Below are positions 1-64,000 of a stretch of DNA of 64,000 nt, piece after piece; within the stretch, counting starts at the first letter, position 1, and each line of letters starts with the position of its first letter. Made by a program: the position numbers and the translations under genes. The notes under the pieces were generated by a model that worked only from the letters and a program-made list of their open reading frames with translations, was not told where the DNA came from and did not search any database. Origin of the DNA: Chloroflexota bacterium (lineage in GTDB: Bacteria; Chloroflexota; UBA11872; VXOZ01); NCBI GenBank assembly GCA_965221905.1, contig OZ244922.1:480001-544000 (forward strand), read 5' to 3'.

Positions 1-1
1 A

Positions 2-628
2 CACAGAGCGTTGCCGCTCCACGCCGACGTGAGCGACCGGGCCGCCGTGGAAGGCATGGTCCAGGAATTGCAGGCACACTTCGGCAGACTGGATATTCTG
101 GTCAACAACGCCGCCGTCGGCATCGGCCACCAGGGATCCTTCGCCGACTATCCCCTCGAAGCTTGGCGACGGGTCTTTGCGGTGAATCTGGATGGCGTCG
201 TACACTGCACACAGGCAGCCTTGAAGATCATGCTTGTGCAGCAGCCGGAAGGCCGTATGCAGCAGATGGGAGGCCGCATCGTAAACATAAGCTCATCACA
301 CAGCTTGGTTTTTCAGCGCCGCACGACCGCCTACACCGTGGCGAAAGGCGCAGTCAATACGTTGACGCAAGCGCTGGCGGTTGAGTTCGGCCCGCAAGGG
401 ATCACGGTAAATTGCATTGCCGCGGGCGCGGTCTCAACACCGGGGTGGCCTGCCTCGCCGCAGGGCGAGGAGGCGTGGATTCGCCGCGCGCCCCGCGCGC
501 GCATGGGACTGGCGGCGGATATTGCCGATGCCGTCGTATTCCTCGCCTCGCCGCAGGCTGACTACATTACCGGACAGATTCTCTGCGTGGACGGCGGCTA
601 CGTGCACAGCGTGACACCCATGCCATGA
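2..628 (+). CDS. SDR family NAD(P)-dependent oxidoreductase (5'-truncated by window edge)
   Basis: LDILVNNAA, IVNISS, catalytic YTVAK (YxxxK), ITGQILCVDGG; frame open to window start. Confidence 0.9.
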   Translation, partial: HRALPLHADVSDRAAVEGMVQELQAHFGRLDILVNNAAVGIGHQGSFADYPLEAWRRVFAVNLDGVVHCTQAALKIMLVQQPEGRMQQMGGRIVNISSSHSLVFQRRTTAYTVAKGAVNTLTQALAVEFGPQGITVNCIAAGAVSTPGWPASPQGEEAWIRRAPRARMGLAADIADAVVFLASPQADYITGQILCVDGGYVHSVTPMP

Positions 629-650
629 TCGGAATCCTAAGGATAGCGCC

Positions 651-1733
651 ATGACCCCTGCACCTGAGCCGCTTGACTACTTGCCCCATCTCCCGCCCAA
701 GCGCGATTACGGAATCGGCGTGGTAGGAGCGGGCAGCATCGCGCGCGCCGGACACCTGCCAGCGTACCGCAGTGCCGGTTTTAATGTAGTGGGTATCCAT
801 GATGAGGATGCGGCCAAGGCGGAAGCGCTGGCGTCTGACTTCAATACGACGGCCTTTCCTTCCCTGGAAGCGCTCTTGGAGTCACCGGATGTAACCGTAG
901 TGGATATTGCTACGCCGACCGTCAGCCATCCGCCGCTCGTGCAGGCAGCGATTGCCGCCGGTAAGCACGTCCTCTGCCAAAAGCCCCTTACCTATGATAT
1001 TGCTAAGGCGGAAGACATGGTGCGCGCCGCCGCTAGTGCGGACGTGCGCTTGGCGGTGAACCAGAACGGACGCTGGGATCAGGCTTTCCGGTCCGTCTAC
1101 GCCCTCAAGCAGCGGGGCGACCTTGGCGACCTAACCTACTTACAGATCGATCGCGTCGGTCCTTTGCGCTGGGAGTTGTGGCCGTGGCTGTGGAATCGCC
1201 CGCGTGTGCTGATCGTCGAAGACGCCATTCACTTCCTGGACGTCACGCGCTTCATCCTGGGCGAGCCGGAGTGGATTTTCGCTGCCGGTTTTCATGCAGG
1301 CGACGAGCGCATCAAAGGCGAGACCTCGGCAGTGATTACGCTGGCTTGGCCCGGTGGCGCGCACGGCCTGCTGCTGAATCACGCCGGTATCTGGGACGAC
1401 GATACCCACGCTACCTATCGCTTCGAAGGGACGGCTGGCGTCGCTAAGGGGACGCTAGGGGTTTTCTACAATTTCCCCTATGGCCGTGAGGACACGCTCT
1501 CCTACCGCAGCGAGCGGTACGGTGATGCGTGGATCGAACCGGAGTTGCAGGGCAAGTGGATACCGGACGCGATGGTGGGCCCAATGGCCGAGCTTTTCGC
1601 AGCTATTCAAGAAGACCGTGAGCCGATGAATAGCGGCGCCGACAATCTGCGCACGCTCTATCTCGTAGAAGCGGCGTATGAGTCGATTGCAGAGGGACGG
1701 GCGATTTGCCCGCGCACGCCGCCGACACCGTAG
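651..1733 (+). CDS. Gfo/Idh/MocA family oxidoreductase
   Basis: GVVGAGSIA Rossmann motif, GKHVLCQKP, IHFLD. Confidence 0.9.
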   Translation: MTPAPEPLDYLPHLPPKRDYGIGVVGAGSIARAGHLPAYRSAGFNVVGIHDEDAAKAEALASDFNTTAFPSLEALLESPDVTVVDIATPTVSHPPLVQAAIAAGKHVLCQKPLTYDIAKAEDMVRAAASADVRLAVNQNGRWDQAFRSVYALKQRGDLGDLTYLQIDRVGPLRWELWPWLWNRPRVLIVEDAIHFLDVTRFILGEPEWIFAAGFHAGDERIKGETSAVITLAWPGGAHGLLLNHAGIWDDDTHATYRFEGTAGVAKGTLGVFYNFPYGREDTLSYRSERYGDAWIEPELQGKWIPDAMVGPMAELFAAIQEDREPMNSGADNLRTLYLVEAAYESIAEGRAICPRTPPTP

Positions 1734-1813
1734 TTGCCGCGGATTAGTCGATCCCATGAGAGCGAGGGAATTGAACGAGTGGGAAGGGCGATTAGGGCCA
1801 ACTGGAGAGAAGA

Positions 1814-1886
1814 TGGATTCCCGCTTGCGCGGGAATGACGGATTGACAAGCCCACTTCTTAGTAGCGCGGGGGCTTGTCCCCCGCT
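1814..1886. repeat. Two adjacent REP-like palindromes (CGTC-tagged GTCATTCCCGCG..GCGGGAATCC type; GTAG-tagged GTAGCGCGGGGGCTTGTCCCCCGC type)
   Basis: Related copies at ~31168-31236, 33056-33106, 34063-34089, 44011-44037, 51026-51051 (first type) and ~5187-5212, 32899-32922 (second type). Confidence 0.8.
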
Positions 1887-1931
1887 CTTGGGTGCATCTT
1901 TCAATCAACGCAATATACATGGAGATAAGAA

Positions 1932-2921
1932 ATGCAACTGCGCTTTGCCGCTATTGGCATTCATATACATGGTCCTGGGTCAATTCAGGAGATCCTGGCC
2001 GCGGGAGACACGGAGCTTGTCGGCATCGCCGAGAGCGACCCGGCGCGTCGGGACGAAGTTTCCCAACAGTACAGCGTGCCGATTTACGCCGACCATGTGG
2101 AGATGCTGGACGCGCTGCGGCCGGACCTCGCCACGATCTGCAATGCGCACCACGAAAAGGCGGAAGCGATTTTGTCCTGCCTGGAACGGAATGTTCACGT
2201 GCTGGTGGACAAGCCGATGGTCATCGAGCTTGAGGACTTGGCGCGCGTTGAGGAAGCCTTAAAGTCGAGCACGTCCGAATTGCAGATGATGGTTACCGAG
2301 CGGTTCGCCCCCCCGTTTGTGCGTCTTAAGGAGTTGGTAGAATCGGGCTTCCTTGGCGAGATTGCCGGGTGCGTCGCCACCCGGCCGCATGAGTTTGCCT
2401 TGGCAGAGCGCGAGCCCTGGATGGTGGAGGAAAGCAAAGAAGGCGGGCCAATCCTCGACCTTATGATTCATGACATCGATCTGATGCGCTGGTATTCCGG
2501 CGCTTCAGTGCAATCGGTGACCGCCCATCACGCGCAGCGCCGCTGGAAAGAATATCCGGGCTTCAACGACGTAGCGCACGCCATGTTCGCCATGGATTCC
2601 GGCATTGTCGCCTCAATGGAGGCGGACTGGCTGACGCCCCGCACTACCCCCTGGGACTGCCGCTTCTTCCTCACGGGCACCGAGGGCGCCGCCGAAGTGC
2701 GCAGCCTGCACTTCAGCGACCTGCTCTACTGGCGTCACGAGGAACCGCGCGTGCACGTACAGTTTGGACGAAATCGCCCGGATTCGAGCGGCCAAGACCT
2801 CGTGCGCCGCATCCGCGGCCAATCACCAGTTATCGCAACCGCGCAGGACGCAATCGACTCCACCCGCGCGGTGCTCATCGCCAGAGAAGCCGCGCGCAGA
2901 GGGCGGACGCTTTCGCTCTAG
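1932..2921 (+). CDS. Gfo/Idh/MocA family oxidoreductase
   Basis: HVLVDKPM, GGPILDLMIHDID motifs; GGAG RBS upstream. Confidence 0.9.
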   Translation: MQLRFAAIGIHIHGPGSIQEILAAGDTELVGIAESDPARRDEVSQQYSVPIYADHVEMLDALRPDLATICNAHHEKAEAILSCLERNVHVLVDKPMVIELEDLARVEEALKSSTSELQMMVTERFAPPFVRLKELVESGFLGEIAGCVATRPHEFALAEREPWMVEESKEGGPILDLMIHDIDLMRWYSGASVQSVTAHHAQRRWKEYPGFNDVAHAMFAMDSGIVASMEADWLTPRTTPWDCRFFLTGTEGAAEVRSLHFSDLLYWRHEEPRVHVQFGRNRPDSSGQDLVRRIRGQSPVIATAQDAIDSTRAVLIAREAARRGRTLSL

Positions 2922-3154
2922 GTGCGGAAAGGCATCGATGAGAGGGCAGTTCGTATGCTGCTATGGAGATCCTGCGCCGGGCAGCAATCGAATTACGCAC
3001 GGGTTTTCTTCGATTCCTGACCGGGCAGAAGTTGGCACTACGATTGGCAGCCGGACCCCAACGATCATTCCGGCGCAGGCCGAAGTCTAGTTCCGGCAAT
3101 GTGCGGAGACTACGGATAGCGCGTTGGTGTTTCCTGTACGCAAGACTTGAATTG

Positions 3155-3180
3155 TGCGCAGGTTGCAAACCTGCGCTACT
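3155..3180. repeat. GTAG-tagged REP-like palindrome (GTAGCGCAGGTTTGCAACCTGCG family)
   Basis: Copies also at ~18579, 25990, 26060, 32717, 32984, 54070, 54179 and 55501-55638. Confidence 0.8.
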
Positions 3181-3264
3181 GGAGTGAGAGCTGCCAAAAT
3201 AGCTCGGCGATGCCTGCATGACGAGATAGGGTCGGCAGTTCAACCGCCCGTATTTTGCTAGCCG

Positions 3265-3621
3265 TTATTCCTGGGCCCGACCGGGCCCCGCGCCGTCCTC
3301 CCCATCTCTCTGCTTGAAGCGGCCGCGGGAGCGCGGAAACTCACCTACCTTGGGTCGCGGTTCGCCCGGCACCCAGTGGCAACTTAGCGAGATGGTTATC
3401 ACCGCGTCCGGCCCCCAGGCGTCGAAGACCGGCTCCAGGCTGCTCATATCGAACGAGATGTCGCATGAAGGGCACAGATGCAGCAATTTGGGGTTGTTAC
3501 TGCGGTAGTCCGCCACCGTCTGCGTGTAGATGTGGGACTTTTCGGAAGGAGGAGGCAGACGCACAGGCTTGCCCTGGAACTCATCAGGAATGCGTTCCAC
3601 GATGATCTCATGCCTAGGCAT
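3265..3621 (-). CDS. hypothetical protein with CxxC and WGP motifs
   Basis: ATG at 3621 overlaps the stop of the upstream ORF; MPRHEIIVER...CPSC...WGPDAVITISLS aligns with the upstream protein. Confidence 0.6.
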   Translation of the reverse strand: MPRHEIIVERIPDEFQGKPVRLPPPSEKSHIYTQTVADYRSNNPKLLHLCPSCDISFDMSSLEPVFDAWGPDAVITISLSCHWVPGEPRPKVGEFPRSRGRFKQRDGEDGAGPGRAQE

Positions 3622-4099
3622 CTTCAAACTCCTCGGCGGCGCGGAATACGCCGGTGGGATTCCAGATTTCACGGTACACGCGCTCCGGCGAGCGTGCGTC
3701 GCGAAACACGATGCCGTAGAGCCACTCATAGCGTCCGTCGTCGTTGAGGACGTACTCCTCTCGTACACCATCGGAGTATAGTACCGGGCATTGCCCCAGT
3801 GTTTGGCCCTCTCCGAAAGGCGGTGAGTCCTGGGCATAGAGATTATCCGGAAAGTAGTCGTGCGAGAGCGCAAATGTCATGACCGTCTCCGGCCCCCACC
3901 TCTCCTCGGTTATTTCAAAGCTGCGCTGATAGTCCAGTACTTCACCGCAACTCCCGCAATTGAGTTTCCCTGAAGGATATGCCCGGCGCAGCGCAGCCAC
4001 CGTGTATGCGGGGATGTGGAGATGCACCGGCTTTCCGTCATGTTCAGCGACAGCGAGGCCCGTGACAGTTCGATGTATTACCGGTCGTTGTCTTGGCAT
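3614..4099 (-). CDS. hypothetical protein with CxxC and WGP motifs
   Basis: MPRQRPVIHR...GKPVHL...CGSC...WGPETVMTFALS; start taken at internal ATG 4099. Confidence 0.6.
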   Translation of the reverse strand: MPRQRPVIHRTVTGLAVAEHDGKPVHLHIPAYTVAALRRAYPSGKLNCGSCGEVLDYQRSFEITEERWGPETVMTFALSHDYFPDNLYAQDSPPFGEGQTLGQCPVLYSDGVREEYVLNDDGRYEWLYGIVFRDARSPERVYREIWNPTGVFRAAEEFEDA

Positions 4100-4443
4100 G
4101 TTGCATTCTGCATCGAGGCGACGCCACAGACTAGGGTCTTTCAATTGTTAATGTAAGCCATCTCTTATTAGAGTCAATAGGCAGGAACACTTAAAGTCGT
4201 TTTCTGACAGTCGGCGCACTGATAGTGTTCTGGCCGCTGCCGGGCCGATGCGACGGTCTTTCATGACTTTACGTGGTGTGCCAGCTCGTCCTTGCCTGCA
4301 TCTTCACACGAATGAATGTCAGTCTTGGAACGACCGGACAGTTGAGTTCAAGGAAAGGCTACTCAGGCCACGTTAGGAATCTCGGCAAGTTATGATAATC
4401 AAGAGACTCCGCACCTATTTTACTTGGAAAGGAACACTGCAAA

Positions 4444-5115
4444 ATGCCGGCCTCTTCAACGCAAGACTCTTACCTCGAGCGCCTTAAGCACGTCTATGTG
4501 GCCGTGATTTCGGACGCGCTCGACGCGCTCGACTTGCGACACCAGGTGATGGCGGCGCGCGTACGGCCGCTCTATGCTGAGGCGCGGATCGTGGGCCGCG
4601 CTCATCCCATCCACTTCCGACCGGCCGAGCGGATTCCCTCGCAGGAGGAATACCACTACATGGAGATCGAGGCCATGGATAGCTTGCTGCCGGGTGAGGT
4701 GTATTTAGGTGCGCTTGGTGACGCGCCGTCGTGCGCGCTGTGGGGCGAGCTCTTTTCCACGTGCGCCCAGGCACGCGGCGCGACTGGCGCGGTGATCGAC
4801 GGCCCGGTACGGGATACCGACAAGATTATGGGGATGCCATATCCCGTTTTTGCCACGGCATTCTGTGCCGCCGATGCCGCCGGACGCGCCGAGGCTATCG
4901 CCCACAACGTGCCGATCATGTGCGGCGGCGTGCTGGTGCATCCCGGCGACTACATCCTGGCCGACTACGACGGCGTAGTGGTCATCCCCCAGCAGCACAT
5001 CGAGGCAGCTCTGCAACCTGCTGAGGAGAAAGTACAGGGGGAAAACACCGTACGCGCCGAACTTGCCGCAGGCGAACGCATGCGCGCCGTCTTCGAGCGC
5101 CACGGGATTCTATGA
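4444..5115 (+). CDS. RraA / 4-hydroxy-4-methyl-2-oxoglutarate aldolase family protein
   Basis: SDALD, ALWGEL, GAVIDGPVRD, VHPGDYILADYDGVVVIP. Confidence 0.9.
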   Translation: MPASSTQDSYLERLKHVYVAVISDALDALDLRHQVMAARVRPLYAEARIVGRAHPIHFRPAERIPSQEEYHYMEIEAMDSLLPGEVYLGALGDAPSCALWGELFSTCAQARGATGAVIDGPVRDTDKIMGMPYPVFATAFCAADAAGRAEAIAHNVPIMCGGVLVHPGDYILADYDGVVVIPQQHIEAALQPAEEKVQGENTVRAELAAGERMRAVFERHGIL

Positions 5116-5288
5116 AGTGCGAGGCTACATGGCCAATCATCATGAGAATCCAGTTCGCGCCAGGTAGATTCAATTTAGACTCCAAGAGCGGGGGACAAGC
5201 CCCCGCGCTACCGGGGAATTTCCACATATAATCCTTGTAAAATCCGCGCGAAAGTCCCAAGATTCACCCTCACCCCAGCCCTCTCCCT

Positions 5289-5575
5289 TGTATAGACCGG
5301 GTACATGGGTTACACATGTTCGGGCACATAGGTTACACCATGAGACATAGAGTTTTTGTAGAAGAGAATGACCATGCCATGGAAGATTAATACAGTCAAT
5401 GTCGTTGTGCAAAAAGGTTGTGGCCCCGGCACAAGCAAACGGGTTGAACACGAGCGCATTGTGTCGTCTTGAACGTTTTCTTCTCGGACCAACCTATAAC
5501 ATCCATATATCTCAGGGAGCAAAATGTGTAACCCATGTCCCCGAACAACTGTTACCTATGTCCCCAGTCTGTACA
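5289..5575 (+). mobile_element. IS481-family-derived MITE (287 bp, internally deleted)
   Basis: TGT...ACA ends with ~50-bp imperfect terminal inverted repeats; CTCCCT duplicated at 5283-5288 and 5576-5581; residual MPWK start (5374) and FFSDQPITSIYLRE-like transposase tail. Confidence 0.85.
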
Positions 5576-5674
5576 CTCCCTCGAGGAGAGGGAGTAATCC
5601 ACCGCTAGCCAGGCACGAATCGCTCAAGAGAAGGGGAAAATGCGCGGTCAATTCGTTGGGAGACCCTATAGACC

Positions 5675-6715
5675 CTAGAGCGGCAGGTCAATTGCCTGAC
5701 CGGTCTGCATGCTGCGGGTGACTGCCTCGGTGAACTCCATGTACTTCACACCGGACAAGGGCGTGGTGTGCGTGATCTTCTCCTGGCCGCGAATGGCATT
5801 GATGAACTCTTCCTCCACGCGCCAGCCGCCGGCTTCCTCTGCCGGGATGGGGATCTCTTGCAGACCGGCGTCGCCGCGCTTGCCGCGCTTGCCGCCGTAA
5901 AGCGTATCGGCAGCGACACGCAGGGTCCCCTCGCTTCCGAAGAGAAAGGCTTCAGGCGCGCCGGCTAGTCCGGTAACGCTGGAAACCTGCATGTGCAGTT
6001 GCGCGCCGCAGGCCATGTCGGCCACCACGTCAACGTGCTCGGGCACGCGCACGGCGCGCAGCGCACCGCTGTCATCCGTACGCATCGGCGTAAAGGTCTT
6101 TCCCATCGCCTGCACGCGTGTGGCCTCGCCCACCCAGCGCAAGAGCGCTTCGTACCAGATGCCCATGCTCATGATATTGAAGCCGCTCAGATCGAAGTCC
6201 TGCCGCCAGTGGAGGGGGGCGGCAGCATCCAGGAAGTCACCGCCTACGCGGACCTCAATGGCAAGCAGATCGCCAAGGTAGCCGCTGGCGATAAGGCGCT
6301 GCAGGGTAGCGTCCACCCGCAGTGTCATTGGAGACGGCACGATCTGCACCACGAGGTGCGGGTTAGCCTGAGCCGCGTCGTACATCTCCCAGGCTTCCGT
6401 GGCATTCATGGCCATCCGCGCTTCGCACAGCACGTGCTTCCCGGCTGCTAGCGCCGCGAGCGTTGCCTGGCAGTGAAGGTACGGCCAGGTGCCGATGACG
6501 ATGGCGTTGGTATCCGGCGCTTCGACGAGCTCGTTCCAATGCGCATACGTGGTCGGTATACCAAACTGCTCCGCCGCGCGGTCACTGGATTCCGCGCTGC
6601 GATTGCAGACGCTGACAATCTCTACACCATCGATCGCCTGCAAGCCCGGGATGTGGCGGTCGCGGGTATTCGCGCCCGCCCCGACAATACCGACACGAAT
6701 CGGTTCTGATCTCAT
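5675..6715 (-). CDS. Gfo/Idh/MocA family oxidoreductase
   Basis: VGIVGAG, GKHVLCEARMA. Confidence 0.9.
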   Translation of the reverse strand: MRSEPIRVGIVGAGANTRDRHIPGLQAIDGVEIVSVCNRSAESSDRAAEQFGIPTTYAHWNELVEAPDTNAIVIGTWPYLHCQATLAALAAGKHVLCEARMAMNATEAWEMYDAAQANPHLVVQIVPSPMTLRVDATLQRLIASGYLGDLLAIEVRVGGDFLDAAAPLHWRQDFDLSGFNIMSMGIWYEALLRWVGEATRVQAMGKTFTPMRTDDSGALRAVRVPEHVDVVADMACGAQLHMQVSSVTGLAGAPEAFLFGSEGTLRVAADTLYGGKRGKRGDAGLQEIPIPAEEAGGWRVEEEFINAIRGQEKITHTTPLSGVKYMEFTEAVTRSMQTGQAIDLPL

Positions 6716-6792
6716 CGTCTTTCGCCTCTTTGTATTGCACGTGTTTAGAACAGCGCCGCAACGCTTTAGCCCGTTCTTCGCGCTGGATTCCT

Positions 6793-7608
6793 TCAGCCTT
6801 CAATATCGCAACCGAGGAAGACTCGATTGCGCTGCTGGCAGGCTTCCAGCACGGAGAAGCTGCCCGCTGCCGGGTCTATCACCACATCACCCGGATTAGT
6901 GACCGCCGCCAGGAGCGCCCCTTGCAGCTCTACCGGCTTGCGGTGGGTCACTGCATCACGCGGCACCGTCTCATCCCACACGTCGGGGATATTGTGTATC
7001 TTCCATACCCCCTTGGCGCGGCGCGGCGTCTTTTGCAAGACAACCACATATTCGCTTTTTCGTCGGGTGCGGTAGCCCATGCCGATGCGGCCCTTATCCC
7101 AGGTAACGAGGTCTACCACCGCAAGTTTCGTATCCGCGAGCCAATGGGTAAAGCCCGTGCAAAGGTGGAATTTATCCATCCACAGGAACAAGTGGCCGCT
7201 CGGCATGAGGGCGCGGTCGATACCCTGGATGAACGAGGCGATTTTCTCGTCGTCCATCTGCATGAGCGAGGATCGTCCCTTGTTTCTGCTGCGCCCCTCG
7301 TTGCCGTAGGACATCTTGTCCAGCAAGCCGCGGTATTGCGGATCGAGAAAGGCTACCGGAACCTTAGCGGGTGGTAGGAGCGCGAGGAACTCCGATCCTT
7401 CCAGCTTCAACCGAGTGTTGAAGGCAAAGTCATCAGGAAGCTCCAGCGCGGGCATGATCAGGTTACGAACCGGAGAAAAGACTGAGTCCGCTACGGTTTC
7501 GGATTCATCTGCTGGTGTTTCGACCATGGAGCGTTCCCTTACGCAGTCGGCGCCTTGCGCGTCCCAATTGTCCGGCGCTTGTCCGACCGCCGTTGAAACC
7601 GTCTGCAA
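6793..7608 (-). CDS. site-specific DNA methyltransferase (N6-A/N4-C, beta-type order), orphan; true start may be downstream
   Basis: Catalytic-type DPQY motif N-terminal, HRKP, and C-terminal VIDPAAGS SAM-binding motif with GCDI. Confidence 0.85.
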   Translation of the reverse strand: MQTVSTAVGQAPDNWDAQGADCVRERSMVETPADESETVADSVFSPVRNLIMPALELPDDFAFNTRLKLEGSEFLALLPPAKVPVAFLDPQYRGLLDKMSYGNEGRSRNKGRSSLMQMDDEKIASFIQGIDRALMPSGHLFLWMDKFHLCTGFTHWLADTKLAVVDLVTWDKGRIGMGYRTRRKSEYVVVLQKTPRRAKGVWKIHNIPDVWDETVPRDAVTHRKPVELQGALLAAVTNPGDVVIDPAAGSFSVLEACQQRNRVFLGCDIEG

Positions 7609-7807
7609 AACGCGGAGGTTACCATCATTCTACGCTGCATGAATCTCCGCAACAACTCAAGCAAAAGGGCGTAACAGGACTTTGCGCAGTCTGCGCATGA
7701 GGTGCGAAGCGCCTAAGTCTCTTCCAGCCGGCCCGGGTGGCCGTACGTACTTCGGCCCTTCGTCAAGCTCAGCACGAACGGCTACTGATTCTCAAAACGT
7801 CGTCCGC

Positions 7808-9007
7808 TTAGCCGGAAACCGGAAACCAGACTGGGCTCGACCACGCCGTACGGCCGTCCTCCTGCACGGCGCGCACGTAGTAGTAGACCCAGTTCTCGCC
7901 GTTGCCGTTGCTGGCGCTTGGCGAAAGGCGGAGCAGCACGTCCAGCGGGTCGGAATCCTCGAAAACACCCTCGTGGTAGTAGTCGTCGGCATGAAATCGC
8001 TTAACGTCTACGCCGTTACGGACTAAGGTGACGCTCTGAATGCGCTCGCTGCCGGAGACGACATAAGAGACTGTGCGCGGGTTATCGTCGAGCGCAGGCC
8101 CTTCCGCGCCCATCGGCAGGCCGTTGGTCTCCGTCCAGAGCGCGATTTTGCGACCTGAAGCCGCAACGCAGCGCCGGGCGCGCAGCGCCTCGAAGATACC
8201 CTCCCGCGTGAATTCCGTGACATACAGTCCGCCGATACCCGTGCCCAGGGCGTTCATGCGGAATCGGCTTAGTCGGTTGAGGCGCTGGGAGTTCGTCACA
8301 TTTGGCTGCTGCGTGTTGAAGTAGTGACCTCCGGCATGACCGGTGTGGTTGTCCCCGCCGCCGATGACACCTACTCGGTTCGCCTTGGCGAGGCCGTCCT
8401 GCAGGAAGCTGCCGGTTGCGCTCGGCGACCAGTTTGGATCGCACTCGTGCGGGTTACCCTGGTACTCATAGTTGCCCCAGAGCGAGGTGATTTCCACCAC
8501 CGGCTCCCAGTCCGCGCTGTGCTGCGACCAATCGTATGGGGTAGCGTCGCGGGCGAGGTGGTGCGGGATACTGAGGGAGGCGTACGGCAGCTCCGCTAGC
8601 TGCTGCCAGAGTTGGGAAAGGTCTGTTACTTCCGAGCCGCTGCGCAGGATTGGCGGCTCGTCATGGTTGAATAATGTGTTGCGGTGGCCCCACTGCCGGT
8701 CTTTGGGCGCATTCCACTCATATGCGGGGATCGATACAAAACGGTCCGGTTCGTGGTATTGGCGGTTGGCATCCAGTATCTCCGCCCACTCGTCCTCCAC
8801 CAGCATCCTGCCGTTGCCCGACCACGTATGATCGGTCACCGCGCCGAAGTCCATCCCCGCCACGTCGCGGGCGTAGCGATAGCAGTCGGCGGGCGAGCCG
8901 TCGAAGCCATCGGGAAGCGTCTCCTCGCCCCAGTAACACGAGGAAAAGTACGAATGAATATGCAGGTCTCCCCAAACTAGGCGATAGTCTGCCGGTAGTC
9001 TTGCCAT
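7808..9007 (-). CDS. PHP-fold metallohydrolase (DUF3604 / CehA-McbA-like)
   Basis: WGDLHIHS, AVTDH, YEW, GHRN, IPHH, GGDNH, and C-terminal YYYVR...AWSSPVW. Confidence 0.8.
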   Translation of the reverse strand: MARLPADYRLVWGDLHIHSYFSSCYWGEETLPDGFDGSPADCYRYARDVAGMDFGAVTDHTWSGNGRMLVEDEWAEILDANRQYHEPDRFVSIPAYEWNAPKDRQWGHRNTLFNHDEPPILRSGSEVTDLSQLWQQLAELPYASLSIPHHLARDATPYDWSQHSADWEPVVEITSLWGNYEYQGNPHECDPNWSPSATGSFLQDGLAKANRVGVIGGGDNHTGHAGGHYFNTQQPNVTNSQRLNRLSRFRMNALGTGIGGLYVTEFTREGIFEALRARRCVAASGRKIALWTETNGLPMGAEGPALDDNPRTVSYVVSGSERIQSVTLVRNGVDVKRFHADDYYHEGVFEDSDPLDVLLRLSPSASNGNGENWVYYYVRAVQEDGRTAWSSPVWFPVSG

Positions 9008-9276
9008 AGATTTTTGCTCCCGTGCTACTCTCGCTATCTGCGAACTATTGTACGTCTTCTATCAGCAACATGCAGGAGCACAAATTCACAGAAAGCGGAG
9101 GCGTGTGGGTATGGTTTCACGAACGGGGCTGGAGTACACTATGGAGAATGAATAGTCGCACCCACGGCTCGAATTGGCGCAAGAGGAGCCGCAGCACTCA
9201 CTATTCCAGATAGGCACGACGTACGGAACAGAATCCGCACAACGCAGGATCTATCGAAAACGGAAGGAACACGGCA

Positions 9277-10104
9277 ATGTTCGATCAAGCATTCAAGGAT
9301 TCCTTTGAGCAGAGCGGGTATACGGTAGCGCGGGGATTGTTCTCACCGGAAGAGGTTGCAGCGCTCACCGATCACTATATGTACTTGCGGCAAAACGGCA
9401 CGTACAAAGGGGACGCTGCCGGCGTGGATGTGCCGAATGGCGACCCAGCGGCCGATCCCTTGAGGAAGTTCCCTCGCATGATCCACATGCATCGCTGGGA
9501 CGACCTTAGTCTGAAATGGATGTTGGACCCGCGCTTTCGCGAGGGCCTGGCGGCGCTCTTGGGAGGAGACCCGTACGCCGTACAGAGCATGATCTACTTC
9601 AAGCCGCCGGGCGCGCGGGGACAGGCTCTGCACCAGGACCAGTTCTACTTGCAGGTGCAACCCGGCACCTGCATGGCCGCCTGGCTCGCGCTCGACGACT
9701 GCGACGAAGAGAATGGCTGTTTGCAGGTGGTGCCGGGCAGCCACATGTTGCCGGAGCTTTGCACAGAGGAGGCGGACACGGCCCAGAGCTTCACGGACGT
9801 CACCGTGCCTCTGCCGGAGCAAGTGCAGACCGCGCCGGTACTCATGGATGCCGGCGACGTGCTTTTCTTCAACGGCCAGTTGATCCACGGCAGCTTTCCA
9901 AACGCGACCGCCGACCGCTTTCGCCGCTCGCTCATCGGCCACTACATCATGGGCAGCGCCGAAAAGGTATCGAAATACTACCATCCGGTGCTGCGCATGG
10001 ATGGTAGCGTTGTAGGCCTTGGCACCAGCGAGCGGGGCGGCCCCTGCGGCGTGTGGGTGGAGGAAGACGGCCGGGCGGTAGTAGAAATGGCCGTCGGCGA
10101 GTAG
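9277..10104 (+). CDS. phytanoyl-CoA dioxygenase (PhyH) family Fe/2OG oxygenase
   Basis: KPPG, HQD (HxD), ENGCLQVVPGSH, distal H in IHGS, RRS. Confidence 0.92.
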   Translation: MFDQAFKDSFEQSGYTVARGLFSPEEVAALTDHYMYLRQNGTYKGDAAGVDVPNGDPAADPLRKFPRMIHMHRWDDLSLKWMLDPRFREGLAALLGGDPYAVQSMIYFKPPGARGQALHQDQFYLQVQPGTCMAAWLALDDCDEENGCLQVVPGSHMLPELCTEEADTAQSFTDVTVPLPEQVQTAPVLMDAGDVLFFNGQLIHGSFPNATADRFRRSLIGHYIMGSAEKVSKYYHPVLRMDGSVVGLGTSERGGPCGVWVEEDGRAVVEMAVGE

Positions 10105-10262
10105 GCGAGGCGCGTTCTATTGGCTGGGCCGTCTGGTATGGGCGAAGTGAGTGCGGCAACTCACTTCGGCCCAATATTGGCGTGACGGAAAACGGTTTAG
10201 AGCGCGATTGGCTCTCTCGTATGGCGGGTGGCAGCAAAAAAGAGTTCATTCCAGCGAATCTC

Positions 10263-10530
10263 CCGCTCACCCTTCGACAGGCTCAGGGCGAACGGCTTCG
10301 TATCTATTCCGATTTTTGGATTGCTTTTCTATTAAAAGCCAGTCTCTATCATTGGCTAGTTTAGAGAAAAGGGCGAAGTACACCTTCATCTAACTGCTAG
10401 TCTGGAGAAAAGGGCGAAATACACCTTGGTCAATTGTCTTGCCCTAATTGTTACGTGGGAGTATTCGTCCGGCATTTGCACTTGGGAGACAGCCTAACCG
10501 TTCGTGCTGAGCCTGTCGAAGCATGAACGG
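10263..10530. repeat. Inverted doublet of CCTTCGACAGGCTCAG-type REP-like repeats (10263-10295 and 10498-10530)
   Basis: Family also at ~7756, 10914, 11056, 18334/18415, 37013/37079, 44184, 58367/58401. Confidence 0.85.
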
Positions 10531-10555
10531 AAACGTGAGCGACCCTGGTGCTACA

Positions 10556-10861
10556 CTAATCGGACTCTTGTTCCGGGGAAGAACCGCGACTTCTCGCCAA
10601 CCGCGAAATCTCCTCCCAATCCCCTTGGCACAGTGCCTCTTTCTTCTTGCGTGACCAGCCTTTAATCTGTCTCTCTAGGGTAATTGCTTCCTCACGGCTA
10701 GGGAATTCCGCGGCGTAGACCAGTTGAACTGGTCGCCTTGTGGTCGTGTAGGAATCACCTGATCCAGAAACATGCTGGGCAAGGCGGGCCTCTAGGTCAA
10801 CCGAATGACCGACGTAGTAAGAATCATCAGCGCACTTGAGCATGTAGAGCCAGAAAGCCAT
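10556..10861 (-). CDS. GIY-YIG nuclease family protein (UPF0213-like, 101 aa)
   Basis: LYMLKCADDSYYVGHS..L..RL.QH, EAITLERQIKGWSRKKK. Confidence 0.9.
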   Translation of the reverse strand: MAFWLYMLKCADDSYYVGHSVDLEARLAQHVSGSGDSYTTTRRPVQLVYAAEFPSREEAITLERQIKGWSRKKKEALCQGDWEEISRLARSRGSSPEQESD

Positions 10862-10913
10862 TACTACTCACTTTAAATAGAATCCCGGTAGTGATCTCAA
10901 GCTTCCAAGAACG

Positions 10914-11098
10914 CCGTTTACCCTTCGACAGGCTCAGGGCGAACGGCTTGTCTGGTTCCAGCCATTCATTCTCTGGTTCCAGCTATTCTTTCTAACTGTA
11001 ATACGAGAGAGAAAAAAACAAGATTCGGTGTCTCTCCCAAGGCAGGAGTCCATGCCGTTCTGAGGTGGCTACGCAATGTTCCTGCGAAGCATGAACGG
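10914..11098. repeat. Second REP doublet (10914-10946 plus degenerate inverted copy ~11056-11098)
   Basis: CCGTTTACCCTTCGACAGGCTCAGGGCGAACGG is inverted relative to 10498-10530. Confidence 0.75.
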
Positions 11099-11130
11099 AT
11101 CACCAATGATGCCTACATTGCGCCTGCGCC

Positions 11131-12039
11131 CTACTGTGATCCCAGTTGCAGGCTGGCCCAAATTAGGGCCACGTAGAACATGAACGGACCGGTGAAGAGC
11201 AAGCTATCGATGCGGTCCAGGATGCCGCCGTGGCCGGGGATGAGGGTGCCGGATTCCTTAGTGCCCGCCCCGCGCTTGAGGAGCGATTCCACAAGATCGC
11301 CGAGTTGCGCTACTACCGCAACGCCAAGACCGACGAGGCCGGCAAGAATCGGGCTAAGCGGGAATGGGGTGAATTGTGCGTAGAGCGCCGCGACCATGAC
11401 CGCGATGAACGCGCCGCCAAGCGTGCCTTCCAGGGTCTTGCCCGTACTGAGATGTTGGAAGATGCGGCGGCGGCCGATGCTCTTCCCTACAAGATACGCT
11501 CCCGTATCGTAGGCCCAAGTGACGACAAGGGCGAAAATCAGCCACAGTTCTCCCCGCACATAGATGTAGTCGCGGAGGGCGACTGTGTGTCCTAGCAGCC
11601 AGCCGATGTACATCGCACCGGCGACCGCCATCGCCCAGCCCGTAAATGTTTGGGCATGATTGCTCGACCGGGGCAGCAGCAGTACCCAAAGCGTGCAGAG
11701 CACGATCACCGTAAAGAGGAGTGGCGGCAGTACAACCAGTTCCGCGTAACCCGCCCAGATTAAGCTGTAGGGCCATAGGAAGAAGCCGAGCGCTAGCGCA
11801 CCGGCAGTGATGCGGTGTACGGCAAGCCCCATGCTGCGTACGAGGTGGATATACTCCCACAGGGCAAGGCCGCCGAACGCCAGCATGCCGAACAGCAGCC
11901 AGGGATTGCCAAAATATGCTAACGCAATCAAGAGGGGCGCGTAGACAACCGAGGAAAGAGCGCGAGTCGCAAATTCCTGCCAGGGAGCACGTTGTGATAC
12001 GCGGCTTGATTCGCCGCGCTTACTGTTTTGCTTTGCCAT
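11131..12039 (-). CDS. cdsA: phosphatidate cytidylyltransferase
   Basis: Multi-TM protein; DTGAY, KTLEG, GDLVESLLKR..G.KESGTLIPGHGGILDRIDS; follows uppS; start at ATG 12039. Confidence 0.93.
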   Translation of the reverse strand: MAKQNSKRGESSRVSQRAPWQEFATRALSSVVYAPLLIALAYFGNPWLLFGMLAFGGLALWEYIHLVRSMGLAVHRITAGALALGFFLWPYSLIWAGYAELVVLPPLLFTVIVLCTLWVLLLPRSSNHAQTFTGWAMAVAGAMYIGWLLGHTVALRDYIYVRGELWLIFALVVTWAYDTGAYLVGKSIGRRRIFQHLSTGKTLEGTLGGAFIAVMVAALYAQFTPFPLSPILAGLVGLGVAVVAQLGDLVESLLKRGAGTKESGTLIPGHGGILDRIDSLLFTGPFMFYVALIWASLQLGSQ

Positions 12040-12856
12040 TCTGGCTGTTAGTGAGGCCGTCGCTTCCAGCGAGACCGTCGCTGGGAGCGAGGCCGCCGCT
12101 AGGAGCGAGGCCGCCGAACTTGCGTTCGCGGCGGCTGTAATTCGCGAGAGCGGCGTAGAACTCTTTGCGCCCAAAGTCGGGCCAGAAGACCTGCGCGGCG
12201 TAGTATTCGGCGTACGCAGCTTGCCAGAGCAGGAAGTTGGATAGCCGCATCTCGCCGGCCGTGCGGATCACGAGATCAGGGTCGGGAAGATTACGAGTGT
12301 AGAGGTGCTGCGCGATTGTTTCTTCCGAAATGAGGGAAGCAGGCACCCCTTTTGCAACGATCTCCCGGACGGCATCGACGATTTCACCGCGACCGCCGTA
12401 GTTGAAGCCGAAGTTGATTGTTAGGCGATCATTGTCGCGCGTCGCCTCCTGAAGCTGATCAATGGCAACCTGCAACGATGAAGGTACGGCGTCACGCCGT
12501 CCGATGGAGCGGACCTGAATCTGGTTTTCGACGATCGCACCTTGTTCACGCTCGATTGTTTCTTCGAGCAGTGTCATGAGTCCGGTGACTTCCTCTTCGG
12601 GACGCGCCCAATTCTCCGTCGAAAAGGCATAGAGCGTGAGGATCTCGACACCGAAGTCAATTGCTGCCTCAGCCACCTCGCGCACGCAGCGCGCACCGGC
12701 GCGGTGGCCCTCCAAGCGCGGGAGGCCGCGTTGCGCAGCCCAACGCCCATTGCCATCCATCACGATGCCAACGTGAACGGGCGTAATGGGCAGAGGCGGG
12801 AAAGTCTCTGCTTCTTCGGGAGCTCTCTCCAGCGATTTAGGTGGGATTGGCTCCAT
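12020..12856 (-). CDS. uppS: isoprenyl transferase (undecaprenyl diphosphate synthase)
   Basis: HVGIVMDGNGRWA, YAFSTENW.RP, NYGGR, DPDLVIRTAGEMRLSNFLLWQ. Confidence 0.96.
   Translation of the reverse strand: MEPIPPKSLERAPEEAETFPPLPITPVHVGIVMDGNGRWAAQRGLPRLEGHRAGARCVREVAEAAIDFGVEILTLYAFSTENWARPEEEVTGLMTLLEETIEREQGAIVENQIQVRSIGRRDAVPSSLQVAIDQLQEATRDNDRLTINFGFNYGGRGEIVDAVREIVAKGVPASLISEETIAQHLYTRNLPDPDLVIRTAGEMRLSNFLLWQAAYAEYYAAQVFWPDFGRKEFYAALANYSRRERKFGGLAPSGGLAPSDGLAGSDGLTNSQNGKAKQ
12044..12115 (-). repeat. 4 x 18-bp coding tandem repeat (GGLAPS/GGLAPS/DGLAGS/DGLTNS) at the uppS C-terminus
   Basis: Units read directly at 12044, 12062, 12080, 12098. Confidence 0.85.
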
Positions 12857-12858
12857 GG

Positions 12859-13416
12859 TTAGATGGTCAAAATCTCCTGCTCTTTCTCGGCGAGCGCTGC
12901 GTCAACCCGCTCGATCTCAGAGTCGGTGAGCTTCTGCAAGTCGCCCTGCGCCCGGCGGATGTCATCCTCAGAGACACTGCTACTCTTCTGTTGCTTGCGT
13001 AATGCGTCTTGTGCGGTGCGACGGCTATTACGGATGGCAACACGGGCTTCTTCGGCACGCTGACGGACCAGCTTGGCCAGCTCCTGGCGCCTTTCTGCCG
13101 TCGGTTGGGGCAAAGCAATGCGGATGACCGTGCCGTCGTTTGAAGGGGTGATGCCGAGTTCCGACTTGAGGATTGCTCGCTCGATCGCGGGGATAGATGC
13201 CTTGTCCCACGGTTGAATGACAATGAGCCGGGCCTCCGGCACTATGATGGTGGCTACTTGGTTAAGGGGCAATTCCGTGCCGTAGCATTCGACGGGGATA
13301 TCCTCAACAAGTGCCGTAGTTGCCCTACCGGTACGGATGCGGGCAATGTCGCGCTGCAATGCCTCCGTGGCAAGACCCATCGCGATTTCCGTGTCATCAA
13401 GAATTGGCTCCAGCAT
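12859..13416 (-). CDS. frr: ribosome recycling factor
   Basis: [41 protein letters not shown]; operon position. Confidence 0.97.
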
Positions 13417-14143
13417 CGTCCCTCTCTCCTATCTGGGTTCCTACTGGTTCCCCTTGCAGCAACTTCTCCAATGCACCGGGATGTTCCAGCTTGAACACCG
13501 CAATCGGGAGGCTATTCTCCATGCAGAGTGAGATTGCCGTGCTATCCATCACCCTCAGACCCATGTTGAGGGCATCGAGGTAGGTAAGGTAATCGAATTT
13601 CTTGGCTTGGGGATTATCAATTGGATCGCTATCGTACGCGCCGTCGACCTTGGTGGCCTTAATCAGCACTTCCGCGTTGATCTCCATGGCGCGCAAGGCG
13701 CCCGCGGTGTCGGTTGTAAAGAAGGGGTTCCCAGTGCCTGCGCTGAAGACGACGACTCGATTGTTTTCCAGATGGTCGATTGCGCGCGCGCGGACGTATG
13801 GTTCGGCTACTTCTCGCATCTCGATGGCCGTTTGGACCCGGGCATCCAGGCCTTCCCTCGAGAGGGCGTCCTGGAGCGCCAAGGCGTTTATGACGGTAGC
13901 CAGCATGCCCATGTAGTCGGCGGTCGCGCGGTCCATTCCCTGGTCTGCTGCCAACTCACCGCGCCAGATATTACCGCCACCGATTACGACCCCGATCTGC
14001 GTTCCAAGACGTCGGGCAGAGGCGATCTGCTTGGCGATGTTGCGAGCAATACCGAGATCTATGCCATACTCGCCTTTTCCCTTTCCCATAAGCGCTTCGC
14101 CGCCGATCTTGAGCAGCACGCGCCTATAGCGGAGCTTAGCCAT
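13397..14143 (-). CDS. pyrH: UMP kinase
   Basis: [37 protein letters not shown]; start at ATG 14143. Confidence 0.97.
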
Positions 14144-14215
14144 GGGTCCTCTCTGCTCGTGCAACGCTGGGTCTCCAGCGAGAATGGAAGAAGCCACGCT
14201 CTTGCCGCGTGCTTC

Positions 14216-14722
14216 CTACAGGCCTCGCTCGTAGCGACAGAAGCGCCGGACGACAACATTCTCGCCGGTCTTTACAATAGTCTGCTTAATGAGGTCCGCA
14301 ACAGTAATCGATGGATCGCGCACGAACGGCTGGGCCAGCAGCACCGTCTCTTCAGAGTTGCCCTCATAACCTTCCGGCAGATCTTCTTCGCTTATAAACT
14401 CCGGGCTCATGCCGGCAATGTGCAGCGTGATCTCATGTACGAGGTGCTGAAACTCATCTGTGCGGGCCACAAAGTCCGACTCGCAATTCACCTCAACGAG
14501 CACACCGACGCGTCCGTTGCCATGGATGTAGGAGTGCACCAAGCCCTGCGATGCCTCCCTGCCGGCGCGTTTCTCCGCCTTCGCCAGGCCCTGCTCGTCG
14601 AGAATCTTCTTAGCACCCTTGTGGTCGCCATCTGCTTCCTCAAGTGCTCGCTTACAGTCCATAATCCCTGCGCCGGTTTCCTCGCGCAGCGACTTAATGT
14701 CCGCGATCGTCACCGTTGCCAT
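14216..14722 (-). CDS. tsf: translation elongation factor Ts (short form)
   Basis: LREETGAGIMDCKRAL, EVNCESDFVA, GENVVVRRF. Confidence 0.97.
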   Translation of the reverse strand: MATVTIADIKSLREETGAGIMDCKRALEEADGDHKGAKKILDEQGLAKAEKRAGREASQGLVHSYIHGNGRVGVLVEVNCESDFVARTDEFQHLVHEITLHIAGMSPEFISEEDLPEGYEGNSEETVLLAQPFVRDPSITVADLIKQTIVKTGENVVVRRFCRYERGL

Positions 14723-14785
14723 TGCTTCGTATCTAACTCCCTCTAAAAAGTCGCATCAATTAGCAAAGTCGGTCTCGTTTGCATC

Positions 14786-15574
14786 TTATTCAGCGGTGTC
14801 CTCATCAGCCTGGTCGCCGACCTCGGCGTCAGGATCGGCAGCCACTGCCTCAATTGCTTCCTCGGCTTCTCGCTCAGAACTCTTGGCTGTGCGCAGTTGA
14901 GTACCGCTATGAACTGCATCAGCTATCAGACGCGTGATGAGACGAATAGACTTGATTGCATCATCGTTACCTGGAATTGAGAATTCCACCTGATCGGGAT
15001 CGCAATTCGTATCGAGCAAAGCGATAACGGGAATGCCAAGTTTCTGCGCTTCTGCTACTGCAATGTGCTCGCGCACGGTGTCTACGACGTAAAGAGCAGC
15101 GGGAATGCGGTGCATGTCCCGAATGCCATTTAAGAAACGCTGCAGTTTCGCCAAACGGTCTTGGAGGCGTCCGACCTCTTTCTTCGAAAAACTCCGCCAG
15201 GCGTCGTTTGCCTGTTCGGACTCCATCTCTTTCATTTTCGACAGGCGCTGGCTGATCGTAGCGTAATTCGTCAGCATGCCTCCCAGCCAGCGTTGGTTAA
15301 CAAACGGCATACCCACACGGGAGGCTTCTTGTTCGACAATGTCCTGGGCCTGCTTCTTCGTGCCGACAAACAAGATTTCGCGGTTATGCAGCGCAAGGTC
15401 GCGGGCAAAATCGCAAGCTTCCTCGAGTCCGCTTGCGCTCTGTTCAAGGTCGATGATGTGAATCTTGCTGCGCGCCATGTAGATAAAGGGCTTCATTTTG
15501 GGATTCCACCGATTGGTCGGATGCCCAAAATGCACGCCTGCGTCAAACAAATCTTTCAGACTCGCCACGGCCAT
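14786..15574 (-). CDS. rpsB: 30S ribosomal protein S2
   Basis: AGVHFGH..RWNPKM, LFVGTKKQA, RWLGGMLTN, DTNCDP, PGNDDAI. Confidence 0.98.
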   Translation of the reverse strand: MAVASLKDLFDAGVHFGHPTNRWNPKMKPFIYMARSKIHIIDLEQSASGLEEACDFARDLALHNREILFVGTKKQAQDIVEQEASRVGMPFVNQRWLGGMLTNYATISQRLSKMKEMESEQANDAWRSFSKKEVGRLQDRLAKLQRFLNGIRDMHRIPAALYVVDTVREHIAVAEAQKLGIPVIALLDTNCDPDQVEFSIPGNDDAIKSIRLITRLIADAVHSGTQLRTAKSSEREAEEAIEAVAADPDAEVGDQADEDTAE

Positions 15575-15862
15575 ACGATCACGACCCCTTCTGCACTCCT
15601 GTACCCATTAGCGGCCAGGTACACTGCTACTACACAAGTTCTTTCGGCCTACCACGCACTTTAACAAGGTAGGCTAAACTGCTACTCAAACTAGTATACC
15701 GCTTTCCCAACTTTCGCGGCAACGTGGATGTGATTGGTGCGGATGCTGTTTCCATCAGTTGTCCATATGGCTAAAGCCGGATGCGTGGAGAAACCTCTCG
15801 GAAATTTCGGCGGCAGCGCTACTTGACTGCGCCCGGCGCCGTCTATCTGCACCTCCTGTAAT

Positions 15863-17083
15863 TCATGTGCTTGGTTCCAGCCACTCTGCCGCCATGTCCG
15901 CCACAGACTCTCCAATGCGAAGCGAGGCTGTCGCTGCCGGAGAGGGCGCATTGAGGACGTGGATCATGCGCGGTTGCTGCACAATGTGGAAGTCTTCTAT
16001 AAGCCTTCCTTGCCGGTCTAGCGCCTGCGCGCGTACGCCCGCTCCGGCCCGCACCAAGTCTTGGCCCGTGACGGCGGGCACGAGCTTCTGCAACTCTTTC
16101 ACCATGGCATCTTTGTGCAGCGAACGGTACATTTCCCCAATGCCGGTGCGCCAGTAGCGCGCCGCCATGCGCCAGAAACCCGCGTAGCCCAAGATGTCGA
16201 GCGTGTCGCGGATACTGATGTCGCGCCAACGATAGCCCTGGCGCTTTAGGGCGAACACCGCGTTTGGCCCGACTTCGATGGCGCCGTTTATGCGCCGCGT
16301 GAAGTGAACGCCGAGAAAGGGGAACGCGGGATTTGATACGGGGTAGATGAGATTGCGTACCAAGAATCGCTTGTCCGGCACGAGTTCATAGTACTCGCCG
16401 CGAAAGGGCGCGGTCTTGAGCGGCGGTTTCAGACCGGCGGATATGCTGACGCGGTCTGCGAACAAGCCGCCGCAGGCGATGACGTGCCTACTCCGCACGT
16501 CACCGTGCGCCGTTTCCAATCGCAGCGCGTTCGGTTCTTCTACAATGGCGAAGACTTCACCGCCGGTGCGCACCTGGCCGCCGGCTTGTTCGAATAGCTT
16601 GCGGTACATCTGCGCTACAAGGCTATAGTTGACGATACCGGCACTCGGCACGTGGAGCGCTTGTATGCCCGTGGCATGCGGCTCGAGTTCCGCCAGTTCA
16701 TCGGAGCCAATCATGCGCACGTCCGGCACGCCATTGGCGTCGCCGCGGCGCGCGAGCTCTTCCAAGGCCGGGATCTGCGATTTCGCCGTAGCCACGATCA
16801 CTTTGCCGCAGCGGTCGAAGGGAATGCCGTGCTCCGTGCAGAAGGACATCATGCGCTTGGATCCTTCCACGGCCATCCGCGCACGGAGCGAGCCGGGACG
16901 GTAGTAGATACCGGAGTGGATTACGCCGCTGTTGTGGCCGGTCTGGTGCTGGGCAACGTCCAATTCTTTTTCGAAGACGGCGATGCCCAAACCGCTGTAG
17001 CGCTCGGCAAGGGTACGCGCCGTGGATAGGCCGACGATGCCGCCGCCGACAATAGCAATGTCAAGAATTGAATTTGCGCTCAT
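15863..17083 (-). CDS. lhgO: L-2-hydroxyglutarate oxidase
   Basis: GGGIVG, HQTGHNSGVIHSGIYY.PGSL, PFRGEY, PFLGVHFT, AGVRAQA, NAPSPAAT. Confidence 0.9.
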   Translation of the reverse strand: MSANSILDIAIVGGGIVGLSTARTLAERYSGLGIAVFEKELDVAQHQTGHNSGVIHSGIYYRPGSLRARMAVEGSKRMMSFCTEHGIPFDRCGKVIVATAKSQIPALEELARRGDANGVPDVRMIGSDELAELEPHATGIQALHVPSAGIVNYSLVAQMYRKLFEQAGGQVRTGGEVFAIVEEPNALRLETAHGDVRSRHVIACGGLFADRVSISAGLKPPLKTAPFRGEYYELVPDKRFLVRNLIYPVSNPAFPFLGVHFTRRINGAIEVGPNAVFALKRQGYRWRDISIRDTLDILGYAGFWRMAARYWRTGIGEMYRSLHKDAMVKELQKLVPAVTGQDLVRAGAGVRAQALDRQGRLIEDFHIVQQPRMIHVLNAPSPAATASLRIGESVADMAAEWLEPST

Positions 17084-17333
17084 CGTCGTATTGGGCTTCC
17101 TGCCAAATGTGCTGCGTGCCGCTGCATCAGATTATACTGTGCCCGCCCAAGGTAAGGGAGCCGGCGATAGAGAACCCGGCACAAGCATAGTTAGGGTATA
17201 GCAGTGCACTTCCAGGGGAATGGCGCTGAGGTTACAATTATGCCGCATTTGGGCATTGAACGTGATTGTGGCGGCTGGTAGTTACGCAGTGTGCTATACT
17301 TGCCGCATACGCTCTATAGGAGAAAAGTCTAGA

Positions 17334-18296
17334 ATGACTCTGCGAGACCTTTACGAAACTTCAATACAGCTCGGCATTGAGCTTGACGTGCGGGGCGAAG
17401 CCGCGCTCCAACGGCAGATGGCGCAGCGGCGCGTGGAGCATGAGGCCCTGCCCGCCTGGCAGCAGCCCTACTACGACCAGGAACGCTTTCGCAATCCCTT
17501 TGGCGACGTGCGCATCGTCAACGGGCCGGACGACGTGGAGCTGGAGACGATCCTGCTGGGCATCAACATCGGCATAGACGAACTGCTGCTCGCGGACCGC
17601 TTGCGCAGCAAGGGCACTAAGATCGATGCCGTGATCGCCCACCACACTACCGGGATCGGCGTTGCGATCTCTCTGGTCCATGACTTCATGCCGGTAGCTA
17701 TTGATTTCTTGGCCGGCGAAGGAGTGCCCCGCGCCGAGGCTGAAGAGTGCATCAACCGGAATATCGAGGGCAAATTGCAGGACCTCGAAGATACGGCGCG
17801 CATGGGCCCCGATACGGCGAAGCTGCTCGGATTCCCGCTGGCCTGCATTCACACTCCGGCGGACTACTATATCGGTGAGGGCGTGCGTCCTGTAATGGAA
17901 GCAGCGCAACCCCAGACCGTGGGCGAGGTGGTGCAGGCGCTGATGCACATTCCTGAGGTGCAGAGCGCCGCGCGCATCGGCGCCGAGCCGCGCGTGATGA
18001 GCGGCGAAGAGTCGTGGCCCGCCGGGCGCATGCTGCTCAAATTTGGCGGCGGCTACATTCTGCCCCCGGATGCTTACACGCTGCTCGGCAAAGCGGGTGT
18101 GAACACCGTGCTGCAGATCGGCTGCGCACCGGCGCACGCTCATGCGGCCCAAGCAGCAGGCGTGGCAATTGTGCGCATCGCCCACGCGGCGTGTGACAAC
18201 ATTGGGATCAACTTACTGCTGGATGAGGTTGAGCGCCGCATGGGGCCGCTTAATGTCATTCCCTGTAACTACTTCGAGCGAATCAAGCGCAACTAG
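17334..18296 (+). CDS. NIF3 (NGG1-interacting factor 3)-like protein, paralogue 1
   Basis: NPFGDVRI, IAHH, CIHTPAD, H..CDNIG.NLLLD, IPCNYFER; AGGAG RBS before ATG 17334. Confidence 0.8.
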   Translation: MTLRDLYETSIQLGIELDVRGEAALQRQMAQRRVEHEALPAWQQPYYDQERFRNPFGDVRIVNGPDDVELETILLGINIGIDELLLADRLRSKGTKIDAVIAHHTTGIGVAISLVHDFMPVAIDFLAGEGVPRAEAEECINRNIEGKLQDLEDTARMGPDTAKLLGFPLACIHTPADYYIGEGVRPVMEAAQPQTVGEVVQALMHIPEVQSAARIGAEPRVMSGEESWPAGRMLLKFGGGYILPPDAYTLLGKAGVNTVLQIGCAPAHAHAAQAAGVAIVRIAHAACDNIGINLLLDEVERRMGPLNVIPCNYFERIKRN

Positions 18297-18706
18297 AATT
18301 CGTCACAGAGACATATTGTTCTGTGCAAACCTGCCCTTCGACAGGCTCAGGGCGAACGGAAAAGGAAGAGACGCAAACGGAACAGCTAGGAATGTGAATG
18401 GAAGGGGAAAGTATCCGTTCGTGCTGAGTGCTGCGCGAAGCCCTTGTCGAAGCACATGTCGGCATGTCGAGTTGCACTATTAGATAGCTTCTAGCATGAA
18501 TAGACACCTAGAATTTCGACGGTTTCGTATTGAGGGATAATTTAGCGAGACGTAATGGCTCTACATTACGGGGGCTGGCGCAGGTTGCAAACCTGCGCTA
18601 CCGTCGCCCTTATGCATTGAGACAGGTGTGTTGGGCTGCCAGAACCCTCTCATGGAAACTATCTGGGGAGGCAATGCAATTTCAGTCGTAGCGTGGGAAT
18701 TAGAAC

Positions 18707-19678
18707 ATGACACTGCGCGAACTCTATGAGACAGCCATCGAAATCGGCCGTGAAGTAGACCCACGAGGGCGGGAAGTCCTCGACCGCCAGCTTGAACAGC
18801 GGCGGCAGGAATTTGCAGCGCTGCCGGATTGGCGCAAGCCGTACTACGACCAAGAGCGCTTCAACAATCCCTACGGCGACGTGCGCATCGTGAACGGGCC
18901 GGAGGACACCGAACTCAATACCATCCTCATGGGCGTAAACATCGGCACGCAGGAGCTCCTGCTGGCGGATAATCTGCGGGGCAGCGGCACGCGGATCGAC
19001 GCTGTCATCTCCCACCATACCAACGGCATCGGGGTACCGGCGGATACACTCATCTATGACACGGTGCCCTATCTCATTGACCTGCTCGAAGGGGCGGGCG
19101 TTGCCCGGGCCGACGCCGAGCCCCACATCACGGATATGATGACCGATCGCTGGAACTACGCCGAGGACTTCAACCGCAACGGCATCGACATGGCGAAACT
19201 GCTGGAGTTTCCGCTGGCGTGCATCCATACGCCCGCGGACTTTCATCACGGCCAGGGTGTGCGGGGCGCAATTGAGAACGCCAATGGAGAAACCGTTGGT
19301 GATGTGGTGGAGGCGCTGCTGGCCCTGCCGGAGTTCCAGGGCGCGGCGCGCATCGGGGCGATACCGCGCATTATGGCAGGTGACGCTAATCAACCCGCGG
19401 GCCGCACCTTCCACCAGGACGGCGGCGGCTGGCTCTTTCCGGTAGAGGTGATGCCCTTGCTGAAAGAGGCCGGTGTCGGCACGTTCGTCACCATCGGCTG
19501 CACATCGGCCCACCAGCGTAAGGCGCAAGAGCTTGGCATGGGCTGGGTACGCATGCCCCACGGCGCTTGCGACAATGTCGGCCTCAATCTTCTGCTCGAT
19601 AAGGTCGAGCAGCGTCTCGGGCCGCTCAACGTCATACCCTGTAACTACTTCGAGCGCATTAAGCGCGCTGGCAACTGA
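18707..19678 (+). CDS. NIF3-like protein, paralogue 2
   Basis: DPRG, NPYGDVRI, ISHH, CIHTPAD, HGACDNVGLNLLLD. Confidence 0.8.
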   Translation: MTLRELYETAIEIGREVDPRGREVLDRQLEQRRQEFAALPDWRKPYYDQERFNNPYGDVRIVNGPEDTELNTILMGVNIGTQELLLADNLRGSGTRIDAVISHHTNGIGVPADTLIYDTVPYLIDLLEGAGVARADAEPHITDMMTDRWNYAEDFNRNGIDMAKLLEFPLACIHTPADFHHGQGVRGAIENANGETVGDVVEALLALPEFQGAARIGAIPRIMAGDANQPAGRTFHQDGGGWLFPVEVMPLLKEAGVGTFVTIGCTSAHQRKAQELGMGWVRMPHGACDNVGLNLLLDKVEQRLGPLNVIPCNYFERIKRAGN

Positions 19679-19844
19679 AGTGGGGCGAGGCGTTACAGGC
19701 CGGCGACCTTCTTGCTGCGGCTGCCCTCGCCGGTGGAGTGGATGCCGTTAGGCGGCCTCCGCGGTGGTGAGGTTACCGCGGCGGCTAATGGTGGTCTCCA
19801 CGCCGTCTCCGCTGCGGCGGCTGAGTTGCGGGTGCGACAGCGCG

Positions 19845-20570
19845 TCAGGCGGGTATTTCACGCCTCTGCTCGGCGATGACGAATTTCAGCTTCTTGCTCA
19901 GACTCAACGTCGGAATCGGGTTGATCTTGAGTTTGGAGTTCGCGGGAGACATTTCTAACGTAAAGTAATGCGCGAGCATAAGTAGGTTGACAGTCAGTTG
20001 CAGTTCCACCCACCGGAATCCGAGACAGGTGTGCGTGCCCAGCCCGTACGGGGCATAACCGGGACTGCGATGCTCATTACGCGGAGACTGATAGCGGTCG
20101 ATATCGAAAGAGAACGGATCGGGAAAGACCTTCTCCATGTAATGTGAGGCGGTCTGTGCGATGTAGATGCGAGACCCTTCCGGTATTGCGAAGCCCTCGA
20201 CCGAAAACGAATTCATCACATGACGTACCGACATAGGAATAGTCGGGTAAAGACGCATGACCTCCATTAAGACGCTGTGTGTGACGTCAATAGAGTCTGT
20301 GGTAAAGTCCTTGGGACCCGGGTCGCCGTTCGCAAACAGCGCCTCGGCCTCACCCCGGATTCTGTCGTAGAGTTCAGGGTGGGAAATCAAGGAGTAGAGC
20401 GCGAAGCTAAGCGCATCGCTCACGTACATGCTGGTAATCAGCGGCGCCGCAAGATGAAAACGCAGGTTCGCCTCCGGGAAGAACTGCGGGTCGCTTTCAT
20501 ACAAACTAAGCATGTCATCTGGGAGATCGCGAGGACAACCGGCTCGTTGGGCGGGTGTATGGACACTATC
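19845..20570 (-). pseudogene. cytochrome P450, C-terminal half only
   Basis: EVMR (ExxR), FDIDRY, heme motif YGLGTHTCLG; frame closed by TGA just above 20570, N-terminal half missing. Confidence 0.85.
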
Positions 20571-21034
20571 TCAACAGCCGCTTCGACTTCAAGACCACAC
20601 GGTCGATCGCGAAAGTCGCGACCCTCACCCTTGATCTTTCTGCCAACACCCATGTTCATGGGCTGGGCTAGTCGTTCGTGGAGATTCGCGAGCGCTCGAT
20701 CGGCATGGACATGCGTCTGTGGATACTGGCGACACCTATTGATGGCACACTCATTGACGTGTCGCTGGTCGCGCAGGTACAGGAGCTACGTAAACCGAAA
20801 CGGTGGCTTGCGGGCCTGGGGTTTCTCCCGGTGGGGATGCGCGCCCCCTTCATGAGCAAGTTCACCGTGTCTCAACAAAAGCGAGAGGTTTTGCAGGATG
20901 AGGTCATCTGGAGCCGTAAACGGTACCAGTCCCGCCCGCGACTCTGCCGCTCCGACGGGGAGATCATGGCATTTCGACGCTACTGCGCCCAATTCTATCC
21001 CGATTCGAGCGAAAACGGCCGCTCGTCTGCCTGA
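20561..21034 (+). pseudogene. Rieske oxygenase catalytic C-terminal fragment (KshA/Neverland-like)
   Basis: HGLG*SF (in-frame TAG 20669-20671), TPID, QDEVIWSRKRY..RPRLC..DG.I..FRRYCAQFY; Rieske cluster domain absent. Confidence 0.7.
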
Positions 21035-21256
21035 TTTCGTAGACCCGGATTAGCACCAATCCGGAATGACAGCCACAGCAAAGTCACTTATTGCGGTACA
21101 CTTGTATCGTTCGATAGAGCGATCAGCGTCGCGCAGTGGCGTTTTGCCCGGCCAAGCGCCTGGGCTCTAAGGGTAGCGAGCGGAGGAGAAAACCCCGCAG
21201 GGCGGATTGCGACTGCCGGTCAGCGCCATGCAGAACAGTGAATAAGGAATTGGCCC

Positions 21257-22276
21257 ATGGTAACCTTACGCGACTTGTATGAGACTTCCATCGAAATTGG
21301 GCGAGAGCTCGATCCCAGAGGCCAAGACGCAATCGAGCGCCAACTACAACAGCGTCGCGACGAGTACGCTGCGCTGCCTGCTTGGGAGCAAGCGATCTAC
21401 GACCAAGAGCGCTTCCGCAATCCCTACGGCGACGTGCGCATATCCAACGGCCCGGATGATACCCCCATCCGCACCGCGCTGGTCGGCATCAACATGCACG
21501 TGAAGGAGATGCTGCTTGGGGTGCAACTGGCAGCGGGAGGGAGGCCGTTCGACGCGTACATTTCCCACCATACGAACAGTGTTGGCATTTCCGCCTCCCT
21601 CGTCGCCGACTTCATGGAGGTCAACGTTGACTACCTCGTCTGGGAAGGGGTGCCGGAAGATGAGGCGCACGCCTGCATCTTCGACTTCATGGCGGCACGG
21701 CTGCAAGAACACGAAGACATGCACCGCATCGGGCCCGATACGGCGAAGCTGCTAGGGTATCCGCTGGCCTGCATTCACACGCCGGTTGACTATGCGCATC
21801 GGCAATACATCAACGCGCTCTTTGCCCGCGAAAAGCCGGAGACGGTCGGCGACGTCGTAGAGCTCATGCTGACGATACCGGAGATGCAGGAAGCCGCGCG
21901 CATCGGCGCACTGCCCCGTATCATGACCGGCGATCCGGCGCAGCCCGCCGGACGTATCCACGCGAAGTTTGCCGGTGGCTACGCGTATCCGCCCAGCGCC
22001 TTCCCGCTGCTGGCAAAAGCGGGCGTGAACACCGTGGTGCAGGTTTCGGCGCACCCGGCAACGGTCGCTGCCTGCCGCGAGCACGGCATTGCCGTCGTGC
22101 GCCTGCCCCACTACGCTACCGATAACATCGGCGAGAACCTCCTCCTCGATGAACTTATGCGCCGCCTGGAGCCGTTCGAAGTCATTCCCTGCAACTATTT
22201 CGGCCGGGTCGACCGGGCGGGGGAACTTGCTGAGATGATGGCCGCAGGCCCCATTATCAGGGCACAGGGCAACTGA
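21257..22276 (+). CDS. NIF3-like protein, paralogue 3
   Basis: DPRG, NPYGDVRI, ISHH, CIHTPVD, HYATDNIGENLLLD. Confidence 0.8.
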   Translation: MVTLRDLYETSIEIGRELDPRGQDAIERQLQQRRDEYAALPAWEQAIYDQERFRNPYGDVRISNGPDDTPIRTALVGINMHVKEMLLGVQLAAGGRPFDAYISHHTNSVGISASLVADFMEVNVDYLVWEGVPEDEAHACIFDFMAARLQEHEDMHRIGPDTAKLLGYPLACIHTPVDYAHRQYINALFAREKPETVGDVVELMLTIPEMQEAARIGALPRIMTGDPAQPAGRIHAKFAGGYAYPPSAFPLLAKAGVNTVVQVSAHPATVAACREHGIAVVRLPHYATDNIGENLLLDELMRRLEPFEVIPCNYFGRVDRAGELAEMMAAGPIIRAQGN

Positions 22277-22304
22277 CCTTCAGCCTTTGAGGCAAAAGAT
22301 GAGA

Positions 22305-22334
22305 GAGACCCGCTGTCAGGCGGGTCTTCCCTTT
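22305..22334. terminator. hairpin between convergent genes, probable intrinsic terminator
   Basis: GAGACCCGC-loop-GCGGGTCTT followed by pyrimidine/T-rich run. Confidence 0.6.
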
Positions 22335-22372
22335 ATGTACTAGTGTGTACAGGGTGTGGAACGTTCGCAGTC

Positions 22373-23878
22373 CTACGGGTTTACGTCGTCGAACACCTCC
22401 GTAATCTCGGCGGGCGGCGGGGGTGTCAGAAGAGTGACAACCACGGCGATGGGGATGGCGATAATGAAGCCCGGGGTGGCCGGTTCAATGTCCATCATTC
22501 CGCCGGGACCACCGGAGAAGTAGCCCCAAATGGAAGCAACCACGGTGCCGGAGATCATCGACGCCATCGCTCCCCAGAAGTTGAAGCGCCGCCAATAGAG
22601 TGCCAGCAGGATAAGGGGGCCGAAGGCAGCGCCCATGCCGCCCCAAGCATAGGAGACAAGGTTGAGCACGGAATCAGGATTGAATATCGAGAGGGCGGCG
22701 GCGACGATGCCAACAACGACCAGCAAGAAGCGACCCAGCCACACCCGCGCAAAAGCGCCGAGCACAAAGATGTACCGTTTGGCGTACGCGTAGCGTCGGA
22801 TCAGTGGTAGGTCGTCAGTTGCCACCGCGGAGGCCAGCAGCAGTTGCGAGTCTGCTGTGCTCATGACGGCGGCTATTACGGCCGACAGCAGGATACCCGC
22901 TAAGATTGGCGGGAAGAAAACAGTAGCGGTAACAAGATAGAGGCGCTCCGGATCAGCGACTACATCATTGAGCCTGCCAACCTCGCCCAGGGCCGGTAAG
23001 GCGACCAGTCCCAGCATGAGGCCAAACGAAAAAATGAGCGCAGCCCAAAGCGTGCCAATGTTGCGGCTGGGCCGAATCCGCTCTTCGCTCTCCACCGCCA
23101 TGAAGCGCTGCAAAACACGCAGCGAGCCAAAGCTGCCCAAGCCCCAGCCGACAGTAGAGAGCAAGAACGTTACGGTGATGCCCTCGCCCGCGGCGTCCGT
23201 AAACGGATTCCAAAATCCGGCTGCCGTACCTTCCAGCCCCTTAAACGGATCGGATGTAAGGAACAGCAATGTAACGGGCAAGATGATGAAACCGGCCAGC
23301 ATGATCGAGGCCTGAAAGACGTCAGTGCGCGATACGGCGAGAAAGCCGCCAATGAAAGTGTAGGAAGCGACAGCGACGAGTGTCACCAGAATGCCCACAA
23401 TGCCTTCGAGGCCGAACACGGTGTTCAGTAGCTTAGAACCGGCGATCAAGCCGGAACTAATGTAGAAGATGATGAAAAAGAGGGCAATTACAGCGGAGAG
23501 CGTTCGCAGCACGCCCCATTTGTCTCCGAAACGCCTTTCAAAGAATTCCGGAAACGTGAGGGAGTTCTCCGCGGCAATAGTATACCGGCGCAACCGCTTG
23601 GCATAGATCGTCCAGGTCAACCAGAAACCCATGACGAGGCTAAATACCGTCCAGAGCTCTATGGCGCCGTTCATGAATGCCAGGGCCGGGAAGACCAGCA
23701 TCGTCCAGCCACTAGTGGAGGACGAGCCGGAACTCAACGCCGAGGTGATGCTGCCCACGCGCCGACCGCCGAGCACATAGTCCGACATCTCCTGCATCTG
23801 GCGGCTGCGAAAGACCGCGATGCCGATGAGCGCCGCAAAATACGCCAAGAAGACGATGAGTACCCATGTGGTCAACAT
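22373..23878 (-). CDS. putP: sodium/proline symporter (SSS family)
   Basis: DYVLGGR, SGW, FFERRF, YTFIGGFLAVSRTDVFQ, QRFMA, AAVMSTADSQLL, YAWGGMGAAFGP. Confidence 0.85.
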   Translation of the reverse strand: MLTTWVLIVFLAYFAALIGIAVFRSRQMQEMSDYVLGGRRVGSITSALSSGSSSTSGWTMLVFPALAFMNGAIELWTVFSLVMGFWLTWTIYAKRLRRYTIAAENSLTFPEFFERRFGDKWGVLRTLSAVIALFFIIFYISSGLIAGSKLLNTVFGLEGIVGILVTLVAVASYTFIGGFLAVSRTDVFQASIMLAGFIILPVTLLFLTSDPFKGLEGTAAGFWNPFTDAAGEGITVTFLLSTVGWGLGSFGSLRVLQRFMAVESEERIRPSRNIGTLWAALIFSFGLMLGLVALPALGEVGRLNDVVADPERLYLVTATVFFPPILAGILLSAVIAAVMSTADSQLLLASAVATDDLPLIRRYAYAKRYIFVLGAFARVWLGRFLLVVVGIVAAALSIFNPDSVLNLVSYAWGGMGAAFGPLILLALYWRRFNFWGAMASMISGTVVASIWGYFSGGPGGMMDIEPATPGFIIAIPIAVVVTLLTPPPPAEITEVFDDVNP

Positions 23879-24186
23879 GCGCTAGATATCCCTCTCGTGT
23901 TCTCAATTCCGCAGCGTACAGAATACTGTCTACATGAGGGTGTGTCTACCCTCTTGACGCTAAATACCTAGACAGACTAGGAGGAGGTTAATCGCGAGGG
24001 CATTTGGGCTGCACCGCGAAGCCACTTCCATGCGCTCTTTCGTCTTTAACTGTCTGCGGACAGCAAGCCCGGTAATGCAGGGTCTGTAGACGAGACCATC
24101 GTTCCAAGACCATGGACAAGCAACTTGCATACTCCTCTGGTAAACTCAGAAAAACTGCATATCCGTCACCCAGGAGGTAGTCCAAT

Positions 24187-25932
24187 ATGGGCATGCTCAT
24201 TCTCACCCAACCAGGTAGCCGCGCGAATACGTATGGACCGTATACGACTGCGGTACTGAAGGCGGAAGGTTTTGCGGACCTCGACGTGCAGCCAATCGGC
24301 CAGGAGTCTCTGGGGCAGCTCGACTCCTACGACGCGGTGATTCTTACACCCTGTTTGCCAAGGCGTGTCTACGTGGAGCGGCTCGTGTCCTATGTGAAGT
24401 CAGGTGGACGCCTGATCGCGCTGCGGCCTTCGCGGCTGCTGGCGTTGGAATTGGGTCTTGTGCCAACGGAGACCGTTTCCTATCCGGCGTACGTGCGGCC
24501 GCTGCCGGGCAATTCGATAAGCGCCGGCGTGCCGCATGAGTCCGTTCAGACCCATATGCCTTCCAACAACTACGAGCCGCTGCAACTGCCGGAAGGCACG
24601 CGGGAGATCGCCCGAATCTATGTCGATGCCGAAGTCGAAACATCCTATTCCGCTATCCTCCACTTCCCTTTAGGTCAAGGGCAAGTGGTGGTGTTCGGTT
24701 ACGATCTGGCGCAGGCGGTAGCCCTGATTCGCCAGGGCAACCCGGTCCACTACGGCTGGCGCACCCTTGGGTTCGGCGGGCCCTACCGGCCTAACGAGTT
24801 CTTTACCAACCACCTGGATAATCGCCGCATGCACCTGCCGCAGGCCGACATCCACGCCATGCTGCTCGGCAACGCCATCAATGCCATTGCCAGGAACCCG
24901 CAGCCGCGCTTATGGTACTACGCCACACCCGAGACCAAGAGCATGGTAGTGTTGGATTCCGACGACGACTACTCGCCGTTGGAAGCGTTCGAAGCGCTCA
25001 TGAATGCGGCGGAAGCACACGGCGGCCACGTCACTATCTATCTCATGCTCGGCCCTTCGAAGTACACCATCGCGACGCCGGAACGGGTGGAAGGCTGGCG
25101 CGCCCGCGGCCACTCCTTCGGCATCCATCACAACGCGTTCGACCCGCAGTACGTCAATGAAGAACAGGACGCCGTGATGGAAGAGATCGTGCGGCGCGAC
25201 ACCGATTACTTCCGGGAGCACTACGGCGGCGAGACGGTCATCGCCAATCGCAATCACTGCCTCGGCTGGAAGGGGTACGTGGACTTGCCGCGCATTTACG
25301 AGGACGTGGGCGTGGTGCTGGATACCAACGTGCTCAGCATCCACAATCAGTGGCTCCAGTATACAAATGGCTCCGGTCACCCCGGCAAATTTGTTGATAC
25401 CGATGGATCGGTTATCGAGGTCTTCCAGCAACTCACGCAGGCCTATGACGACGCGTCGGTCAAGCCCAAGCTTTCATCGGACCCCATGGGTGAAGCCAAG
25501 CAGACACGCCAGGTGATGGTGGACAAGAAAGAGCGCTACTTCAGTCCGCTCACCATGCTCTCGCATCCCGTTTCGTTCTACACCTATAGCAGCGCCTATC
25601 AGAATCAATGCTGGGACTACGCGAATGAACTGGGACTGCCCATCTGGAGCGCGTTTGAATGGGCGGCATTCGTGCGGGCGCGCGACCGGGCGCAGGTTTC
25701 TCATAGTGCCTGGGATAATGGAAGCTTCTCCTGTAGGGTTTCCGGCAGCTCACCGAATGGCAGCTTTACGCTGATGGTTCCGGTGCAATGTGGCGAGACG
25801 CCGCGTGCATCAGTGGAGGGCAAGGACGTTGACGTAACCTTGCAGGACGCCTACGGCTGGACGTATGCCTTGGTGCCGGTGCCCATCAGTAGCAATGGTG
25901 CGGAGTCGCGGCACGTGGTACTGCAAACATGA
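24187..25932 (+). CDS. hypothetical protein; glutamine-amidotransferase-like N-terminus and polysaccharide-deacetylase-like (NodB-type) domain
   Basis: 581-aa ORF with AGGAGG RBS; DSDDD, GHSFGIH, NRNH, HP motifs resemble a deacetylase barrel. Confidence 0.6.
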   Translation: MGMLILTQPGSRANTYGPYTTAVLKAEGFADLDVQPIGQESLGQLDSYDAVILTPCLPRRVYVERLVSYVKSGGRLIALRPSRLLALELGLVPTETVSYPAYVRPLPGNSISAGVPHESVQTHMPSNNYEPLQLPEGTREIARIYVDAEVETSYSAILHFPLGQGQVVVFGYDLAQAVALIRQGNPVHYGWRTLGFGGPYRPNEFFTNHLDNRRMHLPQADIHAMLLGNAINAIARNPQPRLWYYATPETKSMVVLDSDDDYSPLEAFEALMNAAEAHGGHVTIYLMLGPSKYTIATPERVEGWRARGHSFGIHHNAFDPQYVNEEQDAVMEEIVRRDTDYFREHYGGETVIANRNHCLGWKGYVDLPRIYEDVGVVLDTNVLSIHNQWLQYTNGSGHPGKFVDTDGSVIEVFQQLTQAYDDASVKPKLSSDPMGEAKQTRQVMVDKKERYFSPLTMLSHPVSFYTYSSAYQNQCWDYANELGLPIWSAFEWAAFVRARDRAQVSHSAWDNGSFSCRVSGSSPNGSFTLMVPVQCGETPRASVEGKDVDVTLQDAYGWTYALVPVPISSNGAESRHVVLQT

Positions 25933-26165
25933 TAGACTCGTCAATGCAGACTAGTAGTTGAACACATTTGTATTGATGAATGGGGTAACGGTAGCACAGG
26001 TTTGTAACCTGTGCCCAACCCCTCGGATTGGCGTGATTGCTCCATGTCACGGGAAGATGGCGCAGGTTACAAACCTACGCTACCCATCAATGCAATCATG
26101 TTGGACTACTCGGCTGCGTAAGTACGTTTATACGCCGAACAGCACACAGTAGCGAGGAGTCTTTA

Positions 26166-27383
26166 ATGGATTTGACGAGAGAAGAACAAGACCTGCTGCA
26201 GAACGCCAAGCGCCAGTTTCCGTTCCCAACACTTGGCGGCTGGTATACCGAAGCGGAAGTGGACGCCCTCAACGCCAGCTTGCGCGAGAGCATGGACTGG
26301 AGAATAGGGTTTCACGGTCCGGAGGTTACGCAATTCGAGCAAGAGTTCGCGGAGTACTGCGACGTTAAGCATGCGCTTGCCGTGAATTCCTGCGGCACCG
26401 GCTTGGACGCGGCTATACATGCCCTCAAACTCGGCCCTGAAGATGAAGTAATCGTGCCCGGTATCACGTTCAAGGCTACGTCGCTCTGCGTCATGGGCGT
26501 GGGCGCCAAAGTGGTGCTGGCGGAGATCGATCCGGCCACGTTCAACATCGATCCGAACGACATCGAACGCTGCATGACGCCCAATACCCGCGCGATCCTG
26601 GCCGTGCACAACAACGGTCTTTCCGCCGATGTGGATGCGTTGGAAGACATCGCCCAGCGGCACCCGCATCCCGTCCACGGCCCGGTGCCCGTTCTCTGCG
26701 ACGCGGCGCGCGCAGTCGGCGCAGGGTACAAGGGTACTAAGGTCGGCAAGGCAGGCGCCATGAACATCTTTAGCTTCCAGACCAGCAAGAACATGACGAC
26801 CCTGGGCGAGGGCGGCATGGTCACGACGGACGATGACGACTATGCCGCGTTCGTGAGCAGTATGCGCTCGTTTGGCAGCACGTTGGACAATTGGGGCACG
26901 AACTTCCGCATGACCAAGCTGCAAGCGGTGGCGGGTTCGGTCCAACTCACGCGCCTGGACGAGATGAACGAGGCGCGGCGGCAGCGCGTGGCCGATTTTG
27001 TCGAGTTGATCGAGGACATCCCCGGCCTGACCCTGCCTATCGAGCCCGAGGGCTACGACCATGTATGGTACGGCTATACGCTGCTGCTCGATGAGGAGTG
27101 GGTCGGCGACCCGCGCGACAAGATGGCCGACCGCCTCATCGGCGAGCACGGCGTGGGCACCTGGATCATGAACGCATCGCTGCCGGACTACCACGGCTTT
27201 ATGGTGAAAATCGGGCACAGGCCGGAAGACGTGCCGGTCTCTACCGACACTGGACGCCGCCTCTTCTGCCCGGCAATCCACCCGCTTATGAGCGATGAAG
27301 ACTTGCGCTATGTGGCGGCGGCTATCAAGGAGAGCATGAACACAGTGGCTGCGGACATGCGCCTGCCGGTTGCAGTGGGCTAA
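26166..27383 (+). CDS. DegT/DnrJ/EryC1/StrS family PLP aminotransferase
   Basis: FEQEFAEY, AVNSCG, DEVIVP, DAA, FSFQTSKNMTTLGEGG; GAGGAG RBS before ATG 26166. Confidence 0.92.
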   Translation: MDLTREEQDLLQNAKRQFPFPTLGGWYTEAEVDALNASLRESMDWRIGFHGPEVTQFEQEFAEYCDVKHALAVNSCGTGLDAAIHALKLGPEDEVIVPGITFKATSLCVMGVGAKVVLAEIDPATFNIDPNDIERCMTPNTRAILAVHNNGLSADVDALEDIAQRHPHPVHGPVPVLCDAARAVGAGYKGTKVGKAGAMNIFSFQTSKNMTTLGEGGMVTTDDDDYAAFVSSMRSFGSTLDNWGTNFRMTKLQAVAGSVQLTRLDEMNEARRQRVADFVELIEDIPGLTLPIEPEGYDHVWYGYTLLLDEEWVGDPRDKMADRLIGEHGVGTWIMNASLPDYHGFMVKIGHRPEDVPVSTDTGRRLFCPAIHPLMSDEDLRYVAAAIKESMNTVAADMRLPVAVG

Positions 27384-27555
27384 CTGGACTACGGCAGGGC
27401 TCATGGTCAAGATTCTGACGCACTGCGGTGGAGTTTGATGTCTCTTAGGTTTTTTAGGGACCTATCAGAACGATATGCGGCGAGTCCGTTGTCGCAGCTA
27501 AGTTGGCATGTTCGGCGGGTCGCGTGGCGACATGCGTCCGAAACAGACATAGAAA

Positions 27556-27750
27556 GTGAGAGTGCCGCCTGTGTCTACCGATAGTGATCCAGAGCTTGGC
27601 GCTTTGTGTGCCGAAATCAGGGATGACTTCGCTGGCTTGCGCGCTGATTTGTGGGCCATGGAGCGGCGCATGACTCTGCGGCTGGGCGGGCTCTATGTGG
27701 TGGGTGTAGTATTGCTCGCCGTACTAAAACTCATAGATCGAGTGGGCTAG
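27556..27750 (+). CDS. small coiled-coil protein with C-terminal TM helix (DUF1640-like), possibly a remnant
   Basis: ADLWAMERRMTLRLGG followed by a hydrophobic tail. Confidence 0.45.
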   Translation: MRVPPVSTDSDPELGALCAEIRDDFAGLRADLWAMERRMTLRLGGLYVVGVVLLAVLKLIDRVG

Positions 27751-27836
27751 AAGATCATGCGTGGAGCTTGCGCCTCATGGCCTGAAACACGCATGTGATC
27801 TAGAACCGGAGCACTAATAGAGGAAGCATTCTACTA

Positions 27837-28949
27837 ATGAAGAAAACGATCGTTCACCCGCTGCGGTTTGTCGTGGGACCGGGTGTGGTTGGAGATGTCG
27901 GAGCGCATGCCGCGGCGCTGGGCACCAAAGCGTTCATTGTCGGCGGCGGTAGAGCTGTTGCGGCCATTAAGGACACCGTTACCGGCGCGCTCGACGAACA
28001 CGGCATTCCGTATCACATCGAGCACGGTAAGCACGTCGATAAGAAGCGCCCGGAAGTGGATGCGCTGGTGGCGAAGGGCAGGGCGCAAGGCGCGGATGTT
28101 GTCATCGCGGCGGGCGGCGGGCGTGTGGTAGACGCGGCCAAGGCCATAGCACACGAGATGGGCGCGTGGCTCATCAGCGTACCGACCGTCGCATCCACCA
28201 ATGCGACGGCAACCTTTAGTGCTAGTATCGAAGGCGATGCCGATCGCAACGTGTGGTACGTCGGGCCGCACACGGTGATTGCCGACACCCGCATCATTGC
28301 CCAAGGCGGGGGCCGCTGGCTGGCGGCCGGCATGGCCGATGCGCTACCGACGTGGACGGGCGGTCGCATCGGGCGCGAACTTCGCCTACGCAGCGGTACT
28401 GAACGCATTCTCGGCTTCGATAATGTCTTCCCCACCGGCGCGGCCGTCGCAATTGCGGAATGGACCTACGACACGATTCTGGGTTACGGCGAATCGGCGT
28501 ACCATGCGTGCGAGCGGGGTGCTGCGACTGAAGCGGTTGACAAGGTTGTTGAAGCGATAGTCTACGGCGGCGGTGTGGCCGGCCCGGCGTGCGGCGGGGT
28601 GGGCGGTGAGCACGGTGTGCATCCCGGGAAATCGAAACACGCCACCATCGAGAGGGTGCACGGCGAAGAGGTGGCATTCGGTGTTCTGGTTGCGGTGGCG
28701 CTCATGCAGCAGGGCGAGGCTGAGGTGCGCAAGCTGATACGTTTCAATCAGTCCGTCAAACTGCCCTCTACATTCGCCGACTTTGGCGTGCAGAACGCGT
28801 CGCGTAGCCTTGTGCGTGAGATTGCGGAAGAAATCCTCGGTCCGGGCGGCAAGAGTACCTTTGGCCTCTGGTACGACGTGGACGTAGACTTGCTCACCGA
28901 CGTGATGGTGGACGTTGACCGCATGGCGCAAGAGGAGCAGGGCCGATAG
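27837..28949 (+). CDS. glycerol dehydrogenase-like metal-dependent alcohol dehydrogenase
   Basis: GGGRVVDAAK, VPTVAST, AGMADAL, H..H and HGEEVAFG metal ligands. Confidence 0.85.
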   Translation: MKKTIVHPLRFVVGPGVVGDVGAHAAALGTKAFIVGGGRAVAAIKDTVTGALDEHGIPYHIEHGKHVDKKRPEVDALVAKGRAQGADVVIAAGGGRVVDAAKAIAHEMGAWLISVPTVASTNATATFSASIEGDADRNVWYVGPHTVIADTRIIAQGGGRWLAAGMADALPTWTGGRIGRELRLRSGTERILGFDNVFPTGAAVAIAEWTYDTILGYGESAYHACERGAATEAVDKVVEAIVYGGGVAGPACGGVGGEHGVHPGKSKHATIERVHGEEVAFGVLVAVALMQQGEAEVRKLIRFNQSVKLPSTFADFGVQNASRSLVREIAEEILGPGGKSTFGLWYDVDVDLLTDVMVDVDRMAQEEQGR

Positions 28950-29136
28950 CTAGTGTCCTCGGCTACCTCGTAGCGGTGGCATTTCAAGAACCCGAACGCC
29001 GATTCGTAAGGGTAGGGTGGGGCCTTGTGCCCCACCATTTCAGGGAAGCGACGAACAGACACCGGTGCTGTGCTTTGCACTGGAATCCTATGAGAGAGAA
29101 TAGTCAGTCGCAGCAGGACGTAAAGGAACGAGATTC

Positions 29137-30021
29137 ATGGCCGGTAAACCCCTCTATGTGATCTTCACGCAGGACTGCGAGCAACTCATGGACGACTCCA
29201 TTCACGGTGGGCCTACGGAATGGAGCGTCAGCGAACGGTCGGTCACGGGCTTTGCGGACACCTTGGAGGATTACGGCTTGAGCGCGACGTTCTTCATCGT
29301 GGCGCAGACGGCAGCGGCACAGCCTGCGCTGTACCGGGACTTGGAAAAGCGCGGTTTCGAAATCGGCTTGCACATACACCCGCAGGACACCGGTCTTGGG
29401 TACACTGACTATCTCGGCGGGTACACGTTCGACGAACAGGTGAGCCTCTTTGAAAGAGTAACGGACCAGTGGGCAAATGCCATTGGCAAACGACCGACCA
29501 CCTTCCGGGGCGGCAATTTTTCCGCTAACGATCACACGTATCCCGCGCTCGCCGCCACGGGCTTTACACATGGCAGTGTCTCTTCACCGGGCCGGCAGTA
29601 CAACGATGCCAAGGCCGTCTGGCAGGGCGCCGTCTCCTACGCGCATTACGCCCACAAAGCGAACCGTCTCTTTCCCGGCGACCTTGACTTCTACGAGATA
29701 CCCCTCACCTGCGACCAGGTGCGGCGGCGCGCGCCGCATCTGCCGATGGAATTGCGCATCGAGGGCGGCGATCCGGCATCACATCGGCAGACCATCCGCC
29801 AAGCCTGGGCGGACATGGCGGAGTATGATGACGAAATGCCCAAGATCATCATGCCCTTCACCCACAACACGCACTTTTACGCCGACACCAACGGTGAGAA
29901 ACGGTTGGCGCTCGATGCTATCGTGGATGAAATCAACACGATTGCTGAGGAAGAAGGCTGCGAGGTCGTCGGCGGTACCATTGGCAGCGTCTACGCGGCG
30001 GTGGAAGGGATACGCAATTAG
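29137..30021 (+). CDS. polysaccharide deacetylase family protein
   Basis: TQDCE, ATFF, EIGLHIHP, FRGG, YEIP. Confidence 0.8.
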   Translation: MAGKPLYVIFTQDCEQLMDDSIHGGPTEWSVSERSVTGFADTLEDYGLSATFFIVAQTAAAQPALYRDLEKRGFEIGLHIHPQDTGLGYTDYLGGYTFDEQVSLFERVTDQWANAIGKRPTTFRGGNFSANDHTYPALAATGFTHGSVSSPGRQYNDAKAVWQGAVSYAHYAHKANRLFPGDLDFYEIPLTCDQVRRRAPHLPMELRIEGGDPASHRQTIRQAWADMAEYDDEMPKIIMPFTHNTHFYADTNGEKRLALDAIVDEINTIAEEEGCEVVGGTIGSVYAAVEGIRN

Positions 30022-30078
30022 CCCGATGGGCTAGGTAGGTCGACGACGGAAAGCTGTAGCAAACAGGAGGATATTCCC

Positions 30079-31116
30079 ATGCGGCAAGTGGTACAGTCAG
30101 GAACGCCCAATGAAATGGGTCTCCAGCATGGCGCAGCATTTGCGGACATAATTCCCCTGGCGGTGAAACGGTTCGCGCTGGACCGGGGCTGGAATACGGC
30201 GCACGGGAGGCGGGTGCTGCGGCAGGTGGAGCGCAACCTAGACAGAGTGTTCCCTGAGTCTCTGGAGGAACTTCACGCCATTGCGGACGCCGCCAATGTG
30301 AACTTCGACGATCTCCTTGCCTACAATGCTTGCCAGGAAATCGGACGCTCCCGCGAAGAATGCACAAATGTCGCGCTGGCGGGTACACCCAACGGCACCA
30401 TCCATTTCAAGTCGAATGACGTGAGCGCCGATATGAAGCAATACCATGTCTTGCAAGAGACTCATCCCGACCGCGGACTCGCCTTCATCGGGGTGAACTA
30501 CGTCGGTACCACGTGGCTAAATGCGGGCGTAAACGAAGCCGGTCTCACCTATGGCGGCAGCAGCATTCCCAACAATGATAGCGATTGGGATGGTATCCCA
30601 TCGAATACGCTTCTACGTTATCTATTGCAGTATTCTGACACCGTTGACGCGGTGGCCGACATGGTGGCGCGCACGCCTATTATGAACCACGGCCTCAACC
30701 TCATGTTCACCGATCCGAGCGGCGCTGCTATCGTCGTGGAACGCTCGCCCACCCGCACGGCCGTGCGGCGCATGGATAGCCACACCATCTGGAATACGAA
30801 CCACTACTTGGGCGACGAGATGCAGGCGGTGCTGAAAAACGACGGCGGGGCGGCAGCCGCCAATAGTCGCGACCGCTTTACGGTGCTCGAGCGACTGACC
30901 GCGGAGCAGCCCCACTCGCTGGAGCAACTCGTGCGGATTGCGCGCACCCATACCGAGCCCGCGGACATCTGTCGGCACGGCCCCCTGGCACACAGCATCA
31001 TGGGCTACATTATGATTGCGCAGGAACGCAGCCTGCTGGTGAGCGCTGGCTACCCGTGCGAGAATGAGTTCGAGGCATTTACGTTCTCAAAGGCGCCCGC
31101 AGCCGCAGCGTCTTGA
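30079..31116 (+). CDS. C45 family Ntn-hydrolase (acyl-CoA:6-APA acyltransferase-like)
   Basis: G.QHG, autocleavage site EE-CT, GVNEAGL, NTNHY, S..R. Confidence 0.85.
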   Translation: MRQVVQSGTPNEMGLQHGAAFADIIPLAVKRFALDRGWNTAHGRRVLRQVERNLDRVFPESLEELHAIADAANVNFDDLLAYNACQEIGRSREECTNVALAGTPNGTIHFKSNDVSADMKQYHVLQETHPDRGLAFIGVNYVGTTWLNAGVNEAGLTYGGSSIPNNDSDWDGIPSNTLLRYLLQYSDTVDAVADMVARTPIMNHGLNLMFTDPSGAAIVVERSPTRTAVRRMDSHTIWNTNHYLGDEMQAVLKNDGGAAAANSRDRFTVLERLTAEQPHSLEQLVRIARTHTEPADICRHGPLAHSIMGYIMIAQERSLLVSAGYPCENEFEAFTFSKAPAAAAS

Positions 31117-31419
31117 CGATGGGATAACGCAGCGAGTCGTTACCGATAGTGCCCGGCTCTCGTTGCCTGTCACTCCGGCGAAAGCCGGAGTCTAGGAAAA
31201 TTGCGCAGATGGATTCCCGCAGTCGCTGGAATGACGATTCGGTCACGCTCAAGTTTTCTCGGCAATTGGGGGAGAGTGGAGTTTGTCAATTGGTTAAACA
31301 TCAATTACAAGAATGACAAGAAGCGCCACCCATCGCAGGGGCAGCGACTAAGTATGCTGATTTCGTTGATGGTTGAATCTGGCGAACTTATATGACTATT
31401 GCGTAATAGCAGTAACCCA

Positions 31420-32622
31420 ATGAAGATCACCCTTGACGATTACCGGTTCATCGGCGCCGAACTGGCGCGGTACATTGCGGCGCACGTACCCGGTCTCGAT
31501 GCGGCCGTGTACTGCAAGCATCATCTCGGCACGCTCACGCCGGGATTCAGCGACCACGATCTGCGAACCGTTGCTGCAGCGCCCGATGCTGATTCCTGGC
31601 TGGCGCTGAGCCGGGCGGGCGGTGAATCGTACGTGGAACTGCTTGAACAGGCGCCCCACTACGCCCGCATCTTGGAGCATCCCCCCGGCTTCATTTGCTC
31701 GCCGGACGAGGCGCAGCAGCTCTTGCCGCTCATGGGCGAGGTCCGCGATTGGCAGCGGATCGGCGGCGTGGCGAATGCGCTGGATGAGGTGCTGGCAAAT
31801 CAGCCTCCTCAGCTTACTCCGGCCCAGCAGCTTGAGGCGTGCGGAAAGTACAAGATGTTCCTGGTACCGCGACCGGAACAGTTCGACCCGCCCATCAATC
31901 TGCTGCCGGAATACTTGCCATATTATCCAGTCTACGGCGCGCTGTCGCACTGGTTCTTGCCGGCGGCAAAGTTGGCGTGCGGCCTGCTGCGCGGTGCGTG
32001 GGTCCCAACGAAACCGGCGGCGTTGCCGGTATTGCCGGATGTAATAGGCCCTCAGCCATTGATCGAGAGGCTAAACGAAATCGTCAATGCTGGATACCGT
32101 GTGCGGATGACCGACGACGAGTGTGCCGCCATGGCAGACGAGCTTTTGGCAGTGGTCTACGAGCTGCGCGACAAGGTGGCGGCATACTGTCAGCAACTGC
32201 CCCAGCCTTGGCCCGCGCAGGCGGCGCGACAGCAGCGGTTGCGGAATGCGCTGCAGGCTCTTGCAGGAATACGCGGACGCTACGGCATTGCCGTGTTCTT
32301 CCGTCACGCCTCGCCCGATCTCTTCGACGGCCAGTGGCTGCGCATGCACCTCGGCGAAGAAATAGAAGCGCTGAGTACGCAGTTCTTCAAGGCTCTGATG
32401 GATGACAAGAGTGCCGATGATGGACCCATTATCGAGAAGCTCGGTAGCGTGCTGGATGCTTCTGCTGTGCGCACTGTCAGCGGCCTATACGACGCGATTA
32501 CGCCTCATGACGACATGAGCGATGCTCGGCTCGATGCATTGATGGCGGTCTGGCCCGAGTACGCCGCGCTGGTGGAAGAGGAATACCAGGCAAAGATCGC
32601 CCCGCTATGGCACGAGGCGTGA
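31420..32622 (+). CDS. hypothetical protein, possible nucleotidyltransferase-fold N-terminus
   Basis: Long ORF; GTLTPGFSDHDL resembles the G..SDxD motif of the Pol-beta-like superfamily. Confidence 0.6.
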   Translation: MKITLDDYRFIGAELARYIAAHVPGLDAAVYCKHHLGTLTPGFSDHDLRTVAAAPDADSWLALSRAGGESYVELLEQAPHYARILEHPPGFICSPDEAQQLLPLMGEVRDWQRIGGVANALDEVLANQPPQLTPAQQLEACGKYKMFLVPRPEQFDPPINLLPEYLPYYPVYGALSHWFLPAAKLACGLLRGAWVPTKPAALPVLPDVIGPQPLIERLNEIVNAGYRVRMTDDECAAMADELLAVVYELRDKVAAYCQQLPQPWPAQAARQQRLRNALQALAGIRGRYGIAVFFRHASPDLFDGQWLRMHLGEEIEALSTQFFKALMDDKSADDGPIIEKLGSVLDASAVRTVSGLYDAITPHDDMSDARLDALMAVWPEYAALVEEEYQAKIAPLWHEA

Positions 32623-32683
32623 GCCAAGACAGCAGAAATCATCTCTTGCCCTTCCGCGAGGTCATGCCACCTGCCATTGTTGC

Positions 32684-34957
32684 TCAGGAAACTGGCGGGT
32701 AAGAGGCTTTCTCACCGGTAGCGCAGGTTTGCAACCTGCGTCCGCCGCCGACATGCCCACGCACGGGAACCCACTTTGTCTGCGGCCCTAGACCCTCACT
32801 TAGAAAAGAGCCGAATTGCCTATCCCGTCTATTAGGGAGCGAAGAAACGATAAATTCAAGCAGGCAGCTCAATTGCGAGATGATTGCATTGCCAAGAGGC
32901 GGGGGACAAGCCCCCGCGCTACTTTTGGACAATCGGTGTGGGAGCGAGCTGGCGAGGACAAAAGCGGAGATAGCATTCTCCTTGGTAGCGCAGGTTTGCA
33001 ACCTGCGTCCGCCGCCGACATGCCCACGCACGGGAACCCACTTTCCCTGCATGTCTAGATTCCCGCTCCGTACCGAATACGGGACAGGCTTTGCGCGGAA
33101 GTGACGCTGCCCCTCCGGCTCCCAATTGAAGTCTGCCCGCCGGTTGGAGGCGAGCGAGAAGAACGGCAGTTCGGGTTCAGCACCTTTGTGCCACCAGAGA
33201 AAGCCATCCCACTTGTAGGTAGTCCAGCCGTGCTCGACCGGCCCCGGCACGAGGGTGGACAGGTGGTTGTTGCGGAGCACGAGACCGCAGAAGCGATAGA
33301 GGCCCAGGGGCAGCATCTCCTCAATCCAGTCCGGGCCGATCTTAACCTTGTCGGCGTTTGCTCCGGCAACGACTCTCAGGCAGTCAAGGGCGCCGTCTCG
33401 CCAGGCGTCGTGGATTTCCAGTACGCTTTGCGGCACGCCCGCGCGTGCGACGTGCGAATCGGTATCGGCATCCAGCATCACCCACTTTTCGTGCACAGTG
33501 CTCCAAATCTCCGCCACGAAGTGGCCGTTGTCGTGAAGAGTCGGCTCGGCGGACATCACCCAAAGGCGCGCCGGCCAGCCGAGGGCCAGAGCGCACTGCG
33601 CCATTACCACGGCGTAGTGCGTGCAATAGGCATCGGGTTGCGGCTGACCGTGGCCCCTATCGGCGCGCATCCACGCGAGAATTGTCAGCGCGTCCCACGG
33701 GCAACAGCGCCGAAATTCATGCGGCGCCCGGTGCACCCATTGCACCGCTACCCAGGCGCGCAGCGCCAGTATCTGCTCCCACTGCGTCTCTCCGCCCGCA
33801 ATGATCTCATCAAGCCGCTCCTGTTCGCGTAAAAGACCTAACTTCGGCTCTGCTGGGTCTTGGCGCGTAAAGACAAATGAAGGCGCTAGTCTATGCTGCG
33901 TTGCGGGGAGTCTGTGCACGTGTATTGGTCTTTTGTCACCTTTGTTATCGAAGATGGAAACGCTGCGGATCACTGGCGTCTCACCGCCGGTGACGGTAGT
34001 AAGTTCGGCTTGCCACTGCACATATGGGCCGACCGTAAGCGATGATTCCGCCACCGAGAGTCCGTCATTCCCGCGAAAGCGGGAATCCATGTCTTCACTT
34101 AGCGCCACAACGCTGGAGCTTAATGCACTCCAGGCAGTACCTTCGAGCTCCGGTGATTTGCTGCTACGGCAACGCAATACCACCCCGTTGCCTGGTGATG
34201 TTTCTGCATGCCACTGGATGCTGATTGGCAAAGTCGCAGGGCCGTCTTCAGCATCGCCTGCAAGGATGGCGGCACGAGGTTCGCTATAGGCGCTCGTAGC
34301 AGGGCGTGTGTTCGCATCATGCATCGCTTGCTCAAGATTGATAACCGGCCCGGTGAGCAAGCCCTGCGCCGGATGTTCCCGCACGCGCAGGCGTACCACA
34401 TACTCGCCGCACAACGCGCCTTCCAGGCCGAGGCCCGTTGCGCTCCATGACCGTCCACCGTCCGTGCTCTTGCGGCTGTGTTTGTTGGGGACGCTTGTGT
34501 CTACTGCGAGAATCCAGGCCTGGGCGGCAGGACTTTCACAGGCAAAGCGAATGCTGTTTTGCCCCGGAAGCAGCCACGCTGCCGGAATCCTCACGTGGTA
34601 CCAGGCAAATTCGCCGGCCAAAGGCGTGCCGGGTTCCACGGCTTGGGTATGACCGTTGACCGTGACCAGCAGCGGCCAGCGATTGTCCTGCTCCTCGCGG
34701 GCAAAGAAGTAGCAGTCAGCCCACTGGGGGAGAGTCTGTCCCAGCGCAAAGCACACTTGGGCTTGGACGTGTTGAAATAGCTCCTCACCGTGTTGCGTGG
34801 AGAACGCTCCCGGCTCATGAGTGATCAAGTGGCTGGCGGCGAGACGCACCGCGCCCATGTAATCGATTGCAATGCCGCCGTCTCGCGCGCACGTTTCCCA
34901 ATCAGCCGGTTCGGACCAAATCAGCATGAGAATCGACCTCTCGAATGCATTACTCAA
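32684..34957 (-). CDS. transglutaminase-like domain protein; last ~140 codons are repeat-derived read-through
   Basis: YCTHYA / GHFVAEIW / WVMLDAD Cys-His-Asp triad; sequence after ~33106 translates REP copies. Confidence 0.75.
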   Translation of the reverse strand: MSNAFERSILMLIWSEPADWETCARDGGIAIDYMGAVRLAASHLITHEPGAFSTQHGEELFQHVQAQVCFALGQTLPQWADCYFFAREEQDNRWPLLVTVNGHTQAVEPGTPLAGEFAWYHVRIPAAWLLPGQNSIRFACESPAAQAWILAVDTSVPNKHSRKSTDGGRSWSATGLGLEGALCGEYVVRLRVREHPAQGLLTGPVINLEQAMHDANTRPATSAYSEPRAAILAGDAEDGPATLPISIQWHAETSPGNGVVLRCRSSKSPELEGTAWSALSSSVVALSEDMDSRFRGNDGLSVAESSLTVGPYVQWQAELTTVTGGETPVIRSVSIFDNKGDKRPIHVHRLPATQHRLAPSFVFTRQDPAEPKLGLLREQERLDEIIAGGETQWEQILALRAWVAVQWVHRAPHEFRRCCPWDALTILAWMRADRGHGQPQPDAYCTHYAVVMAQCALALGWPARLWVMSAEPTLHDNGHFVAEIWSTVHEKWVMLDADTDSHVARAGVPQSVLEIHDAWRDGALDCLRVVAGANADKVKIGPDWIEEMLPLGLYRFCGLVLRNNHLSTLVPGPVEHGWTTYKWDGFLWWHKGAEPELPFFSLASNRRADFNWEPEGQRHFRAKPVPYSVRSGNLDMQGKWVPVRGHVGGGRRLQTCATKENAISAFVLASSLPHRLSKSSAGACPPPLGNAIISQLSCLLEFIVSSLPNRRDRQFGSFLSEGLGPQTKWVPVRGHVGGGRRLQTCATGEKASYPPVS
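32717..33044. repeat. 61-bp exact direct repeat (32717-32777 and 32984-33044) starting with a GTAG-type REP
   Basis: GGTAGCGCAGGTTTGCAACCTGCGTCCGCCGCCGACATGCCCACGCACGGGAACCCACTTT occurs twice. Confidence 0.9.
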
Positions 34958-35285
34958 CCTAGTCTAACTGGCACTAGCACTGTAGGCGAATTGAGTGAGG
35001 CCCTTCGGTGCGGCACCCCTAGGCACTACTAGCCCGTTAACGCTCTTAATTTGAGACTTTACTCGTCTCTGAAGTTAAGGCGCGCCTAGGCAGTGGGCAG
35101 AAACAGAGTGAAAAGAACATACCCATAGCGAACGTGTCTGCATTAGAAAGTGCAGCCGCCTCTGGCTTGCTCAATCATATAGTTTGTGCCCTCCATGAAG
35201 ATGGATTCCCGCTTGCGCAGGATTGTAAATGTTGAATAATTCGTTGACAGAATTCGCTTTCCACCAGGCAGCGTTGACCGGTTAT

Positions 35286-35409
35286 GTCATTCCGAGCGGG
35301 CAGCGGCCCCGTGCAAAACACGGGGAGGAACTGGACTCCATGTCGCACCAAGTCCAATAGGCTCAGCACTCTAGATTCCTCCCTGCGCTGCGCTCCGCTC
35401 GGAATGACA
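35286..35409. repeat. Inverted doublet of GTCATTCCGAGCG..GAGGAATCT-type repeats
   Basis: Same family forms a doublet at ~40681-40783 and a single copy at ~48484-48510. Confidence 0.75.
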
Positions 35410-35626
35410 TTTGTACAAGGCATGCACAACGCTTCGCTAATCTTCTCTTTATTGAATATCTCTCAACGAATTACCTGACACCTACAGGAATGACGACAAA
35501 TCGCTCGCTCGGCAGGTACAATTCCTCGTTCGCAGGCGTACTTGATTTAGAGGCACTTTGCTTGTAATGCCAGTCAATGAACGAGTACAGTACAAGTGTG
35601 CAAATATGAACTGAGGAGCAATCACC

Positions 35627-36949
35627 ATGGCGGTAGCGGCAATTGCAGAAGTGGGAGAGGCCATTGCAACGCAGCCTGTCATCGATACGCACGAGCACAC
35701 GTTTTCCGAGGACAACCGGCGGCAACGGCCGCTCGATCTTCTTTCCTCTGAAATGCATCACTACGTAGGCAGCGACCTGGTTTCCGCCGGTTTGACACCG
35801 GCCGAACAGGCGCAGATGTACGACCAAGACCGGGATCTCGCCGACCGCTGGGAAATCTTCTTGCGCTACTGGCGCTATGCGCGGACGACGGGCTACGGCA
35901 AAGCATTGCATATTGCCTGTCGCGATCTCTTTGGAGTGGACGATCTCATGTCGGCGGGGCCGTCGCTTGACGGCTATCGGCGTGTTAATGAGCAATTGAC
36001 AGCTTCGAAACAGCATGAAGCATGGTACCGGCACATCCTACGCGAGCGCGGGAACATCGTGCTGGCAATCCCCGACGTGCAGTCCACGCAGGTGGACAAG
36101 ACGCTGTTTGCGCCGGCCATGCGCTTCGACTCTTTTATAACTGCGGGAAGCCGTGCCGGTGTTTCGGCGTTGGAGCGCCAGACCGGCCGAAGCATCTACG
36201 ATCTCGACGACCATGTGTCTGCCTTGGGCGTTGCCTTTGCCAAGGCCAAGGAAGAAGGCATGGTAACCGTGAAGAGCGGGCTGGCCTACCGGCGCATTTT
36301 GAGCTACGACAACGTGCCGCGCTCTGCCGCGGAGCAACTCTTCGCGCAAGTAGTCGCTGGCACCAGGGCGCAGGGCGGCGGCATGACCCAAGACGGTTTA
36401 TCCTTTACGGAATGCAAGCCGCTGCAGGACTACATGATGCACCAGGTGGTGCGACTCTGTATCGAGAACCGCATTCCTATGCAGATTCACACTGGCCTGC
36501 ATGCGGGCAACGGCAACATCATCACGAATAGCAACCCGACGCACTTGGTGAACCTCTTCATCCAGTATCCGCAGGCGCGTTTCGACATCTTCCACGCCGG
36601 CTACCCGTACCAGAGCGAACTCGCCACGCTCGCAAAGAATTTCCAGAACGTCTACGTCGACCTCTGCTGGGTGCACATCATCAGCCCGTACGTGGCGCGG
36701 GCGACGTTGCACGAATGGCTGGAGACCATACCCCACAACAAGATCTTTGGCTTTGGGGGCGACTACGGTCCTGTCGAACTGGCGTACGGACACAGTGTGA
36801 TGGCGCGGGAAAACGTCGCCCGGGTGCTGAGCGAAAAGGTGGAGGAAGGGCTCTATTCTGTAGACCAAGCCATAATCGTTGGCGCCCGGCTGCTCCACGA
36901 CAATGCCAATGAATTCTTCGGGCTTGGGAAAGAGAATCTCATCTCGTGA
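35627..36949 (+). CDS. amidohydrolase family protein
   Basis: IDTHEH, K.GLAY.R, QIHTG, FHAGYP, VDLCW, FGGD. Confidence 0.88.
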   Translation: MAVAAIAEVGEAIATQPVIDTHEHTFSEDNRRQRPLDLLSSEMHHYVGSDLVSAGLTPAEQAQMYDQDRDLADRWEIFLRYWRYARTTGYGKALHIACRDLFGVDDLMSAGPSLDGYRRVNEQLTASKQHEAWYRHILRERGNIVLAIPDVQSTQVDKTLFAPAMRFDSFITAGSRAGVSALERQTGRSIYDLDDHVSALGVAFAKAKEEGMVTVKSGLAYRRILSYDNVPRSAAEQLFAQVVAGTRAQGGGMTQDGLSFTECKPLQDYMMHQVVRLCIENRIPMQIHTGLHAGNGNIITNSNPTHLVNLFIQYPQARFDIFHAGYPYQSELATLAKNFQNVYVDLCWVHIISPYVARATLHEWLETIPHNKIFGFGGDYGPVELAYGHSVMARENVARVLSEKVEEGLYSVDQAIIVGARLLHDNANEFFGLGKENLIS

Positions 36950-37222
36950 ACAGGTACGGACGTGGCGGGGGAAAAGCCCCAGCGCTACTGAGGGGGTGTG
37001 TGAAAAGGGTGCCCGTTCATCCTTCGACAGGCTCAGGACGAACGGGGTAGAAGCAAAATTCGTCGGAAAAGCCACAATCCGTTCGTGGTGAGCTTGTCGA
37101 ACTATGAACGGACAGTGCGGCTGGGAGCTTCACACACCTTCTTAGGAAAAGCGCTTGCGCGTGTACCGGTCCGACTTTCACAAATATGAACATGGTTTTT
37201 GCTACAACGTGAGAGGTCATCT

Positions 37223-38764
37223 GTGAACGAACAAAGCACCAACGGCAATAGCGGCGACTCTAGCCAGAAGCAACCGAATGTGCTTTTCCTCATGGCCGAC
37301 CAGATGCGGTGGGACGTGCTCAGTTGCGCGGGCCATCCGATTTGTAAGACTCCCGTGCTCGACGGCATGGCGGCACGAGGCGTGCACTTTGCTAACTTCT
37401 ACACCGCGGCCCCGACTTGTACCCCCGCCCGCTACTCGATCTTCAGTGGGCGGCACGTCCACGTCCATAACGGCTGGAGCAACGGCTGGCCCACGCAGGA
37501 TGGTGAGGTTTTTCTCCCCTCCATTCTACAGCACTACGGCTACGCGACGGCTATCGCCGGAAAACTGCACTTCGCGCCAAAGGAATATTCATTCGGCTTT
37601 GACGATTTTCGTTCGTTTCGCGCCGAGGGTCCGACACCGGAAAGAGGCTACGACGCCTATATGACGGGGAAGTACGGCGAGTACACGCGCGATAGGATCG
37701 AAGAAGGCACGGGGGGTAGAGGGGTGGGGCGATTCGCCGATCCGCCGGAAGATTACGATACGAGTTGGATTACGACTCAGACCCTTGAGGCTCTGGACGT
37801 GCTCGAAGAGAGTGGAAAGCCGTGGTTTCTCTTTTCCAGCTACCATGATCCCCATTCCCCCTTCGTCGAGCCCGAGCCGTATTTCTCTATGTACGATCGG
37901 GAATCCATCCCGCTGCGTAAGATTCCGCCCGAAATACGCAGGCTGCGCAGGGACGCGCGCGGCACACAGGAACGTGCCCACGTGATCGATGATCCGGAAG
38001 TAGTGCAAGCGGTTACGGCGATGTACTATGCAGCCACCACGCACGTGGACCACGATATCGGCATCCTCATGGCTGCACTTGAGGAACGCGGCCTGGCAGA
38101 CAACACAATCGTGCTCTTCCTCTCCGACCATGGCGACATGATGGGTGATCGCGGTCGGATGAATAAACAGGTGATGTACGAAGGCGCGGCGCACGTGCCG
38201 CTCGTTGTGCAGGTCCCAAAGTCCATCCACCCGGCACTGAATCCGGGTCGTGTGGTTGACGAGATCACCGGCCACGTGGACATTGTGCCTACCGTGCTCG
38301 AGCTTTGCAGCCTTCCCATCCCACAGGGCGTGCAGGGCAAGAGCCTCGTGCCATTGTGTGCCGGCAACGCCGCAGGCTGGCCCAATGAGGCGTTCTCATC
38401 GGTGCGGGCTGCGCCGTTCGTGCGCCAGGAAGCGTATATGGTTGGCAAGAAGCGTATGTTGCGCACGCCTGAGTACAAATTGATAGACTACGGCGCGGAC
38501 TTCCGCACGCGGTGGGCGCTCTACGACATGGCTGAGGACCCTACAGAGATGCACAACCTGGCTGACGATCCTGCGCACAGCTCCGTTCTGAGTGCGCTGG
38601 CGGCGCGGCTTGATGAGTGGCAGGCCGAAACGCCCTCACCAGTAAAAGTGCCCGGCATGCCCACACCGAGCTACTCGTACATCCCCGCGGAACGCCGAGC
38701 GGAATTGGACGCGGCTAGGGAGGCGAACATGCGCCGTTCGGCGGCGCGGCGCTGGCCGCAGTAG
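37223..38764 (+). CDS. sulfatase (Cys-type, formylglycine-dependent)
   Basis: PNVLFLMADQ, CTPAR (CxPxR), GKLH, DPHSPF, SDHGDM; GTG start after GAGG. Confidence 0.93.
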   Translation: MNEQSTNGNSGDSSQKQPNVLFLMADQMRWDVLSCAGHPICKTPVLDGMAARGVHFANFYTAAPTCTPARYSIFSGRHVHVHNGWSNGWPTQDGEVFLPSILQHYGYATAIAGKLHFAPKEYSFGFDDFRSFRAEGPTPERGYDAYMTGKYGEYTRDRIEEGTGGRGVGRFADPPEDYDTSWITTQTLEALDVLEESGKPWFLFSSYHDPHSPFVEPEPYFSMYDRESIPLRKIPPEIRRLRRDARGTQERAHVIDDPEVVQAVTAMYYAATTHVDHDIGILMAALEERGLADNTIVLFLSDHGDMMGDRGRMNKQVMYEGAAHVPLVVQVPKSIHPALNPGRVVDEITGHVDIVPTVLELCSLPIPQGVQGKSLVPLCAGNAAGWPNEAFSSVRAAPFVRQEAYMVGKKRMLRTPEYKLIDYGADFRTRWALYDMAEDPTEMHNLADDPAHSSVLSALAARLDEWQAETPSPVKVPGMPTPSYSYIPAERRAELDAAREANMRRSAARRWPQ

Positions 38765-38918
38765 GCCGTCGAAGTCGCAGTAATTGGGTAGGAAAACGAA
38801 ATTCGGGGCGTAGTTTGAACTTTGACCGTACCCATATACAAGGCGGCTTGAGGATGCGCTTAGCTGTTCTGCGGACCATTAGCACGTCCCCATATTCGCC
38901 CCAACGAGGAGTCACAAC

Positions 38919-40499
38919 GTGAACAAGCAGGCTGGCAACGGCAATGACGAGAGTGGCGCCGCTGAGCGGCCGAACGTGCTCATGATCATGACGGACCAGA
39001 TGCGCTGGGACCTGCTCAGTTGCGGGGGCCATCCGATTTGCAGGACCCCGGTGCTCGACGGCATGGCCGAACGCGGCGTGCGCTTTGCCAATTTCTACAG
39101 CGCGGCGCCGATTTGCACGCCGGCGCGCTACTCGATTTTCAACGGCCGCCACGTCGACGTCCATGACGGCTGGTGGAACGGCCTCCCTACGCGGGATGGC
39201 GAGGTTTTTCTGCCGTCAATCCTGAAGCACTACGGCTATGCGACCGCTATTGCGGGCAAGCTGCATTTCGATCCAGTGGAAGACTCGTTCGGCTTCGATG
39301 ACTTCCGCACGTTTCGCGCCGAGGGACCGACGCCGGAAAGAGGGTACGAAGCGTACATGAAGGGGAAGTACGGCGAACTGAAGCGCGATAGAATCGAGGA
39401 AGGCACCTGCCCGTGGCCGGGCGATCCGCACGGGGGAGGTGTGGGGCGCTTCGCCGACCCGCCGGAAGACAACGATACAAGCTGGACTACGCGGCAGACT
39501 CTCGAGGCGCTTGACGTGCTGGAGCAAAGCGGCAAGCCGTGGTTCCTCTTTTCCAGCTACCATGACCCCCACTCGCCATTCGTCGAGCCTGAGCCGTACT
39601 ACTCGATGTATGATCGGGAGTCCATTCAATTACCCGCAATTCCACCTGACATTGGCAGGCTGCGCAGGGATGCGCGCGGCACGCAGGAAGTGGCGCACTT
39701 GATCGACGATCCGGAGATGCTGCGCGAGATTACGGCGATCTACTACGCGGCGACGACGCACGTGGATGATGACATCGGCATTGTCTTAGCTGAGCTTGAC
39801 AAGCGCGGCCTGACAGAGAACACAATCATCCTCTTCCTTTCCGATCACGGCGACATGATGGGCGACCACGGCCGCATGTTTAAACAGGTGATGCACGAAG
39901 GCGCGACGCACGTGCCGCTGATTGTGCAGGCGCCTGAGTCCATCCTTCCATCGCTGACACCCGGACGTGTGGTGGATGAGGTGACCGGGCACGTAGACAT
40001 TGTGCCAACTGTACTCGACCTCTGCGGCCTGCCGGTCCCGCAGGGCGTGCAGGGCAAGAGTCTGGCGCCATTGTGCGCCGGCAACAGCGCGGGTTGGCCG
40101 AATGAAGCGTTTTCGTGGATGCTCGGCGTGCCGTATACGCGGCAAGAGGCGTACATGCTTGGCAGGAAGCGCATGCTGCGGACGCCGGAGTATAAACTGA
40201 TTGATTACGGAGCCAACTTCCGTACGCGGTGGGAGCTCTATGATATGGCCGCGGACCCCGCGGAGATGCACAATCTGGCTGACGATCCTGCGTACAGCTC
40301 CGTTCTCCGCGCGCTGGCGGCGAGACTCGACGAGTGGGAAGCCGAGACACCTCCACTAGTCCAAGTCCCCGGTATGCCCACGCCAAGCTATTCCTACCTG
40401 ACTGCGGAGCGGCGGGCAGAGTTTACGGCGGCCTGGGATGCCGGTTTGCGCCGTCAGGCCGCATGGCGGTGGCCGACGACTTCATCGAAGTCGCAGTAG
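38919..40499 (+). CDS. sulfatase (Cys-type), tandem paralogue
   Basis: PNVLMIMTDQ, CTPAR, GKLH, SDHGDM; collinear with the upstream gene. Confidence 0.93.
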   Translation: MNKQAGNGNDESGAAERPNVLMIMTDQMRWDLLSCGGHPICRTPVLDGMAERGVRFANFYSAAPICTPARYSIFNGRHVDVHDGWWNGLPTRDGEVFLPSILKHYGYATAIAGKLHFDPVEDSFGFDDFRTFRAEGPTPERGYEAYMKGKYGELKRDRIEEGTCPWPGDPHGGGVGRFADPPEDNDTSWTTRQTLEALDVLEQSGKPWFLFSSYHDPHSPFVEPEPYYSMYDRESIQLPAIPPDIGRLRRDARGTQEVAHLIDDPEMLREITAIYYAATTHVDDDIGIVLAELDKRGLTENTIILFLSDHGDMMGDHGRMFKQVMHEGATHVPLIVQAPESILPSLTPGRVVDEVTGHVDIVPTVLDLCGLPVPQGVQGKSLAPLCAGNSAGWPNEAFSWMLGVPYTRQEAYMLGRKRMLRTPEYKLIDYGANFRTRWELYDMAADPAEMHNLADDPAYSSVLRALAARLDEWEAETPPLVQVPGMPTPSYSYLTAERRAEFTAAWDAGLRRQAAWRWPTTSSKSQ

Positions 40500-40933
40500 G
40501 CCGACAGGGCAATGAAACTCAACCAGTGGGATTGGACGATAGCGGCGCCGAGAAAAGAGGGAATTTGCAAACTTGTGTGCATTGCCTTGGTCTGACCCTC
40601 CTACATGTGTGCGGTAGGCCGCTGACAGTCTTGATGGAAGAAGATCGAGATGGCTTACACCTGGCCTGCCTTGTACACATGTCATTCCGAACGGAGCGCA
40701 GCGCAGAGAGGAATCTAGAGTGCTGAGCCTATTGGACTAGGTGCGACTTGGACTCTAGATTCCTCGCTACGCTCGGAATGACATAAAGGCTGCCCCTATG
40801 ACATAAAGGCTGTCCCGGAATAAAATAAAGTCTAATTTTGCTCAATCCGTAGTCTCATTCAATTTGGACATATATTAAGTACCATAGTCAAAACAACGGC
40901 CAAAGGGTGTCGTGTACCGTATGAGGAGACCAC

Positions 40934-41983
40934 ATGCGCGCACTGTATGCAAATAACCGGGGAGAAACCTACCTGAAAGAGGTGCCGGGCCCTGAGCTTG
41001 GAGAAACCGGAGTTCTGATTGAGACCGTTACCTCGGTGCTGGGCACCGGATCGGAAGTTGGTAACGTGAGCCGCGCCCGCCGGGCCGTGCAAGATGGTAG
41101 CGACCCAGGCGCGTTGAGTGAACGTCCCATGAGCTACCAGTCGGCAGGACGCGTGGTTGCCGTCACACCTGATCTGGAGTCCCACTACGCGCCGGGCGAC
41201 CGTGTGGTAGCGGTGGGCGGCGGCTTTGCGCCCCACGCCGAGCGCGCCTTTCTGACACGGCACAACTTCGCCAAGATCCCGGACGCGTTGGATACGGCGG
41301 AAGCCGCCACCGCGAACATCGGTCTCACCGCGCTGCACGCCATTCGCCGCGCGCAGTTGCTGCCGGGCGAGACTGCCGCCGTGATCGGCATGGGCCTGGT
41401 GGGCCAGATGATCGCCCAGATGGTGCGAATGATGGGCGGCCAAGCCATCGGCATCGACCTCATCCCTTTTCGTTTGGAGAAGGCGCGGGAGCTGGGCATA
41501 GACCTGGCATTGCAGGGCGTCGCGGACACGCTGGCCGCGGCGGTGGCGGACTACACCTGCGGTCTGGGCGTGGACGCATCATTCGTGGCTGCGGGCGGCG
41601 GGCCGGAGCCGGGCCGCTTGGGTATCCGCTTGGTGCGGCACAGCGGACGCGTCATGATGATTGGTGGTCTCGTACCGGACTTCACAGTGGCGCACCCGGA
41701 CGCCAACCCTCACACGAAAGAGATCGACATTCGCTGGGTATTCGGCCGCGGGCCGGGCAGCCGCGACCAGGAGTACCTGCACGCCCGTACCGACTACCCC
41801 AACCGCTTCGTGCAGTGGGACCAGGAGCGTAATCTCTTCGCGTTGCTGCAGATGCAGGCGAGCGGCGGCGTTCGTGTCGGCCCTCTCCTCACGCACCGCT
41901 TCCCGTTTGCCGATGCGCCCAAGGCCGTGGACATTCTCATCGAGCATCCCGATGAGGCGCTGGCCGTCGTGCTGGAGTATTGA
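40934..41983 (+). CDS. MDR-family (zinc-binding-type) dehydrogenase
   Basis: GTGSE, Y.SAGRVV, PGDRV, VIGMGLVGQ, THRFPF. Confidence 0.85.
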   Translation: MRALYANNRGETYLKEVPGPELGETGVLIETVTSVLGTGSEVGNVSRARRAVQDGSDPGALSERPMSYQSAGRVVAVTPDLESHYAPGDRVVAVGGGFAPHAERAFLTRHNFAKIPDALDTAEAATANIGLTALHAIRRAQLLPGETAAVIGMGLVGQMIAQMVRMMGGQAIGIDLIPFRLEKARELGIDLALQGVADTLAAAVADYTCGLGVDASFVAAGGGPEPGRLGIRLVRHSGRVMMIGGLVPDFTVAHPDANPHTKEIDIRWVFGRGPGSRDQEYLHARTDYPNRFVQWDQERNLFALLQMQASGGVRVGPLLTHRFPFADAPKAVDILIEHPDEALAVVLEY

Positions 41984-42095
41984 GCTTGGGCCGGTTGCAA
42001 GTATTTCGTGAATTCTAGTGGAAGTGACTGCAGTCCAGCATGTCAGGCGCACGCTTTAAGCGGCTTCTCTCTTCCCTGAATCGACATGGCAGCGG

Positions 42096-42455
42096 TCAAT
42101 CGAGCAGAATGAGCAGCCATACAGTGGCTGCCGTAGCTAATGAGACCAGTACTGCCGCTGCGGCCATGTCCTTGGCCTTGCGGGAGAGTTCGTGGCGTTC
42201 GGCGCCGATGCGGTCGACGGTCATCTCGATCGCGGCGTTCATCAGCTCAGTCAGGAGTATGAGGAGGAGCGCGCCAATCATCAGCGCGCGCTCGACACCG
42301 TTTTCCCCCAGCCAGAGGGCAAGCGGAGTCATGACCAGGAGTATGAGCACTTCCTGACGGATGGATACCTGGCTGTGGAATGCGTCACGAAACCCTCTGA
42401 GGGCATGCTTGGTCGCTCGCAATAGCCGGAGGATGTCGAACTCGCTGCCTATCAC
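42096..42455 (-). CDS. dgkA: diacylglycerol kinase
   Basis: RQE, ELMNAAIE..VDRIG.ERHELSRKAKDMAAAAV, three TM segments. Confidence 0.92.
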   Translation of the reverse strand: MIGSEFDILRLLRATKHALRGFRDAFHSQVSIRQEVLILLVMTPLALWLGENGVERALMIGALLLILLTELMNAAIEMTVDRIGAERHELSRKAKDMAAAAVLVSLATAATVWLLILLD

Positions 42456-42732
42456 AACGATTGCCGTCTCCCCCCGCTGAGATGTAAGTGTGGGACAGTC
42501 CCGCAGATTGATCGTTTCTTCAATGCGACGGCTCCTATAAAGAGCCCTACATCAGCCGATTCGTTGCCCCAAGGGGCATAAAGTGGCGTGTCTTGGAAGG
42601 GCCTCGCCATGCATGTGGGCCTTGCCGATACTGCATGCTTTGGGTCGCTTGCAGCACAAGAGTATGTTCCGCAGACGGCTTCGCGCCAAAGCGCCCTCTG
42701 CTAGGGAGGATTCTCTCTGTTCTCACTCGTTG

Positions 42733-43650
42733 CTAACGCCGTACTCTGTCCGGTAGCGTGGATGGCTTCCCAAGCGCGTCCGCCATGGCGCGGATGTGGT
42801 AGGGGAGCATGCCGCAGCATGCGCCAATGAACTCGATTCCGATGCTCTCGGCTTCCTTGACGTATTCCGCCACCGCGAAGCGCGTCAGCACGCGCGGCTC
42901 GACGGTGGTCCAGAGGCCGGGCACGACGATCTCGCGATTATACACTGCACCCGGTTCCAGCTCGTAGGCCGTGGGCTGCACGCACATGGGCACGCCTACG
43001 GCTTTGCGCATGGCGCGCGCCAGCGGCAGTAGAGTCAGGGGCGGGCGATGACAGTTGATGCCCACCACGTCGGCGCCGTTATCTACAAGCCGTTTGGCTC
43101 CTTCCGCCGGTGAGAGGCCGTCGCGTGTGACGTCGCGTTCCTGGTAGGTGAGCGTGACGACGGCGGGGATGCCGGCTTGCTTTACGAAGGGAATCGCCAC
43201 ACTCGCCTCTGCCACAGTATGGAACGTCTCGACGATGAAGAGATCAACGCCCTCGGCCACCTGTTGCCCGACGCGCCGGTCAAAGAATGCCGCGACCTCC
43301 TGGCGGTCGGCGGCGCTAAGTTGCGGGCGGCGCTTGCCGAAATAGGGGCTGAGGGTGCCGGCCACGTAGCGGTCCGGCCCGGCGGCTTCACGCGCCAGCG
43401 CCACCGCCGTGCGGTGCAACTCCTCTTCTTGGTCTATCTTACCCACGCCCCAGGCCATGGCCTGCAAGACCTCAGCGCCCGCCCGGGCAAACTCCCGATG
43501 GAGTTCTAAGACGCCGTCGGGATTGTTGAGCACGGCGCGCGGGACGCCATCCTTGTAACTGCCAAGGCAGCGGCGCTCTAATTCCAGAAAGTAGCCGCCG
43601 TCGCCAAGCACCGGCCCCTGTCGCAAGCGTTCCAGAAAGTCTTGTGGCAA
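42733..43650 (-). CDS. homocysteine S-methyltransferase family protein (BHMT-like)
   Basis: GDGG, H.EF.RAGA, VET, GINC and GACCG zinc ligands. Confidence 0.88.
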   Translation of the reverse strand: MPQDFLERLRQGPVLGDGGYFLELERRCLGSYKDGVPRAVLNNPDGVLELHREFARAGAEVLQAMAWGVGKIDQEEELHRTAVALAREAAGPDRYVAGTLSPYFGKRRPQLSAADRQEVAAFFDRRVGQQVAEGVDLFIVETFHTVAEASVAIPFVKQAGIPAVVTLTYQERDVTRDGLSPAEGAKRLVDNGADVVGINCHRPPLTLLPLARAMRKAVGVPMCVQPTAYELEPGAVYNREIVVPGLWTTVEPRVLTRFAVAEYVKEAESIGIEFIGACCGMLPYHIRAMADALGKPSTLPDRVRR

Positions 43651-44206
43651 TACGGTACTCCTTTCGATTGATTACGCCCTTGTATTGATCTGTTTGAACA
43701 CCAATCGCGCAGCAGTTTATTTAGGGGAATGGTATTTTCCTGAAAATCGAATTCTGCGCTAGAAGCGCAGCTACCCATCTATGAAAGGCCGCTGCCGTCG
43801 GCGGTCTGCAACTGAGTTGCGCATTCTTCGCGCACTCGCTATGCCATCCTTAGCCTACTCGTCTCTACACCAAATGGCTAGCCTACCGCGCCCCGCTCGC
43901 GCAGCGGTCATGCCGCTGTTTCTAAGACGGGTAATTGGCTCTTCGTTCCGATCAGCGGCTATCTCGAACTTAATCCACCCTGTATCCCGAAGGAGACCTT
44001 GGAGTGACTCCGTCATTCCGGCGAAGGCCGGAATCCAGAGGTGCGTGGGTAGTTCGTGGTTGCTAGTGGTCAAGCCATTCCTCACCCCATCCCGACCTTC
44101 CCCCGTCAAGGGGGAAGGGGTATTGCAAAGGTCTCCGAAGAGGGAAGCGTCGCATTGGCATAACGGGGGATATGGGCGCTCCACCGCACATGCTTCGACA
44201 GGCTCA

Positions 44207-44465
44207 GCACGAACGGTGGAGGGTTACTTGTGCACGAATGGGGAAGGGACACCTGTGCACGAACGGTGGAGGGTTACCTGTGCACGAATGGGGAAGGGAC
44301 ATCTGTGCACGAACGGTGGAGGGTTACTTGTGCATGTACGGGAAGGGACACCTGAGCATGTACGGGGAAGGGACACCTGTGCATGTACGGGGAAGGGACA
44401 CCTGAGCATGTACGGGGAAGGGACACCTGTGCATGTACGGGGAAGGGACACCTGAGCATGAACGG
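44207..44465. repeat. tandem array of ten ~25-bp units plus a partial unit
   Basis: GCACGAACGGTGGAGGGTTACTTGT alternates with GCACGAATGGGGAAGGGACACCTGT, then GCATGTACGGGGAAGGGACACCTG(A/T) x5. Confidence 0.92.
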
Positions 44466-44763
44466 TCAATAGGCGCAGTGGGCGGCCGGGCCTGTGACCG
44501 TTGACGCCCTGCATGCAGTTCTCGGTCACAATTGGAAGGATCCTAGATTCTGCTCGAGCACGCATTGAATGCACGCCAATTGAGTGATAGGCTTAGGAGC
44601 AGCCGTAGCAGGAGCGTTGGATGCGCGGTTACGCTGCAAGATGCAAGTTACCGGGGAAAACGGTTGGTTGCTTGGCAGGGCACTTCCCGTGCAACGCGGT
44701 ACAGCCTGTTAGCGATCTGCACTCGCAATTCAGAAACTTTCTTTCGAGCCGAAAGCGCCTCGC

Positions 44764-46044
44764 ATGACTGAACCACTGTTGGCTGCGTTTGCTGAAGTTG
44801 ACATCACTCCCGCCGTAGAGACGACGCAAAACGGCAAGCGGAGGCGGCGCAGCTTCACCGTGCACGATCCGCTGATGGCGCGCCTGTGCGTACTGCGCCA
44901 AGGCGAGCAGACTGCGGTGTTGGCGGGCGTTGACGTATTCGAGCTGGGCGGCGGCTTCGAGGAGCGAGTAAGCGCCCACTTGGCGGGAACCGGCATCAGC
45001 AGCGAGTCACTGCTCTTTTCACCCTCCCACGTGGGCATGTCGCCGATCTCGCATTACGGCGCGTACATTATCGTCTTCGCCCAAGACCTGATCATCAACG
45101 ACTTTGAGGCGGAGTGTGCGGCGCGGATTGCCGGGGGCATCCGCGAAGCGCTGGACAGACTCACGCCGGTGCGCGTCGCCGTGGGGGTGGGGCACGCGCC
45201 GGAACTCACCCGCAATCGCCGGTGGCTCAAACCCAATGGCGCCGTGGAGATGGTGGGGTTGAAGTCGCCGATTCCCACCAACACCGATTGGCGCGAACAA
45301 GGCATCGACGATACGGTGCGTGTGGTTCGCTTTGATACCGTGGCAGGGGAGCAGCTTGGGGCGCTCGTGAATTTTGGCTGCCACGCACTCTGTTCGGATG
45401 ATCGCTATGGGCACATAACCGCCGACTATCCGCAGCATGTTGCCGCGGTGTTTCGCAAGGTGGCGGGCATACCGGTGGTCTTTACGCAAGGCAGCATCGG
45501 CGAACAGATACCGATTGAAGCGGAAGGCGCTCATTCCGCCCGCCGCATCGGCCACGCGCTCGGCGCCCGGGCGCTCTATGTCTTCGAACAGATCGCGCCC
45601 AGTGAGACACCGGTGCTGGGAGTTCACCGCGGGGAGGCAACCGTACCGGCGCGGCTGGTGGCAGAGGAACCGGAAGCAATGCGCTTAGACCTGCGCAACT
45701 CCCGCGCTCGCTACCGCCGGTACCTCTATGAACGCTTCCATGAGAACCCTTCCATTTCGTATCCGATCCGGGTGGTCACGCTCGGCGATGCGCTTGCGCT
45801 CGTAGCGCTGCCCGGCGAGATGTTCCATGAAACTGTGCTCGCCATTCAAGAGGCATCGCCATTTGCCCACACGATAGTGCTCAGCCGGGCTTCGCGCGAC
45901 GTGGGCTACGTGCCGGTGCCCAGCGCGTTTGCCCAGGGCGGCATGGAGCCGGCGCTCACATCGTTAACGCCGGAATCCGAGCCGGTGATTCGGCAAAGCG
46001 CACTTGAACAGCTTTACCGTTGCAGAGGGGCGGTGTTGGCGTAG
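44764..46044 (+). CDS. neutral/alkaline ceramidase-like hydrolase
   Basis: DITP, VHDPL.AR, SH, NRR, NFGCHA, ADYP, QG..G, LPGEMF, GYVP. Confidence 0.75.
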   Translation: MTEPLLAAFAEVDITPAVETTQNGKRRRRSFTVHDPLMARLCVLRQGEQTAVLAGVDVFELGGGFEERVSAHLAGTGISSESLLFSPSHVGMSPISHYGAYIIVFAQDLIINDFEAECAARIAGGIREALDRLTPVRVAVGVGHAPELTRNRRWLKPNGAVEMVGLKSPIPTNTDWREQGIDDTVRVVRFDTVAGEQLGALVNFGCHALCSDDRYGHITADYPQHVAAVFRKVAGIPVVFTQGSIGEQIPIEAEGAHSARRIGHALGARALYVFEQIAPSETPVLGVHRGEATVPARLVAEEPEAMRLDLRNSRARYRRYLYERFHENPSISYPIRVVTLGDALALVALPGEMFHETVLAIQEASPFAHTIVLSRASRDVGYVPVPSAFAQGGMEPALTSLTPESEPVIRQSALEQLYRCRGAVLA

Positions 46045-46140
46045 CCTAGGGTCTGAGGCTGAGCCATGGCGCGGCCAATTCATTCGGGGAGCGGTCCGCT
46101 GGTTCTACGTGCCCACGGATGATGTTGGACAACAAACGTC

Positions 46141-46171
46141 AAGGCTGCGGGTCGTTAGACCCACAGCCTTT
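46141..46171. terminator. hairpin between convergent genes
   Basis: AAGGCTGCGGGTC-GTTA-GACCCACAGCCTTT. Confidence 0.6.
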
Positions 46172-46284
46172 CGATTTCCCGTACCTTACATGTGGTAGAG
46201 GAATTCAATATCCATTCGCAAGGAACATTGAAATGCGAGTTAACGAGCCTTTAAGGGATCGTTAACTCGCTGAGTTGTCGCGTA

Positions 46285-46569
46285 CTACCAGGAACGCGGT
46301 CGACTGAATTCGCGGGGTTTCCGCTCGCCGCGTGGGCGTGCCTGGTTGACATTGAGCGCGCGACCGCCCATGTCCTTCTGGTTGAGGGCGCTAATCGCTG
46401 CTTCGGCTTCTGCCTGGGATGACATCTCGACAAAGCCAAAGCCTCGTGAGCGACCGGTGTCACGGTCCATAATGACGGAAGCCGAGGCTACGTCGCCAAA
46501 CTCGGCAAACAGCTCTCGTAGTTCATCATCAGTCGTCGTATAGGGAAGATTCCCTACATAGATATTCAC
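46285..46569 (-). CDS. RRM-domain RNA-binding protein
   Basis: IYVGNL (RNP2) and RGFGFVEM (RNP1), VNQARPR; GTG start after AAGGA. Confidence 0.95.
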   Translation of the reverse strand: MNIYVGNLPYTTTDDELRELFAEFGDVASASVIMDRDTGRSRGFGFVEMSSQAEAEAAISALNQKDMGGRALNVNQARPRGERKPREFSRPRSW

Positions 46570-47026
46570 TGTCGGTTCCTTTTGTCAGACTGCCACCTGA
46601 CGCCGCCGGTCAGCAGACCCAATCTCGTATTACAAAAAAACATCGTAGTGCAATTAATGCACCTTTACCCTGCACGGCGCTGCCGGTGCGCTACACTTGG
46701 AGAGAATGACCGCCACACTTTTATGGGTAGCCATTCTACGCTCCCAGCCATGCGCTAAAATCCTTCTGCGGTATCAACACTCCTTTCCTACAACACGCCT
46801 GGAAAGGTAAACGGACACTAATCCTCAAACGAAAAATCGCAATCTGGCGACGCGGTAAGGCGAGACCGCAGACTCAACCTCTTCGCGTTCTATCTAGTAC
46901 CGACGCCATACCAGGCCTACATTTGTACTCCATCTACTTTACCACATTCTGTGGGTTTTGCAAGTACGTTTGTTTGGGAGTAATGTAATATTTGACGGAG
47001 AAAACCCTTAAGTACACGGAATCTTT

Positions 47027-47246
47027 GCGTCCTGGCAGTGGAGTGCCGTGCGTCTCTAATGGGAGCCAACCGCTGCTCCACAGCGTGCAGGGCGGTGTTG
47101 CGCCAGGCCGCGGGAAGGTCTGCTACCGGAGCAGTGGCGGAAACTAAATGAGAGACGTCTGACGGGAGCGAATAGCCTCGTCTGCGCGATGGACATTTCC
47201 AAACCAGCTTGTTTGCAGGCGGGACGCGGGAACCCCACTCTAGCCG
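47027..47246 (+). ncRNA. candidate structured ncRNA, family not identified
   Basis: Several nested helices read by eye; no credible ORF; strand inferred from G-U pairs and position. Confidence 0.45.
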
Positions 47247-47406
47247 ATCGATCGTTCGTCTGCTGCAACACATGCTATTTCCCCCTGCAGTGAACGGCAT
47301 AGTTGCAGCCGTGGTTTTTCCTTGAACCTATGATATCGCCATGCTAGAGTGAAGCAGCGAAAACGCAGTAGTGTATGCCATGTCTTGTGCGAGGGAAAGC
47401 GTCCCC

Positions 47407-48447
47407 ATGACCGTAGAGCGCGCAGACGGCCTGTTTGGGGCTGTGCAGGAGGTCGATGGAATTGCGCGACGCGCTGTGCGCATTCTCCACGCGCGGTTTG
47501 GGCTGATTTCGAATAATCGAGCACTCATCAGTAACCCGGAGTTCTTCGATAGCCGCACGGTCATTCAATCGCTCGTGACGAACGTATTTGCGGTGCCGGA
47601 GATTCCTTTTACCGAGCCGCTGGACGCACACATGTACATTCTGGATCTGCCCCAGGCGACGCCGTCCGTCAGAATTGGCGAACAGGAAGTCTATGCCGTG
47701 GCGGACTTTAGCCGGCTGGAGGCGGCATGCTCGGATCGGCGCTGCTCGCTCTTCGGCAACTTAGGCTTGTTCTTCCGCTTTGCATTGGCGCTGCTGGAGC
47801 GCCGCCATGGGATATTCAGCTTCCATGCCTCGGCCATGTACATTGCCGAGCGAAACGAGTTGATGCTGGTGGTGGGCGGCGCCGGCGCCGGCAAGACGGT
47901 GTTCTTGCTGGAGGGGTTGCGGCGCGGCTACCGGGTCTTTAGCACGGAGATGACCCATCTGGAATTTCGCGGGGGTGATGTGGTCTTTCACAAGGGTTCG
48001 CTGGTGGACAACATCCGCCAGGGCAACTTCGTCTATGATTTCCCGGACGCTGCGGAGCGGCTCGGCCTAGACCTGCCCGCAGTGGAGAACGTTTGGGCGC
48101 ATAAGTTGGCAGTGGACCTGGCGCCGGTTGCAACGGAGGCTGACGAGTTGGTCAATCCCAGACTCTCGCTGCTCTTCCCCAAGATCGAATCGGGAAGTGA
48201 GACTGCCGTAGTCTCAGACGTGAAGCCCGGTCCCAAGATGGTCAAGCTTCTGTTTGACAACGCATCCGAGAAGATAGGGGGCACGGCGTTGCTCTATGAT
48301 TGCATCCCTATCGCGGGCGCCGACGCGCCGGACATAGCGGCAAAGCGGTTAGAAGGCATGAACCGCTTGGTGCACGATCATTCCGGTTTGATCATCCGCG
48401 CCAAGGACATTCTGGCCGGCACACACAATTGTATGGAAGGACTCTAG
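47407..48447 (+). CDS. P-loop kinase-like protein (HPr kinase/PEPCK-type signature)
   Basis: FHASAM ~12 aa before Walker A GGAGAGKT, then GYRVFSTE. Confidence 0.7.
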   Translation: MTVERADGLFGAVQEVDGIARRAVRILHARFGLISNNRALISNPEFFDSRTVIQSLVTNVFAVPEIPFTEPLDAHMYILDLPQATPSVRIGEQEVYAVADFSRLEAACSDRRCSLFGNLGLFFRFALALLERRHGIFSFHASAMYIAERNELMLVVGGAGAGKTVFLLEGLRRGYRVFSTEMTHLEFRGGDVVFHKGSLVDNIRQGNFVYDFPDAAERLGLDLPAVENVWAHKLAVDLAPVATEADELVNPRLSLLFPKIESGSETAVVSDVKPGPKMVKLLFDNASEKIGGTALLYDCIPIAGADAPDIAAKRLEGMNRLVHDHSGLIIRAKDILAGTHNCMEGL

Positions 48448-48564
48448 GCGAAGCTGAGTGAGTTTAGCGCATTGACAGCCATTGTCATTCCGAGCGAAGC
48501 GAGGAATCTAGAGTGGTCGACCTGGTAGAATATCTGACTTAAGAAAATAAGGAGAGAATAGCAT

Positions 48565-49368
48565 ATGCCGCAAGCTTGGGAAGGAATTGTCGATCCGCCG
48601 GTACGGACACGTGTCAACGAAAAACCGCGCAGTACCGGGTATACGATGGTGCTCGATAAGGGGCTTGGATTGCACGGCACCACCGATCTCATGCAGATGG
48701 CGCATCATGTCATCGATTCCCTAAAACTGACGTTTGGCACGTCGGCATTCTACGAGGAAGACGTGCTGCGGGAGAAGATTGCGCTGGTCCAAGCGGCCGG
48801 CGTGGACATCTATCCTGGAGGTACGTTCCTGGAGGCGGCGGTGGCCCAAGGCAAACTGCCGGAATATGTAGTGCGTGCCAAGGCCCTGGGATTTAACACC
48901 ATCGAGGTCTCCGACGGCACGATCGAAATGGATGCTGCCACCCGCAGCGACATAGTCAAGCGCGCCTTAGACGCCGGCTTCAAAGTGCTCACTGAGGTGG
49001 GGAAGAAGGACCCTAAAGACGCCATTGCCACCTCCACCATGCATGAACAGATAGCCGCCGATCTTGCACAAGGCGCTGCTAAGGTGATTGTCGAGGCACG
49101 GGAATCCGGTCATGGGGTCGGAATCTTCGATGCCGGCGGTGACGTGCAGACCGAAATGGTGCAGGAGATTCTGGGTGGCATCAACAACGTAGAAGACCTT
49201 ATCTGGGAAGCGCCGATCAAGAATCAGCAGCAGTGGCTCATCCTGGAATTCGGTCCAAACGTCAACTTGGGCAACATACCGCCGGAAGATATCCTGGCGC
49301 TGGAGGCGCTGCGCTGCGGCATGCGGGGCGATACGCTGAAGCGCGCCCTCGCCGGCACGTGGCCGTAG
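48565..49368 (+). CDS. comA: phosphosulfolactate synthase
   Basis: KPR..G.TMVLDKG, K..FGTS, YPGGTFLE, IEVSDG, EVGKKD, EARESG, WEAP, FGPNVNLGNI, LEALR.G.RGDT. Confidence 0.93.
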   Translation: MPQAWEGIVDPPVRTRVNEKPRSTGYTMVLDKGLGLHGTTDLMQMAHHVIDSLKLTFGTSAFYEEDVLREKIALVQAAGVDIYPGGTFLEAAVAQGKLPEYVVRAKALGFNTIEVSDGTIEMDAATRSDIVKRALDAGFKVLTEVGKKDPKDAIATSTMHEQIAADLAQGAAKVIVEARESGHGVGIFDAGGDVQTEMVQEILGGINNVEDLIWEAPIKNQQQWLILEFGPNVNLGNIPPEDILALEALRCGMRGDTLKRALAGTWP

Positions 49369-49489
49369 AGATTGCTTTCTCATATGTGGGCACCAATCGA
49401 CCGCAGTGGGAGATCTTTATTCTAAGTTTGTGATATGTCTTGCACGTTTCTACCGAGTCGGTAGGATGATACTAGCTAATGGGCATTTG

Positions 49490-49521
49490 CCCTCACCCTA
49501 ACCCTCTCCCACGGGAGAGGG
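49490..49521. repeat. CCCTCACCC..CCCTCTCCC..GGGAGAGGG-type REP-like palindrome
   Basis: Intact relative of the MITE-interrupted copy at 5267-5592; variant at ~44079-44120. Confidence 0.75.
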
Positions 49522-49696
49522 GACAGTTGCCCCCTGGCGGACAGTAGACACCAGATCCTAGAGAAAGGAAACTCGTTTTCGTAGTTCACTCGCAAAGCAA
49601 TAGGGGCTGCATCATGTGGGGGCGCCCTCGGACAGGGTTTTGGCGAGTCTCCGGAGTGCAAGTAGGCCTGGTAGGAACTATGAGGTTCTGCCTAAC

Positions 49697-50971
49697 GTGG
49701 CTACAGCAGAAAATGCAGTCAAATACGGCGTAGAGACCGTCACCTTCGCCCTGCCAGATGCTGCGGACGTGACGGTGATCGAGCCGCGCTCGGTTAAGGG
49801 CGTATCTGACCCGGTGGCAGAAGTGGAGCAGGCACTCGGCGAGGCGCTGGCGCAAGGGTTGCTGGAGCAGCCGGGTACGACCGCCATCGCCATTAGCGAT
49901 GCGACGCGTCCAGTGCCAAACGACACTCTGCTGCCGCCGCTACTTGCTCAACTGCACGGAAAAGGCATTAGGGAAGAAGAAATATCTATCATCGTTGGCA
50001 CCGGCAACCACCGCGCGGCAACGGCGGAGGAACTCCCGCAACTCGTTGGCGCCGACATTGCCCGACGCTACCGCGTTTTTTCCCACGTCTACGACGACCC
50101 GGCGCAGCTTGTCCGCCTGGGTGAGACGAGCCGCGGCACGCCGGTGGTCATCAATCGGACGTTTGCTGAGGCGAATACGCGCATCATCGTCGGCATGATT
50201 GACCCCCATCAATTTGTCGGCTACACCGGCGGCTGCAAGGGCGCGTTCATCGGCCTCGCGGGCGGTGAGACCATTGCCGCAAACCACTCGATGCTTAGCG
50301 ATCCGGCGGCAAAGCTGGGCGTCTGCAATGGCAATCCGGTTCGTGAGGATATTGATGAACTCACTGACTTTCTCTCGATTGACCTTGTCATCAACGTCGT
50401 GCTCAACACTGCGAACGAGATAGTGCGCGTCTTTGCGGGCGGTCCGCATGACGTGCTCGCGGCGGCGGTGCCGCTGGTGCAGGATGTGTGCGAAACGGCA
50501 GTGCCTCACGCCATGGATGTGGTCATTGCGTCTCCCGGCGGCTATCCCAAAGACATCAACCTCTATCAGGCGCAGAAGGCGCTAGCCCATGCCAGCGAAT
50601 TGGTGCGCCCAGGCGGCAGTGTAATTCTGGTGGCAGAATGCCGCGAAGGCGCAGGCGATGATCTATACGAGGCCTGGATGGCTGCCGCCAGAACGCCGCA
50701 AGAGGTGGTAACCCGGTTCGAGCAGGAGGGCTTTCGCATGGGCGCGCACAAAGCGTTCCTCTTTGCCCGCAGCATGCTCAAGGCGCATACTTACCTTGTT
50801 TCCCGCGGGATTGGACCCGACCAAGCACAAAAACTCCACCTAGTTTCCGCACCAACGATTGAGCACGCGCTGGCGGCGGCGCTGCGCGACATCGAAGGCC
50901 GACCGCGCATCGGTATTATGCCGCGCGCCTCGTCCACCATTCCGCGCATCATGGCGCCGGCACGTATATAA
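49697..50971 (+). CDS. larA: nickel-pincer-dependent lactate racemase (LarA) family protein
   Basis: D.TRP, G.GNHR, PH.F.GYTGG.K, NH, PGGYPKDINLYQAQKA, ECREG; GTG start 49697 assumed; substrate not established. Confidence 0.85.
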   Translation: MATAENAVKYGVETVTFALPDAADVTVIEPRSVKGVSDPVAEVEQALGEALAQGLLEQPGTTAIAISDATRPVPNDTLLPPLLAQLHGKGIREEEISIIVGTGNHRAATAEELPQLVGADIARRYRVFSHVYDDPAQLVRLGETSRGTPVVINRTFAEANTRIIVGMIDPHQFVGYTGGCKGAFIGLAGGETIAANHSMLSDPAAKLGVCNGNPVREDIDELTDFLSIDLVINVVLNTANEIVRVFAGGPHDVLAAAVPLVQDVCETAVPHAMDVVIASPGGYPKDINLYQAQKALAHASELVRPGGSVILVAECREGAGDDLYEAWMAAARTPQEVVTRFEQEGFRMGAHKAFLFARSMLKAHTYLVSRGIGPDQAQKLHLVSAPTIEHALAAALRDIEGRPRIGIMPRASSTIPRIMAPARI

Positions 50972-51185
50972 TTGCGGAAAGCCTAGAGCTTACTGACTTT
51001 CAAGAAAGTACGCGCTCTTGAGACTCGTCATTCCCACGAAAGCGGGAATCCATCCGCTCCGAGTAACCAGGCATTTGGCGTGCGCCGGAGCGACGGAGAG
51101 TATCAGATTAGCTTCTGGGGTGTGTACGTCAGAAGCAAGTGGCAAACTTCCATGTAATTCCTGTGACTTTCCGAGGAGAAGATAA

Positions 51186-52532
51186 ATGGCTACAGCAAAT
51201 GGCACATCCCCAGCGCAACTCAAGCAGATGTTGGATGAGACGATAGACGCGCAGTTCGATGCGATCACCGGCATTGCCGACCGTATCTTGCGGCACCCGG
51301 AGACGGGGTACAAGGAATTCGAGACCGCCGGAGTGGTTGACGAGTGGCTGACGCAGCTCGCTATTCCCCACCATACGGATATCGCCGTTACGGGTGTGAA
51401 GGCCGTGCTCGATACGGGACGACCGGGGCCGAGTGTGGCGATTATGGGCGAGTTGGACGCGCTGCCGGTACCGGATCACCCGTATGCGCATCCTGAGACC
51501 GGCGCCGCACACGCGTGCGGTCATAATAACCAGATTGCGACTATGCTTGGCGCCGCGGTTGGGTTTGCGCAGTCCGGCGTGCTCGACCACCTGTGCGGCA
51601 AGCTGGTCTTCATGGCGGTGCCGGCGGAAGAGTATGTGGAGGTGGGCTTTCGGCAATCCTTGCGCGACCAGGGAACAATCGAGTTCCTGGGCGGCAAGCC
51701 GGAGTTCATTCGTCTGGGCGCGTTCGATGACGTGGATTTCGCCATGCTGGTGCACACGAGCAGCCGCGCTGAAGACGGCATTGTCTGCATGACGGAGACG
51801 AGCAACGGCACGGTCGCGAAGCACGTCACGTACCATGGCCGCGCGGCGCATGCCGCCGGTGCGCCCCATAGGGGCATCAACGCCCTGAATGCCGCGACAC
51901 TGGCATTCACGGCAATCCAGTTTCAGCGCGAAACCTTCCGTGACGAGGACACCGTGCGCGCGCACTTCATCATCACGCGCGGCGGCGAGGTGAACAACGT
52001 AATCCCGGCCCTTGTGCAAATGGAGGGCAAGGTGCGCGGCAAGACCATGGATGTCATGCTGGAAGCAAGCCAGAAAGTGGAACGCGCGCTCAAAGCCGGA
52101 GCGCTGGCTACGGGAGCGACCGTGCACATCGAGACGTTTCCCGGCTACTTCCCCATGATTCCCCATCCGCCGCTGGCTGACCTCTATCGTGATAATGCCG
52201 CCGCCCTAGTGGGAGAAGAGCACATCTCAACGCGAGCCCATAGTACCGGCTCTACAGACATGGGCGACGTGATGAACGTCGTGCGCGCAATCCAGCCGGC
52301 TGCGGGTGGCGCGACGGGAACCGGCCACGGGAACGACTTCTTACTCCATGACGCCGATCATGCCATTATCATGCCGGCGAAGCTCATGGCGCAGACGGCG
52401 ATTGACCTGCTGGCGAACGGCGCGGAAACGGCGCATAGGGTAATGGAAGAAACCAAACCGCCCTTTACGAAGGATGAATACCTCACCCAACTCCGCAGCC
52501 TGGCGCAGACGGTGGAATATGACGGCACGTAA
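51186..52532 (+). CDS. M20 family amidohydrolase/peptidase
   Basis: HPETGYKE, GELDAL, HACGHN, PAEE, GRAAHA, GSTDMGD. Confidence 0.9.
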   Translation: MATANGTSPAQLKQMLDETIDAQFDAITGIADRILRHPETGYKEFETAGVVDEWLTQLAIPHHTDIAVTGVKAVLDTGRPGPSVAIMGELDALPVPDHPYAHPETGAAHACGHNNQIATMLGAAVGFAQSGVLDHLCGKLVFMAVPAEEYVEVGFRQSLRDQGTIEFLGGKPEFIRLGAFDDVDFAMLVHTSSRAEDGIVCMTETSNGTVAKHVTYHGRAAHAAGAPHRGINALNAATLAFTAIQFQRETFRDEDTVRAHFIITRGGEVNNVIPALVQMEGKVRGKTMDVMLEASQKVERALKAGALATGATVHIETFPGYFPMIPHPPLADLYRDNAAALVGEEHISTRAHSTGSTDMGDVMNVVRAIQPAAGGATGTGHGNDFLLHDADHAIIMPAKLMAQTAIDLLANGAETAHRVMEETKPPFTKDEYLTQLRSLAQTVEYDGT

Positions 52533-52768
52533 TCTCATGTTGCTCGGTGCTGCCCGACCCGATCGCCAACCATAGACATTGGAACAACTGGGTGAGGGAT
52601 CGACAGCCTGACTGCCCGTCGCTTGGTTTCTACAAGAACCGAGAGAGTTTGCCTAAAGTTACAGGCATTCATTGAACTGTCAGATGATAGCTGTACAATG
52701 ACTAGGAAAGAGGTTTCTTGCGCTAGCGTCTTTAGAATGTAGTTGCAGTGTACAATGAGTAGGGAGGA

Positions 52769-53038
52769 ATGGGGTCAGCAAGTTCTGTGCCCATAGTTGT
52801 GATGAATAAGCTACCAGTAGTTCGAAGTTTGTTTAGAGCACTTCGCCCACGCAAGGCTAGGATGCATATCTCCACATATCCAATTCGATACCAAGTGCGC
52901 TACTTGGATGGATTGGTGGAGATTGGAATCTCAGATAATTCGGATGCCGATCAGGCTGCAATCCGAGGTGATTGGATCGCAATCGGAAACGATATGCGTA
53001 AAGCAATAGAGGGCTTTAGGATACATCAAGGAGCCTGA
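52769..53038 (+). CDS. hypothetical protein (start may be 52802)
   Basis: AT-richer ORF ending D..AIRGDW..IGNDMRKAI, 3 nt before the next gene. Confidence 0.6.
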   Translation: MGSASSVPIVVMNKLPVVRSLFRALRPRKARMHISTYPIRYQVRYLDGLVEIGISDNSDADQAAIRGDWIAIGNDMRKAIEGFRIHQGA

Positions 53039-53041
53039 TGC

Positions 53042-53494
53042 GTGAATGAGGAAGAGGATAACCAGCTACCTAGCAAGGAAGATAGCGAGGTTCTTCCTAG
53101 AGAAGAGGATGAAGAGGCGGAGATCGTTACAAGAGCCTCTTCTTGGAGCGGCCCTCTACCTTCACCAAGTTCACTAAGAGAGTTCGAAGAAATCGTCCCT
53201 GGCTCTGCTGACCGATTGATCACAATGGTCGAAAAGCAGGGCAATCACCGCATGGAGATTGAAAAGAGGGTGGTCGATGGCGAGTCAAAACGAGCTTGGG
53301 TCGACCTTGTTGCACGCCACTCAATCACCCTCGTAGGAATCCTCGCGAGCATACTTCTTGTCGTGTTTGGTTACACTCCCGCAGGCGTGATATTGACGGG
53401 TTTAACCACTTTGTTCGCAGTTATTACATTCCTGATAGGCAAGATACTCGATAGCCTGCTTAACCAGTCACGCTCCGAACCGCCCTCTGGATAA
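53042..53494 (+). CDS. DUF2335-like membrane protein
   Basis: WSGPLPSP..L..FE.IVPGSADRLI.M.EKQ..HR, two TM helices. Confidence 0.8.
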   Translation: MNEEEDNQLPSKEDSEVLPREEDEEAEIVTRASSWSGPLPSPSSLREFEEIVPGSADRLITMVEKQGNHRMEIEKRVVDGESKRAWVDLVARHSITLVGILASILLVVFGYTPAGVILTGLTTLFAVITFLIGKILDSLLNQSRSEPPSG

Positions 53495-53516
53495 GTGCCC
53501 GCATCTAGAATCCTCC

Positions 53517-53858
53517 CTAGTCTTTCAGCACGAAGTAGACCAACACCGTGCATGATTGGCCGAGCGGGAGTTCGCCCGCAAGCCGCAGCCAGTTGCCGAA
53601 GTGCGTTACGCGTACTGAGGTGAGGCCGTCAGGTTGCTCCGGGAGGGGAATCAGCGTGCCTTCGTCGAGCCAATGGATGCCGTCCGGCGAGATTTGCACT
53701 GCTGCGCTTTGCTGAGAGACGCCATCCTTGAGGACGCGAATGAATATGAGCGCCTCGGCTGCCCAGCCGGCCTCGTAGGGCTCGGTGGCAAAGGCGCCTT
53801 CCCACGTGACGTTGCGTTCTACAACCGCTGTATAGACCTGGCGCGGCATTTTTCTCAT
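53517..53858 (-). CDS. hypothetical protein
   Basis: 113-aa ORF, TEPYEAGWA.EA, VQISPDG..W, HFGNWLRL; beta-rich pattern. Confidence 0.7.
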   Translation of the reverse strand: MRKMPRQVYTAVVERNVTWEGAFATEPYEAGWAAEALIFIRVLKDGVSQQSAAVQISPDGIHWLDEGTLIPLPEQPDGLTSVRVTHFGNWLRLAGELPLGQSCTVLVYFVLKD

Positions 53859-54315
53859 AACCCTTTACTTTGGGACCAACTTCGTAGGGGCACGACATGT
53901 CGTGCCCCTACTCCGCGCAAACAAGCGGCGGCTGATTCCGTCATTTCTGCGCAAGCGGTAATCCATCTTCGCGACGAGAGCGAAACTACAGGCCATTCTC
54001 AATTTCCCGTGTGGCTCGGCAAGGATGGCTGCGATACCTGTGAGAGTAAACTATAAACGGTCTTGCTCCGGTAGCGCAGGTTTGCAACCTGCGTCCCCTC
54101 CCATTCAGGCTTCAGTCGCGGCCCCACCCTGACACACAGCCTGTGCCGGGTGCTTCTCTTGTTCGCATGCCGCTCTTGGTAGCGCAGGTTTGCAACCTGC
54201 GTCCTCTTTACGTCAGTTCCCCATTCGCGGCACATGAGCGCTATAGACTGTGTTCACGCCTCTTCACGTTCCAATCCTACAAACGGCGTGCATCGCCCGC
54301 CCTATGAAATAATAT

Positions 54316-55164
54316 CTACTCCTCCAACGAGAGCACGACTGAATCCAGGTAGAGGAACGCTCGCCTGTCGGTGGCGGTCTCAACGAAGAAGGCGGTGTTG
54401 AGCATGCACCACAGATCGGCATCGTTCGGGGCGCGAATCGGCGACAGGTCGGTCAAGGTGAAGACATGATCGTTGCACTGCAATTCGGCGTAATTCATGG
54501 TATGCAGGTCGCATGCAAACCGCAGGTAGTGCCAATTGATCTTGGTCGGCAGCTCATTGTAGCAGAGGCGCTGCTGGGCCTGTGGTATGTCTTTCCATCC
54601 CCGTGGATCGAGGTGGTAGAAAGAGCGTATCTCGCCGCTCTCGCCCACGACGTGCCGCTGCGGCAACTCGTCACGGTATTGCCACTGGTAGCGCGGCGTG
54701 CCGTCTGCCGTGTTGCAGTAGCGCAAGTGGGGCATGGCGCGCTGTTCGTTGTCCTGCAGATCGAAGAGCACGCCAAAGCCGCCTACGTCGTGATCGCCCA
54801 GGGTAAGGGTGCTCGGTTCCGGCTTGAGCGCAAAGTAGCACTCCATCTGGATGCGACCGCGTTTGCGCCAGGTAGCGCGCTTGATTGCTACCGCCATATG
54901 CCCGGCGCGGGCGCGAGTGGCGAGCTTTAACGAGTACGTGCCGGAGAGAGCACCGGCAGTACCCGTGTCCCACATCGTTGCGCTGCTCAGCATGGGCGGG
55001 CGGTGGTCGCGAAAGGGCGGGAGGATGGTATCCAAGCTGCCTTCGTAGTTGCCGATCAACTCGCTCCAGCCGCACATGCCGTTGTCGAAGTTGTCGGCAA
55101 ACAGAATACGACCCAGCGGGTCGAATTTGCTCAGAAACGGGTCCGTGTACACGCCTGCCATCAC
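54316..55164 (-). CDS. hypothetical protein (possibly DUF6772-like, beta-sandwich)
   Basis: 282-aa ORF with typical codon usage; DNFD.G..GW, NWHYLR, LYLDSVVLS; family name from recall only. Confidence 0.65.
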   Translation of the reverse strand: MMAGVYTDPFLSKFDPLGRILFADNFDNGMCGWSELIGNYEGSLDTILPPFRDHRPPMLSSATMWDTGTAGALSGTYSLKLATRARAGHMAVAIKRATWRKRGRIQMECYFALKPEPSTLTLGDHDVGGFGVLFDLQDNEQRAMPHLRYCNTADGTPRYQWQYRDELPQRHVVGESGEIRSFYHLDPRGWKDIPQAQQRLCYNELPTKINWHYLRFACDLHTMNYAELQCNDHVFTLTDLSPIRAPNDADLWCMLNTAFFVETATDRRAFLYLDSVVLSLEE

Positions 55165-55500
55165 CTACCGTGCTTTCGCAAGACTTTGTAACGCTGCCCT
55201 AACGCGCCAATAGTCCAATGAGGATGCCGGCCTTGTCCGCTCACCACAATTGCGTGGACGTTGAACCGGCGCACGTGCCCCCTTTAACCTTTGTGGTGCG
55301 TATTGCACGTGCAAGAGGCAACACAGCTTCACTCCAGTCCCGCCCACGGATACGCAGAGTATAGCATAGCGTGCCCCGATGCCCGGGATTCGGTATCGGC
55401 GAAAGAAGCAAGTCGCAGGATTTTGTGAATATAGCGCTGTGCCGTCCGCGGTCATACCTTAGTAAGAGCGGCAGCGGCTTGGTTTGGCGCGTGGAGAAGA

Positions 55501-55638
55501 GGCGCAGGTTGCAGCCCTACCCTACCGTGCAAGATGCAGGCGCAGGTTGCAAACCTACGCTACCGGGGAGGACATGGGCGCAGGTTGCGAACCTACGCTA
55601 CCGGGGAAGATGTGGGCGCAGGTTGCAGACCTACGCTA
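55501..55638. repeat. 4 x 38-bp tandem array of GTAG-type REP units
   Basis: GGCGCAGGTTGCNNACCTACGCTAC-like units at 55501, 55539, 55577, 55615. Confidence 0.88.
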
Positions 55639-55865
55639 GCGAATGGGACAGCGGCTAGTTTACTGCCGCTTCGGTCAGCTCGGCCAAAGGGACTCTTGCG
55701 GGCGGCGGCTCTGCGATCACTCATGTGTTGAACTCTTGTGCTCATTGCTATACTGAACACGACAGCAATGCGCGTCGAGAAGGAATCTATCCATAGGCAA
55801 GAGGCCGAACGGACCGCAGAGCGTCGCTGCCGCGTAGAAACCGCCCACAGCAAAAGGAGCAAGAC

Positions 55866-56969
55866 ATGATCACCTATGATGACCTGAAAGTCGGCACGTT
55901 TATCAATGCGAGCGGAACTGTCACGACGTTGGGGGGCAGTCTCATGCCGGCGCCTGTAGTGGAGGCGATGGAACGGGCTGCCCAATCGTTTGTCGACCTC
56001 AACGAGCTTCACGAACAGGCGGGCGCGTGGCTGGCGGAATTTATCGGCGTGCCGGCGGCTTTCATTTCGTGCGGAGCCGCCAGTGGCATGCAACTTGCAG
56101 CCGCCGCCTGCATGACGGGGACAGACACGGACCGTGTCCGGGCGCTGCCGCAGGTTGCCGGCGGCAAGAATGAGTTCGTCATCAGCTTCGTGGACGAGCA
56201 CACGTACATTCATCAGGGAATTGAGATCGTTGGCGGCAAGCTGGCGCCCGCGGGAAGCAGAGAGAGAGTTACGACGGAGGACCTCGTAGGCGGCATCACG
56301 GAACGCACGGCGGCCGTGGTGCACTTCCTTGGCAAGCAGACCAAAGCGCAGCTTATAGAAGTGGTAGCGGGTGCGCATGCGCGAGGCGTGCCTGTGATGG
56401 TTGATGCGGCGGCACAACTCCCGCCGCGCGCAAACCTAAGAGAAATTGTGGAGTTGGGCGCCGATCTCGTCATCTTTAGCGGCGGCAAGGGCATGCGCGG
56501 TCCGCAGGCCACGGGTCTGGTATTGGGAAAACCGGAGCTTGTGGCAGCGGCACGTCTCAACGGCAGTCCGCAGAGTGCGGTGGGCAGAGGCATGAAGGTG
56601 GGTAAGGAAGAAATCATGGGTCTGCTGGCGGCGGTTGAACTTTACCTGGCCCAAGACGAGGCGGCAGAACTCGCGGGCTGGGAGCAGCAGATGCGCACGG
56701 TGGCAGCGGGTGTGGACGGCATTGACGGTGTTACCGGAGAGGTGCTGCGCAAGGATGAAGGCGCCAGTTGGGATATTGTGCCGCATACGCAGATTAGCTT
56801 CGCGGACTCAAGCCCCATGCAGGCCGCGGACGTTGCGCACGCCCTCCGCCAGGGCGAACCTGCCATCGAGGTGCGGCTCAACGAGGCTGGAATCTTGATC
56901 AGCCCCATGACCCTGGAGCCCGGCGAAGATAGCATAGTCGCTGAGCGGCTCCGCGAGGTCTTGCAGTAG
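55866..56969 (+). CDS. SelA-like / DgaE-family PLP-dependent enzyme
   Basis: INASGTVTTLGGS, VDAAAQ, FSGGKGMRGPQ, GRGMKVGKEE; 367 aa. Confidence 0.85.
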   Translation: MITYDDLKVGTFINASGTVTTLGGSLMPAPVVEAMERAAQSFVDLNELHEQAGAWLAEFIGVPAAFISCGAASGMQLAAAACMTGTDTDRVRALPQVAGGKNEFVISFVDEHTYIHQGIEIVGGKLAPAGSRERVTTEDLVGGITERTAAVVHFLGKQTKAQLIEVVAGAHARGVPVMVDAAAQLPPRANLREIVELGADLVIFSGGKGMRGPQATGLVLGKPELVAAARLNGSPQSAVGRGMKVGKEEIMGLLAAVELYLAQDEAAELAGWEQQMRTVAAGVDGIDGVTGEVLRKDEGASWDIVPHTQISFADSSPMQAADVAHALRQGEPAIEVRLNEAGILISPMTLEPGEDSIVAERLREVLQ

Positions 56970-57278
56970 GAATCGGCTTCGGTGGGCCACACAGGAATGC
57001 ACCGGCGTCAAGACGTGTCGCTCGATTGACTCGCAGAGGCGATTTAATGTATCCACCGGGTTCGGCGGGCGACTGTCGGGCACCGCAACAAACCTGACAT
57101 GCTAGAATAGCCGCATAGATCCGAAGGATAGCTGCGGGATGGCGCGAATCATGCCGCAGCTTGGTGCGTTTCTCATAGGATGTTGCGGCGGTAGAGCGGC
57201 ACTTGCCTTGACCGCGAGTCGTTGGTCTAAGTGCCGCAGTTGGCTTCATCTCCAACCTCAATACGGTGAGGCAAGGCA

Positions 57279-58340
57279 ATGAGCAAGGCGAAAATTGGCG
57301 TGATCGGCGCTGGCTGGTGGGCGACACAACACCACATCCCCAGCCTGAAGACGTACGAGAAGGCGGACCTCATCGGCATTGCCGACATTAAACCGGAGAA
57401 GGCCGCGGCCGCCGCCAACTACTACGACATTCGCAATACCTATGACAACCACCGGGACTTGCTTGCCGCAGGAGTCGAGGGTGTTGTCATTGCCGTCCAG
57501 CACGCCTATCACTACGAGGCTGCCCGCGACGCGCTGGACGCCGGCGTCCACGTGCTGGTTGAGAAGCCGATGACCCTGACCGCAGCCGACGCCTGGGACC
57601 TCGTGGCTCGTGCGAAGCGCAACGGGTTGCACCTGATGGTCGGTTACACCTGCCAGTTCACCCGGCATGCGCAGGCAGCCCGCGAAATCGTCCAAGCGGG
57701 CAAGATCGGCGAACTGCAGCTCGTTTCCGGCATATTCACTTCCTGGGTGGAGTCCTTCCTGCGCGGCAGACCCCAGGACTATGCCGAGGCCTTTGGTTTT
57801 CCTGTGACCGGTCCCGAGCCCGACAGCTACTCGGACCCAAAGATGGCCGGTGGCGGCCAGGGCCATCTTCAGGTGACACACCCGATGGGCATGGCGCTCT
57901 GGGTGACCGACCGGCGGGCGGTGGAGGTCTTTGCCTACATGGAGAACTACGACCTGGCAGTGGACCTGGTAAATTCGTTCAGCTACCGGCTGGACAACGG
58001 AGCGATGGGCACGATGGCGTCCACCGGCGCCATGCGACCGCACCAACGGCTTGACCAGGGCTTTGTGTACACCGGCAGCAAAGGCGTCTTACGCCAGGAC
58101 ATGGCCGGGGGCCGCTTGGAGGCCCAGTACAACGACGGAACGTCGGAGGAGTTCCCGGACCTTTCCGAGGAGGAGCGCAATCCATCGCATTTGCCGTCGC
58201 GTGGACTGACAGACGTTATCTTGGGCGAGGGCGAGAATCGCGCTCCGGGCGAGGTGGGCGCGCGGGTCGTCGAATTCCTGGAGGCAGGATACTGGTCCGC
58301 GGCATCGGGACAGGTCGTCAAAGTCGATTCTCTGCTCTAA
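57279..58340 (+). CDS. Gfo/Idh/MocA family oxidoreductase
   Basis: GVIGAGWWA, HVLVEKPM, GGG...TH. Confidence 0.9.
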   Translation: MSKAKIGVIGAGWWATQHHIPSLKTYEKADLIGIADIKPEKAAAAANYYDIRNTYDNHRDLLAAGVEGVVIAVQHAYHYEAARDALDAGVHVLVEKPMTLTAADAWDLVARAKRNGLHLMVGYTCQFTRHAQAAREIVQAGKIGELQLVSGIFTSWVESFLRGRPQDYAEAFGFPVTGPEPDSYSDPKMAGGGQGHLQVTHPMGMALWVTDRRAVEVFAYMENYDLAVDLVNSFSYRLDNGAMGTMASTGAMRPHQRLDQGFVYTGSKGVLRQDMAGGRLEAQYNDGTSEEFPDLSEEERNPSHLPSRGLTDVILGEGENRAPGEVGARVVEFLEAGYWSAASGQVVKVDSLL

Positions 58341-58522
58341 GCGGGTGGTCCTAAAGTCTGCGGCAACCGTTCGTGCTGAGCCTGTCGAAGCATGAAGCGT
58401 CCTTAGACACGCCCAGGGCGAACGGATGAGAGTGCATGACAGCACCTTTAGAACCACCCCCTAAAGCGCTGTGGCCCGCTGCGGACGACGCCGAGAGGCC
58501 CTGGGACTGAGGAGACTTGCTC

Positions 58523-59395
58523 ATGGAGAAGCTGGAATTCGTTGATACGCATGTCCATTTCTACGATATGCAGCACCCGGAGCTGGTCTACGGCCACTGG
58601 CAGCCCGGCGTACCGCATGAGACCCTGGGGGAGCAGATACAACGGCTCGCCGAGCGGAACTATCTTGCCGAAGACTATATCGCCGAGACCCGCAACGCGA
58701 ATGTCACTAAGGCAGTGCACGTGCAAGCTGCCATCGGCAGCCCGGACCCGGTCACCGAGACCGAGTGGCTCCAGGCAGCGGCCGACCGCACGGGGTTTCC
58801 CCATGGCATTGTGGCGCACGCCGACCTGCGCGATCCCGGCGTGGAGGGCGTCCTAGAGCGGCACTGCCGGTTTCCTAATATGCGCGGCATACGGGACTTT
58901 TCCTACGGGGATTACCTCATCGAGCCGGACTTTCACCGGGGCTTTGCGCTCCTGGAGAAGTACAATCTGGTCTCCAGCATAGCCGCCGGTTGGCAGGACA
59001 TGGCAAAGCTCCGGGAACTGGCGGATACGTATCCCAGCATCATGATCGTCGTCGATCACACGGGACTGCCCGCGGAACGCACGGACGAGTACTTCGAGCG
59101 GTGGAAGGGCGGCATGGCTGTAGCGGCTACGTGCGACAACATCCGCTGGAAGATCTCCGGCCTCGGTATGAGCGACAACAACTGGACGGTCGACAGCATT
59201 AGGCGGTGGGTGCTCACGTCCATCGAGACGTTCGGAGTAGACCGCTGCATCTTCGCTACCAACTGGCCGGTGGACTGGCTCTGGAGCACCTACGACGAGC
59301 TGATAGACGCCTACACGGAGATTATCTCCGACTTCAGCCGGGCCGAGCAGGTGGCGCTCTTCTCAAAGAACGCTGAGAATCTGTACCGCATCTAA
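58523..59395 (+). CDS. amidohydrolase-2 family protein (sugar-lactonase-like)
   Basis: VDTHVH, RGIR, VDHTG.P, KISG, FG.DRC.FATNWP. Confidence 0.88.
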   Translation: MEKLEFVDTHVHFYDMQHPELVYGHWQPGVPHETLGEQIQRLAERNYLAEDYIAETRNANVTKAVHVQAAIGSPDPVTETEWLQAAADRTGFPHGIVAHADLRDPGVEGVLERHCRFPNMRGIRDFSYGDYLIEPDFHRGFALLEKYNLVSSIAAGWQDMAKLRELADTYPSIMIVVDHTGLPAERTDEYFERWKGGMAVAATCDNIRWKISGLGMSDNNWTVDSIRRWVLTSIETFGVDRCIFATNWPVDWLWSTYDELIDAYTEIISDFSRAEQVALFSKNAENLYRI

Positions 59396-59522
59396 CGGCG
59401 GCCCCGTCAAGGGTTGCGAGAATTCGGTGTCCGGGACTATAGACTGCATTTCTCAACCGTGCCCAGGCTGGATGCGGCAGCACAACTCCCATTGCCGCCT
59501 ACCTCACGCGGGTTCTCGTACC

Positions 59523-60551
59523 TTAGAAGTTGCCGGTTCTGCTTTCGTACTTCGTCGGTTTGCCCAGCGTCGCGCCCTCGTGTTTCGCCCACCAGGCGAC
59601 CCACTCGATGATCTGTGCCGACGGCACGCGGGGTGCGCCGAACGTTTCCACGTAGCGCGTCGCGTCGCCGAGCAGCGCCGTCTCTTCCGGTTCTCCGGTG
59701 AATACCGGCGCCACACCCATGCGCTCGCCCAGAGATTCGGCGACTGCGCGGACGGAAAGCGTATCCGTGCCGGTCAAATTGATCACGTCGGCCGGGCTGG
59801 CGCAGAGCGGGAACGAACGCGCAAGCATGTCGCAGGCGTCGCCCTGCCAGATTTGATTGGCGTAGCCCATTGACAGGTCTATCGGCGTCTGCTCCTTCAC
59901 CTTGGTAGCAATGTCCAGGATAATGCCGTAGCGGAGTTCCGTGGCGTAGAAGAGGCGCACGATGAGCGTGGGCGTACCGTTCTTGGCGGCGTAGTATTCC
60001 ACCAGGCGCTCCCCGCCCAATCGTGATTCCGCGTATTCGCCCACCGGCCCGAGCGGTGCGTCTTCCGCTGCCCCGCTGCCATCAACCGGCATGAACCGGT
60101 ACACGTTGCCGGATGAAACGTAGACCATGCGGGAGGTGGGAAACCGCTCCATGAGTTTGGCCGGAACGAGCGTATTCATCGCCCAGTTGAGGGAGGGCGC
60201 GCCGCTGGAACCGAACTTGAAGCCCGCGAGCAGATAGAGATAGGGCGCATCCGGCAGCTTGGCGACACTCTCGTCATCCAGTAGGTCGCAAGCCACCGTT
60301 TCCACGCCGACTCCATCCAGGTAGCGGCGCGACTCCGGCGAGGAGAAGCGCGACACGCCGATCACGCGTTTGGCGCCGGCGCGCACGAGCAGCTCGGCGA
60401 GCGTGGGCCCCATCTTGCCCGCCACGCCCAGCACCATAATGTCGCCATCCAGCGCTTGGACCGCTTCACACACGGCGGGCGTGGGCTCAGTCATCTGCGC
60501 CATGAGTTCTGCTTCAGTCCGCAACGGCGGCAGCAACGTTTGCTTGCTCAC
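59523..60551 (-). CDS. NAD-dependent epimerase/dehydratase family protein
   Basis: LGVAGKMG, SSGNVY, GEYAESRLGGER, RLFYA. Confidence 0.88.
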   Translation of the reverse strand: MSKQTLLPPLRTEAELMAQMTEPTPAVCEAVQALDGDIMVLGVAGKMGPTLAELLVRAGAKRVIGVSRFSSPESRRYLDGVGVETVACDLLDDESVAKLPDAPYLYLLAGFKFGSSGAPSLNWAMNTLVPAKLMERFPTSRMVYVSSGNVYRFMPVDGSGAAEDAPLGPVGEYAESRLGGERLVEYYAAKNGTPTLIVRLFYATELRYGIILDIATKVKEQTPIDLSMGYANQIWQGDACDMLARSFPLCASPADVINLTGTDTLSVRAVAESLGERMGVAPVFTGEPEETALLGDATRYVETFGAPRVPSAQIIEWVAWWAKHEGATLGKPTKYESRTGNF

Positions 60552-60713
60552 GACATGCTCCTATTAGGCGAAGGAAAGTTTTTCTACAGTATAACGCGGG
60601 CAGCCTAGTCACTACAGTCAGGCGCGATTGTGCAGACGTGCGGTATTGGGGGTGCGGATCAGGCAATGCTACTGAGGCGCCGCAGAGCTTGGGAGTGGAA
60701 AGAAGGGCGCGCC

Positions 60714-61199
60714 TTACTCCTGCTTCAGCGCGTCAACGACCGCCTGCCGATTGGGAAATCCGCCACTGAACCGCAGCCGCACCTCACCCATCCCATCGTA
60801 GACGACAAGGGCGGGCACAAAGCGTAAGTCCAGACGGTCGGCGAATGCGCTCCCGACGGGCGTATGCTGGCTGAGCCGCACGACACGCGCAGCCTCGCCA
60901 AATTCGCGCTCGATCCCATCGACCATGGGGCGGGCCGAAAGGCTGCCCCCTCAGTAGTTGGAGAACACGACTACCAGGACCGGCCGACCCTTGCCGATGA
61001 GCCGATCCAGTGCCGTGATGTTGTCGATGTTCGATTCCCGATAGCGCAGGACCGCCCCTACCGCGACCATAGCAACACTAACGAGCGCCACTAGCGCCAA
61101 GCCGGCGGGCATCGGCAGCCAAAAATAGGCCGCCGCCGCGCTGACAAGGACGGCGAATAGTGCGAGTATGATGTAGGAGTACTGGGTGACGTAATGCAT
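60714..61199 (-). CDS. membrane-anchored thioredoxin-like putative selenoprotein (UxxS; TGA 60953-60951 read as Sec), 161 aa
   Basis: ORFs 60951..61199 and 60714..60926 are in one frame: PVLVVVFSNY*GGSLSARPMVDGIE...FVPALVVYDGMGE; hairpin right after TGA; paralogue with the same TGA at 62017-62015. Confidence 0.8.
60927..60950 (-). promoter_or_regulatory. candidate SECIS hairpin
   Basis: mRNA UGA-GGGGGCAGCC-UUUC-GGCCCGCCCC: GCC/GGC inner stem and GGGGC/GCCCC outer stem. Confidence 0.6.
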
Positions 61200-61444
61200 T
61201 GGACTATTCTCTTCAAGAGTTCTTCACAAAATTGTACAAGAAATTATAGCACACTCTTGCAGTGTCCAATGGGCGGTGACTATTGAGGGAATAATGTACT
61301 TAGCTTGAAACCAAGACAACGGTTTGATGTTGTTTAGCTTTGTGCTCGGCCTCTGTTTGCAACAGCAAGTCCTGATTGTGTTGCTCGCGAGACTTTGAGA
61401 TCGGCGCGGCTCTGGGGCGCGTCAATCCGCTATATGCGTCGGGG

Positions 61445-61768
61445 CTATGAAATTCGTATCGGTGGGTTCTTGCGAAGATAGCACTGTGTGCATAGGGTTG
61501 CCAGGTCTGTTCCAGGCCACTGCTGGGCCAACTCTGTTTGTGTCAAGTGCGCGCCCTCACGCACGGGTCGCCCGCAGTTTGGGGTTGCGCAAATGCGTAG
61601 CTCGATGGAGGTTCTCACGGGCTTGTGGTGCTTAGGGGATATGGGCTTTCGGGTTGTTCTGGTAGCAGGGGGTGTTTGTTGGTGTCCAGAACGGCGTGAA
61701 GCTGCAATTAGAAGCAGAAGCAGTGTTAGGAATAATACAAGAACGACTAGCACTAATAACTCTGACAA
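61445..61768 (-). CDS. small protein with N-terminal TM helix and possible Cys4 zinc finger
   Basis: Hydrophobic N-terminus, CATPNC...CTQC; AAGGAG RBS before the start. Confidence 0.55.
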   Translation of the reverse strand: MSELLVLVVLVLFLTLLLLLIAASRRSGHQQTPPATRTTRKPISPKHHKPVRTSIELRICATPNCGRPVREGAHLTQTELAQQWPGTDLATLCTQCYLRKNPPIRIS

Positions 61769-61802
61769 GTGGCACTCCTTCTCTATTGATGGTCAATCCG
61801 CG

Positions 61803-61940
61803 CTAGATGCTACTTAGGATATTCGCCTTGAGCGTTTCGTATTCGGCCTCAGAGATGAGTTCCTCGTCGAACATGGCTTTTGCCTTAGCCAATCTCTCTA
61901 CAGGATCGCTGGCGGTAGATTCCGCCCCGTTGGCGGGCAT
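61803..61940 (-). pseudogene. SHOCT-domain-like C-terminal remnant
   Basis: DPVERLAKAKAMFDEELISEAEYETLKANIL; nothing recognisable upstream in frame. Confidence 0.6.
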
Positions 61941-61951
61941 GGTGATTTCAG

Positions 61952-62115
61952 TGCTGCCGCGCCAAGGTCGCGTTCGATCCCATCGACGATGGGACGGGCC
62001 ACAAGGCAGCCCGCTCAGAAGTTGGAGTACACAGCTAACAGCACGGGCAGTCCCTTGCCGATCATCGTATCCGGCACCGTGCCGCTAAGTACGAGTACTG
62101 GTTCAAAATCTGCAT
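61952..62115 (-). pseudogene. degraded paralogue of the thioredoxin-like selenoprotein (UxxC)
   Basis: MQILNQYSYLAA, then frameshift/deletion, then MIGKGLPVLLAVYSNF*AGCLVARPIVDGIERDLGAAA; aligns to 60714..61199. Confidence 0.8.
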
Positions 62116-62207
62116 TGCGATTTCCCTGGCACACGTGTTACATGGCTCAATATTGCATGCTGCGGCTAGTCTCGGTGGCCGAGAGACGCTGCGGTGGGCA
62201 GTCTCTT

Positions 62208-63230
62208 CTACGCCTTGTAGCAGGCCACAACCTGGACTTGGCCCTTTTGTTCGAGAGGCGGGTGGTCATTGGTCTCGCAGAATTCATCGGCTTGGGGGCA
62301 GCGCTCGTAAAAGCGGCACTGGGCCGGGGGGTTTACCACCGTAGAAATGCCGCCTTTGATCAAGACCGGCGGGCGCGTAACCGTGGGATCGGGGACCGGC
62401 ACTGCCGAGAGCAGCGCTTTGGTATAGGGGTGCTGCGGGTGCCGCAGTATCGCTTCCGTTTCGCCGATCTCGACTATTTTGCCGAGATACATCACGGCGA
62501 TGCGGCTGCACATGTAGCGTGCCACCGCTAAGTCGTGGGTAATGTAGAGGTAGCTGATACCCAACCGGTCGGCCAACTCTGCCATGAGACGCATAACGCC
62601 GGTTCTCACCGAGACGTCCAGCATCGAGGTCGGCTCGTCAGCAACGACGAAAGAAGGCTCTACCACCAGCGCCCTGGCGATAGCTACCCGCTGCCGTTGA
62701 CCCCCGGAGAGTTCATGGGGGAAACGGAAGAGAAAGGTACGCGGCGGCGTCAGGCCGACGAGTGCGAGCATCTCGGTTACGCGGTCGAGGCGGTCCACCA
62801 GGCTGCCAATCTCTTGCACCTGCAGCGGCTCGGCTATGGTATCGAAAATCGTGCGCCGGGGGTTCATGGATTCGTACGGGTCCTGAAAAATAATCTGCGC
62901 GTGCCTTCTAAAGGCCTTTAGCGGTTTGCCGTGCAGCGTGGCAATGTCCGTGGGCTCGCCCGTGCCGTCGTCAAAGATGACGTGACCGCCGGTGGGGTCC
63001 ACCAGGCGCACCAGCAGTTTGCCGGTGGTGGTCTTGCCGCACCCGGATTCGCCGACCAACCCCAAGCTCTCACCTCTTGCCAGGGTGAAGTTGATGTCGT
63101 CCACCGCATGAATGAAGCGCCGATTGCGCCGAAAGCGGGACGTGGCGGCGGGGAAGTGCTTGCGCAGACCTTCTACCCGAAGCAAGGGGCGGGCATCACT
63201 GGAGGGCGTCGGTTGAGCCGTCTCGCGCAT
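62208..63230 (-). CDS. oligopeptide/dipeptide ABC transporter ATP-binding subunit (OppF/DppF-like)
   Basis: GESGCGKTT, FQDPY, LSGGQRQR, VADEP, HPYTKALL, Cys-rich tail; start ATG 63230. Confidence 0.93.
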   Translation of the reverse strand: MRETAQPTPSSDARPLLRVEGLRKHFPAATSRFRRNRRFIHAVDDINFTLARGESLGLVGESGCGKTTTGKLLVRLVDPTGGHVIFDDGTGEPTDIATLHGKPLKAFRRHAQIIFQDPYESMNPRRTIFDTIAEPLQVQEIGSLVDRLDRVTEMLALVGLTPPRTFLFRFPHELSGGQRQRVAIARALVVEPSFVVADEPTSMLDVSVRTGVMRLMAELADRLGISYLYITHDLAVARYMCSRIAVMYLGKIVEIGETEAILRHPQHPYTKALLSAVPVPDPTVTRPPVLIKGGISTVVNPPAQCRFYERCPQADEFCETNDHPPLEQKGQVQVVACYKA

Positions 63231-63234
63231 CGTC

Positions 63235-64000
63235 CTAATCTCCCGGTGGATTCCAGCAGTCGGCCCATTGCTCGCCGTGGCGCACAGTGGGCGGCTCTTG
63301 CTCGGCGCACACGTCCGTGGCGTAGGGGCAGCGCGGATGGAAGCGGCAGCCCGTTGGCAACGCCAGCGGATTGGGCAGATCTCCGGCCAGCGTCGCCAGT
63401 TCGTGTTTCTCACCGGTCACGCTGGGGAATGCCGACATGAGCGCGCGCGTATAGGGGTGGATGGGGCGCTTGAAAACAGTCTCGGCGTCGCCGTATTCCA
63501 CGATCTTGCCCGCGTACATCACGGCCACGACATCGCTCACCTCGGCAATCACGGCCATATCGTGCGAAATGTAGAGCATGCTCATGTCCAGCTCTTGCCG
63601 GATTTTCCGCAGTTCGCGCAATATATGGTCTTGGACGATGACGTCCAAGGCGGTAGTGGGCTCGTCAGCGATGATGAGATCGGGATCGCACGCAAGCGCC
63701 ATGGCGATGATCGCGCGCTGTTTCATGCCGCCGCTGTACTCATGCGGATAGCGCTGGATGTACCCAGGGTCGAGATTCACAAGTTCATATAATTCGTGAA
63801 CGCGCTTGATCAAATCCTTGCGAGCGGACTTAACGTGTTGTTCCAGCGCCTCGATGATCTGGTCGCCGACTCGGTACACGGGGTCCAGGGCGTTCATCGC
63901 GGACTGAAAGACCATGGCAATGCGATTCCAGCGGTAGGCACGCATCTCTTCTGCGGAGAGCGTCATGATGTCGGTGCCGTCTAGCACAACCCTGCCGCCA
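63235..64000 (-). CDS. oligopeptide/dipeptide ABC transporter ATP-binding subunit (OppD/DppD-like), 5'-truncated by window edge
   Basis: YPHEYSGGMKQR, IADEPTTALDV, HPYTRAL, GCRFHPRC. Confidence 0.93.
   Translation of the reverse strand, partial: GGRVVLDGTDIMTLSAEEMRAYRWNRIAMVFQSAMNALDPVYRVGDQIIEALEQHVKSARKDLIKRVHELYELVNLDPGYIQRYPHEYSGGMKQRAIIAMALACDPDLIIADEPTTALDVIVQDHILRELRKIRQELDMSMLYISHDMAVIAEVSDVVAVMYAGKIVEYGDAETVFKRPIHPYTRALMSAFPSVTGEKHELATLAGDLPNPLALPTGCRFHPRCPYATDVCAEQEPPTVRHGEQWADCWNPPGD

Follow-up and report, generated by a model that had tools for sequence, protein, structure and literature searches.

The locus at positions 60714 to 61199 on the minus strand of the window (the whole 64,000-nucleotide stretch of DNA analyzed here) raises the question of whether two short open reading frames are two genes or a single selenoprotein gene cut by an in-frame TGA. 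The two ORFs, 60951 to 61199 (82 aa) and 60714 to 60926 (70 aa), lie in the same frame, which the TGA alone interrupts. Read together, they make a single frame of 161 codons that starts with the ATG at 61199-61197, ends with the TAA at 60716-60714, and contains one TGA at 60953-60951, which would be Sec codon 83. The coordinates and the translation thus agree with an earlier note on this DNA, which had taken the two called ORFs as one broken frame. The 161-aa read-through product (...VVVFSNY-U-GGS-LSARPMVDGIE... and ...FVPALVVYDGMGE...) has no Cys in its whole length, again as the note had it. It opens with an N-terminal NQYS[YF] motif, continues with two membrane helices, and ends in a thioredoxin fold, where the TGA takes the place of the first Cys of CxxC. 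Public protein collections store the gene as separate unnamed 82-aa and 70-aa proteins, which is the split that had been foreseen for standard annotation. As far as sequence can tell, the gene is a selenoprotein gene by all computational tests run, and 60714-61199 is very probably one such gene with Sec at codon 83, the reading as a lone selenol included.

Analysis of the homologues showed that the TGA was retained at this codon across a wide range of relatives. First, full-length homologues with exactly one TGA were found in all 16 genomes of the genus (16/16) and in the single genome of a second family (1/1). These matches were 38 to 94% identical to the query, the lowest being 45% inside the genus and 38% outside it, and they cross the TGA, so conservation does not end there. 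In an alignment of the 27 sequences from the class, the in-frame TGA fell in the same column in 27 of 27. Second, a set of 69 related genome loci, gathered by a peptide pattern that left out the TGA codon, had TGA at this position in every case, and all 69 were U-x-x-C. Third, 84 marine metagenome matches, representing the 80 loci examined of 104 stretches that matched a DNA pattern allowing either TGA or TGG, showed TGA 84 times and TGG not once, and all 84 matched the family HMM. A metagenome scan by a "W" peptide pattern returned 20 stretches, none of which was a relative. Finally, in families f3 to f6 of the class, no genome of 23 was matched by the single protein (E ≤ 0.001), and a profile search (E ≤ 1e-8) matched 11 of 80, all short uninterrupted thioredoxin-domain stretches that covered query positions ∼27 to 160 at most, scored 36 to 41 bits, and had no internal stop. 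The pattern of TGA codons, taken as a feature of the sequences, is far beyond chance.

The residue found at this site in the uninterrupted homologues was most often Cys. Aligned stretches from the best 150 of 7,380 profile matches included 146 with CxxC (multidomain thioredoxin-repeat proteins each supply several of these stretches), 13 with WxxC, 5 with SxxC, 3 with CxxS, and 1 with SxxS. Homologues of ∼160 aa with the same two-helix architecture and C-x-x-C were also present; examples are P0003, P0004, P0009, and P0016. The TGA therefore occupies the position of the first Cys of a thioredoxin CxxC, as had been proposed, and the expectation that homologues would have Cys or TGA at the site is borne out by the genus, the class, the 69 genome loci, and the 84 metagenome matches. 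Judged by these sequences, the family has a wide distribution, both in Chloroflexota and in marine metagenomes, and comes in two forms, one with Sec (U-x-x-C) and one with Cys (C-x-x-C). If the TGA were a real stop, the locus would be either a pseudogene or a pair of small independent genes, one for a membrane peptide of 82 aa and one for a protein of 70 aa. This reading fits the separate 82-aa and 70-aa entries in public collections and the use of TGA as a normal stop in the genome. However, a nonsense mutation would not persist at one codon across 145 distinct sequences whose identity falls as low as about 30%, and the uninterrupted homologues have Cys exactly there. Moreover, the 70-aa half would be an incomplete thioredoxin fold without strand 1 and the active site, and two genes would leave the covarying hairpin described below without explanation. 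We consider this reading extremely improbable.

The selenoprotein reading depends on how UGA is decoded, and the same 3.52-Mb genome was searched for the Sec machinery with curated cut-offs. All four components named in the earlier note (selA, selB, selC, and selD) were present above these cut-offs: selA with 565.6 bits (cut-off, 268), selB with 360.7 bits (cut-off, 242), selD with 380.4 bits (cut-off, 125), and a tRNA-Sec with 67.1 bits and the anticodon TCA, which ARAGORN also calls tRNA-SeC. The selD gene itself has one in-frame TGA. TGA also serves as an ordinary stop, ending 16 of the 50 open frames of at least 250 codons in the window, and it is the stop codon of 8 of the 27 tabulated family genes. 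These counts bear on a reading in which the UGA is translated as Trp, Gly, or Cys by a changed code or near-cognate read-through, rather than as Sec. In its favor, some library proteins do show W at the site. However, the "W" proteins P0039 and P0042 are encoded by loci L140 and L214, which have TGA at the DNA level, and the W forms sit on short contigs, while the proteins with which they cluster are 83-aa truncations called on long contigs. This points to the 13 Trp stretches being TGA codons read by table 4, an artefact of gene calling. With TGA in 84 of 84 metagenome matches and TGG in none, the closing of long frames and family genes by TGA, and a complete Sec machinery, decoding as anything other than Sec is hardly credible. 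Trp at the site, which would have spoken against Sec, is thus absent at the DNA level in these matches.

A conserved SECIS-like hairpin was found by alifold downstream of the UGA. In the window it is CCCAU-GGUCG-AUGGG at 60915 to 60929 (minus strand), spanning positions 25 to 39 on a numbering that begins at the U of UGA. G31 and U32 lie in its apical loop, and it encodes P-M-V-D-G. It begins 21 nt past the UGA, a spacing that is fixed, and has 5 to 8 bp across the family. The window copy has 5 pairs only, the sixth being G.G; it has a free energy of −7.1 kcal/mol and is part of the MFE fold. Two stem pairs illustrate the covariation: among 145 distinct sequences, pair 27-37 was CG in 86, UA in 42, and GC in 13, and pair 28-36 was AU in 100 and GC in 37. 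Changes on both sides were counted in 125 cells, compared to 38.7 ± 4.6 in shuffled alignments (0 of 500 reached the observed count) and 12 to 26 in slid controls, although these counts take in related sequences and overstate the number of independent events. Synonymous sites within the stem were fixed (Pro CCC, 80/80; Asp GAU, 78/80; Gly GGG, 79/80), whereas the third position in the loop varied (G, 45; C, 29; U, 6), as did flanking synonymous sites. The invariance of G31, U32, G34, and A35 is partly built into both wide locus sets, whose patterns fix V-D (GTN GAY); only the 27 sequences of the class scan are free of this bias. A similar hairpin, CGCGCAG-GUU-CUGCGCG, follows the UGA of selD in the same genome.

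The earlier note had proposed a SECIS hairpin starting right after the TGA. The idea of a conserved hairpin downstream of the UGA stood up, but its location did not: the conserved element lies at 60929-60915, 21 nt on. Single-sequence folding of a 67-nt stretch at each TGA and beyond was no better than that of shuffles (z = −0.12 for the stretch in question and −0.66), and the pairing that can be drawn right behind the TGA was not conserved outside the genus by alifold. An Rfam search over 60600-62300 (E ≤ 10) returned a chance snoRNA match only, and the hairpin fits no Rfam family. The hairpin appears to shape the peptide that it encodes, since the residues there are P-I-V-D-G or P-A-V-D-R in Sec forms but free to vary in Cys forms; the SECIS may thus impose the motif P-[IVA]-V-D-[GRQ] on the protein. 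With 145 distinct sequences, a 21-nt spacing, a G-U loop, and three stem pairs whose covariation runs against the protein code, the family would be a natural data set for the rules of bacterial SECIS elements.

The predicted protein has a membrane anchor followed by a thioredoxin domain. AlphaFold2 placed two helices N-terminal to the domain, helix 1 at residues 8 to 27 (61119 to 61178, minus strand) and helix 2 at residues 30 to 54 (61038 to 61112, minus strand), and a hydrophobicity scan found two TM segments in each of the 27 genus-level relatives scanned; the two TM helices that had been noticed before the domain are thus recovered. Helix 1 is preceded by the motif Q-Y-S-Y, in which Y7 and S8 are invariant. 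Counts of K/R are contradictory, with the genus having them after helix 2 (mean, 1.78) compared to 0.19 in the loop, and the wider family having them in the interhelix loop (1.9 to 2.7), which would place the domain outside the cell; no membrane side is claimed. The thioredoxin-fold domain (residues 61 to 158; 60726 to 61019, minus strand) was modeled with a pLDDT of 78 and a pTM of 0.66, and its secondary structure matches the thioredoxin fold, beta-alpha-beta-alpha-beta-beta-alpha. The predicted Sec (residue 83; 60951 to 60953, minus strand) is an invariant column of the 27-sequence alignment, as is Pro129 (60813-60815, minus strand) in the predicted cis-Pro loop. A Foldseek search against the PDB returned thioredoxins at the top, with TM scores of 0.74 to 0.84 on the target; the match to 2puk_C, for example, had an E value of 4.4e-7, a TM score of 0.78 on the target, and an rmsd of 2.2 over 102 columns.

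The family models all scored the window protein below their cut-offs. With PF00085 (Thioredoxin), it reached 11.8 bits against a cut-off of 23.5, whereas 10 of the 10 relatives tested passed with 24.9 to 53 bits. Its best Pfam match, PF13098 (Thioredoxin_2), was also below threshold (18.6 versus 27 bits), and 2 of the 10 relatives passed that model (31.6 and 35.8 bits); matches of the relatives to PF13905 were all subthreshold. No NCBIfam model scored above its curated cut-off for the window protein or eight relatives, and none of the thioredoxin equivalogs gave the window protein more than 21 bits (cut-offs, 97 to 138). The two-residue motif C/U-x-x-C at the N terminus of helix 1 of the fold is absent from the window protein, which has U-G-G-S. 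Without a curated model, annotation pipelines will keep truncating members of this family. JGI names its Cys and "W" forms "thiol-disulfide isomerase/thioredoxin."

The fourth residue of the motif is where the window protein departs from its family. Ser86 (AGC; 60942 to 60944, minus strand) stands where relatives have the resolving Cys (TGC). The note had described the protein by its UxxS motif; the U-G-G-S without a resolving Cys is indeed there, but it is no hallmark of the family, since all 69 distant loci are U-x-x-C. The window sequence belongs to a clade of 10 UxxS sequences (support, 98/95) from several species, with branch lengths of up to 0.36, all of which keep the TGA and an open frame. 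Ser at the resolving-Cys site had at least three origins by the tree and uses two codons (AGC and TCC), all 13 UxxS forms have zero Cys, and column 10 of the DNA alignment (80 sequences) has U in 71 and A in 9. In the tree, U-x-x-S is a derived state within a predicted U-x-x-C family. A remnant of a tandem U-A-G-C paralogue lies at 61952 to 62086 (minus strand). It retains only residues ∼60 to 104, among them a TGA of its own (62017-62015), and a hairpin, CCCAUC-GUC-GAUGGG. Second copies are intact in other genomes of the genus.

These paralogues raise the alternative that the locus is a true selenoprotein gene whose U-G-G-S copy is decaying or functionless, with U-x-x-C copies doing the work. 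U-x-x-C is the norm, being found in 69 of 69 distant genome loci and in all marine forms, and paralogue loss in the genus is irregular, with UAGC only in G001, G004, and G006 and a frameshifted UARS copy kept in G002. However, in this genome and its two nearest relatives (G005 and G003), the decayed copy is UxxC, and UGGS is intact. The 10-member clade keeps its frame and TGA over these branches, and its hairpin, although weakened, is retained: in the 6 of 10 members with UA[SKR]S, a Thr ACG codon places C29.A35 at the fifth pair (29-35) and leaves four contiguous pairs. The repeated origin of Ser through both AGC and TCC also argues against decay, as does the occurrence of CxxS among Cys homologues (3 stretches from the best 150 of 7,380 matches). 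A decaying copy is therefore improbable, and a working lone-selenol protein is the reading preferred here. Pairs of U-x-x-C and U-x-x-S paralogues in one genus, lost in different species, would make a natural experiment on the resolving Cys.

Comparison with known systems showed likenesses to several. The Sec-containing thioredoxin (Trx, PF00085, UxxC) is listed as an experimentally verified prokaryotic selenoprotein (Table 1 of PMC13188914; PMC9312934). Like Sec-Trx, the present family has a thioredoxin fold with Sec first in CxxC, Cys homologues, and an in-gene SECIS just past the UGA, and its distant members pass PF00085 with 25 to 53 bits. Unlike Sec-Trx, the window protein has the NQYS motif, the two-helix anchor, and UGGS, and it lacks the W-C-G-P-C context. 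[quoted passage not shown] These, too, are thioredoxin-like proteins of the UxxC type with a link to the cell envelope, a comparison made by models and descriptions, and the window protein differs from the PF13098 selenoproteins in its score under that model. The words "transmembrane" and "Chloroflex" are absent from the main text of both reviews (PMC13188914, PMC9312934). Taken together, its members may form a selenoprotein family that is abundant in Chloroflexota and marine bacteria and has so far escaped the catalogues.

Known selenoproteins with Sec followed by Ser at +3 in a thioredoxin-type fold share this arrangement with the window protein and are a precedent for a lone selenol. No ArsC or AhpC/TSA match was found for the window protein in Pfam or NCBIfam, and no sequence kinship to the Sec-Ser precedent was detected; in contrast to that precedent, the UxxS of the window is derived inside a UxxC family. 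A membrane-tethered thioredoxin domain is also a feature of ResA, TlpA, CcmG/DsbE, and the C-terminal domain of DsbD, and relatives match the NCBIfam models for DsbD, DsbE, ResA, and TlpA far below cut-off (for example, DsbD with 25 versus 330 bits). ResA, TlpA, CcmG/DsbE, and DsbD have one N-terminal anchor or signal peptide and no two-helix hairpin. We know of no ResA/TlpA/DsbE/DsbD-type protein with Sec plus an NQYS-type N-terminal motif.

The gene neighborhood gave little guide to function. In 54 distant genome loci, trxB was nearby in 9 and trxA in 11, and no neighboring gene was conserved across the whole family (genus, 54 distant, and 80 marine loci). A downstream epimerase, found at 18 of 20 genus loci and at none of the 54 distant and 80 marine loci, was rejected as a functional clue since it reflects synteny of the genus only. 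At 20 of 54 Anaerolineae-type loci, the gene runs through an ATGA junction into the start of a methyltransferase gene of the TPMT/TehB-like family. Annotation connects that family with the methylation of selenium and tellurium, which hints that the selenoprotein may itself be linked to the handling of selenium.

A mechanism can be proposed along these lines. SelB-GTP-Sec-tRNA(Sec) would bind the hairpin and insert Sec. The ancestral U-x-x-C proteins would have been membrane-tethered thiol/disulfide oxidoreductases whose cycle passes through an internal Se-S bond. In the lineage of the window, the resolving Cys would then have changed to Ser (TGC to AGC), leaving no Cys elsewhere. Because there is neither a resolving Cys nor any other Cys, the single selenol would enter a mixed Se-S (or Se-OH) intermediate with its substrate, to be resolved by a thiol from outside the protein, for example that of soluble thioredoxin or of a low-molecular-weight compound. 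The net scheme would be a "monothiol"-type mechanism run by selenium, and we infer this monoselenol mechanism rather than observe it. The earlier suggestion of a Sec-dependent redox-type protein without a resolving Cys is supported by the TGA and Cys homologues, the machinery, and the hairpin. A broader reading, in which the Cys-free U-x-x-S clade is a distinct, membrane-tethered, single-selenol enzyme type, the family is uncatalogued, and the link to selenium handling holds, is tentative and on balance unlikely to be right. If true, the clade could be a peroxide or sulfenate reductase, or a membrane selenium/sulfur carrier, recycled by an outside thiol.

In annotation, the two unnamed ORFs (82 and 70 aa) should become one predicted selenoprotein. 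This split, or else a false Trp assigned by table 4 calling, recurs among its relatives, across many Chloroflexota genomes and marine metagenomes. RNA run X20 covers 60776-60941 only and stops short of the TGA. RNA-library contigs from one study, which come from a near relative that is about 2% different and are proof of neither transcription nor Sec insertion, extend over the whole gene with its TGA unchanged, X17 at 60660-61212 and X19 at 60717-61275.

Computational analysis showed that the two ORFs called on the minus strand, 60951 to 61199 (82 aa) and 60714 to 60926 (70 aa), form a single reading frame, 60714 to 61199, whose sole interruption is a TGA at 60953 to 60951, as the earlier note had proposed. 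TGA is a normal stop here, since it ends 16 of the 50 open frames of at least 250 codons in the window (TAG, 22; TAA, 12; window G+C content, 59%). It is also the true stop in 8 of the 27 family genes of the class alignment. The read-through product has 161 residues, begins with M-H-Y-V-T-Q-Y-S-Y followed by two hydrophobic helices, and carries a predicted selenocysteine (Sec, U) at codon 83 in the context ...GKGRPVLVVVFSNY-U-GGS-LSARPMVDGIEREF...FVPALVVYDG.... A residue count agreed with the same note that the protein has no Cys at all. The two transmembrane helices that it had placed ahead of the thioredoxin-like part were recovered as well: an AlphaFold2 prediction from the 27-sequence alignment (pLDDT 78, pTM 0.66) has helices at 8 to 27 and 30 to 54, then a beta-alpha-beta-alpha-beta-beta-alpha order, with residue 83 at the start of the predicted helix 84 to 100. 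When this model was compared with the PDB using Foldseek, thioredoxins came out on top, with 346 matches at E ≤ 0.001 (2puk_C: E 4.4e-7, TM 0.78 on target, rmsd 2.2 Å, 102 columns). The window protein stayed below the Pfam cut-offs (PF13098, 18.6 versus 27 bits; PF00085, 11.8 versus 23.5 bits), and 10 out of 10 relatives tested passed PF00085 at 24.9 to 53 bits. Neither the window protein nor any of eight relatives scored above the cut-off of an NCBIfam model.

With the read-through protein as the query, each of the 16 further genomes in the genus gave full-length matches (45 to 94% identity, exactly one TGA each), and many of these genomes carry two tandem gene copies. A second family contributed one genome with a 38% identity match, likewise with one TGA, and four further families, represented by 23 genomes, had no match at E ≤ 0.001. 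A profile scan covering 98 genomes of the class agreed with this outcome; at E ≤ 1e-8, it found short uninterrupted thioredoxin-domain matches (36 to 41 bits) in 11 of 80 genomes of those same four families, and a single one of these matches extends beyond query position 55 toward the N terminus. Across the 27-sequence alignment, the Sec column never varies, and neither do Y7, S8, P73, P91, V93, D94, G95, G101, G116, P129, and R143. A one-genome-per-species scan with the peptide pattern A[RKN]P[ITM]VDG[IV]E, with the Sec codon outside the pattern, returned 69 loci, and in all 69 the site is TGA with x-x-C after it. These are mostly from Chloroflexota/Anaerolineae MAGs, with a few Acidobacteriota, one Planctomycetaceae MAG, and one "Methanosarcinales" MAG. 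Finally, when 1.84 billion representative proteins were searched with the profile, there were 7,380 matches at E ≤ 0.001 (287 at E ≤ 1e-10). The best 150 of these include many uninterrupted ~160-aa proteins with the same N-terminal motif, the two helices, and C-x-x-C at the site, together with split halves of Sec forms. This means that homologs carry TGA or Cys at this position, which had been predicted. The aligned stretches of the best 150 read CxxC in 146 cases (inflated by multidomain thioredoxin-repeat proteins with several stretches apiece), WxxC in 13, SxxC in 5, CxxS in 3, and SxxS in 1. The proteins with an apparent Ser at the Sec/Cys position are P0067, P0076, P0081, P0118, and P0113 (S-x-x-C; one S-x-x-S), and the Ser codon TCA is one change away from TGA.

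The 13 W forms were examined since the earlier note had held that Trp at this site would speak against Sec. Scanning metagenomes for the W peptide motif, with W encoded as TGG, turned up no relative. When the site was instead written as TGR in a DNA pattern, 104 metagenome stretches matched, among them 80 loci in which 84 of 84 matches, all recognized by the family HMM, have TGA and none has TGG. For example, the listed W proteins P0039 and P0042 are encoded by the TGA loci L140 and L214. Contigs carrying the 183-aa W form are 1.0 to 1.8 kb long, and the protein clusters with 83-aa truncations from contigs of up to 215 kb. With the W form on short contigs, the truncations on long ones, and TGA in the DNA, the W is therefore an artifact of gene calling with translation table 4. 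True Trp homologs were rejected on the count of 84 TGA versus 0 TGG and on the choice of table 4 on short contigs; judged by their DNA, the W-labeled proteins read as Sec forms of low-G+C marine organisms. Such table 4 Trp residues are a general trap in judging "Trp homologs" of candidate selenoproteins. Trp-labeled Sec forms in public collections include P0012, P0027, P0031, P0039, P0042, and 8 more (loci L135 to L214). Pairs of tandem Sec copies occur on the marine contigs L151, L186, L190, and L196 (e.g., L151:9882 and L151:10486), where a long low-complexity N terminus rich in Asn, Ser, and Glu replaces the two membrane helices in the second copy.

The source genome, a single contig of 3.52 Mb that is 99.6% complete, can decode Sec. 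All four genes on which the selenoprotein proposal depended were found above their cut-offs: selA (565.6 bits; cut-off, 268), selB (360.7 bits; cut-off, 242), selD (380.4 bits; cut-off, 125), and selC, the tRNA-Sec gene (67.1 bits versus a gathering score of 47; anticodon TCA). The selD gene (G000:C1:1231935-1232864, locus L021) has one in-frame TGA and is a selenoprotein gene too, with the motif A-G-U-A-G-K. Its hairpin 3′ of the UGA, CGCGCAG-GUU-CUGCGCG (7 bp, GUU triloop, G-U at +37/+38), begins 27 nt after the UGA. It has the same design as the Sec-thioredoxin hairpin of the same genome, but the spacing is two codons longer.

A hairpin starting right after the TGA, as the earlier note had described, was not borne out as a conserved element. 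Pairing there is restricted to the genus, where it is due to G+C-rich codons, and the family consensus retains only two G-C pairs (Cys and Ala codons); the family hairpin lies at +25 to +39 (U of UGA as 1). The first two sequence sets, with 80 distinct DNA sequences, share C25-C-C-A-U-C30/G31-U32-N33/G34-A-U-G-G-G39. Since the patterns that gathered both wide sets (genome loci and marine loci) fix V-D, the lack of variation at G31, U32, G34, and A35 stems in part from the selection of sequences. Synonymous sites are fixed in the stem (Pro CCC, 80/80; Asp GAU, 78/80; Gly GGG, 79/80), free in the loop (Val third base G in 45, C in 29, and U in 6), and variable past the stem (position 42, C57/U11/A10/G2; position 45, A41/G38). 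G28 was found in two sequences, both with a compensating C36, and the marine forms, with P-x-V-D-[RQGE] in place of P-I-V-D-G, keep the helix through compensatory changes. Among 145 distinct pooled sequences, 85.9% of the cells of helix 23-30 with 34-41 were paired compared to 76.8 ± 0.5 in shuffles (reached in 0 of 500) and 23 to 43% with a slid partner. Cells changed on both sides numbered 125, a count inflated by related sequences, compared to 38.7 ± 4.6 (0 of 500) and 12 to 26, respectively. Counts were tabulated for pairs 27-37 (CG 86, UA 42, GC 13, other 4), 28-36 (AU 100, GC 37, GU 2, other 6), and 25-39 (CG 138, UA 5). Pair 27-37 couples a synonymous site of the Pro codon to base 1 of the codon that follows Asp, a link that selection on the protein cannot create. 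In the window copy (60929 to 60925 with 60919 to 60915, minus strand; loop GGUCG), the stem is 5 bp because a Met codon gives G30; it has −7.1 kcal/mol and is found in the MFE fold. In the six UA[SKR]S members of the window protein's UxxS clade, Thr ACG gives C29.A35, which leaves four contiguous pairs. SelB would read the family hairpin and insert Sec.

The motifs in the genus are UAGC or UGGC (13 sequences) and UGGS, UASS, UAKS, UARS, UVGS, or UTVS (13 sequences), and the outgroup motif is ULAC. A midpoint-rooted maximum-likelihood tree of 31 rows (the 27 sequences and four Anaerolineae outgroup forms) requires at least three changes of the C/S label and places the window protein in a 10-member UxxS clade (support, 98/95; internal branches up to 0.36). 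The Ser codon is AGC in most UxxS sequences and TCC in one, and Cys is absent from 13 out of 13 UxxS proteins. A remnant of a U-A-G-C sister copy lies at 61952 to 62086 (135 nt, minus strand; TGA at 62017 to 62015), with the hairpin CCCAUC-GUC-GAUGGG whole; ~45 codons around the Sec site remain, with the flanking parts replaced on either side. In other species of the genus, the copy is complete and in tandem; it is reduced likewise in G005 and has extra stops in G003, and the genus genomes G001, G004, and G006 retain UAGC only. Since the UxxS copy is intact where the UAGC copy is lost (source genome, G005, and G003) and other genomes keep only UAGC, these gene contents argue that UxxS is a maintained state and not a recent lesion. 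Abutting the remnant is a 45-aa ORF (61803 to 61940, minus strand) with a SHOCT domain (PF09851, 27.5 versus a cut-off of 27 bits), which may belong to the rearrangement by which the sister copy was destroyed. A 107-aa ORF (61445 to 61768, minus strand) lies between the remnant and the selenoprotein gene; it has a hydrophobic N terminus plus two pairs of Cys residues (C-x-x-x-x-C and C-x-x-C) and matches no Pfam family at E ≤ 0.001.

The families listed in PMC13188914 and PMC9312934, both reviews on prokaryotic selenoproteomes, include Trx (PF00085, UxxC), a thiol-disulfide isomerase-like protein (UxxC), GOS_C and a redoxin family (UxxC), and two UxxS families, ArsC and AhpC/TSA-like; "transmembrane" and "Chloroflex" occur in neither text. 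No paper describing a Sec thioredoxin with a membrane anchor came up in a literature search, and supplementary lists may already count the marine U-x-x-C forms under a generic Trx-like heading. Given the listed Sec Trx families and no paper on the anchored form, the gene is therefore filed as a Sec-containing thioredoxin-fold protein, a kind already known. What is new is the distinct membrane-anchored architecture, the lack of a curated model, and the Cys-free U-x-x-S state in the window lineage. The U-x-x-C ancestors would have been membrane thiol/disulfide oxidoreductases cycling via an internal Se-S bond. By a further step of inference, the U-G-G-S protein would attack its substrate through a lone selenol, and an outside thiol would then set the protein free.

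In the metatranscriptome libraries of a single study, two contigs, X17 (60660 to 61212) and X19 (60717 to 61275), each ~2% different from the window, cover the gene from end to end with the TGA unchanged and extend little beyond it, although RNA-library contigs are not proof of transcription; a third RNA run matches 60776 to 60941 only. By K/R counts, positive charge in the genus lies after helix 2 (mean 1.78 versus 0.19 in the interhelix loop); in the wider family, it lies in the interhelix loop (1.9 to 2.7, versus 0.3 at the N terminus and 0.8 to 1.5 after helix 2). No neighbor is universal across the genus, 54 distant, and 80 marine loci. An NAD-dependent epimerase gene (59523 to 60551 in the window) is downstream in 18 of 20 genus loci. 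Near the 54 distant loci are genes for a metalloenzyme superfamily (30 loci), a TPMT/TehB-like methyltransferase (20 loci; TPMT, 50.5 versus a cut-off of 26 bits), AMMECR1 (18 loci), thioredoxin (trxA, 11 loci), and thioredoxin reductase (trxB, 9 loci). The 80 marine loci have a single one of these neighbors, once. The methyltransferase start overlaps the Sec-thioredoxin stop via ATGA in 20 of the 54 (L080, L082, L083, L088, L095, L096, L099, L102, L104, and L106 to L116; e.g., L099:3486-4058), and there the SAM methyltransferase is followed by the metalloenzyme-superfamily gene and the AMMECR1 gene. In another subgroup (L063, L064, L066, L069, L075, L078, and others), the gene directly follows trxB and trxA.
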